Shown here: piece after piece, positions 1 through 33,212 of the stretch
Numbering within the stretch: the stretch's first letter is position 1
How the letters are laid out: each line of letters opens with the position of its first letter
IMG/VR virus record: IMGVR_UViG_2617270998_000002
DNA length: 33,212 nt
Source of the DNA: a virus
Lineage: Duplodnaviria > Heunggongvirae > Uroviricota > Caudoviricetes
Direction: 5' to 3' (one strand)
The notes under the pieces: generated by a model
The model's database searches: none
What the model was told of the DNA's origin: nothing
The model's input: the letters and a program-made list of their open reading frames with translations, nothing else
Translations under genes and position numbers: made by a program

Positions 1-2933
1 TAAGCAGATTTGTCAAAAGTCTGCCCCTGCATCAGGGCATAACCAGACGGAACGGTATCTGATGGCCACGGGATTGGTGCGCCGACTGGGTAGCTTTCTG
101 GTGGAAGATTTTTCGAGGTATAAACTTCTGCCCAGTCTTCCTCAAAACCATAACCGTCTCTTGAAGAACGGTAGAACAGACCACCATTTCTGTAATGCGC
201 CTTCATCTGCAGGGTCCGGCAACTTCCGACTCCGGTATAGAAGTTAACCAGAATATAGCTGTCGCCAGAGCGGGTGACATTGTAAGCGCCTGATTCGGCA
301 TTCCAGGGAACGCCACCATCCGCATCGGCATATGTATCCGTTGCCCTTCTGGCAAAAGCAGCCACATGCGCGGCGGTTAAAGTAATATCTTTTGAACCAT
401 CAAACTCAACCCCAGAAACCAGTCTTGGCGTTTGCAGCTTTGTTGCTGTCAATGCGTTACCGTTCAGACTTGCAGACAGCTTGGTTCCAATAACCAGTTC
501 GCCGGTTGCGTTATCAATAGCAAACGGTCTTAATGTATTCCATCCACCATAAACATCACCTTGATTGGTAAGCAGCAGGTAAGTTTTAGCGCCATCATTA
601 CGCCATAATGCCCCATACTCCCCACCTATCATTCGAATCTGATTACCACCACGCGCTACAATTTCGTCTGTGGCAAAAAGTTTTTTGCACGACAAGTTAT
701 CGTTAACGATTAACGAATGAGACTCATAAAAACCACGCCCACTCTTAAAATCAAGGATAACGTCCGCCGCGATACATTCAGTCGCTGGATTTGTTGCCCC
801 AAACTTATAGGTCGTATCATTAACAACGAGATCAGCACCAGGTGCGGATATTGACAGGCCATCTTCGATAAACGCAAAAACAGGGAAAGCAGCGCCATCA
901 ACATAGAACACAGAGCGCAAATCATCGCCCTTATTACTCATCATTATTGAGTGGATGGCTCGTTCATTGTTTTGATATTGCCAGAACATTCCATAAGCAT
1001 AACGCCCCCTGTCAGTCCAGCCACCAGGCATAACAAATCCGTTAAACTCGCAGTTATTCATCGGATCGCCTGCGGTTCGCGTTGCCGTGGTGATAATGAC
1101 CCTTGATGCCAGTTCGCTTACTGAGCCAGCAGAACGCATAACAACAACAGGGTAATATTTTCCAGATGTTGCACCTGCAGGAGCGTTAACCCGCACATAA
1201 CGCATACCACGCTTATCAGCAAAGTCTGTTTTACTGACCGCGTTAATGTTGTTCAGGAAGCGTCCCTTATCGGGTATATCAGCGCCGTTCTGGTCTTTCT
1301 GCAGACGTTTCTCTGCATTGTCATAGGCTGATTTTACTGCCTTTGGCGTTGCCGCCAGCGTTTCAGACGTGCTGTTGGTCGCGCTGCTTAGCTGGATTAT
1401 CCCTTTCTGTGCTGTCGTTGCATCCTGTGCGGTGTATTTCCCGTTAGCCAGGTCATACGCGGCCTTAACGGCTTTTGGCGTTGCCGCCAGTGACTCGGAA
1501 GTGCTGTTGGTCGCACTGCTGAGCTGTACTATCCCCTTTTTCGTCGTGCTCGCATCCTCAAGCGCCACGGCGGATGCAATATCCTCTGCCCGTTTTGCCG
1601 CTGTCTCAGCGCGCGTTGCCGCGGATTCCGCCGTACTTTTGCTCTGAGCTGCCGCCGTCGCACTGCCAGCTGCCTCTGTCGCCTTCGTGGATGCCGTCGT
1701 GGCGCTGCCTTTCGCTGCTGATGCCTGTCTGCTCGCCTCATCTTTTGAAGCAGACGCAGATGATGCCGATGACGCCGCCGAACTGGCGGACGATGCAGCA
1801 GCCGTTTTTGAGGATTCTGCACGGGTTTCCGACGCTTTCGCGTTCGTTTCGGATGTCTTCGCTGCGGAAGCTGACCTCGCTGCTGCGCTGGCCTGCTCAG
1901 TGGCTTCGCCAGCCTTCGTTGTGGCTGTTGAAGCGGATGATGCGGCGCTTTCTGCCGATTTTCCGGCGGCGGTGGCACTGGCTGAGGCCTGCCCGGCACT
2001 TGTTGACGCGGCGCTGGCAGACGACGCAGCCGCTGTTTTTGAGCCTGCCGCAGCTGAGGCACTCTGTCCCGCTGCCGTTTCAGAAGACCTGGCGTTCGTC
2101 TCGGACGTTTTGGCCGCCTTCGCAGAATTTGCTGTCGCCGTTGCCGAGGAAGCTGCGCTACTGGCGCTCGAGGATGCGTTCGTTTCTGATGATTTTGCCG
2201 CCTCTTTTGAAGCCGCCGCATCCCGGGCTGAGGTGGCAGCTTCTGACGCTTTCGTGGTCGCGGTGGATGCAGAAGTGGCTGCTGATTGTTGTGACGCTGC
2301 AGCATTCGTTTCTGACGTTTTCGCGGCACTGGCACTGGTAGCTGCCGCGCTTTTTGAGGACTCTGCAGCAGCAGCACTTTTCGATGCTTCAGTGGCCTTT
2401 GTTGATGCCGTTCCTGCGCTGGAAGATGCTGACTGAGCCGACGACGCGGCCTGTCCGGCTGACGTGCTGGCTGCGCGTGCTGAGCCTGCAGCATCAGTCG
2501 CACGGGTTGCCGCCTCACTGGCAGATGTGCTGGCATCACTGGCTGACTTCTTTGCGGCTGCCGTGTTCTGTGCCACCACGGACGCGTTACGCGCCACCTC
2601 TTCCACCATCAGCTCAAAACGGCGCAGTGCCTCCGGACGGGCATCATCCTCCGTCATGGCACCGAGAAAATCATTCAGCGTACCGGGTCGGGAATCTTCA
2701 TACACTGTGATGGTCCCGGCATGTGACGGCGGGAATCCTTCCACCAACAGAATAACGCTGTACTGACCGTACTCAACGTCCATACTGTAACGCCCGGCTT
2801 CATCCGGATTTTCTGAGGCCAGCGTGTTCACCACCACCGTGGTACTGTTACGTTTTGCTTTCAGCTGGATTGTGCAGTTCTGTACCGGTTTTCCTGTGCC
2901 GTCTTTCAGTACACCTGAAATCTTTACTGCCAT
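1..2933 (-). CDS. stf: Side tail fiber protein Stf, partial (C-terminus beyond window start)
   Basis: Own translation of the minus strand from ATG at 2933..2931 gives [36 protein letters not shown]..., lambda Stf-like N-terminus, then an Ala/Ser/Thr/Lys-rich repeat region ([26 protein letters not shown]...), two tail-fiber repeats ([14 protein letters not shown](S/T)LAATPKAVK), and ...[30 protein letters not shown] at the window edge. Frame is open to position 1, so absent from the ORF track. Position after lom matches lambda gene order. Confidence 0.85.
1290..1500 (-). repeat. Tandem duplicated tail-fiber repeat motif inside stf (two copies of GI(V/I)[11 protein letters not shown](S/T)LAATPKAVK(A/S)AYD)
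   Basis: Near-identical DNA blocks visible (e.g. ttgccgccag...gctgttggtcgc(g/a)ctgct at about 1326-1385 and 1470-1530); translation gives the repeated peptide. Confidence 0.7.
1520..2570 (-). repeat. Low-complexity Ala/Ser/Thr/Lys/Glu-rich coding repeats within stf
   Basis: GCN-rich periodic sequence open in several frames (explains spurious track ORFs 1529..2539-, 1574..2341+, 1687..2436+, 2354..2710+, 2464..2766+). The true frame encodes repeats such as AKTSETNA(K/R)(A/S)SETAA. Confidence 0.75.
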
Positions 2934-2944
2934 ATTCACCCCAC

Positions 2945-2970
2945 AAAAAAGCCCGCCTGAACCGGCGGGC
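2945..2970 (-). terminator. Rho-independent terminator downstream of lom
   Basis: Minus-strand hairpin GCCCGCC-ggttca-GGCGGGC followed by TTTTTT (plus-strand A-run 2945-2950), between lom stop (2998) and stf start (2933). Confidence 0.6.
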
Positions 2971-2997
2971 TGTCATAACACTGTGTTACCTGGCTAA

Positions 2998-3597
2998 TCA
3001 GAATTTATAACCAACACCCACGATGAACCCGTCAGTGCGCCAGTCACCACTGCCGGAGCCTTCATAAGCGACATCAACGGCCACGGATTCGGTCGGGTTA
3101 AACTGCACGCCAGCTCCCCACGCCAGAGACGTGTTGCTGTGGCGACCGTCATCACTTCCGGTCAGCACATCGTGCGTTTTCCCCTTGTTGTCAGTTACGC
3201 GGATATAATCCCCGGAGAAGGTCGACACACGGCTGTAAGCCATACCCGCCATCGCATACGCGCTGAACCATTCATTCACGCGCACAGACGGCCCCGCCAT
3301 CACGCTGAACCAGCGATTACGCACGGAATCCTCATGCCAGCGGGTATCGCTGTAATGCGTTTTTTGCTCATCTTCAGCGTTGGCATAACTGAATGACGTA
3401 ATCAGCCCCAGCGTGTCCGTAAACTCATAACGGTATTTCACGTTAATCCCGTTCAGATTATCGCTGCCGGGAGCGTTCGTACGGGCATGAAGATACCCTG
3501 CGCTCAGTGTGGCCTGCTGCTCAGACGCCCATGCAGGCGCACCGGATACGGCCAGACAGATGGCTGCGGACAAAATGGCTGCACAAACTTTACGCAT
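2998..3597 (-). CDS. lom: Outer membrane protein Lom (Ail/Lom family beta-barrel)
   Basis: 199-aa ORF with signal peptide (MRKVCAAILSAAICLAVSGAPAWA) and C-terminal ...GVGYKF ending in Phe, typical of OM beta-barrels; Ail/Lom-like sequence; located just after J as in lambda. Confidence 0.9.
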   Translation of the reverse strand: MRKVCAAILSAAICLAVSGAPAWASEQQATLSAGYLHARTNAPGSDNLNGINVKYRYEFTDTLGLITSFSYANAEDEQKTHYSDTRWHEDSVRNRWFSVMAGPSVRVNEWFSAYAMAGMAYSRVSTFSGDYIRVTDNKGKTHDVLTGSDDGRHSNTSLAWGAGVQFNPTESVAVDVAYEGSGSGDWRTDGFIVGVGYKF

Positions 3598-3621
3598 AAT
3601 TACCTCTCGCTTTTCTGCAAT

Positions 3622-3645
3622 AAAAAAGGCGCCATTTCTGGCGCC
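3622..3645 (-). terminator. Rho-independent terminator between J and lom
   Basis: Minus-strand hairpin GGCGCC-agaaat-GGCGCC followed by TTTTTT, 20 nt after the J stop. Confidence 0.55.
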
Positions 3646-3664
3646 CGTATATGGGTTATAAAAT

Positions 3665-6600
3665 TCAGCTGATACTGATGCCTGCGGTGGCTTTCTTCAT
3701 CACCACAACCAGCAAATCGCTGATACTTGCTGTGGGATACCAGTCATTTACCAGCCATGCTGACACCGAAAACTCCAGCGTCATGTGGCCGTGACCAGCA
3801 GGCATATCAATAACACCACTGTAAATCAGCGTATTATCCAGCGCGGTACGGTTATAAATTTCAGCACCATTTTTCTTCACTATCAGGCGGCATGAGGAGT
3901 AAATATCAGTATGCTCTCTCTCATGTTTAGCACCGCTGAATGCCACCGCCGGAATAACAATCTGCCGGTCAAACGGCTGATCGTCATAAATCCTGACGGT
4001 AATGGTCCCTGATGGCCACCGCTCCGGTGCCCGGGAGTCCCGCGGGAAAGCCTTACCCACTGTTTTGACAATATCGCCTTCAATCTGGTTGGCTGACAGT
4101 TTCCCTTTAATCTGACAGTTCTCATTTATCGTAACGTTGTTGAGCGTCCCGGAGTTCGCATTCACACTGCCACTGATATCTGCATTTTTAGCGGTCAGCT
4201 TTCCGTCCGGTGTCAGGGAAAATGCAGGAGGATTACCGCCGCTGGTAATGGTGGGAGCCGTCAGATATTTCAGGAACACTTCATTCATGAATATCTGATC
4301 ACCCTGACCAACAAACATCGGTTTTGTGTTGCCATTTGCAGGATTAATCATCGCAATCCTGTCTGCCGCCAGCAGCACCTGACTCTGCATGCCGTCGGGG
4401 GTGTTCTCAATACCGGCACCGATACCCGCGATATAAAGGCGTCCGTCCTGCATCTGCTGCAGCTTCACAGCCCACATGCTGTTCAGATTATTATTTGTAT
4501 CAACCTGAACCTTCTGTATCTGCTGGATCGCTGCACTCTGGTCTTCCAGTTTCTTATTGACGGTCTGTGTGATTTCATTGCTGACATCCGTAATGGATGT
4601 CCTGATTTCAGCCAGGTCAGGCGCAAGCTGACCGTTATCAATCTGCGTCCACAGCTCCTGAGCCAGATGGGTTTTCCCTATCTCGCCTTTGAAAAAATCC
4701 AGATAGCCGGATGCGTCATCACTCGGCTGACCAACAGCCTCCACGAATGCCGATTTGCCAACGGTGTTCACACTGCGAACGTAAAAATAATAATTATGGC
4801 CCGGCCTGATATTGATACTGGCGGCTATCCAGTACAGCGCCGTGCCAAGATAGCGTGCTGTGGTTTCAACCTGCCTGATATCGGTAATCCGCGTTTCCGA
4901 GAACCAGAACTCAAACTGTACCGTCGGATCATAAACCGCAAGATGCGGCGTGGCGGTTATCTGAAAATAGCCCGGCGTCAGCTCAATCCGCGACGGCGCT
5001 GCCGGTGCGGCAATCCGGAACGATACCGATGCCGGATCGCCCTGCTGTCCCCACGCATTTACCGCCCGGACCGTCAGCGTGTAACGCCCCAGCGCCAGTT
5101 GCCTGAAGCGGTATGTGGTTTCCGTCGTCCGGGCCGTGCTGACCAGCCGCTCACTGCCGTCATCCGCTGTTACGGTCAGACGGAGCAGGAAGCTCACGCC
5201 CTTCACCACCTTCGGCGTGTCCCAGCGCGCCAGCACCTGATACTCCCCGCTGTCTGCGGTGACTTCTGCGGTCAGGTGCTGCACCGCGGGCGGCGTGACG
5301 CCATTCACCGTGCCGCTCAGGTCGCCGTCAAAGTGCGCCCCGTTATCCACGATGGCTTCTTTTTCCGGTACATGCTGCACGGCGGTGATGGCATACGTGC
5401 CGCCGTCGTTCTCACGGATACTCACGCAGCGGAACAGGCGCTGGCGCAACGTCGGCAGCTTCAGCCCCCACACGCTGTATTCAGCAACACCGTCAGGAAC
5501 ACGGCTCACTTTCACCTTCACGCCGTCGGTGACGGACTGAACCTCCACGCTGACCGGATTGCCACTTCCGTCAACCAGGCTTATCAGCGTGGTACCGGAG
5601 GATGGCAGCGTGATTTCACGGTCGAGCGTCAGCGTCCGGGTCTGGCTGTTTACCGCCAGCACGCGCCCGCCGGTGCTGATACCGGCATAGTCATCATCGC
5701 AGATTTCAATGACATCGCCCGGTACATGGCGAAGCCCTTCTGCGCCGACGCTGAAATCCACGGTCTGCGTTTCCAGCAGTTCTGTTTTAATCAGCCACAG
5801 CCCGGCGCGGTGTGCCTGCCCCCGACTGGTACAGCCAAAGGCATCCATCTTCGTGACGTTACGACCGTAACGGGCAATGGCCTGCGTGTCCTCCACAAGC
5901 TCTGTCGCCGTCTCCCAGCCGTTATCCGGGTCAATCCAGTTCACCTCAACGGCATTATGACGGTCCTTCAGGGCACTGAAGCTGTAGCGGAACGGCGCGC
6001 CATCATCCGGCATCACCACATTACTGCGGTTATAGGTCCACACCTTATCCGACGGTCGGTCCTGCACGAACGTCAGCGTCTGCCCGTTCCATACCGGCAT
6101 ACAGCGCATCGCCGAGCAGAAATCACTGAGAACATCCCACGCCTTGCGCTGTGTGGTCAGGTAGGCATTACAGGTGATGCGCGGCTCCGTGCCACCAAAG
6201 CCATCCGGCACCGACTGGTCGCAATTCTGGCCGATGACATACAGCGCCCATTTGTCCACATCCGCCGCACCGAGACGCTTCCCCATGCCGTAGCGCGGAT
6301 GGGTCAGCATATCCCACAGACACCAGGCCATGTTGTTGCTGTATGCTGGCTTAAACGTTCCGTCCCAGATACCGCTGTATTGCCGCGTCTGCGGGTTATA
6401 GTTCGACGGCACCTGCAGAATGCGCCCGCGAAGATGATAATTACGGCTCACCTGCTGGCTGCCGAACTGTTCCGAGTCCACCTGCACGCCGACCAGTGCC
6501 GTGTTCGGGTAGCACTGTTTCACATCGATGATTTCGGTGTATGACGACCAGAGCGTTTTGTTCTGCAGCTGGTCTGTGGTGCTGTCCGGCGTCATTCTGC

Positions 6601-7144
6601 GCATCCGGATATTAAACGGGCGCGGCGGCAGGTTATCCACCACCACCGAGGCCAGATACTGCGAGGTGGTTTTGCCCTTAATGGTGATGTCTTTTTCCGT
6701 CACCCAGCCACCATTACGCTGTATCTGAACCAGCAGGCGAACTTCCGACGGATTCCGGTCCCCCTTTGAGGTGGTTTCCACCAGTGCCTGCACACCGAAG
6801 GTAAAGCGCAGTCGGTCGATGTTTGCCGACGTGATGGCGCGGGTGATCGGCGTGTCGTATTTCACTTCCGTACCCAGCACCGTCTCGGAGCCGGAGGATT
6901 CAAATCCCTCCGGCGGAGTCTGCTCCTGCTCACCAGCCCGGAACACCACCGTGACACCGGCGATGTTGGTATTCCCATCACTGTCCAGCACCGGCGTACT
7001 GTTCAGCAGCACGCTTTTTAATCCATCCATCGGACCTTCAATCGGCCCTTCACTGATGGCATCAATCACACTCAGCAACTGCGTGGACTTCAGGTTGTCC
7101 TTCGCTTCGCGCGGGGTATGCCCCTTACTGCTTCCTTTACCCAT
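3665..7144 (-). CDS. J: Tail tip / central tail fiber host-specificity protein J
   Basis: 1159-aa ORF; N-terminus [38 protein letters not shown]... and most of the length track lambda J as I remember it; follows I. Confidence 0.95.
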
Positions 7145-7167
7145 TCCTCACGCTCCATAAACGACAA

Positions 7168-7186
7168 AACCGCCCGCAGGCGGTTT
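7168..7186 (-). promoter_or_regulatory. Hairpin in the I-J intergenic spacer (possible attenuator or RNA stability element)
   Basis: AACCGCC-tgcg-GGCGGTT followed by TTTGTCGTTT on the minus strand, between I stop (7205) and J start (7144). Confidence 0.3.
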
Positions 7187-7204
7187 CACATAAAACATTT
7201 TGCA

Positions 7205-7846
7205 TCAGCGACCAATCACCACAACCTGACCACCATCCCCTTCGTCTGCCGTGCTGATCTCCTGAGAAACCACGCGTGACCCCACGCGCATTTCACCGTA
7301 CAGAACAGGCAGAACATTGCCCTGGGCAACCATGTTATCCAGTGAAGAAAAATAGGTGTTCTGTTTGCCGTTATCCGTTGTCTGTGTGCGGGGGGTTTTG
7401 GGTTTAGGGGCCAGCATCTGTGCAACACCGCCAAGCGTCATACTGGCACCGAGAGAAAACAGCAGATTACTCGCCATAATTCCTACCCCCGGCATCCATA
7501 TAGCAACCGCCATAACAGCCGCCCCCAGCACAGCCTGAAACACACCGCCACTTTTGGCTCCCGCCAGACGCGGCACGATATGGATCACAGCACCATTTGC
7601 CAGCGGTTCATTAAGACGGGCTGATAATTCCGTTTCACCTGTATCACGCCCGGCAATGCGTACCTGATACCAGCCGTCGCTCAGCTTCTGACGAAACGCC
7701 GGGATCTGCATGGCCAGCGCCCGGATGGCTTCGGCCCCCGTTTTCACACGCAGATCGATGCGGCGGCCAAATCGTTGTAAATCCCCGTAAAGGCAGATGC
7801 GCGCCATGCCCGGTGACGCCAGAGGGAGTGTGTGCGTCGCTGCCAT
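7205..7846 (-). CDS. I: Tail tip assembly protein I
   Basis: 213-aa ORF MAATHTLPLASPGMARICLYGDLQRF...; C-terminus ...VSQEISTADEGDGGQVVVIGR; lambda I-like; position between K and J. Confidence 0.85.
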   Translation of the reverse strand: MAATHTLPLASPGMARICLYGDLQRFGRRIDLRVKTGAEAIRALAMQIPAFRQKLSDGWYQVRIAGRDTGETELSARLNEPLANGAVIHIVPRLAGAKSGGVFQAVLGAAVMAVAIWMPGVGIMASNLLFSLGASMTLGGVAQMLAPKPKTPRTQTTDNGKQNTYFSSLDNMVAQGNVLPVLYGEMRVGSRVVSQEISTADEGDGGQVVVIGR

Positions 7847-8496
7847 TTGTCGGTATACCTCTCTCGTTTGCTCAGTTGTTCAGGAATATGGTGCAGCAGC
7901 TCGCCGTCACCACAGTAAATGGCGGCATGATTCGGCACCGATGAACCAAAGCAGCACAGCAGCACATCGCCCGGTTGTGCTGATGACAACGGCACCTGAT
8001 ACAGCCCTGTGGCCTCCAGATTATCCAGATAGAGATTCTGACCGTGACGCCACCAGTCATCCCCGCGATGAAAATCCGGCATCTCAATTCCCGCCAGATG
8101 GTAAGCGTCCCGGAACAGCGTGTAACAGTCCGTCACCCCGTGCTCAAAGCGCCGCCCGGTGAGATGCGGCACACAGCGGAATTTATGAATCGCCCCCCGG
8201 CAGACCAGCCACCACGGCAAATCACTCTGCACCTGCAGCCGCCGGTCGGCCTCACTCAGCCAGGGCAGACCACCGGGGTGGCTGTGGACCAGCGCCACAA
8301 TCTCTCCCTGCATTTCTGCACTCAGCCAGTCCTCCGGCGACATCCGGAAATACGCCTCCGGCTCACCGGATATATTCACGCAGGGAAAATATCTTTCCCC
8401 CTCCGGTGTTCTCACCACGAAGCCGCACGACTCCGCTGGCGCACATCGCCGGGCGTGCGCCAGAATCGCTGATTCTGTCTCTGTCATGGGATTCAC
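7744..8496 (-). CDS. K: Tail tip assembly protein K (JAMM/MPN-like plus NlpC/P60-like)
   Basis: ORF MNPMTETESAILAHARRCAPAESCGFVV...; JAMM-like motif HSHPGGLPWLSEAD; Cys/His pair typical of NlpC/P60 (VTDCYTLF...H); ATGA overlap with the L stop. As drawn the 3' end overlaps I by about 100 nt, so the true C-terminus is uncertain. Confidence 0.8.
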   Translation of the reverse strand: MNPMTETESAILAHARRCAPAESCGFVVRTPEGERYFPCVNISGEPEAYFRMSPEDWLSAEMQGEIVALVHSHPGGLPWLSEADRRLQVQSDLPWWLVCRGAIHKFRCVPHLTGRRFEHGVTDCYTLFRDAYHLAGIEMPDFHRGDDWWRHGQNLYLDNLEATGLYQVPLSSAQPGDVLLCCFGSSVPNHAAIYCGDGELLHHIPEQLSKRERYTDKWQRRTHSLWRHRAWRASAFTGIYNDLAAASICV

Positions 8497-9191
8497 TGCG
8501 AAAGTTTGTTAATGGAAAGGAAGCCGCCAAAGTTGCCGACGTTATTGCGAAACTTACAGCCGCTCAGGCATTTGCTGCATTTATCCTTCGTGATATCGGA
8601 CGTCGGCTGATCATATTCATCCGCGACCGCCGGACCGTGATAACCGCACTCATCACCGCGATAGGTCCAGGTGCAGGTGTTGGCCAGCATGATACGTCCC
8701 GGAAAAACGGCACCGTCCGTTTCCGTCGGCGTGGACAGTACAAAAGAGGCACTCACCGCGCTCAGTTCACTGCACTGCTCGATGCGCCAGCGGCTGATCA
8801 CCTCCTGCTCCGGATCGGCGTCACTGTTTCCGTTGACGAAGTTCACCGCATCCAGAAAACGGGCGTAAACCTTACGCCGGACCACCGTTCCGCCGACCAG
8901 ACTCTGCAGGTCTTCCGCCATCCCGGTGACCATGCCGTGCAGGTTAGAAACCGTCAGTGTCGGACGGGCAGCACTGCCCTTGCCATTCAGTTCAAATCCC
9001 GTCCCCTGAATGGGGTATGCCTGATACTGCCGCCCCTGCCAGGTAACCGGCTCACCTTTTTCGTTCTGCTCATTACAGAAAAAATAACGTTCACCACCGA
9101 CCTCTGTCAGATCGATTTCCCAGAGCACCACCTGGGCTGACTGAGTGAGGCGTGTCGTCTCATGATGTGTTTCCTGTGGAATATCCTGCAT
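8493..9191 (-). CDS. L: Minor tail protein L
   Basis: 232-aa ORF, lambda L-like (MQDIPQETHHETTRLTQSAQVVLWEIDL...), Cys-rich C-terminus; position between M and K. Confidence 0.9.
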   Translation of the reverse strand: MQDIPQETHHETTRLTQSAQVVLWEIDLTEVGGERYFFCNEQNEKGEPVTWQGRQYQAYPIQGTGFELNGKGSAARPTLTVSNLHGMVTGMAEDLQSLVGGTVVRRKVYARFLDAVNFVNGNSDADPEQEVISRWRIEQCSELSAVSASFVLSTPTETDGAVFPGRIMLANTCTWTYRGDECGYHGPAVADEYDQPTSDITKDKCSKCLSGCKFRNNVGNFGGFLSINKLSQ

Positions 9192-9200
9192 CAGAGCCTC

Positions 9201-9530
9201 CTATGCCACGACCTGTTCAAAATCTGCCGTTATGGTTATCCACAGCGCCCCCACGCTTGCCGACCATTTACGACAAACCACCCTGATCGGCTTCCAGTCA
9301 TAAGGTGGCGTCCACTGAAATGCGCGGACGCCACCGTGCCGTTCCAGAAAGGCTTTTAAAGATGGGTGTTCACATTTACGAACACGTATCGTCACGCTGT
9401 AAATCGACAACTGGTTATTCAGTCCCGCCGCACGACGCTGTTCATAACCATCGCCCAGCTTCACTGTCACCACTTTCGGCTCTGATACCACATTCATATC
9501 CGGGCGCACTTTCCAGTGAAACGTCTCCAT
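9201..9530 (-). CDS. M: Minor tail protein M
   Basis: 109-aa ORF METFHWKVRPDMNVVSEPKVVTVKLGDGYEQRR...; size and position as lambda M. Confidence 0.9.
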   Translation of the reverse strand: METFHWKVRPDMNVVSEPKVVTVKLGDGYEQRRAAGLNNQLSIYSVTIRVRKCEHPSLKAFLERHGGVRAFQWTPPYDWKPIRVVCRKWSASVGALWITITADFEQVVA

Positions 9531-12500
9531 TACCGATATGCTCCACTTAACCGACCACCATCACGGGCCTGCTGTTGCATAAAGTCCGCTGCCGCTTTTT
9601 TCCCGAGGTCATAAACCACCTTCAGGGCAGCCGGACCTATCTGCCCGTTCGTGCCATCGTTATTGATCTCGATGTTGTACTGCGGGGCAAACATCGCCAT
9701 ACCTGAACCACCAATATCCGCCACAACCCCCAGCTTACCGTCAGCACCACGACGCAGTGGCAGAATGGCTTCAGGTCCCGCTTCCCCCATCACACCCGCG
9801 CCTTTTGCAAAAGCAAAAAACGTCGGACGGTTAACCACCGTGCCACTGTAACGACTCAAATCAGCAGACTGATAAATCCCCCCATTGGCATTCAGGGAAA
9901 GGCTGCTGAGATCAAATCCCAGTACACTGCCAATCCCTTTTATCGATTTCATCATGGTTGCCTGCGCCAGGATTTTCGCCATATCTGACAGCACAGAAGA
10001 GGTGAAGGATTTGAAATTGAGTTTGCCGGTAGTGACAAAAGTTGCCAGGCCATTTCCCATGTTGCTGAAGGCTGACGAGAACACCTGTTCTGCTGTTCCT
10101 GCCGTATTATCTGCATCCACGGTAAAATCCTGAAATGCACGCAGGACTCCGTTTTTCCAGTTACCCTGCACAACTTCAAGCTGTTGCCAGTAACGGCGAT
10201 TCTCATTCAGTTGTCGGTTCAGGCTCTCCGTCAGCGCCTGCTCGGCCTTTCTGTAGTCATCCGTGTTATATGTTCCTTTCTGCTCACTATCCCGCCTCAA
10301 CTGCTCCAGCTGTTGCTGGTATTTCTGGCGAAGACTCAGTTGTACCTGATATCGCTGCCGCTGCTGATCACCCATACCCACAGTGGCGATATCCAGGTCA
10401 TGTTGCTGACGCTGAGCGCGCTCTTCTTCAGCCAGTTGACTGGTCAGCTGAATTGTTTTTTTCTTCAGCTCGTTGAGTGCCGTCTGTTTCTGAAGCTCCT
10501 GCTGTTTTACATCCAGCAGCGTCAGTGCCTGAATCAGTTCATCTTTACGGGCCAGCACACTCTTTTCATCTGCCGTCAGTTTTTTCCCGTCCAGGTCGCT
10601 GATGCGCTGCTGCAGAGCCAGAAGCTGTTTATGCGCTTCTGTCATCCTTTCCGTGGCAATGCCTGCTGACTGTCTGGCAGCAGCAATCTGTCCTTCCACC
10701 TGTGCCTGTTGCTGACTGTACTGCAGCAATAACCGGGTGGCCTCATCATTACGGGGGTCGCGTGTTTTTTTCTTACCGGATGCCAGGGCTTTCTCGTAAC
10801 GTTCATTTTCACGTTGTATCGCCGCATCCCTGACAGCCTGATCGGCGTACTGCATGGAATTAATACGCGCAATTTCACGCTGATGTCGTGCTGCTTCCGT
10901 TTCATTCATCCGGTTCAGTGCAGCATTTTCAGCATTACGGCGTTTCTGTTGCTCCTGATAATTCCGCTCTGCCTGCTCTTTTGCATCCTGCAAATCCTTC
11001 TGGCGTTTTTTCTCCTGAAGCTCGTTAAGACGCTGCTGATCGTACTCAACCTGAGAAGATGATGCCGTCCAGGGGAGTCTTTTCGCCCGCGACACTTTCT
11101 CCTGTAAAGCGGAAATCTGTTCATCCAGCGAGTCTTCACGACCAATATTCATGGCCGCATCCCAGAAACGACTCCATAAATCAGACAGATACTTCAGCGT
11201 ACTGCCCAGCGCATTGAGGTTATTATCAATATCCGCAGTACGCCGACCGGTTTCCTCTGCCAGTGCAGACATGGCTATCCGTGCCGCATCACTGGACCGC
11301 CCCTGTTCCCCAAGGACGCGTATCTGCTCAAGCTGAGTGGCAGTAAGAAAATGCAGCTCATTGTCCAGAGCCTTCGCGGCATTTACAGGATCATCCTTCA
11401 GCCGCTTAAACTGATTTATGGTATCGCTGACCGACTGGCCAACCGATCGCTCCATCTGTGCGGCAGCTCTCGCCACCATACCGATATCGTTTCCACGAAA
11501 TGCACCACTCCCCACCACCTGAGCCAGCGCACCGGCTGCAGCATGTTGCGTAATACCATTCCCGGAAATAGCACGACTGAGCGTCCACAGCTGCCCGGCA
11601 GTGACTCCGGCATAATGCCCCGTCAGCGACAACTGGCGGTTAAATTCTTCCCCCTCCTTCTGACCATCATACCAGGCTTTACCCAGACCATAGACGGCCG
11701 CGGCAATACCGCCAATAACCCCGCCCAGCATCATGCCTTTCGGTGACATCAGTGTGTCTATCCATCCGGCACGGTTAGCCAGCGTTATCCCGGATCCCCT
11801 CAGCGCACCTAAATTGCCGCGAGCCAGTTCACCTATCAGAACGCCTATCTCCTGGCGGGCCGCTGCACTTTTCAGACCCAGCGAATGCGTGGCTTTTCCT
11901 GCCTGCTCCATTTTGCGGATATACACTTCTGCAGCACTGCTTACCCCCAGCTGGGCAGCCTTAGCACGAAGCAACTCAGAAGAAGAAAGATTCTGGCGGG
12001 TTGCCTGCTCTTTAAGCTGACGGATAAACGCCACTTTCTGTCGGGTAGCCTCTGCCTCAGCCTGCGTAAGAACACCGGTTTTCGCCGTAACCTCAGAAAT
12101 CAGCGCCAGATAATCCTGCTGACCAATCCCGCCACTGTTTCTGGCCTGTCGGATCTGCTGCTGAATACGCTGTAATTCCTGCAGTCCCGCACTGGCCTGT
12201 TTCACACTGTCAATCTGACGATAAAACGCGGCAGCCGCTTTATCCTGAGCCTCCGCCAGAGCCATGGCCTGCGCCTGTTCCTCGCGCATTTTCTGGCTCA
12301 GTGCCTCCATACGCTGGCGGGTTTGCTCCACCTCGCGGGCCATGCGTTCATGAGCCTGTGCGCTCTTCTCCACCGTCTGCGCATGGACGGATGCGGCTGT
12401 TGCAGCCGAAGAAGCCGCCTGCATTGTCTGCCGGGCGGCCTGAGTCTGACGCTCCATAAAACGCTGCATACGGGCAGAAGACCGTTCTGCATCGCTGGCT

Positions 12501-12595
12501 GCACCATTCAGAAGGTTTTTGATACGGGGAATTTCATTTTTAAACTCTGCCGCATCAATCCCCAAATCAATGACCAGGTTGGCTATCTGGTCCAT
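9530..12595 (-). CDS. H: Tail tape measure protein H
   Basis: Long coiled-coil-rich ORF; C-terminus ...NNDGTNGQIGPAALKVVYDLGKKAAADFMQQQARDGGRLSGAYR resembles the lambda H C-terminus. Start set at ATG 12595 (MDQIANLVIDLG...) because of upstream GGAGGT; the track ORF begins 10 codons earlier (12625). Confidence 0.9.
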   Translation of the reverse strand: MDQIANLVIDLGIDAAEFKNEIPRIKNLLNGAASDAERSSARMQRFMERQTQAARQTMQAASSAATAASVHAQTVEKSAQAHERMAREVEQTRQRMEALSQKMREEQAQAMALAEAQDKAAAAFYRQIDSVKQASAGLQELQRIQQQIRQARNSGGIGQQDYLALISEVTAKTGVLTQAEAEATRQKVAFIRQLKEQATRQNLSSSELLRAKAAQLGVSSAAEVYIRKMEQAGKATHSLGLKSAAARQEIGVLIGELARGNLGALRGSGITLANRAGWIDTLMSPKGMMLGGVIGGIAAAVYGLGKAWYDGQKEGEEFNRQLSLTGHYAGVTAGQLWTLSRAISGNGITQHAAAGALAQVVGSGAFRGNDIGMVARAAAQMERSVGQSVSDTINQFKRLKDDPVNAAKALDNELHFLTATQLEQIRVLGEQGRSSDAARIAMSALAEETGRRTADIDNNLNALGSTLKYLSDLWSRFWDAAMNIGREDSLDEQISALQEKVSRAKRLPWTASSSQVEYDQQRLNELQEKKRQKDLQDAKEQAERNYQEQQKRRNAENAALNRMNETEAARHQREIARINSMQYADQAVRDAAIQRENERYEKALASGKKKTRDPRNDEATRLLLQYSQQQAQVEGQIAAARQSAGIATERMTEAHKQLLALQQRISDLDGKKLTADEKSVLARKDELIQALTLLDVKQQELQKQTALNELKKKTIQLTSQLAEEERAQRQQHDLDIATVGMGDQQRQRYQVQLSLRQKYQQQLEQLRRDSEQKGTYNTDDYRKAEQALTESLNRQLNENRRYWQQLEVVQGNWKNGVLRAFQDFTVDADNTAGTAEQVFSSAFSNMGNGLATFVTTGKLNFKSFTSSVLSDMAKILAQATMMKSIKGIGSVLGFDLSSLSLNANGGIYQSADLSRYSGTVVNRPTFFAFAKGAGVMGEAGPEAILPLRRGADGKLGVVADIGGSGMAMFAPQYNIEINNDGTNGQIGPAALKVVYDLGKKAAADFMQQQARDGGRLSGAYR

Positions 12596-12917
12596 AACGC
12601 ACACCTCCGGAAATACCTTCCCCAAGATGCATCAGTTCTTCGTCCGTTCGCTCCGGTATCCCGTTCTCTTCCGGTAAAAGGCTGAAATCAGCCACCGCAG
12701 CATCACTGCTACCGGACACCATTCTCACGATCAATGCCTTCAGCGAGGCAAACTGCGCATCCATCCACACATCACTGAAGCTATGCATCTGGAAATAATC
12801 GCCCCATTCACCAAGCTCAGTGGCCGACATTTCCGACAGCATCCGCCGCCAGTCTGCCCGCCGGAACTCCCGGGCAAGCCGCATGACAAACTGCATTTCC
12901 CGCGTCAGGACTTTTCC
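12567..12917 (-). CDS. T: T segment of tail assembly chaperone G-T (made only as a -1 frameshift fusion with G)
   Basis: ORF in the -1 frame relative to G, overlapping the G 3' end; the -1 frame is open only from a TGA about 24 nt before the G stop; candidate slip heptamer G-GAA-AAG (plus-strand complement 12911-12917). Confidence 0.7.
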   Translation of the reverse strand, partial: GKVLTREMQFVMRLAREFRRADWRRMLSEMSATELGEWGDYFQMHSFSDVWMDAQFASLKALIVRMVSGSSDAAVADFSLLPEENGIPERTDEELMHLGEGISGGVRYGPDSQPGH

Positions 12918-13294
12918 GGCGTCAGCACCTCATGCTCCAAATCCCCGGCATTCTCAATGGCTCCCATACCGCTCAGCGACAGAACCATCTCCGCCCCCGC
13001 TCCCAGGGCATCATACGACCATGTTGTAATAACGGATGCGCAAAGCGTCTCAACATCCTGAGACTGTTCCGCATTCCACAGTGAGCGGGAAACCAGCCAG
13101 GCATTGATATCCATCCCCATCCGCAGAAAAGCAATCTGTCGTTCAGCCTCCGGCAGTTCTCCCTCTTCGGCATCAAACTTTGCCGTTCGCTGCTGAACAA
13201 ACGCCAGATATTCAATTCTCTGCAGCCCGGACAGCTCACTGAGCACCACGGACTGCTTTTCATAATTAAACGAGCCCTGTTTCAGAAACATCAT
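12905..13294 (-). CDS. G: Tail assembly chaperone G
   Basis: ORF ...MFLKQGSFNYEKQSVVLSELSGLQRIEYLAF...EVLTPEKS; start chosen at ATG 13294 preceded by GGTGGAG; lambda G-like size and position upstream of the T frame and H. Confidence 0.8.
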   Translation of the reverse strand: MMFLKQGSFNYEKQSVVLSELSGLQRIEYLAFVQQRTAKFDAEEGELPEAERQIAFLRMGMDINAWLVSRSLWNAEQSQDVETLCASVITTWSYDALGAGAEMVLSLSGMGAIENAGDLEHEVLTPEKS

Positions 13295-13307
13295 GTTCTC
13301 CACCTGC

Positions 13308-13331
13308 AAAAAAGCCCCGGATAACCGGGGC
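13308..13331 (-). terminator. Hairpin plus T-run between V and G (possible partial terminator)
   Basis: Minus strand GCCCCGG-ttat-CCGGGGC followed by TTTTTT, directly upstream of the G ribosome binding site. Confidence 0.45.
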
Positions 13332-13351
13332 AAATGATGAGTATCGTCCTG

Positions 13352-14101
13352 TTAACCTGCGGCGCTGACAGCCACCGCAGCCACGGCCACAAAATCGCCG
13401 TCAGAAGTCATGCCCACAATGCTGACACTGCCCTGCTTCACGCCTTTCACCGTGGCCACAAGCCCGTTCAGGGTCACCGTGGCAGTCTGTGGATCTGTCG
13501 AATGCACACTGATCGCTTTGTCACTGGCTCCGTCAGGTTTTACTGTAAAGGTCAGCGTGGTGGTTGCTCCCACTTTTACACTGGCAGATGCCGGTGCCAC
13601 CGTCAGCCCGGTAACGCTCACTGTTTCAGTGCCTTCCTCTGCCAGATGCGGACGCCCCACACCGCTGATTTTCACTGTGCGGGTCATCACGTCTTTTGAG
13701 GCAATGGTTTTACCCAGTGAGCTCAGCCAGCCACGGAAAACATCAACAGTGCCGTTGGGATATTTGATACGAAACGCGCAGACTTCACCGGAGTCGAACA
13801 ACTGAACCAGTTTTTTCTGCCCGCTGTCACCCGGACGCCAGGCCAGCGTCGCCGAAGTATCACCGACGGATTTCTGCCCCTGGGTTGTCGTTTTCCAGTC
13901 TGCATCTTCATCATCGAGATAAGTGTCATCTTCTGCATCAGCGGTCATTTCGCCAGGTTGCAGATCCTTCACCATCGCAAGACGCAGCCAGTCAGTGTCC
14001 GATAAAGGGTTCGCAAACGCATCGCCCTTGCCGGTGTACATCCAGAACGTCGTTCCCGCACCTTTCGTTTTTGCCAGTGGATTTGGTGTGGTCATTGCCA
14101 C
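13352..14101 (-). CDS. V: Major tail protein V with C-terminal Ig-like domain
   Basis: 249-aa ORF; N-terminal part (KGAGTTFWMYTGKGDAFANPLSDTDW...YLDDEDADW...FRGWLSS) lambda V-like; C-terminal Thr/Val-rich Ig-like segment. Confidence 0.9.
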   Translation of the reverse strand: MAMTTPNPLAKTKGAGTTFWMYTGKGDAFANPLSDTDWLRLAMVKDLQPGEMTADAEDDTYLDDEDADWKTTTQGQKSVGDTSATLAWRPGDSGQKKLVQLFDSGEVCAFRIKYPNGTVDVFRGWLSSLGKTIASKDVMTRTVKISGVGRPHLAEEGTETVSVTGLTVAPASASVKVGATTTLTFTVKPDGASDKAISVHSTDPQTATVTLNGLVATVKGVKQGSVSIVGMTSDGDFVAVAAVAVSAAG

Positions 14102-14106
14102 CTCCT

Positions 14107-14508
14107 TTAATTCGTGTACGTGATCTGGTATGTGATTTCCGCCATCGCCCAGGTGGCCATCTCATTATCACGTTGATAGTTAAAACCGAGAGGGATCAGG
14201 GTGTCGATGAGTCCGGAAAGTGCCGGTATATCATTCAGAGCCGGGAAAATGGTGCTCTCCATCCACATATCCAGCTCTGAATCCGGTGCCTGTGCCCGGA
14301 TGAAGACAGCAATATGCAGAACAGCCTGCCAGTCATCTTCATCCGTCATTTTTCCGGTGTACTGAGCATCACTCAGCCACACCGCCACGGCAGGCAGTTC
14401 CTGCGCATCAATAAATGCCGGAAGCCCGTCAAAAAACGTGGCGCTGTCTCCACACTGTTCCCGAAGGCGTGCCAGTACGGCCTGGCGGATTTGTGTATGT
14501 CGGTTCAT
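14107..14508 (-). CDS. U: Tail terminator protein U
   Basis: ORF with ...ATFFDGLPAFIDAQELPAVAVWLSDAQYTG...DSELDMWMES...ITYTN, lambda U-like; start set at ATG 14508 (MNRHTQ...), which forms an ATGA overlap with the Z stop. Confidence 0.85.
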   Translation of the reverse strand: MNRHTQIRQAVLARLREQCGDSATFFDGLPAFIDAQELPAVAVWLSDAQYTGKMTDEDDWQAVLHIAVFIRAQAPDSELDMWMESTIFPALNDIPALSGLIDTLIPLGFNYQRDNEMATWAMAEITYQITYTN

Positions 14509-15083
14509 CGGGTCAGCCATAACCTCAGTTGTTGTTTCAGTGCATACCCCAGCTGTTTCGGCATTTCCGCAGCAATAATGCGGTCGCGGGCATCTTCAAA
14601 TGCCTGTGTCAGCGGTCCGGACAGCGGGACTTTCACCACATCAATGGGGTAACGATTTTTGCCATCAATACGCCGCATCACATGCCAGCGACCATTCGCC
14701 AGTTGCTGAATAAACGCATCCCGGAAAAGATATTTACCCACCTTCAGCACACTGCCACGGTACTGCAGTTTTCCACCACGCCGGGCCAGTCTGACCCGGG
14801 CTGTCCCCAGCTTAATAGCGGGCAGATTGCCCCGGTTAACGCGGATCCTGGCCGTCATTTTTCCTGACGGACTGGCTTTAAACACCCGGACACGCTGACG
14901 TACCAGTTTCAGGGGGATCCCTTTCACCTGGTTATCTCCCGCAACGGTATTCCCGGCAACCTGCCGGGTGGCGACCGAGACCGCTTTCTGTGCCACACGG
15001 TTTATCGCCCATGCGCTGGCCTGTGGCACCATACGGGTATCAAGGCTGTTCAGATTACGGATGGCATTCTCAAGCCCCTTCAT
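14505..15083 (-). CDS. Z: Tail completion protein Z
   Basis: 192-aa basic ORF MKGLENAIRNLNSL...NGRWHVMRRIDGKNRYPIDVVKVP...LGYALKQQLRLWLTR, lambda Z-like (same length). Confidence 0.85.
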   Translation of the reverse strand: MKGLENAIRNLNSLDTRMVPQASAWAINRVAQKAVSVATRQVAGNTVAGDNQVKGIPLKLVRQRVRVFKASPSGKMTARIRVNRGNLPAIKLGTARVRLARRGGKLQYRGSVLKVGKYLFRDAFIQQLANGRWHVMRRIDGKNRYPIDVVKVPLSGPLTQAFEDARDRIIAAEMPKQLGYALKQQLRLWLTR

Positions 15084-15094
15084 CCCACACCTCT

Positions 15095-15370
15095 TTACTC
15101 AATAAAGATCATTGGCTTACCGTTAAAACGTTCATGCCGTGTGACCGTCCATTGTTGTCCGTCATAAACAACGCGATCCCCGCGCCGTGGGCGGTATCCC
15201 GAAGAAAACACCACCAGAGAGACCGCAGGTCCGGACAGAGCATTCAGCTCTGCCAGTGTTTCTCCCGGGATCACAGTCATATCGGCATCATTAATCGAGG
15301 CTGTCTTTCCCATCTTTCTGACCGTGATCGCATCCATATGCGCTGCCAGCCGGGAAAAGGGATCAGACAT
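15095..15370 (-). CDS. Head-tail joining protein (FII-like)
   Basis: 91-aa ORF directly upstream of Z; C-terminal ...RPRRGDRVVYDGQQWTV... loosely resembles lambda FII; position-based call. Confidence 0.55.
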   Translation of the reverse strand: MSDPFSRLAAHMDAITVRKMGKTASINDADMTVIPGETLAELNALSGPAVSLVVFSSGYRPRRGDRVVYDGQQWTVTRHERFNGKPMIFIE

Positions 15371-15686
15371 TGAGTTTTACCGGCACTTCTTCTGCACTGG
15401 TTCCGGCATCTGCCCAGACAACCCCGACCAGCGGATCAGAGCCGCTGTTAGTCAGCTGAACTTTTCCGGACTTCAGATAAACCTTCTTACCCGTTTTCAT
15501 GTCATCCGTTTTCAGCTTAGGCAGCATAAACACACCTTCGGTCATGCCGTCGCCTGTTTCACCCTGTGGAATATCGGTCAGCGCCACCGCAAAAACATCA
15601 CCCACCTGCACCAGATCTCCGCTGCTGATGGCTGCACTGGCAACAATCGCCACCGTTTTTCCTTCTTCTACAAAATTCTTTGCCAT
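15363..15686 (-). CDS. Small head protein (DUF2190-like; decoration or head completion candidate)
   Basis: ORF MAKNFVEEGKTVAIVASAAISSGDLVQVGDVFAVALTDI...; start at ATG 15686 with GGAG upstream; lies between the capsid gene and the FII-like gene. Family assignment from memory. Confidence 0.45.
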   Translation of the reverse strand: MAKNFVEEGKTVAIVASAAISSGDLVQVGDVFAVALTDIPQGETGDGMTEGVFMLPKLKTDDMKTGKKVYLKSGKVQLTNSGSDPLVGVVWADAGTSAEEVPVKLNV

Positions 15687-15729
15687 AACTGTCTCCGCAC
15701 AGCCCCGTTCAGGGGCTGATTTCAGGTAC

Positions 15730-15749
15730 AAAAAAAGCCCTTACGGGCC
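15730..15749 (-). terminator. Rho-independent terminator or attenuator after the capsid gene
   Basis: Minus strand GGCCC-gtaa-GGGC followed by TTTTTTT immediately 3' of the capsid stop (15773); a second palindrome CAGCCCC-tgaa-CGGGGCTG at 15700-15718. Confidence 0.5.
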
Positions 15750-15772
15750 ATCAGAGTTGTTGTCTGCGACGT

Positions 15773-17731
15773 TTACGCCGTACATTTCACCAGACCGCGG
15801 TGATCAACTGGCGCGACACCGGCGTCAATACGCACTTTCGTTGTCACGCCATCCACACTGAAGCCCTCCATCTGATCAATATATGGCGTATCCACACCGT
15901 TGAGATAAGCCACTTCAATCGTATCGGAGCCTTTTGACGCAGCCAGGTAGAAGGTGGTCTGGCTGTTATCATCAAGACGAGGCTCTGCAATAACGGTCGC
16001 AAAATCTTTCACCGGGTTAATAATACCGGCGTTAATGTCAGCCCCCTTGACACTTGAGGAGCGAATGACCTGGTTAGCAACAGACTCCATCGCCGTCGGT
16101 ACCAGTACGAACGCAGGACGAATATTCAGATGACGCTCCCCCTCTTTCTGAACGCGCATCAACTGGCGGGCTTTATCCAGCGATGCCACGTCCATTGCAG
16201 CGCTCTCCAGTACGTTTGCATGTTTCGCTTTATCGAACAGACTTACATTATCTGTGGAGATTTTCGGGTTAGACGTCAGAATGGCATAAACCAGATCGGC
16301 AATAGTGGATTTCGCCGCACGGCCCAGTTTCATCGGGACATCGGTCAGCATATTCAGATCATCATTGATAATGGCCTGACGGGTGATACTGAACAGCTCG
16401 CCATAGGTCGCCAGTGCAATAGTGGCCTGTTTATCTCCGGTGGTGACGTATTTATATTCCGCCCCTTCACGCACCTGACGCAGAGCACTGAAGCCCCCCA
16501 TACCCACACGATGGGCAATTTTAAAATCAGACAACTGACCTTTCCGCGTCCACTGTTCATAGGTTTCAGGAGCATCTTCCCAGCCCTGCAGAATGGCTTT
16601 GTTCGCAACATCCAGCAGAATATTACCGAAGTCAGACGTACTGTGTGTGAACGCCGCACCGACCATCTGCATCGGGTTATAACTGGAAACCCCAATACCC
16701 CGTTCAGTCAGTGACATACGGGCATATTCACGCAGGGTCATCCCGTTGTAGACATTATCACGTTCGGTTTTTTCAAATCCGGCACGCGCCATCAGCGCCT
16801 GGCGGATCCCGTCCCCCACAAAATTACCGTTACCGGCATAAATATGAGCCGGTGTATTTTTATTGGATGGCGTGGACTCGCGCCCCATCTCGTTCAACAG
16901 CTTTTCGCGGGCCTGCTCCAGCGAACATTCAGGATCGGCAAGACACTGAGCCTGCAGCGTCTGATAACGCCCGCCAAACATGGCAAACAGATCATTAATA
17001 CCGTTTACACGCGCTTTTTGCTCTGCCAGTACCTGCGCACGGATACTGTTTTCATCCACCACGGGTGCTGCTGCCTGCACTGGCGTCCGGGAGGCTGCAG
17101 GTTCATCATCCTGTACGCGTGGAGCACTGTTGCGTGGCGGAGTAATCATGTTTCGAATGGATTCCGGCATCTTTTTAAATTCCTCTGTACGTTTTGACTG
17201 AATACATGCCATTGCCTTAACGGCTGGCGTCACCTGATCAGCAAATCCATGTGCCAGACATTCGGCACCGGACATCCAGGTCTCATCCGCCAGCATGGCA
17301 GCAATTTCATCGGTGGTTTTCCCGGTTTTCTGTGCATAAGCGGGTAACAGAACCGCCTCAACCTTATCGAGCAGGTCGGCATAGGTGCGCATGTCCTCCG
17401 CATCACCGCCCGTAAAGCCAAATGGTTTATGAATCATCATGAAGGTGTTTTCCGGCATAATGACCGGGTTTCCCACCATCGCAATGACCGACGCCATTGA
17501 CGCCGCCACACCGTCGACATAAACGGTAATGGACGCACCATGTGTTTTCAGTGCATTAAAAATGGCGATGCCTTCAAAGACATCGCCACCCGGTGAATTG
17601 ATATGGAGATTAATGTGGGTGATATCGCCCAGTGCATTCAGATCACTGATAAACTGCTTCGCTGTAACACCCCAGAAACCAATCTCGTCATAAATATAAA
17701 TATCCGCGTCACTCTGGTGACCAGCCTGCAT
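15773..17731 (-). CDS. Prohead protease (ClpP/S49-like) fused to major capsid protein
   Basis: N-terminal ClpP-like block (IYIYDEIGFWGV...INSPGGDVFEGIAIFNALK...VDGVAASMASVIAMVG) and long C-terminal capsid-like region in one ORF; start set at ATG 17731 (MQAGHQSDADIYIYDE...) with AGGA upstream, just after the portal stop. Confidence 0.85.
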   Translation of the reverse strand: MQAGHQSDADIYIYDEIGFWGVTAKQFISDLNALGDITHINLHINSPGGDVFEGIAIFNALKTHGASITVYVDGVAASMASVIAMVGNPVIMPENTFMMIHKPFGFTGGDAEDMRTYADLLDKVEAVLLPAYAQKTGKTTDEIAAMLADETWMSGAECLAHGFADQVTPAVKAMACIQSKRTEEFKKMPESIRNMITPPRNSAPRVQDDEPAASRTPVQAAAPVVDENSIRAQVLAEQKARVNGINDLFAMFGGRYQTLQAQCLADPECSLEQAREKLLNEMGRESTPSNKNTPAHIYAGNGNFVGDGIRQALMARAGFEKTERDNVYNGMTLREYARMSLTERGIGVSSYNPMQMVGAAFTHSTSDFGNILLDVANKAILQGWEDAPETYEQWTRKGQLSDFKIAHRVGMGGFSALRQVREGAEYKYVTTGDKQATIALATYGELFSITRQAIINDDLNMLTDVPMKLGRAAKSTIADLVYAILTSNPKISTDNVSLFDKAKHANVLESAAMDVASLDKARQLMRVQKEGERHLNIRPAFVLVPTAMESVANQVIRSSSVKGADINAGIINPVKDFATVIAEPRLDDNSQTTFYLAASKGSDTIEVAYLNGVDTPYIDQMEGFSVDGVTTKVRIDAGVAPVDHRGLVKCTA

Positions 17732-17744
17732 CCTGAACCAGGAA

Positions 17745-19253
17745 TTATTCTTCGGACTGGTCGTCGGTGTGCTGCGGCTCCTGTCGTTTCGTTGCGGCAC
17801 TGCTGCCTCCTTTATCACTGGCCGGATCGGTATCAAATACCAGATCCAGCGTGCGGTTTTCATCAATTTCGGCCTTGCGCCGACGTTTGACATCATCCGG
17901 ATTACGACCACCTGCACGTACCCAGTCTGATTCTGTCGCTGCTCCACCACGAATCTGAATTTTCCAGGCCTCAGCCTCCTTAACAGGGTCAATCCACGGC
18001 ATCACCGGTCCGGAATACACCGCGGTATACAGTGAAGAACGGTCAAGATCGCGGGGTAGCCTGATAACACCGGATGCCACAGCCTGTTTCAGCCAGGCAC
18101 GATACATCGGGCGGGTGACGGCACCAATAAACCAGTCCTGCAGGATCAGGTAGCCATCAGTGGATTCAACCAGCTCCTGACGCTGGGCGCTGTAAGTGCC
18201 GTTATAGTTGCGTGCCGTACTGGAAAAACTCAGACGACTGCCCGCCGCCACGGCACGCAACTGACCATTACGAAAAGTTTCAAGGTTAGGATTGGGACGA
18301 TCCGACTTCACCATTCCGATTTCTTCGCCGGGTTTCAGATCGTCGTAAATAATGCCTGGCTGAATGGTAAGCTCGCGTTCCTTATCCTTGCTGCCATTAC
18401 CATCCGGTTCATAGCTCTGCCCGTCGCCTTTCCGGATGTACATCCCCAGAGCAGCGGCGATCCTTGCTGCAGTCAGCTCAGAATCTTCATACTCTTTCAG
18501 GGCACTGAGGCGGATCAGCACACCGGACAACAAAGACGTCCCGCGCATCTGGTGCAGACGGCGAACAAATTTAAGATGCAGCATTCGCTCTGCATCCACT
18601 TCTTTGGTTTCCATCTGCCGTCCGGATACGGGACGACTTTTATACACCAGATATTTTTCGGGACGCCCCCAGTCATCAACAAACACGCCCTGATTCAGCC
18701 TGTTGCTCTCATCACTGGTCATGGGAATAAAGTCCGGCTCGAGTGCCTCCAGCCAGAAATGAACACCGGCAGAAGGCGTCAGGCTGTTTATGCGCCCGGA
18801 AACCATCTGGACAAACACCTCACCATCGCGCAGCCAGGTACGCAGCATCAGACGTTCCAGCATCGGACGGGTAAACTGCCCGGTGACTTCCGGGCTGACA
18901 GACCATTCACTCCATCGGGTGCGAATCTCCGCAGCCAGGTCACGGGCAATGGCCCCATTGCGTAATACCGGATGTGGCTCGACAATAATCCCGTTTTTCC
19001 CCACCACCCGTTCTTCCAGCTTGTCAAATACACCAATGACCAGATCGTGGTTGTTATCAAGGTAACGGGCCTGCTCACGTAACGACACGGCCCCGTACTG
19101 GCTTAACTGGTCGGCAGTTCGGTTTTCCCGCCGGGCTTTGTGTGTCCGCGTCGTTTTTACGGCCTCATAAGCCTGGATCACCGCACGGGAACGCAGCCTT
19201 GCCGCTTTCCATCCTGGTGAAAAAACGCCAATCACATCATCAAGAATTGCCAT
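17745..19253 (-). CDS. Portal protein
   Basis: About 500-aa ORF between gpW and the protease-capsid gene; start at ATG 19253 (MAILDDVIGVFSPGWKAARLRSR...) overlapping the W stop; lambda B-type position. Confidence 0.9.
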   Translation of the reverse strand: MAILDDVIGVFSPGWKAARLRSRAVIQAYEAVKTTRTHKARRENRTADQLSQYGAVSLREQARYLDNNHDLVIGVFDKLEERVVGKNGIIVEPHPVLRNGAIARDLAAEIRTRWSEWSVSPEVTGQFTRPMLERLMLRTWLRDGEVFVQMVSGRINSLTPSAGVHFWLEALEPDFIPMTSDESNRLNQGVFVDDWGRPEKYLVYKSRPVSGRQMETKEVDAERMLHLKFVRRLHQMRGTSLLSGVLIRLSALKEYEDSELTAARIAAALGMYIRKGDGQSYEPDGNGSKDKERELTIQPGIIYDDLKPGEEIGMVKSDRPNPNLETFRNGQLRAVAAGSRLSFSSTARNYNGTYSAQRQELVESTDGYLILQDWFIGAVTRPMYRAWLKQAVASGVIRLPRDLDRSSLYTAVYSGPVMPWIDPVKEAEAWKIQIRGGAATESDWVRAGGRNPDDVKRRRKAEIDENRTLDLVFDTDPASDKGGSSAATKRQEPQHTDDQSEE

Positions 19254-19471
19254 CAGAACCTCGCCAGCCGGTACCCGGGATGCCCCCGTCGTCGTGTAAT
19301 CAGAGCCGCAAGGCGGCGCTCCCACTCCTGCCGCCCCTGCCGGATCTCAGATAAGTTTTCCATGGTCATCTGCTGACCATTAAAGGTGACGGATTTTCCG
19401 TCCAGCACCGCCATTTCAGCTTCCGTATAACGCTGAATCATGGCTTCGATATCATTCTGGTTCATAACCAT
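19253..19471 (-). CDS. Head-tail joining protein gpW-like
   Basis: 72-aa ORF ending ...RRRGHPGYRLARF, like the lambda W C-terminus (...RRRGPAGFYV); located between terminase large subunit and portal. Confidence 0.75.
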   Translation of the reverse strand: MVMNQNDIEAMIQRYTEAEMAVLDGKSVTFNGQQMTMENLSEIRQGRQEWERRLAALITRRRGHPGYRLARF

Positions 19472-21564
19472 CCTCCGGAAGTCAGCCAGGGGTTAACATC
19501 GTCAGTTACTGTTTTCTTCCGTTTTTGTTTTTTAACAGGCGTGGATACCGGTTCCGGTGTGGGTGACAGTTCGGTACTGTCCGGGACACACTCCAGCCAG
19601 GTTTCCCGGCTCGCCCACTCCGGTGCATCCGGCCAGCGGATCTTTTCGTATCCATGCAGAATGACCAGAGCCTCGGCATACACCATCAGGTCAAAAGCTT
19701 CGTTGGCACCGCGACCTGGCTTACTCCATTTCCCGTCACTGCTCCGCTCTTCATACGTCAGTTCGTCGTAAAACCAACTCCCCAGCCAGTCAGGGAAATG
19801 CACATAGCCGGGACCTGGCGAGTCACGCCATAACGCGTTATTCACCCGGTCTTTCAGTGCATCCGTCTGAAGAAGCCAGAGCGGCACATCACCTGCGGCC
19901 TGCGCCCGTCGGCCCGTTCGTCCGGTGTTATCAGGGAATGTACGGGTGATCAGTTTTGCGCGCCGGATGCTGTCGCCCTTAAACAGGTAAATACGTTTAC
20001 CAAGGCCATCACGACGGCAACGACGCCAGAATTTATAGGCATTATCAGTGACCCCGTCTTCACCGCCGGAGTCCACCGCCATTGCCATCAGTCGCATTTG
20101 TTGAGAAGGATCGGAGGCCAGCGGCCAGCTTTTATGAAAAACATCCGTCAGCAGGACATCCCAGTCTTCCGGATAGCTGGCCGGATCAATTCGCTGGCTC
20201 TCCCCGTCGCTGTCACCGCGTAATGACTGCGTGATGTTGTAACGATCAATAATCCAGCGTTCGCCACGGCTGCCATAGCCCGTTACCTGAACCACAAAAC
20301 GGCGATGACGTCCCGCCTGCACATCCACTGTCGCCACAAGGAAATTAACGCCATCCGGCACACTGCGGGAAGGAACTGGCTCTGCCCGCTGCTCAAGCAG
20401 TTCACTTTTTCGTTGCTCCATGCTGGCGCGGGGAAGATAAGGTAATCCCCAGTCGGTATTGATAACCGTCTTGAGTGTTTCTTCACTTCCGGTTGTCTCG
20501 TATTCCTGTTCTGCAGTAAGCAGTTTGTAAACGAGTTGCGAGAGTGTCTGGTAAGCAGCTGCCGGACCCTCCATCCAGAATGACGCAATACGTGAGCGTC
20601 GGGGATCACCATAACGACTGCCATCCGCATTGATGGATTCACCATCCCGCAACCAGACCCCACGTCCGTTCAGCTCACGTTTTTGTTCAGGCATAATCCG
20701 TCCTGAACAGGAAGGACACTGAATATAAGCCGCCTCACTTGCCAGCACGGGATCGGCAATATCACGGAAACCAGCAACCACATCGCCGCAGGGCTGAAAA
20801 TACTCACCACAGTGTGGACAAGGCCAGTACCAGCGACGGCGATCGCCACGGTTATAGAGCGACAGTATCCCCGTGGTTGGTGGAGCCTCATGCGGTGAAG
20901 TCCGTCGCCATTTCACATCCTTCACATCCCTGCCGGGGGAACTCTCCACAAGCGTCATACCACTGGACATAAATGTTGTGGTACGTTTTGAGGCAAGAGA
21001 GAAAGCATCCCCCTCGCCATCAATATCTTCCGGAAAACGGTCATAATCCGTCAGCGCGACGCATTTATAATCTGATGAGGACATGATATTGACTGACGGC
21101 CAGCCGATTTTCAGGTAGTTACCAGCAAGGAATGTTCTGTCATAAACGTTGTTGTCATTTTTGTTCGGACTCAGGCGACTGACCACTTCCGGGCTGACGC
21201 GAAACGTTCTGGCGAGTCGTTTTTTGGAGTGTTCGCGGGCTTTTTCCTCCGTCATCTGTATGATCAGCATATCAGCAGGATCGCAAATCACGTTGTAAAT
21301 CACCCAGCCGTCAATCAGGCCGATAGTCTTGCCGGTTCGTGCCGGGCCAACAAATATCACTGCGTCGTATTCACGCGAGGCCAGGCAGTTCATCGGCTCA
21401 ATAACATACGGTGCCACCAGCGGATCCCACGGGACTGAGTTCCCTGCCCCCATGGGCACCCGCATATACTGAGCAACGGCATCAGCAACCCGCATTCGTC
21501 TCGGTGCGCGAAGGATATAACCTGAATCGGTTCGTGCTGCCTTTGCGGTTTCCTGATTCAGCAT
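19462..21564 (-). CDS. Terminase large subunit (lambda A family)
   Basis: 700-aa ORF; Walker A-like GPARTGKT, Zn-ribbon-like CPHCGEY...CPSC, nuclease domain; directly after the small subunit. Confidence 0.9.
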   Translation of the reverse strand: MLNQETAKAARTDSGYILRAPRRMRVADAVAQYMRVPMGAGNSVPWDPLVAPYVIEPMNCLASREYDAVIFVGPARTGKTIGLIDGWVIYNVICDPADMLIIQMTEEKAREHSKKRLARTFRVSPEVVSRLSPNKNDNNVYDRTFLAGNYLKIGWPSVNIMSSSDYKCVALTDYDRFPEDIDGEGDAFSLASKRTTTFMSSGMTLVESSPGRDVKDVKWRRTSPHEAPPTTGILSLYNRGDRRRWYWPCPHCGEYFQPCGDVVAGFRDIADPVLASEAAYIQCPSCSGRIMPEQKRELNGRGVWLRDGESINADGSRYGDPRRSRIASFWMEGPAAAYQTLSQLVYKLLTAEQEYETTGSEETLKTVINTDWGLPYLPRASMEQRKSELLEQRAEPVPSRSVPDGVNFLVATVDVQAGRHRRFVVQVTGYGSRGERWIIDRYNITQSLRGDSDGESQRIDPASYPEDWDVLLTDVFHKSWPLASDPSQQMRLMAMAVDSGGEDGVTDNAYKFWRRCRRDGLGKRIYLFKGDSIRRAKLITRTFPDNTGRTGRRAQAAGDVPLWLLQTDALKDRVNNALWRDSPGPGYVHFPDWLGSWFYDELTYEERSSDGKWSKPGRGANEAFDLMVYAEALVILHGYEKIRWPDAPEWASRETWLECVPDSTELSPTPEPVSTPVKKQKRKKTVTDDVNPWLTSGGWL

Positions 21565-22058
21565 TACTCCTCCCGCTGTAATTCCTCCTCATCATCCGCA
21601 CCTGCTTCGGTCACCCGCAGGGCTATCTGATCGCGCAGATCATCAATAATGGACTGAACACGGCTCACAGCGGCAGGGTGCAGACCGCAGTCACGTTCAA
21701 GAATATCCGGTAATGTCTCCAGCACCTGCACGACCGCTTTTGCCCAGATGGCAAACTCCCGTCTGACATCACTGGCCGGAATGAGTTGTGCCGTTTCCTG
21801 TTCGAACTTAAGACGCTCACGTTCAGACTGATACCAGGCTTTGCGCTCATGCGCGTCCATTTCGCCTTCTGCAACCGGCGGTGGTAATGCCAGAAATGCC
21901 GACACAATATCAACCACCCGATAAAGCTTGAGGTTGCTTTCATGCCCCCCTGCAACGGGTAGATTTTGCAGCCTTGCCGCAGCAGTCTGGCGATGTACAC
22001 CTGACAGAGCCGCCAGTTGACTGATATTCAGCGTCAGATTTTTTAACTCTCGATCCAT
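21564..22058 (-). CDS. Terminase small subunit (Nu1-like, N-terminal HTH)
   Basis: 164-aa ORF; N-terminal HTH-like LTLNISQLAALSGVHRQTAAARL; acidic C-terminus; immediately upstream of the large subunit and downstream of the candidate cos. Confidence 0.8.
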   Translation of the reverse strand: MDRELKNLTLNISQLAALSGVHRQTAAARLQNLPVAGGHESNLKLYRVVDIVSAFLALPPPVAEGEMDAHERKAWYQSERERLKFEQETAQLIPASDVRREFAIWAKAVVQVLETLPDILERDCGLHPAAVSRVQSIIDDLRDQIALRVTEAGADDEEELQREE

Positions 22059-22227
22059 ACCCGCTCCAGAATGTTTTAAACATGCATCTTGCGAACAACT
22101 TTAGGCAAACGGTGTTAGTGATGAACAAAAAACAATCAAAATCGACACCACAAAAATAAAACCACTGTAATATCAATACATTACAGTAGTGGTGATGACG
22201 AATGAAATTTCAAAAACTAGCCTTTTT

Positions 22228-22250
22228 CCGCGACGCTCCCGCCCCGTGGC
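22228..22250. other. Candidate cosN (cohesive end site)
   Basis: Minus-strand ACGGGGCGGGAGCGTCGCGG resembles lambda cosN (ACGGGGCGGCGACCTCGCGG, from memory) and sits about 180 bp upstream of the terminase small subunit start, as in lambda. Confidence 0.35.
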
Positions 22251-22610
22251 AGGGACCCCCACTGGGAGGACCCGACAGCCTGACAACCGTGACGAGCATC
22301 TGAAACAGAGCGTTACATAATGGCATGGGGATAATTCAGAAGGACATCACAGCATGCCCACACAAATTAGTGTGAGTGTCCTGTTTCTTACTACGCGCAG
22401 GACTGACGAGCATGAGGGGAAAATACGCGAACCGAAATGCCTTATCTTCAGAAATGCAGCCGGCATCCGAACTGGACGATATTGTAAATTCACCTAAATA
22501 CGAGGCATTGCTGTAGTTGAATTGCAGTACTGTATTAGCCTTACAGTGACAGAATACGATATTGACTCTGTCACTTGTGAAATGGTCAGAATGGTTAGCA
22601 GTTATGGTGA

Positions 22611-22817
22611 TCAGTCAACCACCAGGGAATAATCCTTCGTATTCTTATCGTGCTTTACTAACGCGGCCTCAATTGCCCTGAATGCTTCCAGAGATACTTG
22701 ATGTTCTATACATGCAATTACAACATCCGGGTAACTCATCGAAATGGTGCTATTAAGCATAGTTTTTACACGAACCTGCTCTTGGGAGGGGGCCTCAGTA
22801 CATTGATCTTTATGCAT
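22611..22817 (-). CDS. Small protein, YbcW-like (unknown function)
   Basis: 68-aa ORF in an AT-rich segment between the Rz/Rz1 end and cos, the slot where DLP12 carries ybcW (68 aa) next to ybcV; identity to YbcW not verified. Confidence 0.4.
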
Positions 22818-23001
22818 TTTGTCGCTCCATGCGTTTGTTCTTCACTTGTCGCTAAAAATATAACTTCAAATCTTTGAGCGTGGAAGTGTGGAAGTCACTG
22901 CGCGTTGATCTTGCATGCATCGGTCGTTTGTTTCCCCCCTGGCATATCAGAAAAACCAGGTTTTATAGCGGAATCAATACTATGTATTTACCACCTGACT
23001 T

Positions 23002-23031
23002 TTGACATAAATCATCAATAAAACATATAAA
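23002..23031 (+). promoter_or_regulatory. Sigma70-like promoter for the DUF1398 gene
   Basis: TTGACA (23002-23007), 18-nt spacer, TATAAA (23026-23031); about 70 nt upstream of the ATG at 23105. Confidence 0.5.
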
Positions 23032-23104
23032 GGTCAGACCAGATTGAAACGATAAAAACGATCTTGCAAACTACTCGCCCTCATATCATATGGAAGGTTT
23101 ATCT

Positions 23105-23515
23105 ATGGATCAGGTAGTCATTTTTAAACAAATATTTGATAAAGTTCGAAACGATTTAAACTATCAATGGTTTTATTCTGAGCTAAAACGTCACAATGTC
23201 TCACATTACATTTACTATTTAGCCACAGAGAATGTTCATATTGTATTAAAAAATGATAATACAGTGTTATTAAAGGGCCTAAAAAACATTGTGTCTGTCA
23301 AATTTTCAAAGGATAGGCATCTTATAGAAACGACCTCTAATAAGCTGAAATCCAGAGAGATCACATTTCAGGAATACAGAAGAAACCTTGCTAAAGCAGG
23401 AGTTTTTCGGTGGGTTACAAATATCCACGAACAAAAAAGATATTACTATACCTTTGATAATTCATTACTCTTTACTGAAAACATACAGAGCACATCACAA
23501 ATGTTTCCACACTAA
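23105..23515 (+). CDS. DUF1398-family protein (YbcV/YdfO-like), unknown function
   Basis: [42 protein letters not shown]...[30 protein letters not shown]; start at 23105 preferred over 23090 because GGAAGG lies 7 nt upstream; opposite strand to the late operon, in the bor-equivalent position. Confidence 0.6.
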
Positions 23516-23834
23516 ACCATAACGTCCGGTTTCTTCTACCCCAGCACCGGACTGGCTGACATGAAGAGCAACCACACGTTCAGTTGACGCGTTAATAACC
23601 CGGTGAACATCGTTTTTGATTATTCCCCCACACTCGCGCAGAAGGAGTTCCCCGTCAGGCTACAGTCATAATTAATGCAGGAGTACAGCGACGATACAGC
23701 GCACAGAAATAAATCAGACATCCATTGACTTCATAAAGACGGTGCATAGCATCGACAGGAGTAATTGCGTAAATTGAACTCTTGGCACACTTTAGCCACC
23801 GGCGAATCTTCAGCGGATTATCCTTGGCCGGTTT

Positions 23835-24314
23835 TTATCTGAGGCATTGTTCACGAATGTATAGCTGTGCCCCTTCCAGTTGTTTTTGCATTATTGTCAG
23901 TCGCGCTCTGAGGGTGAAATAATCCCGCTCAGCGGTGTCTTCCAGTCGGGGGGCGGCTGCATTATCCACGCCGGAGGCGGCGGTGCCTTCACGCACGGAC
24001 GAACAGACTGCCTTGATGCGCAACCGACGATGACCAGCGGCAACATCATCACGCAAAGCATCATTTTCAGCCTTCGCATCAGCTAACTCCTTCAGGTATT
24101 TTGCATCGAGTGCAGCAACATCACGCTGGCGTATCTGCATGTCAGTAATGATTGCGGTCGCCTGGTTGAGTTTTTCCGTCACATTATCGCGTTGCGCTTT
24201 GTAGGTAATGGCATTATCACGGTAATGATTAACAGCCCATGACAGGCAGACGATGATGCAGATAACCAGAGCATAAATAATCGCGGCAACTCTGCTCACT
24301 GCTCTATCCCCCAA
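23835..24314 (-). CDS. Rz: i-spanin Rz
   Basis: ORF with N-terminal TM ([35 protein letters not shown]) and coiled-coil ...[30 protein letters not shown]...; lambda Rz-like. Confidence 0.85.
23897..24079 (-). CDS. Rz1: o-spanin Rz1 (embedded in Rz, +1 frame)
   Basis: 60-aa [23 protein letters not shown]... with lipobox (VGC) and proline-rich ...[26 protein letters not shown]; wholly within Rz. Confidence 0.8.
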
Positions 24315-24829
24315 CAGGCTAATGCGCTCTCCTGATCACGACGAATAACCTGACCGTAACAGTTATTTGAACGAAGGCGGCAATCGCGCCCCCTGTCCTT
24401 AATCCACCAGCGAATCGCCTCGCAGGCACCTTTACGATCACCTGCATTCAGCCGCTTATAAAATGTCGACGGAAAACACTTACCGGGGCCAATGTTATAG
24501 GGACAAAATGACGCGATACCCGCTTTCTGGGGTTCGGTCAGCGGCACTTTAATATTGCGCTCCACCCATGCCAGCGCCTTATCGCGTTCAATGGCATTAA
24601 CCTGAGCGCATTTTTCCTTCGTCAGTTTCATGCCCGGAATAACAGGTTTACCATCCACCATCGTGGCACCACGACAGATGGTCCATATGCCGGAACCATC
24701 GCGGTATGCCGTAGTGTGGTTACCCTCTTTTTCATCCAGAAACTGGTCAAGTATTTGAGGAGCAGACGCGCCTGCAGCAATCAGCGCCAGAACCGCAGCT
24801 GACAGGCCGTATTTGATTTTTGCGCTCAT
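24296..24829 (-). CDS. SAR endolysin (T4-lysozyme-like muramidase with N-terminal signal-anchor-release domain)
   Basis: N-terminal weakly hydrophobic Gly/Ala-rich segment ([18 protein letters not shown]) then a Glu...Asp...Thr triad context ([22 protein letters not shown]); P21 R-like. Confidence 0.9.
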
Positions 24830-24884
24830 GGATATTTATCAGGATGCTACCAATGAAAGATACTGGAAAGCCAACTGCAAAAAG

Positions 24885-25199
24885 CTAACAACCTGTAATC
24901 GAGTTATCAGAACTGTTAATTTTTATGGTATACCGCGCCTCTGAACAGGGGCGCGTTTCTGGCAACAGCTCGTCCCCTTCACATAACCCGGCAGCAACAT
25001 CCAGGAAGACCTGTCTGATGCTCCTTCTGGCTGCTGCCTCATAAAACTCCAGCGCGGCACCTTCAACACGGTCCAGCGAGATGTCCAGGTCAAAAATTTC
25101 ACCGTCAAAGCGTTTTTTGTCCCGTAACGCTAAAGTTACCGTAACTTTATTCTCAAAATTGCGGATCCCTTTCACAATCAGTTCATATTTTTGAGTCAT
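24885..25199 (-). CDS. Small protein inserted between holin and endolysin (YdfR-like, DUF1327-type), unknown function
   Basis: 104-aa ORF with GGAGAG ribosome binding site; same slot as ydfR between essQ and rrrQ in Qin; family assignment from memory. Confidence 0.45.
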   Translation of the reverse strand: MTQKYELIVKGIRNFENKVTVTLALRDKKRFDGEIFDLDISLDRVEGAALEFYEAAARRSIRQVFLDVAAGLCEGDELLPETRPCSEARYTIKINSSDNSITGC

Positions 25200-25203
25200 T
25201 GAA

Positions 25204-25419
25204 TTACTCTCCCCGTGCAGCCTTACGCTTGTCTTCTTTAATCTTGAAATAAAGGTTTGTCAGGTACGTCAGCAGGCCAAATACCAGGCTACCCAGCACA
25301 CCTATTGCTGCCCACTGTGAGGGCGTGACTTTATCGAGCAGCTGTAAAAACCAGTAGCCAGCACTGCCTGCGGAGGTGCCGTAGGCAATGCCTGTTGAAA
25401 TTTTGTCCATGGATTTCAT
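25204..25419 (-). CDS. Pinholin (S21-like) with dual start motif
   Basis: [71 protein letters not shown] (71 aa); Met1 and Met4 give antiholin and holin starts; strong GGAGGTGA ribosome binding site; the track ORF extends further upstream (25476). Confidence 0.85.
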
Positions 25420-25522
25420 AGCCTCACCTCCGCACGGAACGGATGGCATAGTTATTATGTGTAGGCTTCCAGACACATCAATCAGAGCCTTAATTGATAT
25501 ATATGCTGGAGACGATGCAATA

Positions 25523-25545
25523 TAAAAAGCTCGCCGTAGCGAGCT
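25523..25545 (-). terminator. Rho-independent terminator downstream of the TolA-like lipoprotein genes
   Basis: Minus strand AGCTCGC-tacg-GCGAGCT followed by TTTTTAT, between lipoprotein B stop (25671) and the pinholin start. Confidence 0.55.
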
Positions 25546-25670
25546 AATAAAATGTATTTCTCTGATATTATGTTTATTTGTATTAGCTCAGACTTGACAT
25601 CACAGGTTTCGTATATAGAACATCATCAAATCTGTCAGTTTGCTATGAATGAGATATAGTAATTGAAGAG

Positions 25671-26066
25671 CTAACCTCGCATGTCAAAGCCAGATTTCTG
25701 AAAATCTCTGTAGACTTCCGGATTGTTGAAGGCCGGAAATTTGGCTTTACGAGCTGCGGACTTTATCGCTTCGCAATAGGCTTTATCACCGTTACTGGTA
25801 GATATTTTTAACGCCGTGCCATCCTGAGAGAATTCCATATGCAACCTGCATTTTTTCCCTTTCCAGTTATGCGGCTCATCAAGTTTGGCATTAATTGCAG
25901 CTCTGATTCCCCGCGCTTGCGCCCCCCATTCATCCTGATCATCCCAGCGTCCTGAACTGCAACTACCTGTAGCAGTAGTTTTGTGGCAATCTGAAGGGTG
26001 TAAAGGTGTGCATCCCGCAACAAAACCGACCCAAAAAGTCAACATAACGATTTTCTTTAATCCCAC
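25671..26066 (-). CDS. Lipoprotein with TolA domain III-like C-terminal domain (copy B)
   Basis: Signal peptide plus lipobox (MLTFWVGFVAGC, +2 Thr); C-terminus ...GKKCRLHMEFSQDGTALKISTSNGDKAYCEAIKSAARKAKFPAFNNPEVYRDFQKSGFDM shares the pattern of TolA domain III and of copy A. Confidence 0.6.
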   Translation of the reverse strand: MGLKKIVMLTFWVGFVAGCTPLHPSDCHKTTATGSCSSGRWDDQDEWGAQARGIRAAINAKLDEPHNWKGKKCRLHMEFSQDGTALKISTSNGDKAYCEAIKSAARKAKFPAFNNPEVYRDFQKSGFDMRG

Positions 26067-26216
26067 TTCTTGCTCCTCAATCCATTAAAATCTCAGCAAT
26101 AGTAGTTGTTACGTCCGCCACTGGCTCAGAGCTGACTATCCGCTAAATTTAGCTCAGTGCCGTAGTTGTGTCAGAACAAACCTAAGCCGAAACCGTTTAT
26201 TACAAAACAATAAATA

Positions 26217-26645
26217 TCAGGGTTTAAAATCCAGCACCCCATTTTGAAATACTTTATATACTTCCGGCGAAGGGGGGGCAGGTATATCAGCATTCTTTAT
26301 CGCATTCATCGCTTCACGACATAAATCGAGGTCTCCACTTTCTCTTTTAACCTCCAGTAGAAGGCCATTCGGGGCCATATGCATTCTCAGTGTACACTCT
26401 TTTCCTGAATACTTACTCGCATCCCCGAACTGTTTTTCGATGGCGCTCTTGATTTGATGGGCATACAGACGGATATCCTCACTAACATCAGAAGTACGTT
26501 CAGATGAACTCACATACTGTGTCTCTATTGCTTTATCGGAGTAATATGATGTACGGTCATGATAATTTGTCGATACAGCATCAGTGCACCCGATAATAAT
26601 CCCACTAATAATCAACGTAAGAATTGATGCGCTACGAAAACCCAT
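26217..26645 (-). CDS. Lipoprotein with TolA domain III-like C-terminal domain (copy A)
   Basis: Signal peptide plus lipobox (ILTLIISGIIIGC, +2 Thr); C-terminus QIKSAIEKQFGDASKYSGKECTLRMHMAPNGLLLEVKRESGDLDLCREAMNAIKNADIPAPPSPEVYKVFQNGVLDFKP closely parallels the E. coli TolA C-terminus as recalled (...GKTCTLRIKLAPDGMLLDIK...IPKPPSQAVYEVFKNAPLDFKP); GAGGAAAA ribosome binding site. Confidence 0.65.
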   Translation of the reverse strand: MGFRSASILTLIISGIIIGCTDAVSTNYHDRTSYYSDKAIETQYVSSSERTSDVSEDIRLYAHQIKSAIEKQFGDASKYSGKECTLRMHMAPNGLLLEVKRESGDLDLCREAMNAIKNADIPAPPSPEVYKVFQNGVLDFKP

Positions 26646-27178
26646 TTTTCCTCACATATGTCATATAGTAAAGGATTATATATACCGTTGTTTTGGACGC
26701 TCAAACAGCGAATCAGATCAAATAAAACGCACATTTGTTAACATTTACACAAAGTCTGCGTGGGATATTCTGAAAGAATATCCATAATGTGGAGAGAATC
26801 TATTGAAGTGCATGGTGCCGGGTGCCTCCCGGTGAATTCAGTACCAGCACCTGAATCCGCGATTATCCCATATACCTACTCGCTGATTGCCCCTCCGCAC
26901 AGGGGGATTCACCATGCCAGTTTCTTTTAACAAACTCCCCGCAAACCAGAGAACAGTCAACCGCCTGAATTGTGAAGTATTTAAAAATTTCTCCCGCTAA
27001 CTGATACCCGGCTAACAGTCTGGCGTTTTCTTTTTCAGCAACGGGAAAGCAACAACCACCACCCCCGCCACCAGCACACCGTCAGCCAGTACTGACATTA
27101 TCCGGCTGCTGCAATGCCATTCACAAAAACAGTAAGCAATCACTTTTTACCGTAACAGGTGATAATCCAGATATGTAT

Positions 27179-27505
27179 CTACCCCAGATGAGTAATCCGA
27201 AGTTCATCCATACCACAGGTCCTGGCTATTCTGTTGTACTCCTGAACAAGAGCAAATAATTCTGAATTAGCAACCATGAACTCATCGCAAACCCTCTGTA
27301 TAGCATCACTATTCAGAATAATAACGTCTCTTCCCGAAAGACGATCAGGAGCACAGAACAAAACTGTCAAACGGCTGAAGGCCTTTGCTCGTGCTGCATT
27401 GACTATATCAATACGCTGCCTAAGGATGAAACACCCCGACGCCTCATCAATATTCACTCTACCCACACCATATGAATGATAAATATTTAATGCTGAAAAA
27501 ACCAT
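27179..27505 (-). CDS. Hypothetical protein (moron slot downstream of the tRNAs)
   Basis: Track ORF 27179..27532 starts at TTG; first ATG at 27505 gives a 108-aa product (MVFSALNIYHSYGVGRVNIDEASGCFILRQRIDIV...); no recognisable family; AT-rich. Confidence 0.35.
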   Translation of the reverse strand: MVFSALNIYHSYGVGRVNIDEASGCFILRQRIDIVNAARAKAFSRLTVLFCAPDRLSGRDVIILNSDAIQRVCDEFMVANSELFALVQEYNRIARTCGMDELRITHLG

Positions 27506-27642
27506 TAGACCGTATAACAAACACTCAATCAATACTTAACAGAACTTTTATTTTTGACAAACATATAATATTTTCAACAATATCCTGAGCCAGGTATATT
27601 CCAGTATAAGGCTCTGCCGGAAGGAATCTGGAAGAATGAATA

Positions 27643-27719
27643 TGGCGCGCTGTACTGGATTCGAACCAGTGACCGATTGCTTAGAAGGCAATTGCTCTGT
27701 CCGGCTGAGCTAACAACGC
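27643..27719 (-). tRNA. tRNA-Arg (anticodon UCU)
   Basis: Minus strand GCGTTGTTAGCTCAGCCGGACAGAGCAATTGCCTTCTAAGCAATCGGTCACTGGTTCGAATCCAGTACAGCGCGCCA; anticodon loop CTTCTAA; T-loop GGTTCGAATCC; encoded CCA; resembles argU. Confidence 0.85.
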
Positions 27720-27752
27720 TGAATACCGATAATGGACCGCCATCGGGGACCC

Positions 27753-27762
27753 GCCCCCCCCC
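27753..27762. repeat. Homopolymeric C10 (G10 on the minus strand) tract between the two tRNA genes
   Basis: Plus strand ...ggggacccgCCCCCCCCCCgcacc...; ten consecutive C. Confidence 0.9.
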
Positions 27763-27824
27763 CGCACCAACAACCCTGTTATCGTGTCGTCTGCTCTTCC
27801 TGATAAGCTCATGGCGGTTTGTGA

Positions 27825-27900
27825 TGGTGGCCCTTGCTGGATTTGAACCAGCGACCTGGCGATTATGAGTCGCTCGCTCTCACCACTGAGCTAAAGGACC
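27825..27900 (-). tRNA. tRNA with CAU anticodon, Ile2 (lysidine) type, ileX/ileZ-like
   Basis: Minus strand GGTCCTTTAGCTCAGTGGTGAGAGCGAGCGACTCATAATCGCCAGGTCGCTGGTTCAAATCCAGCAAGGGCCACCA; anticodon loop CTCATAA; very similar to E. coli ileX as recalled; encoded CCA. Confidence 0.8.
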
Positions 27901-27938
27901 GGGGGCAGAATAATAACGGTCCGTAATTAATTCCGCAA

Positions 27939-27961
27939 TAAAAAACCCGCTCGGTGGCGGG
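27939..27961 (-). terminator. tR'-like intrinsic terminator downstream of the late promoter
   Basis: Minus strand CCCGC-caccga-GCGGG followed by TTTTTTAT, about 45-65 nt downstream of the candidate PR' -10. Confidence 0.55.
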
Positions 27962-28010
27962 TTGTAGAAACTCTTCTAACGTCAGGCATAAAACGCCCAT
28001 CGTTATGACG

Positions 28011-28038
28011 AATTTACCACAGATTCCGGAAAAATCAA
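28011..28038 (-). promoter_or_regulatory. PR'-like late promoter (Q-dependent antitermination site expected here)
   Basis: Minus strand TTGATT (-35, complement of 28033-28038), 16-nt spacer, TAAATT (-10, complement of 28011-28016), immediately 3' of the Q-like gene stop. Confidence 0.45.
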
Positions 28039-28043
28039 CCTTG

Positions 28044-28865
28044 TTACCTAGTTACCTTTTTTAACTGCCGCTCAGCCCATGCTTCTTCAATATCAAACCG
28101 GGTCACCAGCGCATCATAGAATTTCTTAACTGTTTTTTCCCATGACGCGCGTGTTATCTGGTTTGTCACCTCGCATATAGCATTAAATGCCTCCGTTGAT
28201 GGTAGTCTTTCATAGCCACGACCACCACAACGCTGGCAGTCTCTGATAACAGGCATACCACGTTTTACCGACTCTTCACGGTGAATGGCGACACCACGCC
28301 CACGGCAATCCTTACAGGCGGTGGAAACCTCACCCTTTCCGCCACACTCCGGACAGGCAACTTTTACCACCTCCCTGACTTTTTTCCATTCTTCCCAGTA
28401 AGACGGATACACACCTTTCGTACACTTTGCCCATACCGGCGGCTTACCATCCGGATACTGGACCTTGTTTGTAAAAACTACGCTTTCAATAAATTTTTCC
28501 CCATAGCAACAAGGGCACTGCTTTTTACTCGCTGCGCTGCGGGCATAATCCTCAAAAGCGTACGAAGCCATAATGCGCATCACTACCGGTTTTATTTCTG
28601 CCGGAAGTTTTCTCAACGCCACCACACGATCGCACCGACTGAGTGCATAATCTGCCAGTAATTCTGTTGCCCGCGCCCTGTCATTCATACTGATGCCCAT
28701 TTTCCCCAGGAACGCAGAAAACCCCATCTCAGCCCGATTCTGTGTCATGCCCTGCGCGGCCATCACATCAGTGATACTCAGCGCATCTTTTGACGTTGAG
28801 GCCGATGCATCGGTCAGGCAAGGGGATTTTGGGGAGTAGTATTTCGGTAAATCTTCCAGTTTCAT
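28044..28865 (-). CDS. Putative late-gene antiterminator Q (Q82/QuuQ-like, Zn-binding)
   Basis: 273-aa ORF with several CxxC motifs (CPCCYGEKF, CPECGGKG...CKDCRGRG, CQRCGGRG); lies after rusA and immediately before the PR'/tR'-like elements, tRNAs and lysis genes. Family assignment by position and motifs only. Confidence 0.55.
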   Translation of the reverse strand: MKLEDLPKYYSPKSPCLTDASASTSKDALSITDVMAAQGMTQNRAEMGFSAFLGKMGISMNDRARATELLADYALSRCDRVVALRKLPAEIKPVVMRIMASYAFEDYARSAASKKQCPCCYGEKFIESVVFTNKVQYPDGKPPVWAKCTKGVYPSYWEEWKKVREVVKVACPECGGKGEVSTACKDCRGRGVAIHREESVKRGMPVIRDCQRCGGRGYERLPSTEAFNAICEVTNQITRASWEKTVKKFYDALVTRFDIEEAWAERQLKKVTR

Positions 28866-29239
28866 TTTTTGACCTGCTCTTCATGCATTATGGGGTAAAT
28901 CTTCACCCCCAGACGTCCACCAGATACTGGCTGACCACGAACGATATTGATTTCATCAAACTGCTCATCGTCCATTAACACTCCCGCATGCGTCAGCGCA
29001 TCCAGCGGTGCTTTCAGGATATTGTCCAGGTCGCGACGACGCTTATCCGGTGGCTCTGCAATCACCTTTATCGCCAGCCTTCCGGACAGGCTTAATTTCA
29101 GCCGCTGCTGGCGAACAATAAGCGCCACAGCCCGGCGATAACGCTTTCCCTCCTCCGAGATAAAATATGTGCTGCCACGGCGTCGCCAGTAAGTGTTCAC
29201 CGTCGGCGGGTAAGGTAAAACCAAATCTATGAGCATCAC
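28862..29239 (-). CDS. rusA: Holliday junction resolvase RusA
   Basis: 125-aa ORF MMLIDLVLPYPPTVNTYWRRRG...PDKRRRDLDNILKAPLDALTHAGVLMDDEQ; RusA-like conserved Asp cluster; overlaps the Q start by 4 nt. Confidence 0.85.
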   Translation of the reverse strand: MMLIDLVLPYPPTVNTYWRRRGSTYFISEEGKRYRRAVALIVRQQRLKLSLSGRLAIKVIAEPPDKRRRDLDNILKAPLDALTHAGVLMDDEQFDEINIVRGQPVSGGRLGVKIYPIMHEEQVKK

Positions 29240-29248
29240 TCACCTCTT

Positions 29249-30298
29249 TTACCCAAGCACGCCAGTTGCAAAGGCGTGATCAAGAAAACGAAAAATTAAA
29301 TCAACCTGAGAACCATGCTTTTCTTCGAACGCCAGAGGATCCGCATGAAGCTCGTTGTGATGCTCCCGACACAGCGGTAGCGTGAAAATATCGTGAGATT
29401 TTGTCCCCATTCCGCCCTGACCATGACCAATCAGGTGATGGGGATCGTCGGCTGGCTTACCACAACACGCACACGGCTGTGTCTTCACCCAGCGTGTGTA
29501 TTTCTCGTTAACCCAGCGGCGACGTTTAGGTCGTTTCATGAAAGATTCCGGAGACTCAGGATCAACGGCAATGCTGACCACCGTCTTTTCCTGTGGTGGG
29601 TTCTGTTGCTGGTGGGCGTGAGGCAGCGGCGCAAGATTTTTTGTGCGCTGTTTCAGTATGCTGGTGGCGGTCTGCTCTCCCGGTACGATGTCGCTTTCAC
29701 GGTACATTGAGCGGATTTTTTCCGCACGCAACCCCAGCGAACGACGTAATACCGCTTCCGGTAGCGCGTCCGCCACCTGATTGCGGACCGCCCACCAGGA
29801 TAATTCAGCCAGAGATAATTCACGCTCCTGCGTACCGCTTATTGCGTGACCGATGACGTCAATCATCCATGCTGACAGATTTTGATGAGCAAGTTGCTCG
29901 AGTGATTCGGATGTCTGGTCACGCAGCTGGTTGTCGCAGTGCCAGCACAACACCATTGCGCCGGTACCATAACGGTGAATAACGGTTTCGCTGTGATGAT
30001 AATCGCCGTGTGGCCACTGGCAGGATTTAATATGGCGCAACAGCCAGTCAGACAATGCACCAGCACCACCAGCAGCACGAATTACCCGTGCGTTACTGAA
30101 AAACGGCAGCAATGTTTTGTCTTCCACCAGCGGCTGGCGAACGGCAGGAACGACCCCGGACGGCAGATTACGCATGCTTTTCGGTTCCGGCTCCACCAGT
30201 ACCCGGGTATTGTGGAATACCGGCATGGATTCACGGCCCGGCTTAACGACCACCAGCCCGAGTTCCGGTACCAGAACAGGTCGAAGTAATACCCGCAC
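29249..30298 (-). CDS. YdfU-like phage protein (DUF968-type) with C-terminal HNH-like Cys/His cluster
   Basis: 349-aa ORF (same length as Qin YdfU as recalled); C-terminal CACCGKPADDPHHLIGHG...LCREHHNELH; nin-region position. Confidence 0.55.
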   Translation of the reverse strand: MRVLLRPVLVPELGLVVVKPGRESMPVFHNTRVLVEPEPKSMRNLPSGVVPAVRQPLVEDKTLLPFFSNARVIRAAGGAGALSDWLLRHIKSCQWPHGDYHHSETVIHRYGTGAMVLCWHCDNQLRDQTSESLEQLAHQNLSAWMIDVIGHAISGTQERELSLAELSWWAVRNQVADALPEAVLRRSLGLRAEKIRSMYRESDIVPGEQTATSILKQRTKNLAPLPHAHQQQNPPQEKTVVSIAVDPESPESFMKRPKRRRWVNEKYTRWVKTQPCACCGKPADDPHHLIGHGQGGMGTKSHDIFTLPLCREHHNELHADPLAFEEKHGSQVDLIFRFLDHAFATGVLG

Positions 30299-30299
30299 G

Positions 30300-30578
30300 T
30301 TACCTCCAGAGGCGTTGCTGGAATGTACGGGACGGACGCGGTGGGCGTTCGGAGTAAGGCAATCTGACTGAGATTATCCAGTGACGGTAGTCGAGGCTAA
30401 GGGCTTTTTTAACCTCGTATCCGCGCCTGCGGTAACACTGAATTATCCATTCAGCCTGCTCTTCAGTGCATGGAGGGTGTTGGAACCATTCAGACTTGAA
30501 TGCGTGAGAATACCGCTCGTGCGTGCAGACAAGAACGGGCGAATTATCAGAATTGTAATATTTTACGTTGCGTGCCAT
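30300..30578 (-). CDS. Hypothetical phage protein (nin region)
   Basis: 92-aa ORF abutting the DUF968 gene; no family recognised by eye. Confidence 0.4.
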   Translation of the reverse strand: MARNVKYYNSDNSPVLVCTHERYSHAFKSEWFQHPPCTEEQAEWIIQCYRRRGYEVKKALSLDYRHWIISVRLPYSERPPRPSRTFQQRLWR

Positions 30579-30644
30579 CGGTTTTCTCCGGTGGCACGGT
30601 GTTACTCAGCGGGAGTTCAGCCCCGCGCAAGATTGTAGATGAGT

Positions 30645-30896
30645 TTATTCTTCTGCAAAAGCTGAAAAGCCTGCTTTTATTCCGATCTCTTTCAGTGCCT
30701 GTAATGAAGTGACAAACTCACCTTCGCGCAAGATAAATCCGTCTGTCACTCGACCATCCACAAAATTAATTAACGCAGCCCCATTCTTTCGCAAACACAT
30801 AATGCGGTAATGACTAACAAGATTTCCATTTTCAACGCACACAGCATAGAGGCCATCTTCACAAAAAATTTTACGCAGTTCTTCGATGTTCATCAT
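30645..30896 (-). CDS. Hypothetical protein (Rem-like position between ydfU-like gene and hok)
   Basis: 83-aa ORF MMNIEELRKIFCEDGLYAVCVENGNLVSHYRIM...; Qin carries the 83-aa rem between ydfU and hokD; identity not verified. Confidence 0.4.
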   Translation of the reverse strand: MMNIEELRKIFCEDGLYAVCVENGNLVSHYRIMCLRKNGAALINFVDGRVTDGFILREGEFVTSLQALKEIGIKAGFSAFAEE

Positions 30897-31010
30897 CAGA
30901 ATTCTTCCGGATAATTAGCTCTCCCCTTTAAGGGACCATCCCTCTTATCCCTGCGCGCTACTTAAGTATTTTTGATTCTATTCCGGCACCGTCCAGAACT
31001 TCAAACGCGT

Positions 31011-31041
31011 TGAAAATAAAAACAAAAACCCGCCGAAGCGG
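31011..31041 (-). terminator. Intrinsic terminator 3' of hok
   Basis: Minus strand CCCGC-ttcg-GCGGG followed by TTTTTGTTTTTATTTT; a 9-bp perfect stem GGCGAGGGA-gaaa-TCCCTCGCC lies immediately after the hok stop (31083-31104). Confidence 0.6.
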
Positions 31042-31112
31042 GTTAAGTGCGGGTGCGTTGAGGATGCCTGCCACATCAGAGGTGGCGAGGGATTTCTCCC
31101 TCGCCGGGTCTC

Positions 31113-31268
31113 TTACTCCTCAGGTTCGTAAGCTGTGAAGACAGCGACCTCCGTCTGGCCGGTTCGGATTCGTACCTCGCAGAGGTCTTTCCTCGTTACC
31201 AGTGCCGTCACTATGACGGTTAAACAGATGACGATCAGGGCGATTAACATCGCCTTTTGCTGCTTCAT
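31113..31268 (-). CDS. hokD: Hok/Gef-family type I toxin (HokD/RelF-like)
   Basis: MKQQKAMLIALIVICLTVIVTALVTRKDLCEVRIRTGQTEVAVFTAYEPEE (51 aa), which I recognise as HokD; AAGGAG ribosome binding site; the track ORF extends 19 codons upstream in frame (31325). Confidence 0.8.
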   Translation of the reverse strand: MKQQKAMLIALIVICLTVIVTALVTRKDLCEVRIRTGQTEVAVFTAYEPEE

Positions 31269-31450
31269 AGCCTGCTTCTCCTTGCCTTTCGGCACGTAAG
31301 AGGCTAACCTACATGTGTCTAGCATGAAATTGGCCTCAGATTAATGTTAAGCGTCTTGCAGGACGCGTAATGTTAACTGGGGCTTTTCTCTATCTGCCGT
31401 TGGTGTTCATGCCCGAGGCAGATAGCCTCAAGCACCCGCAGCAATTTTAC

Positions 31451-31558
31451 TTAACTCCCTCTACCTCGCCAATCAGAAAATCGCTCCATGAAAGCAACAA
31501 CAAGACAATAAATTACCAGCACAGCCACAATAGCCAACACACACGTCAGAGCCAACAC
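31451..31558 (-). CDS. Candidate small hydrophobic peptide (35 aa), not in ORF track
   Basis: GTG start 5 nt after AGGAGG; own translation (M)LALTCVLAIVAVLVIYCLVVAFMERFSDWRGRGS: one TM helix plus short basic tail, like small membrane toxins; lies between the SIR2-like gene and hok. Confidence 0.3.
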   Translation of the reverse strand: MLALTCVLAIVAVLVIYCLVVAFMERFSDWRGRGS

Positions 31559-31728
31559 GATAACCTCCTGTATTGGACGTATACCAATACTGATAAATAT
31601 GAGACTGCCTCTTCAATGATTCAATACAACTATTGGGTGTTCATCTAAAGAATGAAATGAAGGTAAAGTGTATATTTCAGCTCAGCGAAGTTAGAACCGT
31701 ATACTCTCGATACTAACTTCGCATTGTG

Positions 31729-32760
31729 CTACCAATTGATGAAGTCAGTGATGTTATCCAACCTGGTTACAGTAACTTCCCGTCCTAACAAATATTGCCA
31801 GTATGCCTCACGGTCATTTTGTTCACCTGCACCGCTCCACTCAATTACTCTTAAATGCTTAGAGGTTAGGTAAGGCCGAATAAGCAGGTTAAGGTGTTCA
31901 TCGAGGCCAGAATAACCAAACAGTATTATTTCTTCTGATTCAAATAATGCAAACTGCAAATAATCCCAGTACGTAGAAAGAACATTAGATGCTGCTATAA
32001 CTGACGGTTTCCTTTTTATATGCGTTAACACTATATGTTCGCTAGGCTCATCCCTGTCAACCGTAAGTTGAGAACGTGAAAGTTTTAAGACGGTCTCACC
32101 CTGATTAACAAATAGTGGTGAGCCATGCAAATGCAAATAATAACCAAACCTACGATTATATTTCCGTTCGAGCGCTTCGGCGGAAAATCCGTGGCCTAAC
32201 ATCCCATCAACCAGATACCCATCATACCCGCTGAATATATCATTATCTATGAATGAGTTGTATAATAATTTGTCATAGTTTAATGTCGCAATATGAGTGC
32301 GTGTATTTTTTACAAATTCCACTAGCGCATTTTCGAATCTTTGCGGCAACCCTTCACCGTAATTATGCAAACTAGTTGCAACTTTGTGGATATAAGTGGC
32401 GGTGATTTCGGGGAAGTTTAGTCCATCGTCAGTAAGCCAATGCTCGTTTCCTTCTCCAATTTGCGCAAGAGCCTTACAATATGTGATAGCTTGGTGAAGG
32501 GTATCCAACTCATGTTCCCCTGCCGGTGGACCTTGCCGCTGAAGACAACGTTCGATAAGTTGCTTATGGACATCGTTTAAGAAATTGGATCGATGCCAAA
32601 TTTCTGCCAACGCCCTGTCTAAGGAAAAATGAGCAGGATCTAAAGCCATACCAAGACCGTTGCCGAATATTATTAATTTTCGTGCCATATAGGAGGACTC
32701 ATGTTGGAATAATCTTGAGTAGCGTAACGCGATACGCCGCAGTTTGGAAGTAATATACAT
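31729..32760 (-). CDS. SIR2-like (sirtuin-fold, DHS-like NAD-binding) protein; candidate defence NADase
   Basis: Ordered motifs by eye: N-terminal Gly-rich KLIIFGNGLGMAL, TLNYDKLL (sirtuin TQNID/TTNYD-like), YYLHLHGSP (catalytic His context), C-terminal ILFGYSGLDEHL; AT-rich; alternative start at ATG 32688 (MARKLIIFG...). Confidence 0.6.
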   Translation of the reverse strand: MYITSKLRRIALRYSRLFQHESSYMARKLIIFGNGLGMALDPAHFSLDRALAEIWHRSNFLNDVHKQLIERCLQRQGPPAGEHELDTLHQAITYCKALAQIGEGNEHWLTDDGLNFPEITATYIHKVATSLHNYGEGLPQRFENALVEFVKNTRTHIATLNYDKLLYNSFIDNDIFSGYDGYLVDGMLGHGFSAEALERKYNRRFGYYLHLHGSPLFVNQGETVLKLSRSQLTVDRDEPSEHIVLTHIKRKPSVIAASNVLSTYWDYLQFALFESEEIILFGYSGLDEHLNLLIRPYLTSKHLRVIEWSGAGEQNDREAYWQYLLGREVTVTRLDNITDFINW

Positions 32761-32933
32761 TCCGTTTGATTACACTCGATATTACAGACTTGCATGCAAA
32801 GAAATCCAAGCTGTTAGGTAAATAGAGACCGCAGAGGAAAGTGATATAGTCTATAAAAACCAACGAATAGCGGCATGTCTTCTGCGACCTCCATTTACCC
32901 AAATAGCGCTTATCTAGTAAAATTCAATGATGT

Positions 32934-33212
32934 TGGATTTGCCCCTATATTTCCAGACACCTGTTATCACTTAACCCATTACTGGCTTGCTGCCGTAGAT
33001 ATTCCCGTGGCGAGCGATAACCCAGTGCACTATGCGGATGCCATTCGTTATAATGCTCGAACGCCTCTGCAAGGTTCTTTGCTGCCGTTAACCCGTCTGG
33101 TTTGGGCATGACACTGATGTAGTCACGCTTTATCGTTTTCACGAAGCTCTCTGCTATGCCGTTACTCTCCGGACTCCGCACCGCCGTGCTCTTCGGTTCA
33201 AGCCCCAACATC
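32934..33212 (-). mobile_element. IS2 (IS3 family), right-end 279 bp; element continues beyond the window
   Basis: Plus strand from 32934 (TGGATTTGCCCCTATATTTCCAGACACCTGTTATCACTTAACCC...) is the reverse complement of the IS2 right terminus as I recall it; the InsD C-terminus is encoded on the minus strand. Confidence 0.85.
32945..33212 (-). CDS. insD: IS2 transposase OrfB (InsD), C-terminal part (truncated by window end)
   Basis: ORF ...[87 protein letters not shown], the IS3-family integrase-core C-terminus. Confidence 0.85.

Follow-up and report, generated by a model that had tools for sequence, protein, structure and literature searches.

The DNA analyzed here (hereinafter the window, meaning the whole stretch of 33,212 nucleotides) is an E. 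coli lambdoid prophage. Its segment 22400–23800 matches the BKQWHE strain chromosome with 100% identity and, when used as a query, finds matches in 3583 of 5426 complete E. coli genomes, with a single place covering at least 80% of the query in 1315 complete genomes. The late operon is on the minus strand, where the holin (25204–25476), a YdfR/DUF1327 protein (24885–25199), the lysozyme (24296–24829) and Rz (23835–24314) are encoded, as are the DUF1441 small terminase (TerS, 21564–22058) and the large terminase (TerL, 19462–21564). Between Rz and the terminase genes are two small genes, namely a 68-aa member of the YbcW/lambdap79 family on the minus strand, i.e., that of the late operon (22611–22817), and a 136-aa DUF1398 gene on the plus strand (23105–23515). 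Given the coordinates of the lysis and terminase genes, the two are flanked by the lysis cassette on one side and the cos/terminase end on the other, with the 68-aa gene just upstream of cos and the DUF1398 gene running against the late operon. The GC content is 0.285–0.34 over 23000–23500 and 0.41–0.44 over the 68-aa gene; in the phage genes on either side it is about 0.5 or higher. In these respects, our analysis bears out the initial annotation, which described a minus-strand 68-aa ORF and an oppositely oriented DUF1398-type gene in an AT-rich segment between the lysis cassette and cos. It had also likened the DUF1398 gene to a lysogenic-conversion gene, and the gene is indeed moron-like: it sits between operons in its own orientation, has a GC content of 0.29–0.34 against flanks of about 0.5, and is preceded by a promoter-like motif of its own.

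The locus is an ordinary, catalogued right-end accessory module of lambdoid prophages, already known as lambdap78/lambdap79 in lambda and ybcV/ybcW in the E. coli K-12 prophage DLP12. The match to lambda covers 88% of the query at 80.5% nucleotide identity and corresponds to lambda 46867–48090, i.e., lambdap78/lambdap79 at the right end. Both lambda and DLP12 have, like the window, two divergent genes placed between lysis cassette and cos, and across this segment both show about 80% nucleotide identity to it, with the TTGACA/FNR-like element and the GGTCAGACC palindrome (see below) being conserved.

The identification of both genes is essentially certain. Taking membership in PF07166 (DUF1398) as a full-length HMM match above the gathering score of 22 bits, the product of the plus-strand gene matches positions 1–119 of the 119-position profile with 157.6 bits (E = 1.7 × 10−46), which confirms the family proposed in the initial annotation. 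It is an ortholog of YdfO from the K-12 Qin prophage (96.3% amino acid identity over 135 residues by tblastn) and recovers the NMR structure of YdfO (PDB 2HH8) in a phmmer search with residues 1–135 aligned (E = 5.1 × 10−85). K-12 YbcV from DLP12 is less close at 78% identity; thus, the earlier naming of the genes as YbcV/YbcW-like was right, with YdfO being the nearer relative of the first. An alternative in-frame ATG at 23090 would yield a 141-aa ORF (23090–23515, plus strand); however, the ATG at 23105 is likely the true start, since the ribosome-binding site GGAAGG (23092–23097) lies 7 nt upstream of it and the RefSeq start is identical. The resulting 136-aa protein has a mass of 16.5 kDa.

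The 68-aa protein matches PHROG 657 over positions 1–68 of 68 (E = 1.6 × 10−46) and is 79% identical to K-12 YbcW. It is acidic (pI 5.5) with three helices predicted at low confidence, and its C-terminal ~50 residues are nearly invariant among its homologs. We found no Pfam, NCBIfam or PDB relative of this protein, and nothing of known function that is detectably related to it. Purifying selection acts on both genes: across comparisons with dS of 0.25–0.58, dN/dS is 0.19–0.23 for the DUF1398 gene with respect to lambda and DLP12, and 0.36–0.40 for the YbcW-family gene. A CRISPRi screen scored lambdap78 as non-essential and lambdap79 as 'essential', although the literature calls the latter gene non-essential (PMC10695390). 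We read the lambdap79 score as polarity, in that late transcription, which continues past cos to the head genes, would be blocked.

We then examined 80 IMG/VR loci encoding YdfO-type proteins, 75 of which retain upstream sequence, the remaining 5 being cut off at the DUF1398 gene. The dominant architecture, found in 69 of the 75, is nohA< ynfO> DUF1398> or a truncated version thereof, without ybcW. The layout of the window, TerS< YbcW< DUF1398> Rz<, is seen in 5 loci, and a single locus has both ynfO (coding for a DUF3950 protein) and ybcW, so that ybcW is present in just 6 of the 75. Hence, the DUF1398 gene and ybcW are not an obligate pair: while both genes are present in the window, the notion of a 'pair' put forward in the initial annotation does not extend to the related loci. 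What is constant is the DUF1398 gene and its position, whereas its neighbors (ybcW, ynfO/ylcI, bor and gnsB) vary. The Qin prophage of K-12 illustrates this. Its ydfO equals the gene in the window in length, in the leader extending from AGGTCAGACC up to the ATG, and in its orientation against the lysis genes, but it is preceded by a co-directional ynfO and followed by gnsB, where the window has a divergent ybcW-like gene upstream and Rz downstream.

The region downstream of the DUF1398 gene shows further differences from the known modules. In lambda, HK630 and DLP12 bor lies between this module and Rz, with DLP12 additionally carrying ylcI. The lambda bor gene has its own promoter, is expressed from the prophage, and is the classical lysogenic-conversion moron. 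The DUF1398 gene occupies the same inter-operon gap and likewise runs opposite to the late genes; however, Bor is an unrelated lipoprotein, and no signal sequence is present in the DUF1398 protein. Thus, the proposal that the module is in a bor-equivalent position holds for the gap itself but not in the sense of a stand-in for bor, as lambda, HK630 and DLP12 have bor in addition to the module. In the window, the place of bor is taken by a non-coding spacer (23516–23834), as judged by alignment to lambda, with the lambda homology past the DUF1398 stop codon ending near 23705. The bor promoter annotated in HK630, TGGACA-15-TACAAT, has as its counterpart here CAGTCA (23653–23658) followed by TACAGC (23674–23679), and a tblastn search with BorD gave no match near the locus, the best in the window being at 10025–10132 (E = 0.089). 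By these comparisons, bor has been deleted, leaving just a decayed relic of its promoter. Among the more distant loci, one from Kluyvera (L025) has a bor homolog downstream of its DUF1398 gene. A candidate weak terminator for the DUF1398 transcript on the plus strand (23798–23836), recognized by folding, has an ACCGGC...GCCGGU stem and a U-run over the Rz stop codon. The stem (−15.8 kcal/mol) is no better than shuffled sequences (z = 0.08), the terminator scan did not call it, and the hairpins following the DUF1398 gene were no more stable than shuffled sequence.

In the 272-bp region between the two genes, the initial annotation noted a tandem repeat, which we read directly as two copies of GTGGAAGT (i.e., GTGGAAGTGTGGAAGT) at 22880–22895, 63–78 nt upstream of the ATG of the 68-aa gene. 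The repeat occurs only in loci with the architecture of the window (L002, L054–L056, L058 and L060) and is absent from lambda, DLP12 and the locus L053. While the repeat itself is real, it is, as far as these alignments indicate, a lineage-specific 8-bp duplication rather than a conserved element, most simply explained by slippage, and nothing supports a function for it.

Upstream of the DUF1398 gene, direct reading of the plus strand reveals a sigma-70-like motif with TTGACA (23002–23007), an 18-nt spacer and TATAAA (23026–23031). We found the pattern TTGACA-N16-18-TATAA a single time in the window, where 0.01 occurrences would be expected. A stricter sigma-70 consensus scan of the window did not call the motif at 23002–23031 because TATAAA lacks the final T. 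The initial annotation took this for a near-consensus promoter that would be active in the lysogen. Our control-region alignment, which took in the window, lambda, DLP12 and Qin, shows the motif to be half conserved: lambda and DLP12 also have TTGACA, but TATAAA is restricted to the lineage of the window, its place being taken by ACAAGG in lambda and ACAAAG in DLP12, which also differ from the window in being without the GTGGAAGT duplication. Since TATAAA lacks the conserved T at its end and neither lambda nor DLP12 has it, transcription may in fact start elsewhere. In the Qin-type loci, ynfO coding sequence stands in place of the entire −35 region.

The TTGACA hexamer is part of a second candidate element. 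The −35 hexamer is overlapped by an FNR-box-like palindrome, TTGAC-ATAA-ATCAT (23002–23015), which is identical to the sequence reported as an FNR site in DLP12, and the sequence TTGACATAAATCATCAA is common to the ybcW-containing types. An FNR ChIP-chip study reported a peak termed 'ybcW' in DLP12 with the predicted site 5'-TGTTGATGATTTATGTCAAATATT-3' (PMC1802558). This site is the reverse complement of TTGACATAAATCATCAA of the window; thus, the TTGACA '−35' is half of an FNR-type palindrome. The same study found that some FNR targets show little effect of FNR on transcription (PMC1802558).

From position 23031 to the start codon, the plus strand bears a conserved leader (23031–23104) that includes the ribosome-binding site. 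The leader begins with the 18-mer AGGTCAGACCAGATTGAA (23031–23048), of which the window, lambda, HK630, DLP12, Qin and 58 of the 80 IMG/VR loci have identical copies; in a count over the loci compared, 64 carry it unchanged. Within it lies the palindrome GGTCAGACC (23032–23040), a candidate PdhR box, which lambda and DLP12 have conserved; it corresponds to a PdhR site from the literature, and in the window agrees with 9 of 14 positions of the PdhR consensus. Genomic SELEX for PdhR recovered the boxes AtcTGGTctgACCtcTT (ybcV/ybcW) and AAcaGGTcagACCAgaT (ydfO), and in a pdhR mutant the mRNAs of ybcV and ybcW were down 10-fold and 8.9-fold, respectively (PMC7660256). Further, ybcW is reported to be directly activated by ArcA (PMC3798270), and both ybcV (1.67) and ybcW (1.79) are listed as up-regulated in microaerobic versus aerobic growth (PMC8910356). 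In motif counts, the window has 18 matches to the FNR motif, which is not above the 17.3 expected by chance, and the PdhR consensus is similarly not enriched in it above chance. Moreover, AT-rich foreign DNA is prone to promiscuous, non-productive binding. The weight we give to the FNR and PdhR sites comes not from motif statistics but from their identity to the DLP12 and Qin sequences probed in the studies cited above.

The leader showed no supported RNA structure (−5 kcal/mol, with no covarying pairs), and Rfam returned no match in 22000–24000 even at E ≤ 1. In the Qin-type loci, all of the sequence upstream of the start of AGGTCAGACCAGATTGAA is ynfO coding, and the conserved block itself encodes the C-terminus of ynfO (QVRPD-stop), so that the start of the block marks a recombination junction. 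The region is a recombination hotspot, and one of its mosaic junctions falls exactly at AGGTCAGACC. Such mosaicism, together with the want of a known phenotype, is what one would expect if the segment were functionless cargo that persists only because it is linked to cos and because prophages recombine with one another. However, thousands of genomes carry the ORFs intact, dN/dS is about 0.2 at a dS of about 0.5, and other genera have conserved the family at about 35% identity, which together make this explanation very unlikely.

Turning to the DUF1398 protein itself, an alignment of diverse family members has only three invariant positions (L27, T41 and G99), with Y35, N43, A96, W103 and Y114 being near-invariant; none of the conserved positions is an acidic, His, Cys or Lys residue of the catalytic type. 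This argues for a binding role rather than an enzymatic one. The pI ranges from 5.8 to 9.75 across the family, and a basic or net charge is not conserved. All the homologs are single-domain proteins, and no informative domain fusions were found. A 233-aa DUF3950-DUF1398 'fusion' (P0001) has the TGA stop of ynfO read as W and looks like a gene-calling artifact. A match to the N-terminal domain of parafibromin from a single-sequence phmmer search (E = 0.005) disappeared with the family profile and was rejected as chance. NCBIfam provided nothing meaningful, the PADLOC defense models gave only noise-level matches (E = 0.013 and 0.018), and the predicted structure models were too poor for any functional hint.

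The protein is hydrophilic (GRAVY −0.56) with a top 19-residue hydropathy of 0.48, and has neither a signal peptide nor a membrane or hydrophobic segment. We conclude that it is soluble and cytoplasmic and, going by its conservation pattern, probably non-catalytic. The absence of a hydrophobic segment leaves the legacy labels 'putative envelope protein' and 'head protein' (the latter from PHROG 413) unsupported. These database labels are what would speak for a structural or envelope protein, a reading that we consider scarcely credible: besides the sequence properties, the gene is transcribed against the late operon, its lambda counterpart lambdap78 is non-essential (PMC10695390), lone chromosomal homologs exist outside prophages, and YdfO was solved by NMR as a soluble protein (2HH8).

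The chromosomal homologs are informative in their own right. Kluyvera, Klebsiella, Salmonella (diarizonae), Raoultella and Pseudocitrobacter have versions at 33–38% identity (29% for one truncated locus), all of which are lone chromosomal genes without lysis or terminase neighbors. Taken together with YcgX, the lone chromosomal DUF1398 genes of Enterobacteriaceae resemble the one in the window in being single-domain PF07166 members of the same size (33–45% identity), but they differ in having no lysis-cos context, their flanks being housekeeping or island genes. The DUF1398 protein thus works without dependence on the phage lytic machinery. The constant placement of the gene between the lysis genes and cos, seen in lambdoid phages whose immunity and packaging types differ, could instead indicate a protein that serves the phage, for instance in superinfection exclusion, counter-defense, or the modulation of lysis or packaging near cos. 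The homolog of its neighbor has also been reported, in the available portion of a recent preprint (see below), as an activator of defense. Nevertheless, the dispensability of lambdap78 for plaque formation (PMC10695390), the related genes in non-phage chromosomal contexts, the lack of a match to known defense families in PADLOC, and an orientation and GC content that are those of a moron all run counter to this proposal, which we regard as unlikely.

With respect to conditions under which these genes respond, ydfO was induced 116-fold (by qPCR) by the imidazolium ionic liquid [C2mim]Cl in a growth-phase-dependent manner (PMC4077768). Thus, the cryptic-prophage homologs ybcV, ybcW and ydfO are expressed and regulated while in the prophage (PMC7660256, PMC8910356, PMC4077768), which bears indirectly on expression of the gene in the window. 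The same paper makes a second-hand statement on a role for YdfO in oxidative stress (PMC4077768); the source it cites, PMC3105296, has no mention of ydfO in its main text. As it stands, no phenotype is convincingly tied to any DUF1398 protein.

The 68-aa gene raises a different set of possibilities. The phrases 'lambdap79 is an activator' and 'expression of lambdap79' occur in the available portion of a September 2026 preprint entitled 'A widespread NADase domain links bacterial immunity with human TEP1' (bioRxiv 10.64898/2026.09.04.749371), and the activator phrase stands there in the context of a DUF4062/NIR NADase defense system (bioRxiv 10.64898/2026.09.04.749371). That the lambda homolog of the small partner is called an activator in a defense paper, so far as its available text goes, would fit the two divergent genes forming one system, such as a toxin-antitoxin, defense or anti-defense pair; so would their adjacency around a common control region and the joint response of the DLP12 homologs to pdhR deletion and microaerobiosis. 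Yet ynfO rather than ybcW adjoins the DUF1398 gene in most of the related loci (69 of 75 against 6), the distant DUF1398 genes stand alone, and the PADLOC matches do not rise above noise, making a two-gene system highly improbable. Another reading, in which the YbcW/lambdap79-like protein would be a phage product sensed by NIR (DUF4062) NADase defense systems, and its host-regulated DUF1398 neighbor would modulate that or another immunity or metabolic axis under low oxygen, is at present a very long shot.

On balance, we lean modestly towards the module being a host-regulated moron, coding for a soluble, probably non-catalytic protein that confers a conditional benefit on the lysogen. The DUF1398 gene is AT-rich and horizontally mobile, and its place between Rz and cos is one in which it opposes the late operon. 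Under this proposal, it would, in the prophage, be transcribed from a control region of its own and not as part of the phage late program. The homologous control region in DLP12 is bound or influenced by host regulators of respiration and metabolism, with the FNR ChIP site on the TTGACA, the PdhR box GGTCAGACC, and the action of ArcA on ybcW. From these reports on FNR, PdhR and ArcA in DLP12, expression would most likely follow the oxygen or respiratory state of the host, as well as stress, rather than phage induction. The protein itself would then bind a host partner, with no catalysis and no envelope role, and may give the lysogen a conditional fitness or stress benefit. The YbcW-like gene is a separate, dispensable gene that late transcripts on their way to cos can read. 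Promoter activity in the window, its regulation, the mode of binding and the benefit are what we infer in this scheme, while the identity and position of the genes, their conservation and purifying selection, and the identity in sequence of the regulatory sites are what the analysis shows.

By itself, the locus carries little weight, being catalogued and present in lambda and about two thirds of complete E. coli genomes; for DUF1398, K-12 by itself has three paralogs, and the family has had a structure since 2006. The 68-aa gene may gain interest if it is true, as the available portion of the 2026 report suggests, that lambdap79 activates an NADase defense. If, further, the two genes were to act as trigger and counter-measure, this would provide a concrete immune-related role for a gene found in most E. 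coli genomes.

In Qin-type loci, ynfO (the DUF3950 gene) and the downstream DUF1398 gene ydfO share a reading frame, with only one TGA and 57 nt between them, as observed in K-12 Qin (L004, 3757-4458) and in the IMG/VR loci L026-L105. A protein cluster of 761 members (P0001) presents the two as a 233-aa 'fusion', with the TGA read as W; this is probably a gene-calling artefact in which the TGA between the genes has been translated as tryptophan, rather than a real fusion. The start of the invariant DUF1398 leader falls within the C-terminal codons of ynfO in these loci, thereby marking a mosaic junction.

The linkage of the DUF1398 gene to bor, the lipoprotein gene beside it in lambda, recurs on the chromosome of Kluyvera genomosp. 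1 (L025). Here, a DUF1398 gene (4001-4429; 34% identity) has a co-directional bor homologue downstream of it (5273-5569; 50% identity to BorD), and lysis and terminase genes are absent within 4 kb. Thus, the linkage also exists outside a recognisable prophage.

Two database features bear on how these families are read. First, dozens of slightly differing lambdap78 and lambdap79 variants of odd lengths occur among the protein matches P0016-P0120 and P0142-P0240, and their source is a set of ENA contigs of ~3.5 kb. They appear to derive from error-rich assembly of the 3.6-kb nanopore lambda control amplicon, a fragment spanning the lambda right end; such variants inflate the apparent diversity of both families. 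Second, PHROG 413, the family to which YdfO, YbcV and lambdap78 belong, carries the label 'head protein' (category 'head and packaging'). This label is at odds with the orientation, dispensability and non-phage homologues of the DUF1398 gene and looks like annotation drift.

Elsewhere in the window, the terminator scan returned a terminator-like hairpin with a 13-bp stem followed by a T-run (22161-22190, minus, the late-operon strand), with the presumed cos region on one side and the start codon of the small terminase on the other. This hairpin could belong to the packaging site or act as an antitermination-dependent terminator.

Several RNA features also lie on the minus strand. The segment 31263-31437 matches the sok antitoxin RNA over its full length (Rfam RF01794, 115 bits), which implies that the prophage has a putative type I toxin-antitoxin locus of the hok/sok type. 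Two tRNA genes (27646-27719 and 27828-27900), annotated by RefSeq as tRNA-Arg and tRNA-Ile in the identical genome, have the antiterminator gene upstream. The sRNA family STnc100 is matched over its full length at 26756-26946 (RF02076, 114 bits), a segment flanked by these tRNA genes and by two small lipoprotein-like ORFs with the TolA C-terminal domain (Pfam PF06519), both on the minus strand: 25671-26066 (E = 4e-15; lipobox-like motif FVAGC) and 26217-26645 (E = 2.4e-23; IIIGC). The holin lies directly downstream of these ORFs. They occupy the slot in which Stx phages carry their toxin genes, and their products could act as decoys against TolA-dependent colicins or filamentous phages.

Follow-up and report, generated by a model that had tools for sequence, protein, structure and literature searches.

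Two Putative Lipoproteins with TolA Domain III in a Prophage Cassette of Escherichia coli: Candidate Decoys for Colicins and Filamentous Phages

Introduction

Why would a lambda-like prophage carry, just ahead of its lysis genes, two short genes that each resemble one domain of a host envelope protein? Group A colicins, related bacteriocins, and filamentous phages (Ff, If1, and CTXphi) use TolA domain III (TolAIII) as a common handle for entry. Natural colicin insensitivity is common and limits the use of colicins as narrow-spectrum antibiotics. The locus was first described in a prediction made from the sequence of viral record IMGVR_UViG_2617270998_000002 (hereafter the original prediction); the window is the whole stretch of DNA analyzed, 33,212 nucleotides. 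The prediction was aware of no characterized system of this kind, and none was found in the searchable literature, where short TolA proteins encoded by phages, plasmids, or chromosomes receive passing mentions but no functional study that we could find. One such mention places tolA on small plasmids and gives no role. An O157 soil transcriptome paper and a cefiderocol Tn-seq paper that name tolA were discarded, as both refer to the chromosomal gene. New here are the separate lineages of genes A and B, the prevalence of the pair, its relatives on plasmids and chromosomes, the pairing of TolAIII with a TonB C-domain in Klebsiella, and purifying selection.

The cassette and its setting

The cassette and the features around it are as follows.

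25456-26805, minus strand: whole moron cassette (promoter-like site, gene A, spacer, gene B, terminator), 1350 bp, delimited by comparison with phage PhiR49_2
26675-26704, minus strand: sigma-70 promoter-like site TTGAGC-18-TATAAT, 30-60 nt 5' of gene A (consensus match, 10/12)
26067-26216, minus strand: A-B spacer, 150 bp, without a terminator in a scan for signals
26146-26174, minus strand: weak promoter-like site in the A-B spacer, CTGACA-17-TAAATT (9/12)
25528-25545, minus strand: intrinsic-terminator-like hairpin AGCTCGC-TACG-GCGAGCT followed by TTTTT, between gene B and the holin gene (7 pairs, 5 GC, T run)
25204-25419, minus strand: holin gene (essD-type), first of the lysis cassette and immediately 3' of the terminator (ORF and RefSeq annotation of identical prophages)
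26756-26946, minus strand: STnc100 sRNA homologue, directly 5' of the promoter-like site of the cassette (Rfam RF02076)
27643-27719, minus strand: tRNA-Arg(tct), downstream of Q and tR' (RefSeq annotation of identical prophages and our own scan)
27825-27900, minus strand: tRNA-Met/Ile(cat), downstream of Q and tR' (same sources)
27944-27963, minus strand: tR', between Q and the tRNAs (scan for signals)

The cassette forms a discrete, AT-rich insert in a lambda-like E. coli prophage of the Qin/mEp460-like type, with Q and the tRNAs on one side and the holin gene on the other. Phage PhiR49_2 has 188 bp where the cassette has 1350 bp, and the sequences on either side (24948-25455 and 26806-26987) are homologous and 92-96% identical. 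GC content is 41.0% in the cassette versus 51.7% across the window, in agreement with the AT-richness noted originally, and the order of genes (Q, tR', tRNA-Met/Ile, tRNA-Arg, cassette, holin, YdfR, lysozyme, and Rz) confirms the predicted location between Q/tR'/tRNAs and the lysis cassette. The cassette is not a normal part of phage mEp460, as among 50,697 phage records only the derivative record mEp460_ev081 carries it. A comparison of UPEC strains reported a strain-specific, phage-associated segment of 1,355 bp with a "TolA protein + hypothetical protein" (PMC6854850).

The description of the locus as a classic moron holds for the insertion itself. A terminator-like hairpin is at 25528-25545 rather than at 25523-25545 as first given. 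Both it and the promoter-like site are consensus matches; the latter is the top promoter-like match in 24200-29500, within a scan around the cassette that found no enrichment over shuffles (12 sites versus 8.2 ± 3.2 expected). Genes A and B are probably cotranscribed, and gene B may have an additional transcription start of its own. The STnc100 match is full length (114 bits, gathering score 47; E 3e-25), with a 3' hairpin at 26763-26783.

Two putative lipoproteins with TolA domain III

Both minus-strand ORFs lie where the original prediction placed them.

26217-26645, minus strand: gene A, 142-aa putative lipoprotein with TolA domain III, stop codon included (ORF, Pfam, PDB, AF2/Foldseek)
26586-26645, minus strand: gene A signal peptide and lipobox (MGFRSASILTLIISGIIIGC; Cys20, +2 Thr), read from sequence, with Gly19 and Cys20 invariant in the family alignment
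26220-26495, minus strand: gene A TolAIII domain, residues 51-142 (AF2 pLDDT; residue alignment to TolA 334-421)
25671-26066, minus strand: gene B, 131-aa putative lipoprotein with diverged TolA domain III, stop codon included (ORF, Pfam, PDB, AF2/Foldseek)
26010-26066, minus strand: gene B signal peptide and lipobox (MGLKKIVMLTFWVGFVAGC; Cys19, +2 Thr), read from sequence
25941-26009, minus strand: gene B linker (mature residues TPLHPSDCHKTTATGSCSSGRWD...), with two extra Cys (family alignment)
25674-25940, minus strand: gene B TolAIII domain, residues 43-131 (pLDDT >90; Foldseek)

Pfam, PDB, and Foldseek agree that A and B carry TolA domain III, the likeness on which the original prediction was built. 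Against the TolA_C profile (PF06519; gathering cut-off of 25 bits), A scores 82.6 bits (E 2.4e-23) and B 56.2 bits (E 4e-15). Phmmer searches against E. coli TolAIII in the PDB yield E values of 5e-28 and 2e-9, respectively, with B ∼31% identical and A ∼60% identical (52 of 86 aligned residues); the TolA C-terminus given in the original prediction agrees with the PDB sequence. The AF2 model of A has a pLDDT of ∼90 over residues 51-142 and <50 over residues 1-50, and matches 2x9a_B with a TM score of 0.96 and an rmsd of 0.6 Å. The model of B matches 3qdp (TM 0.92, rmsd 1.1 Å), and its linker is of low confidence. For both models the top matches are all TolAIII, an alpha/beta fold with helices packed against a three-stranded sheet. 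Both retain the disulfide pair (C84/C109 in A, corresponding to C363-C388 of TolA, and C73/C98 in B); the Cys pair is invariant in the family alignment and the bond itself is predicted.

Conservation differs between the two proteins at elements used by TolA ligands. In A, strand β3 (L417, D418, F419, K420, and P421 in TolA numbering; LDFKP) is identical to that of TolA, so that the C-terminus reads VLDFKP versus PLDFKP, and 11 of 16 residues of helix α2 are identical (DIxxYAxQIKSAIE). The strand bound by colicin A (TolA 375-380) is mostly kept, LLEVKR in A versus LLDIKP in TolA, as is K396, while K368 is replaced by His. In B, identity to TolAIII is low at known ligand sites and the C-terminal strand is FDMRG (GFDMRG versus PLDFKP). 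By the strand-addition criteria for β3 (A415-K420; D418 and K420) taken from PMC4339652, β3 of both proteins is plausibly competent for strand addition, as neither has a Pro at D418 or K420.

Neither protein is a full TolA. Scores against NF007065 (107.8 for A and 55.8 for B) fall below its cut-off of 213; against TIGR02794 (cut-off 59.45), B also falls below with 48.5, and the 75.6 of A covers only profile positions 265-362. Both lack the inner-membrane helix that couples TolA to TolQ-TolR and the long helical domain II, and both are encoded outside the ybgC-tolQRA-tolB-pal-cpoB operon. In place of the missing parts, each has a predicted cleavable N-terminal lipoprotein signal and then a linker of about 23-30 residues for which disorder is predicted.

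The lipobox and Thr at +2 claimed for each protein are present (IIGC followed by T in A; VAGC followed by T in B), together with a positively charged n-region, a hydrophobic h-region, and the pattern [LVI][ASTVI][GAS]C. Every full-length family member has a lipobox, its Gly-Cys does not vary among 20 family members with 24-91% identity to A, and the lipobox of B is conserved in nearly all of the 120 homologues listed. Thr occupies +2 in both A and B; relatives have Ala, Thr, Ser, Gly, Val, or Lys there, but never Asp. By this rule there is no Lol-avoidance signal, and both proteins are predicted to be sorted to the outer membrane. Lol-sorted lipoproteins of E. coli normally face the periplasm, where TolA ligands appear, and the anchoring at the cell surface that was originally proposed does not fit this topology. 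Here and below, we infer lipidation, topology, ligand binding, and phenotype of A and B.

Gene A starts at an ATG preceded by GAGG, and in the genomes inspected RefSeq labels it a tolA pseudogene "missing N-terminus", which leaves it out of protein-based surveys. Gene B starts at a GTG preceded by GAGGAG; RefSeq places the start at an internal ATG (124 aa), with loss of the positively charged n-region. A PHROGs scan with A and B returned only phrog_5772 (unknown function; E 1e-62 and 1e-64) and weak families that are also of unknown function.

Relatives and selection

A and B were originally described as tandem paralogues, the second a diverged copy of the first. They are 29% identical, fall in separate clades, and have independent distributions, which rules out a recent tandem duplication; they belong to two lineages that also occur apart. 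The nearest match to gene A is TolA of the E. coli type (∼59-60%); a representative search, a tree, and pairwise identities revealed no closer donor. A homologue search with the domain of A alone recovered the A family only and no genuine TolA.

Among 5426 complete E. coli genomes, 888 (16%) have gene A, 1269 (23%) have gene B, and ∼14% have the A-B pair. In other lambdoid prophages, A-type variants are alone in the same slot between Q and S. B-type genes are directly after the nikA-nikB relaxase genes on I-complex conjugative plasmids and are also present on pO157. On chromosomes of Enterobacter, Citrobacter, and Klebsiella they occur singly, and their surroundings include varied housekeeping genes. 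In Klebsiella, ColRNAI plasmids encode a lipoprotein with TolA_C (85.8 bits) and a signal-peptide protein with TonB_C (42.5 bits) beside an operon for a colicin-E3-like bacteriocin and a lysis protein, so that both energizers of import have their heads copied there. Across plasmid and other prophage relatives, PF06519 scores range from 53 to 86 bits. Mrr/HEPN_AbiV and GmrSD/HEPN genes adjoin Enterobacter-type loci and are absent at four other chromosomal contexts; as only some chromosomal contexts have defense neighbors, association with defense islands was not used as evidence.

Both families are under purifying selection. The dN/dS is 0.24 for the domain of A and 0.04-0.12 for B versus homologues on plasmids and chromosomes; among B-type genes of Enterobacter, Citrobacter, Escherichia plasmids, and the prophage it is 0.03-0.12. 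The linker of B (CxPLHPSxCHKTTATGSCSSGRWDDQDEW) is nearly invariant across genera, with a dN/dS of ∼0.1 and saturated dS. It is therefore very improbable that the cassette is debris, that is, fragments of captured tolA decaying in a prophage, even though RefSeq flags A as incomplete and several truncated or fused variants are present in databases. Besides being under selection, both genes retain an intact frame preceded by a Shine-Dalgarno sequence, and both begin with a complete lipoprotein signal, which is absent from full-length TolA. Each gene is carried at ≥99% identity by 782 genomes, and at least 65 clusters (50% identity) share the short lipoprotein architecture.

Proposed decoys for Tol-dependent parasites

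We suggest, with a probability of roughly 45%, that A and B are periplasm-facing decoys, tethered to the outer membrane, that intercept Tol-dependent colicins and filamentous phages. The cassette would make two independent lipoproteins, each with a free TolAIII hung in the periplasm on a linker of 25-35 residues. Just below the outer membrane and ahead of energized TolA, these copies would catch the TolA-binding epitopes of parasites, namely those in the translocation domains of colicins of group A and related bacteriocins and in the g3p-N1 of pilus-specific filamentous phages. They may also bind the N-terminus of TolB, which is exploited by nuclease colicins. Such complexes, having no connection to TolQR, would be unproductive, and the lysogen would be tolerant. 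The identity and fold of TolAIII, the invariant lipobox Cys with a +2 residue that is never Asp, purifying selection and high prevalence, and the presence of A-type variants by themselves in the Q-to-S slot of other prophages all argue for decoys. The promoter-like site and terminator of the cassette, with stand-alone occurrence in many chromosomal contexts, suggest a gene that works on its own and is of use to the host.

Parasite ligands bind TolAIII at ∼1 µM. By comparison, the affinity between TolB and TolAIII is weak at ∼40 µM (PMC7391070). A modest amount of decoy could thus protect the cell without abolishing Tol-Pal function. Moreover, g3p-N1, colicin N, and TolB bind elements of β3 and helix α2 of TolAIII by strand addition (PMC4339652, PMC7391070), and the retention of β3 and most of helix α2 in A favors a decoy. 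Engineered periplasmic TolAIII, which is reported to give tolerance to colicins and phages (see below), is an experimental precedent. In the mirror-image experiment, sequestration of TolA by periplasmic pIII-N1 made cells resistant to colicin A and lowered phage uptake by 4 logs (PMC10424213). Against a decoy stands the replacement by His in A of K368, which in TolA makes a cation-pi contact with Tyr58 of colicin A, the colicin residue that a stable complex requires (PMC3365938).

Settings of relatives are consistent with decoys, being conjugative plasmids with I pili, bacteriocin plasmids that also encode a secreted TonB C-domain, and pO157. The I pili of I-complex plasmids are the receptor of filamentous phage If1, and PDB 2x9a, which is among the top structural matches of A, is the solved complex of If1 g3p with TolAIII. 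Were A and B to be decoys, they would constitute an unrecognized tolerance determinant that spreads horizontally, including on pO157 and I-complex resistance plasmids, and would offer an explanation of how hosts might be shielded from pilus-specific phages by the very plasmids that produce the pili.

More broadly, and only tentatively, prophages, conjugative and bacteriocin plasmids, and some chromosomes of Enterobacterales may encode a large, unrecognized class of "import-hub decoys". In this doubtful but possible generalization, tethered or secreted heads of TolA, and on some plasmids of TonB too, would soak up bacteriocin translocation epitopes and g3p in the periplasm, giving broad tolerance without mutation of essential Tol/Ton to roughly a quarter of sequenced E. 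coli. Having both A and B would widen the spectrum, and mimicry of a host receptor would be a new principle of defense. PADLOC has no model or match for A or B, so neither belongs to a catalogued defense system, which counts somewhat against decoys, as does the restriction of defense-gene neighbors to some chromosomal contexts.

Possible interference with Tol-Pal and the position of the cassette

The genes are in the path of the Q-antiterminated late transcript and immediately 5' of the holin gene, which would fit a role in the lytic cycle. A and B might sabotage Tol-Pal by capturing the N-terminus of TolB and/or CpoB at the outer membrane, such that energized TolA could not strip TolB from Pal. 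The outcome would be a controlled "tol" state, in which the outer membrane is weakened, vesicles form, and the periplasm leaks. In a prophage, this effect would be strongest late, upon Q-antiterminated transcription through the cassette into S-R-Rz, and would aid lysis and release of virions; on bacteriocin plasmids it would aid release of toxin. Overexpressed TolAIII, exported to the periplasm in soluble form, makes E. coli leaky and has been used for protein release (PMC6195910). Decoys with affinity for TolB should carry a similar cost to envelope integrity. Binding of TolB to the same β3 strand that is conserved in A, the operon for a bacteriocin and a lysis protein beside the Klebsiella plasmid copy, and the very strong conservation of B, as expected for a conserved host ligand such as TolB, also speak for interference.

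Nevertheless, we regard interference with Tol-Pal, the main rival to decoys, as rather unlikely. The cassette has its own promoter-like site, a terminator parts it from the lysis genes, and the phage already has a full set of holin, endolysin, and spanin. Most relatives are single chromosomal or plasmid genes without lysis genes nearby, where constitutive damage to the envelope would be costly, and the affinity of TolB for TolAIII is weak. If the proteins do tune Tol-Pal, they would be its first natural modulators, with consequences for release of vesicles, phages, and toxins.

A possible host partner for gene B

The low identity of B to TolAIII and its differing C-terminal strand count against decoys. 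Across genera, the extreme conservation of B and its Cys-rich linker is easier to reconcile with a conserved partner in the host than with an arms race against variable toxins. B-family proteins in particular could be accessory factors of envelope homeostasis, in which the TolAIII-like fold and the Cys-rich N-terminal segment bind a conserved component of the host envelope. Candidates for this partner are CpoB, Pal, peptidoglycan enzymes, or an outer-membrane protein; the benefit would concern stress or colonization and be unrelated to colicins or phages, and the prophage would carry the gene as cargo. The low dN/dS across genera, the near invariance of the linker, the low identity at known ligand sites, and the stand-alone occurrence of B-type genes in housekeeping contexts are consistent with such a factor. 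Conversely, no conserved partner gene is next to B, B is found repeatedly on mobile elements (a prophage moron, I-complex plasmids, and pO157), and in the cassette it is paired with A, a close mimic of TolAIII. On balance, a homeostatic role is improbable.

Comparison with known systems

Relative to E. coli TolAIII (PDB 1S62, 3QDP, 1TOL, and 2X9A), A and B share the fold and the disulfide pair, with β3 the same in A, and differ in sequence by ∼40% (A) and ∼70% (B) and in being encoded by a prophage cassette rather than the tol-pal operon. With a lipoprotein signal and short linker replacing the TolQR-coupled helix and domain II, they are predicted to hang from the outer rather than the inner membrane and cannot transmit proton-motive force. 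TolAIII engineered for the periplasm by fusion to a signal sequence is, to our knowledge, the only experimental model for such a protein, being likewise free in the periplasm and uncoupled from TolQR. It is artificial, soluble, and overexpressed, whereas A and B are natural, diverged, predicted to be lipid anchored, and presumably expressed at a low level from their own promoter. Periplasmic TolAIII reportedly makes cells tolerant to colicins and phages, in work attributed to Levengood-Freyermuth et al. in 1993 and to Wan & Baneyx in 1998. PMC6195910 cites both papers.

Exclusion by pIII of filamentous phages involves the same interaction, between g3p-N1 and TolAIII, and the same outcome as proposed for A and B, namely resistance to colicin A and to phage uptake. 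It is a mirror image without homology, as pIII masks TolA, the receptor of the host, and A and B would mask the ligand of the invader. Similarly, the analogy originally drawn to Cor and Llp holds in logic only. Llp of T5 and Cor of phi80/N15/HK022 are small outer-membrane lipoproteins of phages that, from a prophage or early in infection, protect against entry of others. They bind and plug FhuA, are not copies of a host domain, and have no sequence relationship to A or B, so that the action is reversed, with a receptor mimicked rather than blocked.

Other lambdoid morons (stxAB, nanS-p, and nmpC of DLP12) occupy the same slot between Q and S, 3' of Q/tR'/tRNAs and 5' of the holin gene. Their cargo is different, and unlike A and B none encodes a mimic of a host envelope protein. 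In other prophages, A-type variants adjoin a nanS-p-like esterase gene, an arrangement that resembles that of stx in Stx phages.

Genes A and B encode predicted lipoproteins with TolA domain III

The similarity of two minus-strand genes to TolA domain III (TolAIII), the C-terminal domain of host TolA that is bound by colicins, filamentous-phage g3p, and TolB, is real.

26217-26645, minus strand: copy A ORF (142 aa; ATG start, GAGG ahead)
25671-26066, minus strand: copy B ORF (131 aa; GTG start, GAGGAG ahead)

Both score well over the cut-off of 25 bits for Pfam TolA_C (PF06519; A, 82.6 bits; B, 56.2 bits), and in phmmer searches of the PDB, chains of E. coli TolA are the sole matches (E 5e-28 for A, residues 55-142; E 2e-9 for B). 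AlphaFold2 models the domain at a pLDDT of ~90 (residues 51-142 of A and 43-131 of B) behind a low-confidence N-terminal tail, and Foldseek aligns A with 2x9a_B (TM 0.96, rmsd 0.6 Å, 59% identity) and B with 3qdp (TM 0.92, rmsd 1.1 Å, 31% identity). Both disulfide cysteines of TolAIII are invariant in a 20-member alignment of the A and B families. The TolA C-terminus given in the original prediction matches the PDB sequence, and 52 of 86 aligned residues of E. coli TolAIII are identical in A. Neither protein is TolA in a functional sense. The TolQR-coupled membrane helix and long domain II of TolA are missing from both, their NF007065 equivalog scores (107.8 for A and 55.8 for B) are far under the cut-off of 213, and the genes are located outside the tol-pal operon.

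At each N-terminus, a short positively charged segment leads into hydrophobic residues and then a lipobox (A, IIGC|T; B, VAGC|T). The lipobox Gly-Cys is invariant in the 20 aligned members, which are 24-91% identical to copy A, and a lipobox is present in nearly all full-length proteins among ~160 homologues retrieved. The +2 residue is never Asp, so by the standard sorting rule these lipoproteins are predicted to be transferred to the outer membrane.

In RefSeq (PGAP), gene A is labeled a 261-bp pseudogene, "tolA, incomplete, missing N-terminus" (database loci L001 8818-9078 and L011 26917-27177), despite its intact and conserved ORF, and gene B starts at an internal ATG, with loss of the charged n-region. 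The unusual architecture misled the annotation in both cases, and gene A is therefore missing from many protein sets. Other database labels are "unknown function" (PHROG 5772) and "TolA C-terminal domain-containing protein" (RefSeq). PADLOC has no model for either gene, and a literature search for functional work on short TolAIII lipoprotein genes found only passing mention in two genomics papers. The novelty lies in the architecture and context of an already known domain, plausibly with a new role.

The cassette has the layout of a moron

A complete Qin/mEp460-like lambdoid prophage, tail fibre through flxA, makes up the window. Genes and signals along its minus strand are, in order, Q antiterminator, tR', tRNA-Met/Ile and tRNA-Arg, a DUF3927 ORF, STnc100, A, B, a hairpin, holin, YdfR, lysozyme, and Rz. 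PhiR49_2 has the same flanks (92-96% identity) with 188 bp in place of the 1350-bp cassette (25456-26805) that holds A and B. GC content is 41% in the cassette versus 51.7% in the window. This is a textbook moron layout, with a putative promoter and terminator recognized by consensus match only.

27944-27963, minus strand: tR'-like terminator
26675-26704, minus strand: sigma-70-like site TTGAGC-18-TATAAT, the best of the region, inside the cassette (consensus match only)
25528-25545, minus strand: terminator-like hairpin between B and holin (consensus match only)

The Q-antiterminated late transcript would run across the cassette. The position of the cassette just ahead of holin fits an alternative in which A and B titrate TolB on purpose, making the outer membrane weaker so as to aid lysis or release, and a leakiness phenotype is known for periplasmic TolAIII. 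However, the cassette has its own promoter-like site and a terminator-like hairpin, and many relatives are in nonlytic contexts; we regard this alternative as rather unlikely.

Among 50,697 phage records, the cassette is present in one, mEp460_ev081 (LR597641.1). Because no other record matched, the data suggest that the reference mEp460 genome lacks the cassette; the late region of mEp460_ev081 may have been picked up from a resident Qin-like prophage.

A and B are separate lineages under purifying selection

A and B are 29% identical and represent two lineages rather than a duplicated pair. The A family is limited to Escherichia and Shigella, adjoins E. coli-type TolA in a neighbor-joining tree, and has E. 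coli TolA as its best full-length match (~60%). Variant A genes (65-69% identity over their full length, ~80% in the domain) occur alone in the Q-to-S slot of other lambdoid prophages, where their neighbor is a nanS-p-like esterase gene, an arrangement also seen for stx.

The B family is a deep, separate, and widespread clade. Stand-alone chromosomal B-type genes are found in Enterobacter, Citrobacter, Klebsiella, and Serratia, with neighbors that differ by genus, and a B-type gene is on 611 E. coli/Shigella plasmids. In three of three I-complex conjugative plasmids inspected (IncK2/Z, IncI-gamma/K1; MPF_I), it is directly preceded by the relaxase genes nikA-nikB. On pO157-type plasmids, the gene adjoins a relaxase remnant and toxB; this holds for pO157 Sakai, in which its label is "hypothetical protein."

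B-type genes at I-complex and pO157-type plasmid loci: L024 5965-6396, L025 7001-7432, L026 4001-4432; L017 and L023 5965-6396

Of 5426 complete E. coli genomes, 888 have gene A and 1269 have gene B. In the class of at least 99% identity, each is in 782 genomes, corresponding to the linked pair, and the 80-90% class of B is almost wholly plasmid-borne.

Some Enterobacter-type chromosomes (L003-L010) have B-type genes beside Mrr_cat and HEPN_AbiV, or GmrSD and HEPN; in Citrobacter, Klebsiella, Serratia, and one metagenomic contig, the gene is flanked by ordinary metabolic genes. B-type genes are therefore not consistently associated with defence islands.

Purifying selection acts on both genes. 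Relative to variant A, dN/dS of A is 0.36 for the whole gene (domain, 0.24; linker, 0.59); for B it is 0.12 relative to the pO157 copy and 0.04-0.05 relative to Enterobacter chromosomal copies. That the genes are debris is contradicted by these data and by their prevalence, and is highly improbable. The B linker (CxPLHPSxCHKTTATGSCSSGRWDDQDEW) is almost invariant across genera (dN/dS ~0.1) and may itself have a function. The extreme conservation of B suggests an alternative, a conserved host partner with no relation to invaders, which we consider improbable.

The mature N-terminus of B (25941-26009) has two extra cysteines, in a region of low AlphaFold confidence.

Some relatives adjoin a bacteriocin operon

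Short lipoprotein TolAIII genes are a large unrecognized family. Among 1.84 billion representative proteins, a profile search matched 625; in the best 150, 98 are at most 190 aa and 65 have a lipobox. Named members are from Rahnella, Serratia, Erwinia, and Dryocola, all with automatic "TolA" labels only. About 650 Klebsiella plasmids have lipoprotein TolAIII genes that are more distantly related. In 10-kb ColRNAI plasmids with an operon for a colicin-E3-like bacteriocin, immunity, and lysis, TolA_C and TonB_C genes adjoin, back to back.

L018 4905-5638: lipoprotein TolA_C and secreted TonB_C pair (K. pneumoniae plasmid NZ_CP031718, 10,060 bp)

The TolA_C protein (123 aa, 85.8 bits) has the lipobox LLLTAC|K, and the TonB_C protein (121 aa, 42.5 bits) has a signal peptide and a start codon that overlaps the TolA_C stop. 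A bacteriocin operon thus has, as neighbors, copies of the head domains of TolA and TonB, the two import energisers.

A and B are predicted decoys for TolAIII ligands

The N1 domain of g3p (Ff, If1), colicin N, and the TolB N-terminus bind by strand addition to TolAIII beta3 (415-420) with contact to helix alpha2; for colicin A, strand addition is at beta2 (375-380), on the opposite side; and affinities are ~1 µM for parasite ligands and ~40 µM for TolB (PMC4339652, PMC3365938, PMC7391070). In copy A, LDFKP is identical to TolA, 11 of 16 alpha2 residues are kept, and the colicin A strand is mostly kept (LLEVKR versus LLDIKP), as is K396; K368 of TolA is His. In copy B, the fold and the residues that form the strands are retained, with little surface identity to TolAIII.

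We tentatively predict, with a probability of roughly 0.45, that A and B are periplasm-facing decoys, tethered to the outer membrane, that confer tolerance. They would catch incoming colicin translocation domains and g3p just under the outer membrane in complexes that could not be energised, and collateral damage would be kept small by the difference in affinity between parasite ligands and TolB. Soluble periplasmic TolAIII reportedly confers tolerance to colicins and phage. I pili are the receptor of phage If1. The genomic context of relatives fits the decoy reading: B-type genes are on I-complex plasmids, the complex of If1 g3p with TolAIII has been solved (2x9a), and the plasmids with TolA_C and TonB_C point to bacteriocin warfare. 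Sequestration of TolA by periplasmic pIII-N1 causes resistance to colicin A and a 4-log fall in phage uptake (PMC10424213). Soluble periplasmic TolAIII makes cells leaky (PMC6195910, with reference to Levengood-Freyermuth 1993 and Wan & Baneyx 1998). Decoy activity and TolB titration are not mutually exclusive.

The original prediction is borne out in its observations, bar small details of coordinates and start codons. Of its interpretation, computation upholds the domain assignment, the lipoprotein prediction, and the reading as a moron, and comparative context lends circumstantial support to the decoy idea; a surface anchor is unlikely, and "diverged paralogue" is misleading for B. The genes are common, mobile, and directly testable, and bear on colicin and phage biology.

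Sequences upstream of the cassette

A full-length STnc100 homologue is directly upstream of the promoter-like site, with a perfect 9-nt hairpin at its 3' end (26763-26783). The stretch at 26806-26987 is kept in lambdoid phages without the cassette, and a shorter piece (~26809-26900) in Stx phages. A second segment missing from PhiR49_2 (26988-27629) lies between the tRNAs and STnc100.

26756-26946, minus strand: STnc100 sRNA homologue (Rfam RF02076, 114 bits, gathering 47, E 3e-25)
27012-27143: DUF3927 ORF, within 26988-27629
27179-27532: unannotated 117-aa ORF (TTG start), within 26988-27629

What the first reader, a model, noticed from the sequence alone, without database searches (positions are those of the whole stretch)
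31451..31558. Unannotated 35-aa hydrophobic peptide ORF with a strong ribosome binding site between the SIR2-like gene and hok
A minus-strand GTG start sits 5 nt downstream of a perfect AGGAGG and encodes (M)LALTCVLAIVAVLVIYCLVVAFMERFSDWRGRGS: one transmembrane helix plus a short charged tail, the architecture of type I toxins and small membrane effectors (Ldr, TisB, Hok-like). It is below the 60-aa cut-off of the ORF track. It could be a second toxin, a membrane effector paired with the SIR2-like protein, or part of the hok regulatory leader.
Basis: seen in the sequence. Interest (0 to 1): 0.45.

Follow-up and report, generated by a model that had tools for sequence, protein, structure and literature searches.

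The report
Conserved prophage membrane micro-protein beside hok
The 35-codon reading frame is very probably a real gene: a divergent copy of a small membrane protein that about a third of complete E. coli genomes carry just upstream of the hok toxin gene, with no known function and no sign of being a second toxin or a partner of the SIR2 gene.

Summary
The ORF is there exactly as described: GTG at 31558, AGGAGG 5 nt upstream, 35 codons, one hydrophobic helix. Chance does not explain it (0 of 300 simulated windows gave such an ORF). It belongs to a conserved family, normally 29-34 aa, core ALAIxAV(M/V)(A/G)(I/V)YCL...L(M)(D/E)R. The family sits directly upstream of the hok promoter in the nin region of Escherichia/Shigella lambdoid prophages and occurs in about 1,900 of 5,426 complete E. 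coli genomes.

The window copy has an 11-nt deletion between ATTG repeats. This removes the usual stop, adds the WRGRGS tail and runs the ORF over the hok -35 box.

- Polymorphism is biased to synonymous and third-position changes (p about 1e-4).
- The Shine-Dalgarno sequence survives in diverged contexts.
- A homologue in O157:H7 Sakai (XECs145, now ECs_5710) gave strong ribosome footprints in a published screen.

The ORF lies outside the hok mRNA and does not overlap Sok. It is not homologous to Hok, and its mRNA is not unusually structured. SIR2 homologues outside this prophage slot lack it, and identical Hok proteins occur without it.

Best reading: a small inner-membrane protein of unknown function expressed in lysogens. 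It is a new member of an uncharacterised family and of modest interest.

The parts
31451..31558 (-). Small ORF: 35 codons plus TAA. It is a divergent allele of the 29-34 aa prophage membrane micro-protein family.
   Evidence: The invariant family residues A9, A12, V13, Y17, C18 and L19 are all kept.
31564..31569 (-). Shine-Dalgarno sequence AGGAGG, 5 nt before the GTG start.
   Evidence: A GGAG-type motif is kept in diverged upstream contexts of the family.
31596..31624 (-). Candidate sigma-70 promoter of the small ORF: TTGAAT (31624-31619), 17 nt, CATATT (31601-31596). Inferred, not mapped.
   Evidence: CATATT is present in 70 of 70 unique upstream sequences and a TTGxxx hexamer 17 nt upstream in 61 of 70, across 17 different spacers. 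It matches 8 of 12 consensus positions, below the scan threshold.
31559..31638 (-). Conserved upstream block. It marks the left boundary of the module shared with other phages, at about 31638.
   Evidence: Homology to mEp460, Evi, Tritos and E. coli prophages starts here. Sequence further upstream is cargo-specific.
31470..31473 (-). Junction of the allele-specific 11-nt deletion (ATTGATTTTAT lost between two ATTG repeats). It removes the family's usual TGA stop.
   Evidence: Alignment; ORF comparison.
31444..31472 (-). hok promoter: TTGGCG, 17 nt, TAAAAT. It is overlapped by the 3' end of this allele's ORF.
   Evidence: Its position fits the hok mRNA 5' end at 31437.
31263..31437 (-). hok mRNA 5' leader (region matching the Rfam 'sok' model RF01794).
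   Evidence: 115 bits, E = 8e-27.
31317..31387 (+). Sok antisense RNA homologue. It does not overlap the small ORF.
   Evidence: 64 of 71 nt identical to the annotated sokW of phage 933W.
31113..31325 (-). mok reading frame, containing hok (31113-31268; 51 aa, PF01848).
31027..31044 (-). Intrinsic terminator of the hok transcript. It is the only terminator-like site between the SIR2 gene and the end of hok.

Best explanation
The ORF is a genuine protein-coding gene for a single-pass inner-membrane micro-protein. It belongs to an uncharacterised family confined to lambdoid prophages of Escherichia and Shigella. The family is normally 29 aa ('type 1') or 34 aa ('type 2', for example ECs_5710 of O157:H7 Sakai).

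The gene sits at a fixed place in the nin region. It follows a variable cargo slot (here the SIR2-like gene) and abuts the promoter of a hokW/hokD-type hok/sok locus.

I infer that it is transcribed in the lysogen from its own modest sigma-70 promoter (TTGAAT-17-CATATT). After induction it would also be transcribed by read-through from the early rightward operon. With no terminator before hok, these transcripts would run on into hok.

Translation starts at GTG 31558 from an exposed AGGAGG. The product would insert as one helix, probably N-terminus out and C-terminus in, because the arginines lie after the helix. Like other small membrane proteins, it would act through helix-helix contacts with an unidentified membrane partner, not as a repressed toxin.

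The window copy is a diverged allele (18 of 87 nt differ from the consensus). An 11-nt slippage deletion replaced the stop and added six residues (WRGRGS).

Shown: the ORF and its signals, family conservation, selection signature, genomic linkage, and translation of a homologue. Inferred: the promoter, the read-through transcripts, the topology, non-toxicity and the mode of action.
For: (1) The ORF stays open in the same frame, and it keeps the same stop in nearly all loci. This holds in 5 annotated relatives, in more than 120 IMG/VR loci, and in Shigella flexneri and E. ruysiae.

(2) It is the only frame free of stops in all three peptide types.

(3) Segregating changes by codon position 1/2/3 are 17/16/40. 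Synonymous changes number 38 of 73 against about 30% expected (binomial p = 7e-5 and 1e-4).

(4) Type 1 and type 2 share A9, A12, V13, Y17, C18 and L19 at only 45-62% identity, and intermediates exist (P0070, P0078, P0010). The window allele keeps all invariant residues.

(5) The Shine-Dalgarno sequence is retained although upstream sequences diverge.

(6) Published ribosome profiling of O157:H7 Sakai lists the type 2 homologue as translated ORF XECs145. In LB the mRNA RPKM was 79, the footprint RPKM 346, their ratio 4.35 and coverage 0.99 (PMC5597208, S2 Table). RefSeq now annotates it as ECs_5710, directly upstream of mok/hok in prophage Sp6.

(7) The region is in 1,901 of 5,426 complete E. 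coli genomes.

(8) A promoter-like pair of hexamers is conserved across 17 different spacers.

(9) By chance, 0 of 300 simulated windows gave such an ORF.
Against: - No expression data exist for this allele or for any type 1 copy. The Ribo-seq evidence is for a type 2 homologue about 45% identical, and multi-copy prophage sequence could inflate its read counts.
- Pairwise pN/pS is only about 0.5 and does not single out the frame. For type 1 alone the synonymous excess is weak (p = 0.07).
- The sequences are closely related, so 'never disrupted' carries limited weight. One type 3 copy has a nonsense codon (L181). C-terminal frameshift variants exist, including the window allele itself.
- The proposed -35 box is replaced in 8 of 70 unique upstream sequences (one further sequence also lacks a TTG hexamer) and is deleted in L231.
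- No function, partner or topology was demonstrated. The family matches nothing in Pfam, NCBIfam, PHROGs, PADLOC or the PDB.
Confidence: 0.7

Rival explanations
1. Accessory component of the hok/sok cassette. The peptide, or its translation on read-through transcripts, modulates Hok. It could be a membrane-embedded antagonist or co-factor of Hok, or it could influence hok promoter use, hok mRNA folding or Sok transcription.
For: Peptide loci almost always have a hok leader directly downstream (103 of 114; the 11 exceptions are one prophage-remnant lineage cut just after the stop). In most type 1 loci the stop lies a fixed 42 nt from the hok +1. No terminator separates the two. The module boundary at about 31638 encloses both. 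The hokW study leaves open what de-represses HokW on induction (PMC8621323).
Against: The identical Hok protein occurs with type 1, with type 2, with only the unrelated type 3 peptide, and with no peptide at all (23 loci). About 36% of hok loci with this leader have neither peptide. Peptide type and Hok sequence show no co-variation beyond lineage. The canonical hok mRNA starts downstream of the ORF. There is no homology to Hok (hhalign probability 0.4%). The adjacency may only reflect a shared fixed position in the nin region.
Confidence: 0.15
2. An independent type I toxin: a membrane-depolarising peptide kept silent by its own antisense RNA.
For: The size (29-35 aa), single hydrophobic helix and charged C-terminal end resemble TisB, ZorO, DinQ, Ldr and Fst (comparison from established knowledge). 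The location is a prophage, next to another type I system.
Against: No antisense partner was found. No promoter-like site was found on the + strand across the ORF, though that scan also missed the Sok promoter. Sok ends 64 nt downstream of the peptide stop. Rfam has no other hit. The mRNA fold is ordinary (z = -0.79) and the Shine-Dalgarno sequence is not firmly sequestered. No covarying leader structure was found. The Sakai homologue is among the better-translated novel ORFs in exponentially growing cells (ratio 4.35), which is hard to reconcile with a potent toxin.
Confidence: 0.07
3. Chance or decaying ORF. The sequence is conserved for DNA-level reasons (upstream region of the hok promoter, recombination joint) and any peptide made has no function.
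For: Hydrophobic short ORFs are common in intergenic DNA. Pairwise pN/pS of about 0.5 is similar in some other frames. The C-terminus tolerates frameshifts, as in the window allele and in P0106. The taxonomic range is very narrow.
Against: There is an excess of third-position and synonymous changes. Invariant residues persist across types that are 45-62% identical. The Shine-Dalgarno sequence and start are conserved in diverged contexts. A homologue gives ribosome footprints. The ORF region diverges about 18% while staying open, whereas the adjacent hok leader is nearly identical. None of 300 simulations gave such an ORF.
Confidence: 0.06
4. Membrane effector or partner of the upstream SIR2-like (DUF4917/SIR2_2) protein in a two-gene defence system.
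For: The two genes are adjacent on the same strand with no terminator between them. Every exact copy of this SIR2 protein is followed by the identical 35-aa allele, including copies with a different hok leader downstream. An SIR2 copy of 88% identity is also followed by a family member, 70 nt downstream.
Against: The peptide family is in about 1,900 genomes, while the tested SIR2 3' end plus peptide junction is in 16. Other phages have different cargo upstream of the same peptide. SIR2 homologues of 78% and 73% identity in non-prophage contexts have no related or convincing downstream TM ORF. Homologues of this SIR2 occur in many genera, while the peptide was found only in Escherichia/Shigella. 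No PADLOC model matches the peptide.
Confidence: 0.02

Closest known systems
ECs_5710 (YP_009502606.1) of E. coli O157:H7 Sakai prophage Sp6, reported as translated intergenic ORF XECs145 by Hucker et al. 2017 (PMC5597208)
   Same: It is a homologous 34-aa single-helix peptide with the shared core ALAvxAVxxxYCLvvxLMDRL. It has the same strong Shine-Dalgarno sequence and the same position immediately upstream of the mok/hok promoter in the nin region, ahead of the DUF968, RusA and Q genes.
   Different: It is about 45% identical. It has an acidic five-residue N-terminal extension (MSDDIS...) and the normal stop. A palindrome lies between its stop and the hok promoter, and a second small ORF (type 3) sits in tandem upstream. 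The window allele has a GTG start, no extension, and a six-residue C-terminal addition caused by an 11-nt deletion.
29-aa 'hypothetical/membrane protein' entries of E. coli, Shigella and E. albertii (for example GCZ25347.1 = P0002, and P0005, P0010). The same ORF is unannotated in phages mEp460_ev081, Evi, Tritos and HannyBb.
   Same: Same gene, frame, start, Shine-Dalgarno sequence and neighbourhood. Protein identity is 55-66% and all invariant residues are shared.
   Different: These entries end at ...LSD with TGA 42 nt before the hok +1. The window allele reads on to 13 nt before the hok +1 and differs from the consensus at 18 of 87 nt.
Membrane type I toxins (Hok/Gef, TisB, ZorO, DinQ, Ldr, Fst)
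   Same: Small size, one hydrophobic helix and a prophage or mobile-element location. The ORF sits next to a real member of the class (hok).
   Different: There is no detectable homology to Hok. No overlapping antisense RNA and no structured, translationally locked mRNA were found. A homologue is freely translated in growing cells. Toxicity is untested.
Non-toxic bacterial small membrane proteins that modulate larger membrane proteins (AcrZ, MgtS, MgrB, KdpF, CydX; comparison from established knowledge)
   Same: They are 29-50 aa single-pass peptides, expressed in normally growing cells and conserved mainly in the helix. This is the class the ORF most resembles in behaviour.
   Different: There is no sequence relationship and no identified partner. 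The gene is prophage-borne and restricted to one genus.
'Type 3' small ORF upstream of hokW in 933W/Sp5 (MTWPEAFxxVGxxMAVxLVVYSICRWG)
   Same: It is a 27-aa hydrophobic ORF with a strong Shine-Dalgarno sequence. Its stop lies 41 nt before the same hok +1, so it occupies the analogous position.
   Different: It is not detectably homologous (hhalign probability 2%). It overlaps the stop of the upstream DUF551-type gene (ATGA) and is sometimes fused to that gene. It can occur in tandem with type 2, and it also occurs away from hok.

Membership tests
Type 1/2 prophage micro-protein family (ECs_5710 / XECs145-like) | A 29-34 aa peptide with one hydrophobic helix and the conserved residues A9, A12, V13, Y17, C18, L19, followed by (D/E)-R. 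| tested here: met
   In alignment A5 the window peptide keeps every invariant column. The profile search recovers 127 family members.
Type 1/2 prophage micro-protein family (ECs_5710 / XECs145-like) | A GGAG-type Shine-Dalgarno sequence 5-8 nt before the GTG or ATG start. | tested here: met
   AGGAGG, then 5 nt, then GTG. The same arrangement is seen in relatives.
Type 1/2 prophage micro-protein family (ECs_5710 / XECs145-like) | Position directly upstream of the promoter of a hokW/hokD-type hok locus, in the nin region of a lambdoid prophage. | tested here: met
Type 1/2 prophage micro-protein family (ECs_5710 / XECs145-like) | Stop codon about 42 nt before the hok +1, giving the C-terminus ...LSD or ...LGN. 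| tested here: not met
   The 11-nt deletion removes the stop. The ORF ends 13 nt before the hok +1 with an added WRGRGS. This is an allele-level difference; the core of the protein is intact.
Type 1/2 prophage micro-protein family (ECs_5710 / XECs145-like) | The ORF is translated in vivo. | not testable with these tools
   Translation is shown only for the Sakai type 2 homologue in published Ribo-seq.
Type I toxin-antitoxin toxin | A small hydrophobic membrane peptide. | tested here: met
Type I toxin-antitoxin toxin | A cognate antisense or trans-acting RNA antitoxin overlapping or adjoining the toxin mRNA. | tested here: inconclusive
   None was found. No + strand promoter-like site was detected (but that scan also misses the Sok promoter). 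Sok does not overlap the ORF. There is no Rfam hit.
Type I toxin-antitoxin toxin | A stable, highly structured mRNA whose translation is repressed during normal growth. | tested here: not met
   The fold z-score is -0.79. No covarying structure was found. The homologue has a ribosome-to-mRNA ratio of 4.35 in LB.
Type I toxin-antitoxin toxin | Growth arrest or killing on over-expression. | not testable with these tools
   This needs an experiment.
Hok/Gef family (PF01848) | A sequence match to the Hok_Gef profile, including the periplasmic C-terminal domain with its conserved Cys. | tested here: not met
   No Pfam hit at E up to 10.
hok mRNA regulatory leader (Rfam RF01794 region: tac, mok, Sok target) | The feature lies within the hok transcript. 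| tested here: not met
   The model match, and so the inferred 5' end, starts at 31437. The ORF spans 31558-31451.
SIR2-based defence system with a membrane effector | Conserved co-occurrence of the two genes across diverged homologues. | tested here: not met

The most novel reading that the evidence does not exclude
The micro-protein is a so far unrecognised, optional third protein component of prophage hok/sok cassettes. One form of this idea is a membrane-embedded modulator that tunes Hok insertion or oligomerisation. Another is that its promoter and translation feed read-through transcription into hok and against the convergent Sok promoter. Either would couple prophage state to Hok release, which could explain how HokW is de-repressed on induction.
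Probability: 0.12. Interest if true: 0.65.

Novelty: new member of a known kind. Interest (0 to 1): 0.35.

Why it matters
If the reading is right, about a third of complete E. coli genomes carry a small membrane protein gene that NCBI's annotation pipeline usually leaves out, right beside one of the best-studied toxin-antitoxin loci.

This has a practical consequence. Deletions or clones described as 'hok/sok' may or may not include this gene and its promoter. Transcripts from it would enter hok. Experiments on prophage hok loci, such as the hokW work in Sp5 where the unrelated type 3 ORF holds the same position, should control for the upstream small ORF.

The find also adds a well-supported case, with a selection signature and Ribo-seq support, to the catalogue of prophage micro-proteins. 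It does not by itself reveal a new mechanism.

Tried and rejected
- Pairwise Nei-Gojobori pN/pS between types. Values of about 0.5 were matched in some other frames, so this was not discriminating. I relied on within-type polymorphism instead.
- The overlapping Cys-rich frame (47-74 aa). Rejected: it is truncated to 23 aa in HannyBb, absent in types 2 and 3, has no Shine-Dalgarno sequence, and the third-position excess belongs to the peptide frame.
- The + strand 92-aa ORF (31370-31648) that gene callers sometimes pick. Rejected as spurious: it runs antisense to the hok leader and the peptide.
- Searches of Pfam, NCBIfam, PHROGs, PADLOC and PDB sequences. Only noise-level hits.
- hhalign against Hok and against the type 3 peptides. 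No relationship.
- RNAalifold on the leader. Weak energy (-10 kcal/mol) and little covariation.
- Helical periodicity of conservation. No clear 100-degree signal, so I make no claim of a conserved helix face.
- Transcription start site data for EDL933 (PMC10469882). The tables give coordinates only, and I could not place the locus in that genome.
- Supplements of the Enterobacteriaceae micro-proteome preprint (PMC11188072). No match to the peptides in the stored text.
- Full-text searches for the peptide strings, ECs_5710 and XECs145. No paper discusses them.
- The first protein search failed because the query was under 40 aa. It was repeated with an alignment led by a 51-aa extended ORF.

Full report
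**Observation.** Read on the minus strand, the window shows cAGGAGGttatcGTG: AGGAGG at 31569-31564, a 5-nt spacer and GTG at 31558. The ORF then runs to TAA at 31453-31451 and encodes MLALTCVLAIVAVLVIYCLVVAFMERFSDWRGRGS. It lies between a 343-aa SIR2_2-domain gene (31729-32760) and mok/hok (31113-31325). The window is the whole 33,212-bp contig JNMK01000032.1 of assembly GCA_000700305.1. It is a lambdoid prophage, and gene order on the minus strand is SIR2-like, small ORF, hok, rem, a 92-aa ORF, DUF968, RusA, Q, tRNAs, then lysis and morphogenesis genes. A Markov simulation gave AGGAGG + start + 25-60 codon ORFs about 1.2 times per window, but none of 300 simulations produced one with a membrane-helix-grade hydrophobic stretch. 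The other AGGAGG-plus-5-nt starts in the window belong to long ORFs (232-675 aa) in the part of the prophage that holds the morphogenesis genes.

**Relation to hok.** The Rfam model for the hok/sok leader matches 31437-31263 (115 bits), so the hok mRNA starts at 31437. The consensus scan finds the hok promoter as TTGGCG (31472-31467), 17 nt, TAAAAT (31449-31444). The small ORF therefore lies wholly upstream of the hok transcript. In this allele its last eight sense codons and stop cross the hok -35 box and spacer. The Sok homologue maps to 31317-31387 on the plus strand by identity to the annotated sokW of phage 933W (64 of 71 nt). It does not overlap the ORF. The only terminator-like site between the SIR2 gene and the end of hok is the hok terminator at 31044-31027.

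**A conserved family.** Blastn shows that window 31638-31300 is shared at 82-88% identity with many E. coli prophages and with phages mEp460_ev081, Evi, Tritos and HannyBb. Sequence upstream of 31638 is specific to the SIR2-bearing lineage.
- In all these relatives the same frame is open from the same Shine-Dalgarno sequence and GTG, but it ends earlier, giving the 29-aa peptide MLVLKCALAIAAVMAIYCLAVVLMDRLSD. Its TGA lies 42 nt before the hok +1.
- The window has lost 11 nt (ATTGATTTTAT) between two ATTG repeats. This removes that stop and appends WRGRGS.
- A DNA pattern scan of IMG/VR returned 119 loci, and all but one contig-end truncation keep the ORF.
- Anchoring on the hok 5' end instead revealed a second, clearly homologous form, 'type 2': MSDDISLAMEGALAVIAVVGVYCLVVFLMDRLGN. 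It also revealed an unrelated 27-aa hydrophobic ORF, 'type 3' (MTWPEAF..VYSICRWG), at the same position in 933W-like phages.
- A profile search of 5.8 billion proteins found 127 members, all from Escherichia, Shigella or E. albertii. They are named only 'hypothetical' or 'membrane protein', none has a Pfam domain, and some are intermediate between types 1 and 2.
- Among 185,579 species representatives, only Shigella flexneri, E. ruysiae and three short metagenome-bin contigs carry it.
- The region occurs in 1,901 of 5,426 complete E. coli genomes, usually with nothing annotated. The window's allele is in 16. The exact 35-aa sequence is absent from a 15-billion-protein collection.

**Is it coding?**
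- Only this frame is free of stops in all three types.
- Within types, segregating changes fall 17/16/40 on codon positions 1/2/3. Of 73 changes, 38 are synonymous against about 30% expected (p = 7e-5 and p = 1e-4). The signal is clear for types 2 and 3 and weak for type 1 alone (p = 0.07). My retrieval pattern had fixed several third positions in type 1, which works against detecting synonymous change.
- Pairwise pN/pS of about 0.5 was not frame-specific.
- Types 1 and 2 are 45-62% identical yet share A9, A12, V13, Y17, C18 and L19 and the (D/E)R after the helix. The window allele keeps all of them.
- The Shine-Dalgarno sequence persists where the upstream sequence has diverged.
- Hucker et al. 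(PLoS One 2017, PMC5597208) list the Sakai type 2 copy as translated ORF XECs145. In LB the mRNA RPKM was 79.1, the footprint RPKM 346.1, their ratio 4.35 and coverage 0.99. It was also translated in BHI and nearly silent under combined stress.
- RefSeq now annotates the 34-aa form as ECs_5710, directly upstream of mok/hok in prophage Sp6, in the same gene order as the window.

I conclude that the family is protein-coding and that the window copy is an intact, if C-terminally altered, member.

**Expression signals.** Upstream of the ORF, a CATATT hexamer is present in all 70 unique family sequences. A TTGxxx hexamer (mostly TTGAAT) lies exactly 17 nt further up in 61 of them, across 17 different spacers. 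In the window these are at 31601-31596 and 31624-31619. This is a candidate sigma-70 promoter matching 8 of 12 consensus positions, below the threshold of the scan. It is an inference. The -35 box is replaced in one sub-lineage and deleted in L231, where the ORF sits 70 nt after an SIR2 gene. Because there is no terminator, transcripts through the ORF should continue into hok.

- *Second toxin.* I found no antisense partner, no unusual mRNA structure (z = -0.79) and no covarying leader fold. The homologue is freely translated in growing cells. Toxicity itself is untested.
- *SIR2 partner.* All exact copies of this SIR2 carry the 35-aa allele, and an 88%-identical SIR2 in the same slot is followed by a normal 29-aa allele. 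However, the same slot holds other cargo in other phages. SIR2 homologues of 78% and 73% identity outside prophages lack the peptide. SIR2 homologues span many genera, while the peptide does not. The SIR2 gene therefore looks like cargo inserted next to a pre-existing peptide-hok module.
- *hok leader.* The ORF is upstream of the hok +1.

**Link to hok.** The association is one-sided. Of 114 peptide loci, 103 have the hok leader immediately downstream. The other 11 are one prophage remnant cut just after the stop, next to a host gene. Of hok loci with this leader, about 40% have type 1/2, 23% have only type 3 and 36% have neither. The identical Hok protein is found in all of these situations. 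The peptide is not homologous to Hok. A functional tie to hok is therefore possible but not indicated, and shared position in the nin region explains the linkage equally well.

**Verdict.** The finding is a real but ordinary kind of thing: a small, single-pass, probably non-toxic membrane protein of a lambdoid prophage. It belongs to a genus-restricted family that is widespread, usually unannotated and functionally uncharacterised. The window holds an unusual allele created by an 11-nt deletion. The mechanism I commit to is expression in the lysogen and after induction, insertion as one helix with the arginine-bearing C-terminus in the cytoplasm, and action through intramembrane contacts with an unknown partner. 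That mechanism is inference. Only gene status, conservation, linkage and translation of a homologue rest on data.

Noticed in passing
L007:1396-1479 (phage 933W); L224:3345-3428 (Sakai Sp6): A separate 27-aa hydrophobic ORF family ('type 3', MTWPEAFxxVGxxMAVxLVVYSICRWG) has a strong Shine-Dalgarno sequence and its stop lies 41 nt before the hokW +1 in 933W/Sp5-type phages. Its ATG overlaps the stop of the upstream DUF551/Ea22-type gene (ATGA). In some Shigella genomes the same sequence forms the C-terminus of 121-aa DUF551 proteins. It is present in 93 GenBank phages.
   Followed up: partly
L224:3345-3600 (Sakai prophage Sp6): A type 3-like ORF and the type 2 ORF lie in tandem, followed by the palindrome ATATGGGAATTCCCATAT. 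The motif GGGTAAAAACGnTTnGCnGG is duplicated on both sides of the type 2 gene, as if that gene had been inserted as a cassette between the type 3 ORF and the hok promoter.
   Followed up: no
window 31729-32760 (-), with flanks to about 31638: The SIR2_2/DUF4917-like gene sits in a variable cargo slot between the DUF977 gene and the peptide-hok module. Other phages carry an acetyltransferase (Evi) or a 1.35-kb reverse-strand gene (mEp460, Tritos) in that slot. It gives weak PADLOC matches to Aga_SIR2 and PDC-S21 (E 1e-5 to 1e-7). Homologues occur across Gammaproteobacteria, and tblastn found none in GenBank phages.
   Followed up: partly
L127, L153, L173 and similar IMG/VR loci, about 200-260 nt upstream of hok: In some hok loci the type 3 ORF is followed by an intrinsic terminator (AAAAACCCCGGATTGACGGTCCGGGGTTTTT), about 150 nt of other sequence and a different hok promoter region.
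   Followed up: no
window 31370-31648 (+): A 92-aa plus-strand ORF runs antisense to the peptide and the hok leader. Gene callers chose it instead of the small ORF in the public assembly and in phage HannyBb. It is very likely a spurious call.
   Followed up: partly
window 31023-31104 (-): A sub-threshold Rfam match to the Salmonella prophage sRNA IsrK (25.7 bits, gathering score 50, E = 0.009) covers the 3' end and terminator of the hok transcript. A 38-aa ORF (30958-31074) in the same place is annotated as hypothetical in mEp460 and HannyBb.
   Followed up: no
window 27643-27900 (-): tRNA-Arg(TCT) and tRNA-Met genes lie just downstream of the Q antiterminator gene. This is the arrangement seen ahead of the stx genes in Stx phages (comparison from general knowledge).
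   Followed up: no
window 32945-33211 (-); L002:4569-5639: The contig ends in a transposase fragment (rve_3), so the immunity and replication region seen upstream in L225 is missing here. In the closest complete genomes (for example KSC1031) an ISEsa1-family transposase pseudogene is annotated from about 108 nt beyond the stretch that matches window 31300-31760, in the region where hok lies in the window, and no hok gene is annotated there.
   Followed up: no
L227-L229 (Logan contigs): The identical SIR2 gene and 35-aa allele are joined to a different hok leader variant (GGGTGCTTGAGGTTGTCTGTCTCAGGCATCCGC...). This indicates a recombination joint within the first 12-15 nt of the hok transcript.
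   Followed up: no

What the first reader, a model, noticed from the sequence alone, without database searches (positions are those of the whole stretch)
31729..32760. Stand-alone SIR2-like gene in an AT-rich island between hok and an IS2 insertion
The 343-aa ORF carries, in the expected order, a Gly-rich N-terminal Rossmann motif (KLIIFGNGLG), TLNYD (the sirtuin TQNID/TTNYD motif), HLHG (catalytic His context) and a C-terminal FGYSGLD strand, the signature of defence-type SIR2 domains (Thoeris ThsA, DSR, SIR2-HerA, SPARSA effectors). In the Qin-like layout (ydfU, rem, hokD, relE, relB) it occupies the place where relBE would be, and no RelE/RelB-sized ORF is present. About 170 bp upstream the IS2 right end begins. 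So this is either a single-gene SIR2 NADase abortive-infection module or the surviving half of a two-gene system whose partner was displaced by IS2. The neighbouring 35-aa membrane peptide and Hok toxin suggest a small anti-phage/addiction island inside the prophage.
Basis: partly seen in the sequence, partly recalled or inferred. Interest (0 to 1): 0.75.

Follow-up and report, generated by a model that had tools for sequence, protein, structure and literature searches.

The report
Solo SIR2 gene in prophage cargo slot
A lambdoid E. coli prophage carries, in a swappable one-gene cargo slot, a partner-less SIR2-type NAD-binding enzyme whose closest solved relatives are anti-phage NAD-destroying enzymes, so it is a plausible but untested single-gene phage-defence gene.

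Summary
ORF 31729-32760(-) is a genuine SIR2-fold gene. Its likely start is the second ATG at 32688, giving 319 aa.

- **Catalytic residues:** GNG, N137/D139 and H188 are invariant across a family of about 300 clusters of 320-350 aa single-domain proteins.
- **Stand-alone status:** IS2-free alleles show the order DUF977, 416-bp spacer, SIR2, hok/sok. IS2 sits in non-coding DNA 245 bp upstream and displaced nothing. Across 100 loci from many genera, no neighbouring gene family recurs.
- **Cargo slot:** The gene lies in a 1.36-kb AT-rich cassette (41% GC against 50%) at a variable site. Sister prophages carry RelBE, a RelA/SpoT protein (PADLOC PDC-S33), DUF5677, a hydrolase or Doc there instead.
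- **Selection and frequency:** dN/dS is 0.14, and 46 of 5,426 E. coli genomes carry the gene.

The defence and NADase functions are inferred, not shown. I found no dedicated model and no paper on the family. It is best described as a new variant of a known kind, of moderate interest.

The parts
31729..32688 (-). SIR2-like gene, likely true CDS (319 aa, start MARKLIIFGNGLG; stop TAG at 31729-31731)
32689..32760 (-). 24-codon in-frame extension of the mechanical ORF; probably untranslated 5' leader
   Evidence: Differs at 15/72 nt and 9/24 aa between alleles, against about 90% identity in the CDS. Homologues in other genera start at the MxRK position.
32656..32664 (-). codons G9-N10-G11 (GNGxG NAD-binding loop after strand beta-1)
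   Evidence: Invariant in 58 homologues; strand E4-8 followed by helix 11-16 in the model.
32272..32280 (-). codons N137-Y138-D139 (TLNYD, the sirtuin catalytic Asn/Asp motif)
   Evidence: Invariant; aligns with TTNYD of E. coli Sir2-HerA SIR2 8j4u.
32122..32130 (-). codons L187-H188-G189 (HLHG, catalytic His)
   Evidence: Invariant; aligns with KLHGS of 8j4u and 8w9l.
31900..31917 (-). codons G258-D263 (GYSGLD strand-loop; D263 invariant)
   Evidence: aligns with GFGFGD of 8j4u.
32689..32933 (-). the cargo's own 5' non-coding region still attached to the gene (245 of 318 bp); presumed to hold the promoter
   Evidence: Conserved between the two E. coli alleles but with small indels, so non-coding. 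The simple sigma-70 scan found no consensus promoter here, so the promoter is an inference.
31649..32933 (.). AT-rich single-gene cargo cassette (complete length about 1.36 kb in IS-free alleles; the last ~73 bp lie beyond the IS2, outside the window)
   Evidence: Homology with prophages carrying other cargos stops at about 31640-31650 on the hok side. It resumes at L001 ~11008 on the DUF977 side. GC 0.408 against 0.503.
32934..33212 (-). right end of an IS2 (IS3-family) copy, transposase C-terminus reading toward the SIR2 gene; runs off the window
   Evidence: Megablast matches of IS-free alleles stop at 32933. 100% identity to 'IS3 family transposase' copies. Terminal sequence ...GGGGCAAATCCA.
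31107..31460 (-). context, not part of the cargo: complete hok/mok/sok type I toxin-antitoxin unit (hokD CDS 31113-31268)
   Evidence: RefSeq hokD. Rfam sok RF01794, 115 bits, at 31263-31437. Matches hokW/mokW/sokW of phage 933W.
31451..31558 (-). context, not part of the cargo: 35-aa hydrophobic ORF with an AGGAGG Shine-Dalgarno, in the conserved backbone

Best explanation
A lambdoid (Qin-like) prophage carries a self-contained, single-gene cargo cassette between its replication module (O-like gene, then DUF977/'Ren-like') and its hok/sok-rem-ydfU-rusA-Q region. The cassette encodes a 319-aa protein that is a single bilobed SIR2 domain with an intact NAD+ site.

The most likely function is superinfection defence. 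I propose that the protein is made in the lysogen from its own upstream region and is held inactive, probably as a homo-oligomer like its closest structural relatives. When another phage infects, a phage-derived cue would switch it on. It would then hydrolyse NAD+ through N137/D139/H188, so the infected cell stops supporting phage growth (abortive infection).

Shown here:
- the SIR2 fold, and that its nearest structures are defence NADases
- invariant catalytic residues across the family
- purifying selection on the gene
- absence of any conserved partner gene
- location in a swappable prophage cargo slot that elsewhere holds toxin-antitoxin and defence-candidate genes
- IS2 lies in non-coding DNA and removed nothing

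Inferred:
- NADase rather than deacylase chemistry
- expression in the lysogen
- oligomeric auto-inhibition
- the nature of the trigger
- any phage-resistance phenotype

The IS2 copy, 245 bp upstream and reading toward the gene, probably cuts it off from read-through of the early operon and may add outward transcription. That too is inference.
For: Fold and active site:
- Pfam SIR2_2 above the gathering score for this protein and for all 58 relatives tested.
- AF2 model with pLDDT 94.7 and pTM 0.91.
- Foldseek top hits are SIR2 of Sir2-HerA/Nezha, E 4e-11, TM about 0.6.
- A profile search aligns TLNYD, HLHGS and GYSGxDxHLN with the equivalent motifs of 8j4u. These residues are invariant in the family.
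- The protein has only two Cys and no CxxC pairs, so it lacks the Zn ribbon of deacetylase sirtuins (read directly from the sequence).

Stand-alone status:
- IS-free alleles.
- Clustering of neighbours in 102 loci found no shared family outside closely related prophages.
- Among 121 immediate neighbours, no Pfam or PADLOC family has more than 5 members.
- The large upstream neighbours are unrelated to each other.

Mobile and defence context:
- 20 IMG/VR viral contigs carry homologues.
- In sister prophages the same slot holds RelBE, a RelA/SpoT protein matching PADLOC PDC-S33 at 5e-119, Doc, DUF5677 or a hydrolase.
- Neighbours of distant homologues include AriA, PtuA/GajA-like ATPases, HsdR, a reverse transcriptase, a Schlafen protein, integrases and MvaT.

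Gene integrity and frequency:
- dN/dS 0.14.
- Patchy distribution, 46 of 5,426 genomes.

Precedent:
- A DUF4917/SIR2_2-type protein is the effector of the validated system PD-T7-2 (PMC9519451).
Against: - There are no experimental data for this family. None was found in the searchable literature.
- Matches to defence HMMs are weak (E 1e-5 to 1e-7 for this protein). NCBIfam and PHROGs give nothing.
- There is no sensor domain and no partner. The closest relative, PsSIR2, is auto-inhibited on its own and needs HerA for NADase activity (PMC11472057), so the activation route is unknown.
- One DUF4917-labelled protein, C. jejuni SliP, is reported as a secreted lysine deacetylase (PMC10421069).
- Many homologues sit next to housekeeping genes such as MetG, MetH, Acs and GatB. 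Defence-island enrichment was not tested statistically.
- No sigma-70 consensus promoter was found upstream.
Confidence: 0.5

Rival explanations
1. It is a protein-modifying sirtuin (a lysine deacylase or mono-ADP-ribosyltransferase) that the prophage uses to alter host or phage proteins. On this reading it is a lysogenic-conversion or regulatory factor like C. jejuni SliP or SirTM, not an NAD+-depleting suicide enzyme.
Confidence: 0.2
2. It is an effector that depends on an unlinked partner encoded elsewhere in the genome. The partner could be a HerA-like ATPase or a signal-producing defence system whose nucleotide product activates it. On this reading it is not autonomous.
For: All characterised close relatives need a partner or a signal: HerA for Sir2-HerA, PD-T7-2B for PD-T7-2A, nucleotide signals for KomC and ThsA (known biology; they are structural neighbours). 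The protein has no sensor domain.
Against: The gene travels alone in a 1.36-kb cassette and in very different genomic contexts across Gamma-, Beta- and Alphaproteobacteria, with no recurrent neighbour. Dependence on an unlinked partner would make such horizontal spread unproductive.
Confidence: 0.12
3. It serves the phage's own lytic cycle or counter-defence, for example by remodelling NAD metabolism or destroying NAD-derived immune signals, and is expressed from the early operon rather than in the lysogen.
For: It lies in the early-operon direction between the replication genes and Q, where read-through from pR would express it on induction. No autonomous consensus promoter was detected.
Against: A 318-bp AT-rich private upstream region travels with the gene, which is typical of autonomously expressed morons. 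The same slot holds toxin-antitoxin and defence-candidate genes. Most homologues are chromosomal and not in prophages. The phage GenBank collection has no homologue, and BFVD has no close structural match.
Confidence: 0.1
4. It is an inert hitch-hiker: an orphaned SIR2 subunit that lost its partner long ago and has no current function.
For: No partner and no sensor domain; the closest relative is inactive alone.
Against: dN/dS is 0.14 between E. coli alleles. The catalytic residues are invariant across about 300 clusters at 50% identity, and the length is uniform at 320-350 aa. The ORF is intact in all 46 E. coli genomes, where it is annotated as a CDS and not a pseudogene.
Confidence: 0.05

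Closest known systems
SIR2 subunit of the Sir2-HerA (Nezha) anti-phage system (PDB 8w9l, 8j4u, 8sub, 8yhx)
   Different: Only about 15% identity. The window protein is shorter (319 aa against 360-415), lacking N- and C-terminal extensions. No HerA gene is adjacent in E. coli or among 121 neighbours of relatives. In Sir2-HerA the SIR2 alone is auto-inhibited and HerA activates it (PMC11472057).
PD-T7-2 (Vassallo et al. 2022): PD-T7-2A (DUF4917/SIR2_2) with PD-T7-2B (HerA-like ATPase)
   Same: An E. coli accessory-genome defence system whose effector belongs to the same DUF4917/SIR2_2 neighbourhood of the SIR2 superfamily.
   Different: It is a two-gene system.
PADLOC candidate PDC-S21 (single-gene, ~336-aa profile)
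   Same: Similar length and single-gene status. The N-terminal two-thirds align (residues 4-207 to profile 26-211). 51 of 58 relatives match.
   Different: The matches are weak (1.4e-5 to 3.4e-5 for this protein, best 9.5e-13 in the family), so this is at most a sister family. PDC-S21 is a computational candidate, and I found no paper that mentions it.
Thoeris ThsA, Kongming KomC, DSR1/DSR2, Avs5 (SIR2-STAND), SPARSA SIR2-APAZ
   Different: Each of those has a fused sensor domain (SLOG, STAND, APAZ, a large C-terminal domain) or obligatory partner genes. This protein is a bare SIR2 domain with no partner.
C. jejuni SliP (DUF4917 protein, secreted sirtuin-like deacetylase; PMC10421069)
   Same: A small stand-alone SIR2-like protein with a patchy strain distribution. 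About half of the relatives of the window protein touch the DUF4917 profile.
   Different: The window protein itself does not match DUF4917. SliP's reported role is host histone deacetylation. I could not make a direct sequence comparison.
Other single-gene cargos of the same prophage slot (RelBE in K-12 Qin; RelA/SpoT-domain protein = PADLOC PDC-S33)
   Same: Identical insertion site between DUF977 and hok/sok; about 1-kb single-gene or TA cassettes.
   Different: Unrelated proteins and chemistry.

Membership tests
SIR2 superfamily / Pfam SIR2_2 (PF13289) | Profile match above the curated gathering score | tested here: met
   26.5-26.7 bits against a cutoff of 24.5, E 7e-6. All 58 relatives match, best 6.4e-13.
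SIR2 superfamily / Pfam SIR2_2 (PF13289) | Rossmann-type large domain plus inserted small domain, as in solved SIR2 structures | tested here: met
SIR2 superfamily / Pfam SIR2_2 (PF13289) | Catalytic Asn/Asp (TxNxD) and His (HG) plus the Gly-rich NAD loop | tested here: met
   G9-N10-G11, N137, D139 and H188 are invariant in 58 sequences and align with 8j4u and 8w9l.
SIR2 superfamily / Pfam SIR2_2 (PF13289) | NAD+-consuming activity | not testable with these tools
   Needs an enzyme assay.
Sir2-HerA (Nezha) two-gene system | Adjacent HerA-type ATPase/helicase gene | tested here: not met
   Nothing lies between DUF977 and SIR2, or between SIR2 and hok, in IS-free alleles. No HerA-like family appears among 121 neighbours, where the top families are generic AAA with 5 members or fewer.
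Sir2-HerA (Nezha) two-gene system | SIR2 subunit of the Sir2-HerA structural type | tested here: met
   Best structural and only sequence-profile PDB match, at about 15% identity.
Sir2-HerA (Nezha) two-gene system | Ring-shaped SIR2 dodecamer or tetradecamer | not testable with these tools
   Only monomer prediction was available.
Thoeris ThsA | SIR2 fused to a SLOG (or Macro/TM) signal-binding domain, with a TIR-domain ThsB neighbour | tested here: not met
   A single domain of 319 aa with only a SIR2_2 hit. No neighbouring gene in E. coli alleles. TIR is not among the recurrent neighbour families.
DSR1 / DSR2 | Large protein (~1,000 aa) with an N-terminal SIR2 and a C-terminal sensor region | tested here: not met
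   319 aa; the family is uniformly 310-360 aa.
Pfam DUF4917 (PF16263; includes C. jejuni SliP by that paper's annotation) | Profile match | tested here: inconclusive
   The window protein has no hit at E<=1. 26 of 58 relatives match weakly, best 2.4e-7.
PADLOC PDC-S21 candidate | Strong full-length match to PDLC04960/04961 | tested here: inconclusive
   E 1.4e-5 to 6.9e-5 covering about 200 of 336 profile positions. The family best is 9.5e-13.
Classical sirtuin deacylases (CobB, Sir2Af, SIRT1-7) | Zn-binding Cys4 module in the small domain | tested here: not met
   Only two Cys (C48, C71) and no CxxC pairs (sequence). The small domain is all-helical.
Prophage moron / cargo cassette | Discrete insert at a fixed backbone site, replaced by unrelated genes in sister prophages, with deviant base composition | tested here: met
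   Boundaries at about 31649 and L001 ~11008. Alternative cargos. GC 0.408 against 0.503.

The most novel reading that the evidence does not exclude
This is the founding E. coli example of a widespread, so far uncharacterised single-gene defence family. The family is a Sir2-HerA-type SIR2 that has dispensed with HerA and with any fused sensor. The bare 319-aa SIR2 domain would then itself sense infection, for instance by direct binding of a phage protein or nucleic acid to its helical small domain or by trigger-induced re-oligomerisation, and deplete NAD+. That would make it the minimal known SIR2 immune effector.
Probability: 0.35. Interest if true: 0.65.

Novelty: new variant of a known kind. 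Interest (0 to 1): 0.45.

Why it matters
SIR2 NADases are among the commonest effectors of bacterial immunity. Every characterised one is switched on by a fused sensor domain or by partner proteins. A partner-less, sensor-less SIR2 that still defends would raise a concrete mechanistic question: how does a bare catalytic domain stay off and then recognise infection? It would also add a compact single-gene system to the toolbox. The locus further marks the DUF977-to-hok junction of Qin/mEp460-type lambdoid phages as a one-gene cargo hotspot that could be mined for other defence genes, such as the DUF5677 protein and the α/β hydrolase. If the protein turns out to be a deacylase instead, it would be a prophage-borne regulator of host protein acylation. 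That would be less novel, but still uncharacterised.

Tried and rejected
- **IS2 displaced a partner:** rejected. IS-free alleles have an uninterrupted 416-bp spacer, and IS2 lies inside the cargo's own 5' non-coding DNA.
- **343-aa protein:** rejected in favour of 319 aa.
- **Conserved partner among distant homologues:** I clustered all ORFs within 4.5 kb in 102 loci. I scanned 121 pooled immediate neighbours against Pfam and PADLOC. I scanned 10 large co-oriented upstream genes individually. Nothing recurred.
- **Small ORF and hok as part of a SIR2 island:** rejected. They are backbone.
- **A small upstream antitoxin-like ORF:** the mechanical ORFs at 32673-32795 and 32699-32902 fall in a region that has indels between alleles, so they are not coding.
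- **Direct sequence match to solved structures:** the single-sequence search found nothing relevant. Only the profile reached Sir2-HerA.
- **Databases without a match:** the phage GenBank collection, NCBIfam and PHROGs, and BFVD apart from weak classical sirtuins.
- **Rfam:** only sok, plus a sub-threshold isrK-like hit.
- **Promoter scan:** no consensus promoter upstream of the gene.
- **Literature:** nothing on PDC-S21. DUF4917 led only to SliP. Searches for stand-alone SIR2 defence found nothing relevant.
- **Could not be done:** Brenes & Laub 2025 (E. coli prophage defence screen) was not readable.

Full report
**1. Observation**

The 343-aa ORF at 31729..32760 on the minus strand is real. 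It contains the quoted motifs in the stated order. The surrounding 1.3 kb is AT-rich, at 0.39-0.42 GC in sliding windows and 0.408 for 31650-32933. The adjacent prophage DNA is 0.503 and the whole window 0.517.

The sequence from 32934 to the window end is the right end of an IS3-family element. Its transposase C-terminus reads toward the SIR2 gene. Matches of IS-free alleles stop exactly at 32933, and the 279 bp are 100% identical to annotated 'IS3 family transposase' copies. Naming it IS2 specifically rests on my recognition of the terminal sequence and the InsD C-terminus.

The start codon needs correcting. RefSeq annotates a 319-aa product starting MARKLIIF, and homologues in other genera are 319-325 aa. 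The 24 extra codons differ at 15 of 72 nt and 9 of 24 aa between two E. coli alleles whose coding regions are about 90% identical. The likely CDS is therefore 31729..32688, and IS2 lies 245 bp upstream of it.

**2. What the protein is**

Pfam SIR2_2 is matched just above threshold (26.5 bits against 24.5). NCBIfam and PHROGs give nothing. PADLOC gives only weak hits to Aga_SIR2, generic SIR2 models and the single-gene candidate PDC-S21.

Homologues are plentiful. There are 642 clusters at 90% identity and 305 representatives at 50% identity. Almost all are single-domain proteins of 310-360 aa, mainly from Gamma-, Beta- and Alphaproteobacteria.

In a 58-sequence alignment spanning 33-82% identity, the invariant residues are G9-N10-G11, E58, N137-Y138-D139, L187-H188-G189, K227, I231, L237, Y240 and D263. 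These are the Gly-rich NAD loop, the sirtuin Asn/Asp motif and the catalytic His. All 58 sequences match SIR2_2, 26 also touch DUF4917, and about 50 touch PDC-S21 and Aga_SIR2. Every one of these matches is weak, with a best E of about 1e-12. The family is therefore a distinct SIR2 clade without a dedicated model in these libraries.

- Foldseek E 4e-11 with TM about 0.6

KomC of Kongming (14.8) and ThsA of Thoeris (14.7) come next. Classical sirtuins (13.4 or less), Avs5, SirTM and FAM118B follow.

A sequence profile of the family reaches only the Sir2-HerA SIR2s in the PDB (E 1.5e-6) and aligns the catalytic motifs. The protein has just two cysteines and no CxxC pairs, so it lacks the zinc ribbon of deacetylase sirtuins.

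**3. Stand-alone or half of a pair?**

IS2-free alleles exist at 100% identity (strain S30) and at about 89% identity (strain 602687). The gene order is Cro/CI, YdaT, a hypothetical gene, DUF977, a 416-440 bp spacer, SIR2, hokD, rem, a hypothetical gene, ydfU (DUF968), RusA/Q. Nothing is annotated between DUF977 and the SIR2 gene, and the mechanical ORFs there lie in DNA that has indels between the alleles. IS2 therefore landed in non-coding DNA and displaced no gene.

To look for a partner in distant relatives I fetched 80 loci from species-representative genomes and 20 from IMG/VR and ran three tests:
- I clustered every ORF within 4.5 kb. No family is shared beyond two sets of near-identical prophages.
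- I scanned 121 pooled immediate neighbours. No Pfam or PADLOC family has more than five members, and the largest is generic AAA_16.
- I scanned ten large co-oriented upstream genes. They are a reverse transcriptase, HsdR, MetG, a Schlafen/AlbA_2 protein, an SNF2 helicase, acetyl-CoA synthetase, an ABC-F ATPase, MetH, an SMC-like ATPase and one unknown.

The gene is stand-alone.

**4. Where it sits**

The window is a lambdoid prophage. It has terminase, portal, capsid and tail genes, a lysis cassette, tRNAs, Q, RusA, ydfU, rem and hok/sok.

Homology with other prophages stops at about 31640-31650 on the hok side. It resumes about 98 bp below the DUF977 stop codon. This defines a cassette of about 1.36 kb that holds the SIR2 CDS, 318 bp of private upstream DNA and about 80 bp downstream. 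IS2 lies inside the upstream part, about 73 bp from the cassette edge.

In sister prophages the same slot carries other genes:
- a RelA/SpoT-domain protein that matches PADLOC candidate PDC-S33 at 5e-119
- a DUF5677 protein
- an α/β hydrolase
- QueH, with or without a methyltransferase
- a Doc toxin
- DUF7167 clusters

A backbone 98.9% identical to this window carries relE-relB-ydfV-flxA there. Sequenced phages mEp460 and HannyBb show the same architecture, with DUF977 annotated as 'Ren-like exclusion protein' or LygF.

The hok/mok/sok unit (Rfam sok, 115 bits; equivalent to hokW/mokW/sokW of 933W) and the 35-aa hydrophobic ORF belong to the conserved backbone, not to the cassette.

**5. Is it functional?**

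The two E. coli alleles differ at 34 residues, none of them catalytic, and dN/dS is 0.14. The gene occurs in 46 of 5,426 complete E. coli genomes, always as a single chromosomal copy and always annotated as an intact CDS. None of these genomes has the IS2 insertion. Plasmids hold only one distant homologue, in Marinobacter. The phage GenBank set holds none, but 20 IMG/VR contigs do.

**6. Mechanism**

The best-supported reading is a single-gene superinfection-defence module: an NAD+-hydrolysing SIR2 that is triggered by infection and causes abortive infection. The support comes from four things: structural kinship with defence NADases, intact catalytic residues, a mobile and patchy distribution, and a cargo slot shared with toxin-antitoxin and defence-candidate genes.

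There is precedent. A DUF4917/SIR2_2-type protein is the effector of the validated E. coli system PD-T7-2, although that system includes a HerA-like partner.

The main weakness is activation. PsSIR2, the closest structure, is an auto-inhibited dodecamer that needs HerA. This protein has no partner and no sensor domain.

The rivals, with my confidence in each, are:
- a SliP-like protein deacylase or ADP-ribosyltransferase (0.2)
- dependence on an unlinked partner or signal (0.12)
- a role in the phage's own lytic cycle or counter-defence (0.1)
- an inert orphan (0.05, contradicted by purifying selection)

None of the enzymatic or phenotypic steps can be tested with these tools.

**7. Novelty and verdict**

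RefSeq already labels the gene 'SIR2 family protein', so the fold assignment is not new. I could not find any characterisation of this stand-alone family in the searchable literature.

Relative to known SIR2 defence systems, the difference is architectural. This is a bare SIR2 domain of the Sir2-HerA structural type, without HerA. I rate it a new variant of a known kind, of moderate interest (0.45). My confidence that it is a defence NADase is 0.5.

Noticed in passing
window 31451-31558 (-): A 35-aa strongly hydrophobic ORF (MLALTCVLAIVAVLVIYCLVVAFMERFSDWRGRGS) with a GTG start 5 nt after an AGGAGG Shine-Dalgarno. It is retained as a 29-35 aa peptide with conservative substitutions in diverged alleles and in phages mEp460, Evi, Tritos and HannyBb. 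RefSeq does not annotate it on this strand. It lies in the conserved hok-side backbone immediately upstream of the hok mRNA. It may be a small membrane protein or toxin gene.
   Followed up: partly
window 31107-31460 (-): A complete hok/mok/sok type I toxin-antitoxin unit: hokD CDS at 31113-31268, an in-frame upstream extension to 31325, Rfam sok at 115 bits over 31263-31437, and a promoter-like site at 31472-31444. It is homologous to hokW/mokW/sokW of Stx phage 933W. In the relBE-carrying sister prophage, hokD is truncated.
   Followed up: yes
window 31640-32933 and L001 9650-11007; L107, L108, L109, L112: The junction between DUF977 ('Ren-like') and hok in Qin/mEp460-type lambdoid prophages is a cargo hotspot, mostly one gene at a time. 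The cargos seen are SIR2, a RelA/SpoT protein (PADLOC PDC-S33), DUF5677, an α/β hydrolase, QueH with or without a methyltransferase, Doc, DUF7167 clusters, and relBE-ydfV-flxA. The DUF5677 and hydrolase cargos have no PADLOC match and may be untested defence candidates.
   Followed up: partly
window 32934-33212: This IS2 insertion, 245 bp upstream of the SIR2 start with the transposase reading toward the gene, is absent from all 46 SIR2-carrying complete E. coli genomes. Some 89%-allele strains instead have an IS481-family insertion in the hok-SIR2 interval (H20-H30). Any effect on SIR2 expression is unknown.
   Followed up: partly
window 27643-27719 and 27825-27900 (-): Two prophage tRNA genes, tRNA-Arg(tct) and a tRNA with a CAT anticodon. 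ARAGORN calls the second Met; RefSeq annotates it as tRNA-Ile in the sister prophage. They lie next to the Q antiterminator gene, between it and the lysis cassette.
   Followed up: no
window 31023-31104 (-): A sub-threshold Rfam hit to the isrK Hfq-binding sRNA (25.7 bits against a gathering score of 50). It overlaps the only intrinsic-terminator-like hairpin in the region (31044-31027), between hok and rem.
   Followed up: no
L056 3902-5872; L044 2625-5723; two loci in alignment A3: Among distant homologues, one lies directly downstream of acetyl-CoA synthetase (the classic sirtuin substrate). One lies downstream of a type I HsdR gene, as C. jejuni SliP does. Two have nicotinate phosphoribosyltransferase (NAD salvage) as an immediate neighbour. 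These are too few to interpret.
   Followed up: no
window 23105-23515 (+), 25671-26066 (-), 26217-26645 (-): Further accessory genes in the late region, identified by homology to the annotated sister prophage L112. They are a DUF1398 gene on the opposite strand and two TolA C-terminal-domain genes between the lysis cassette and the tRNAs.
   Followed up: no
L003 9278-9829 (Klebsiella pneumoniae): In Klebsiella the 73%-identical homologue is followed, 318 bp downstream, by a 183-aa P-loop (AAA_28-like) gene in a two-gene insert between housekeeping genes. This pairing did not recur elsewhere.
   Followed up: partly
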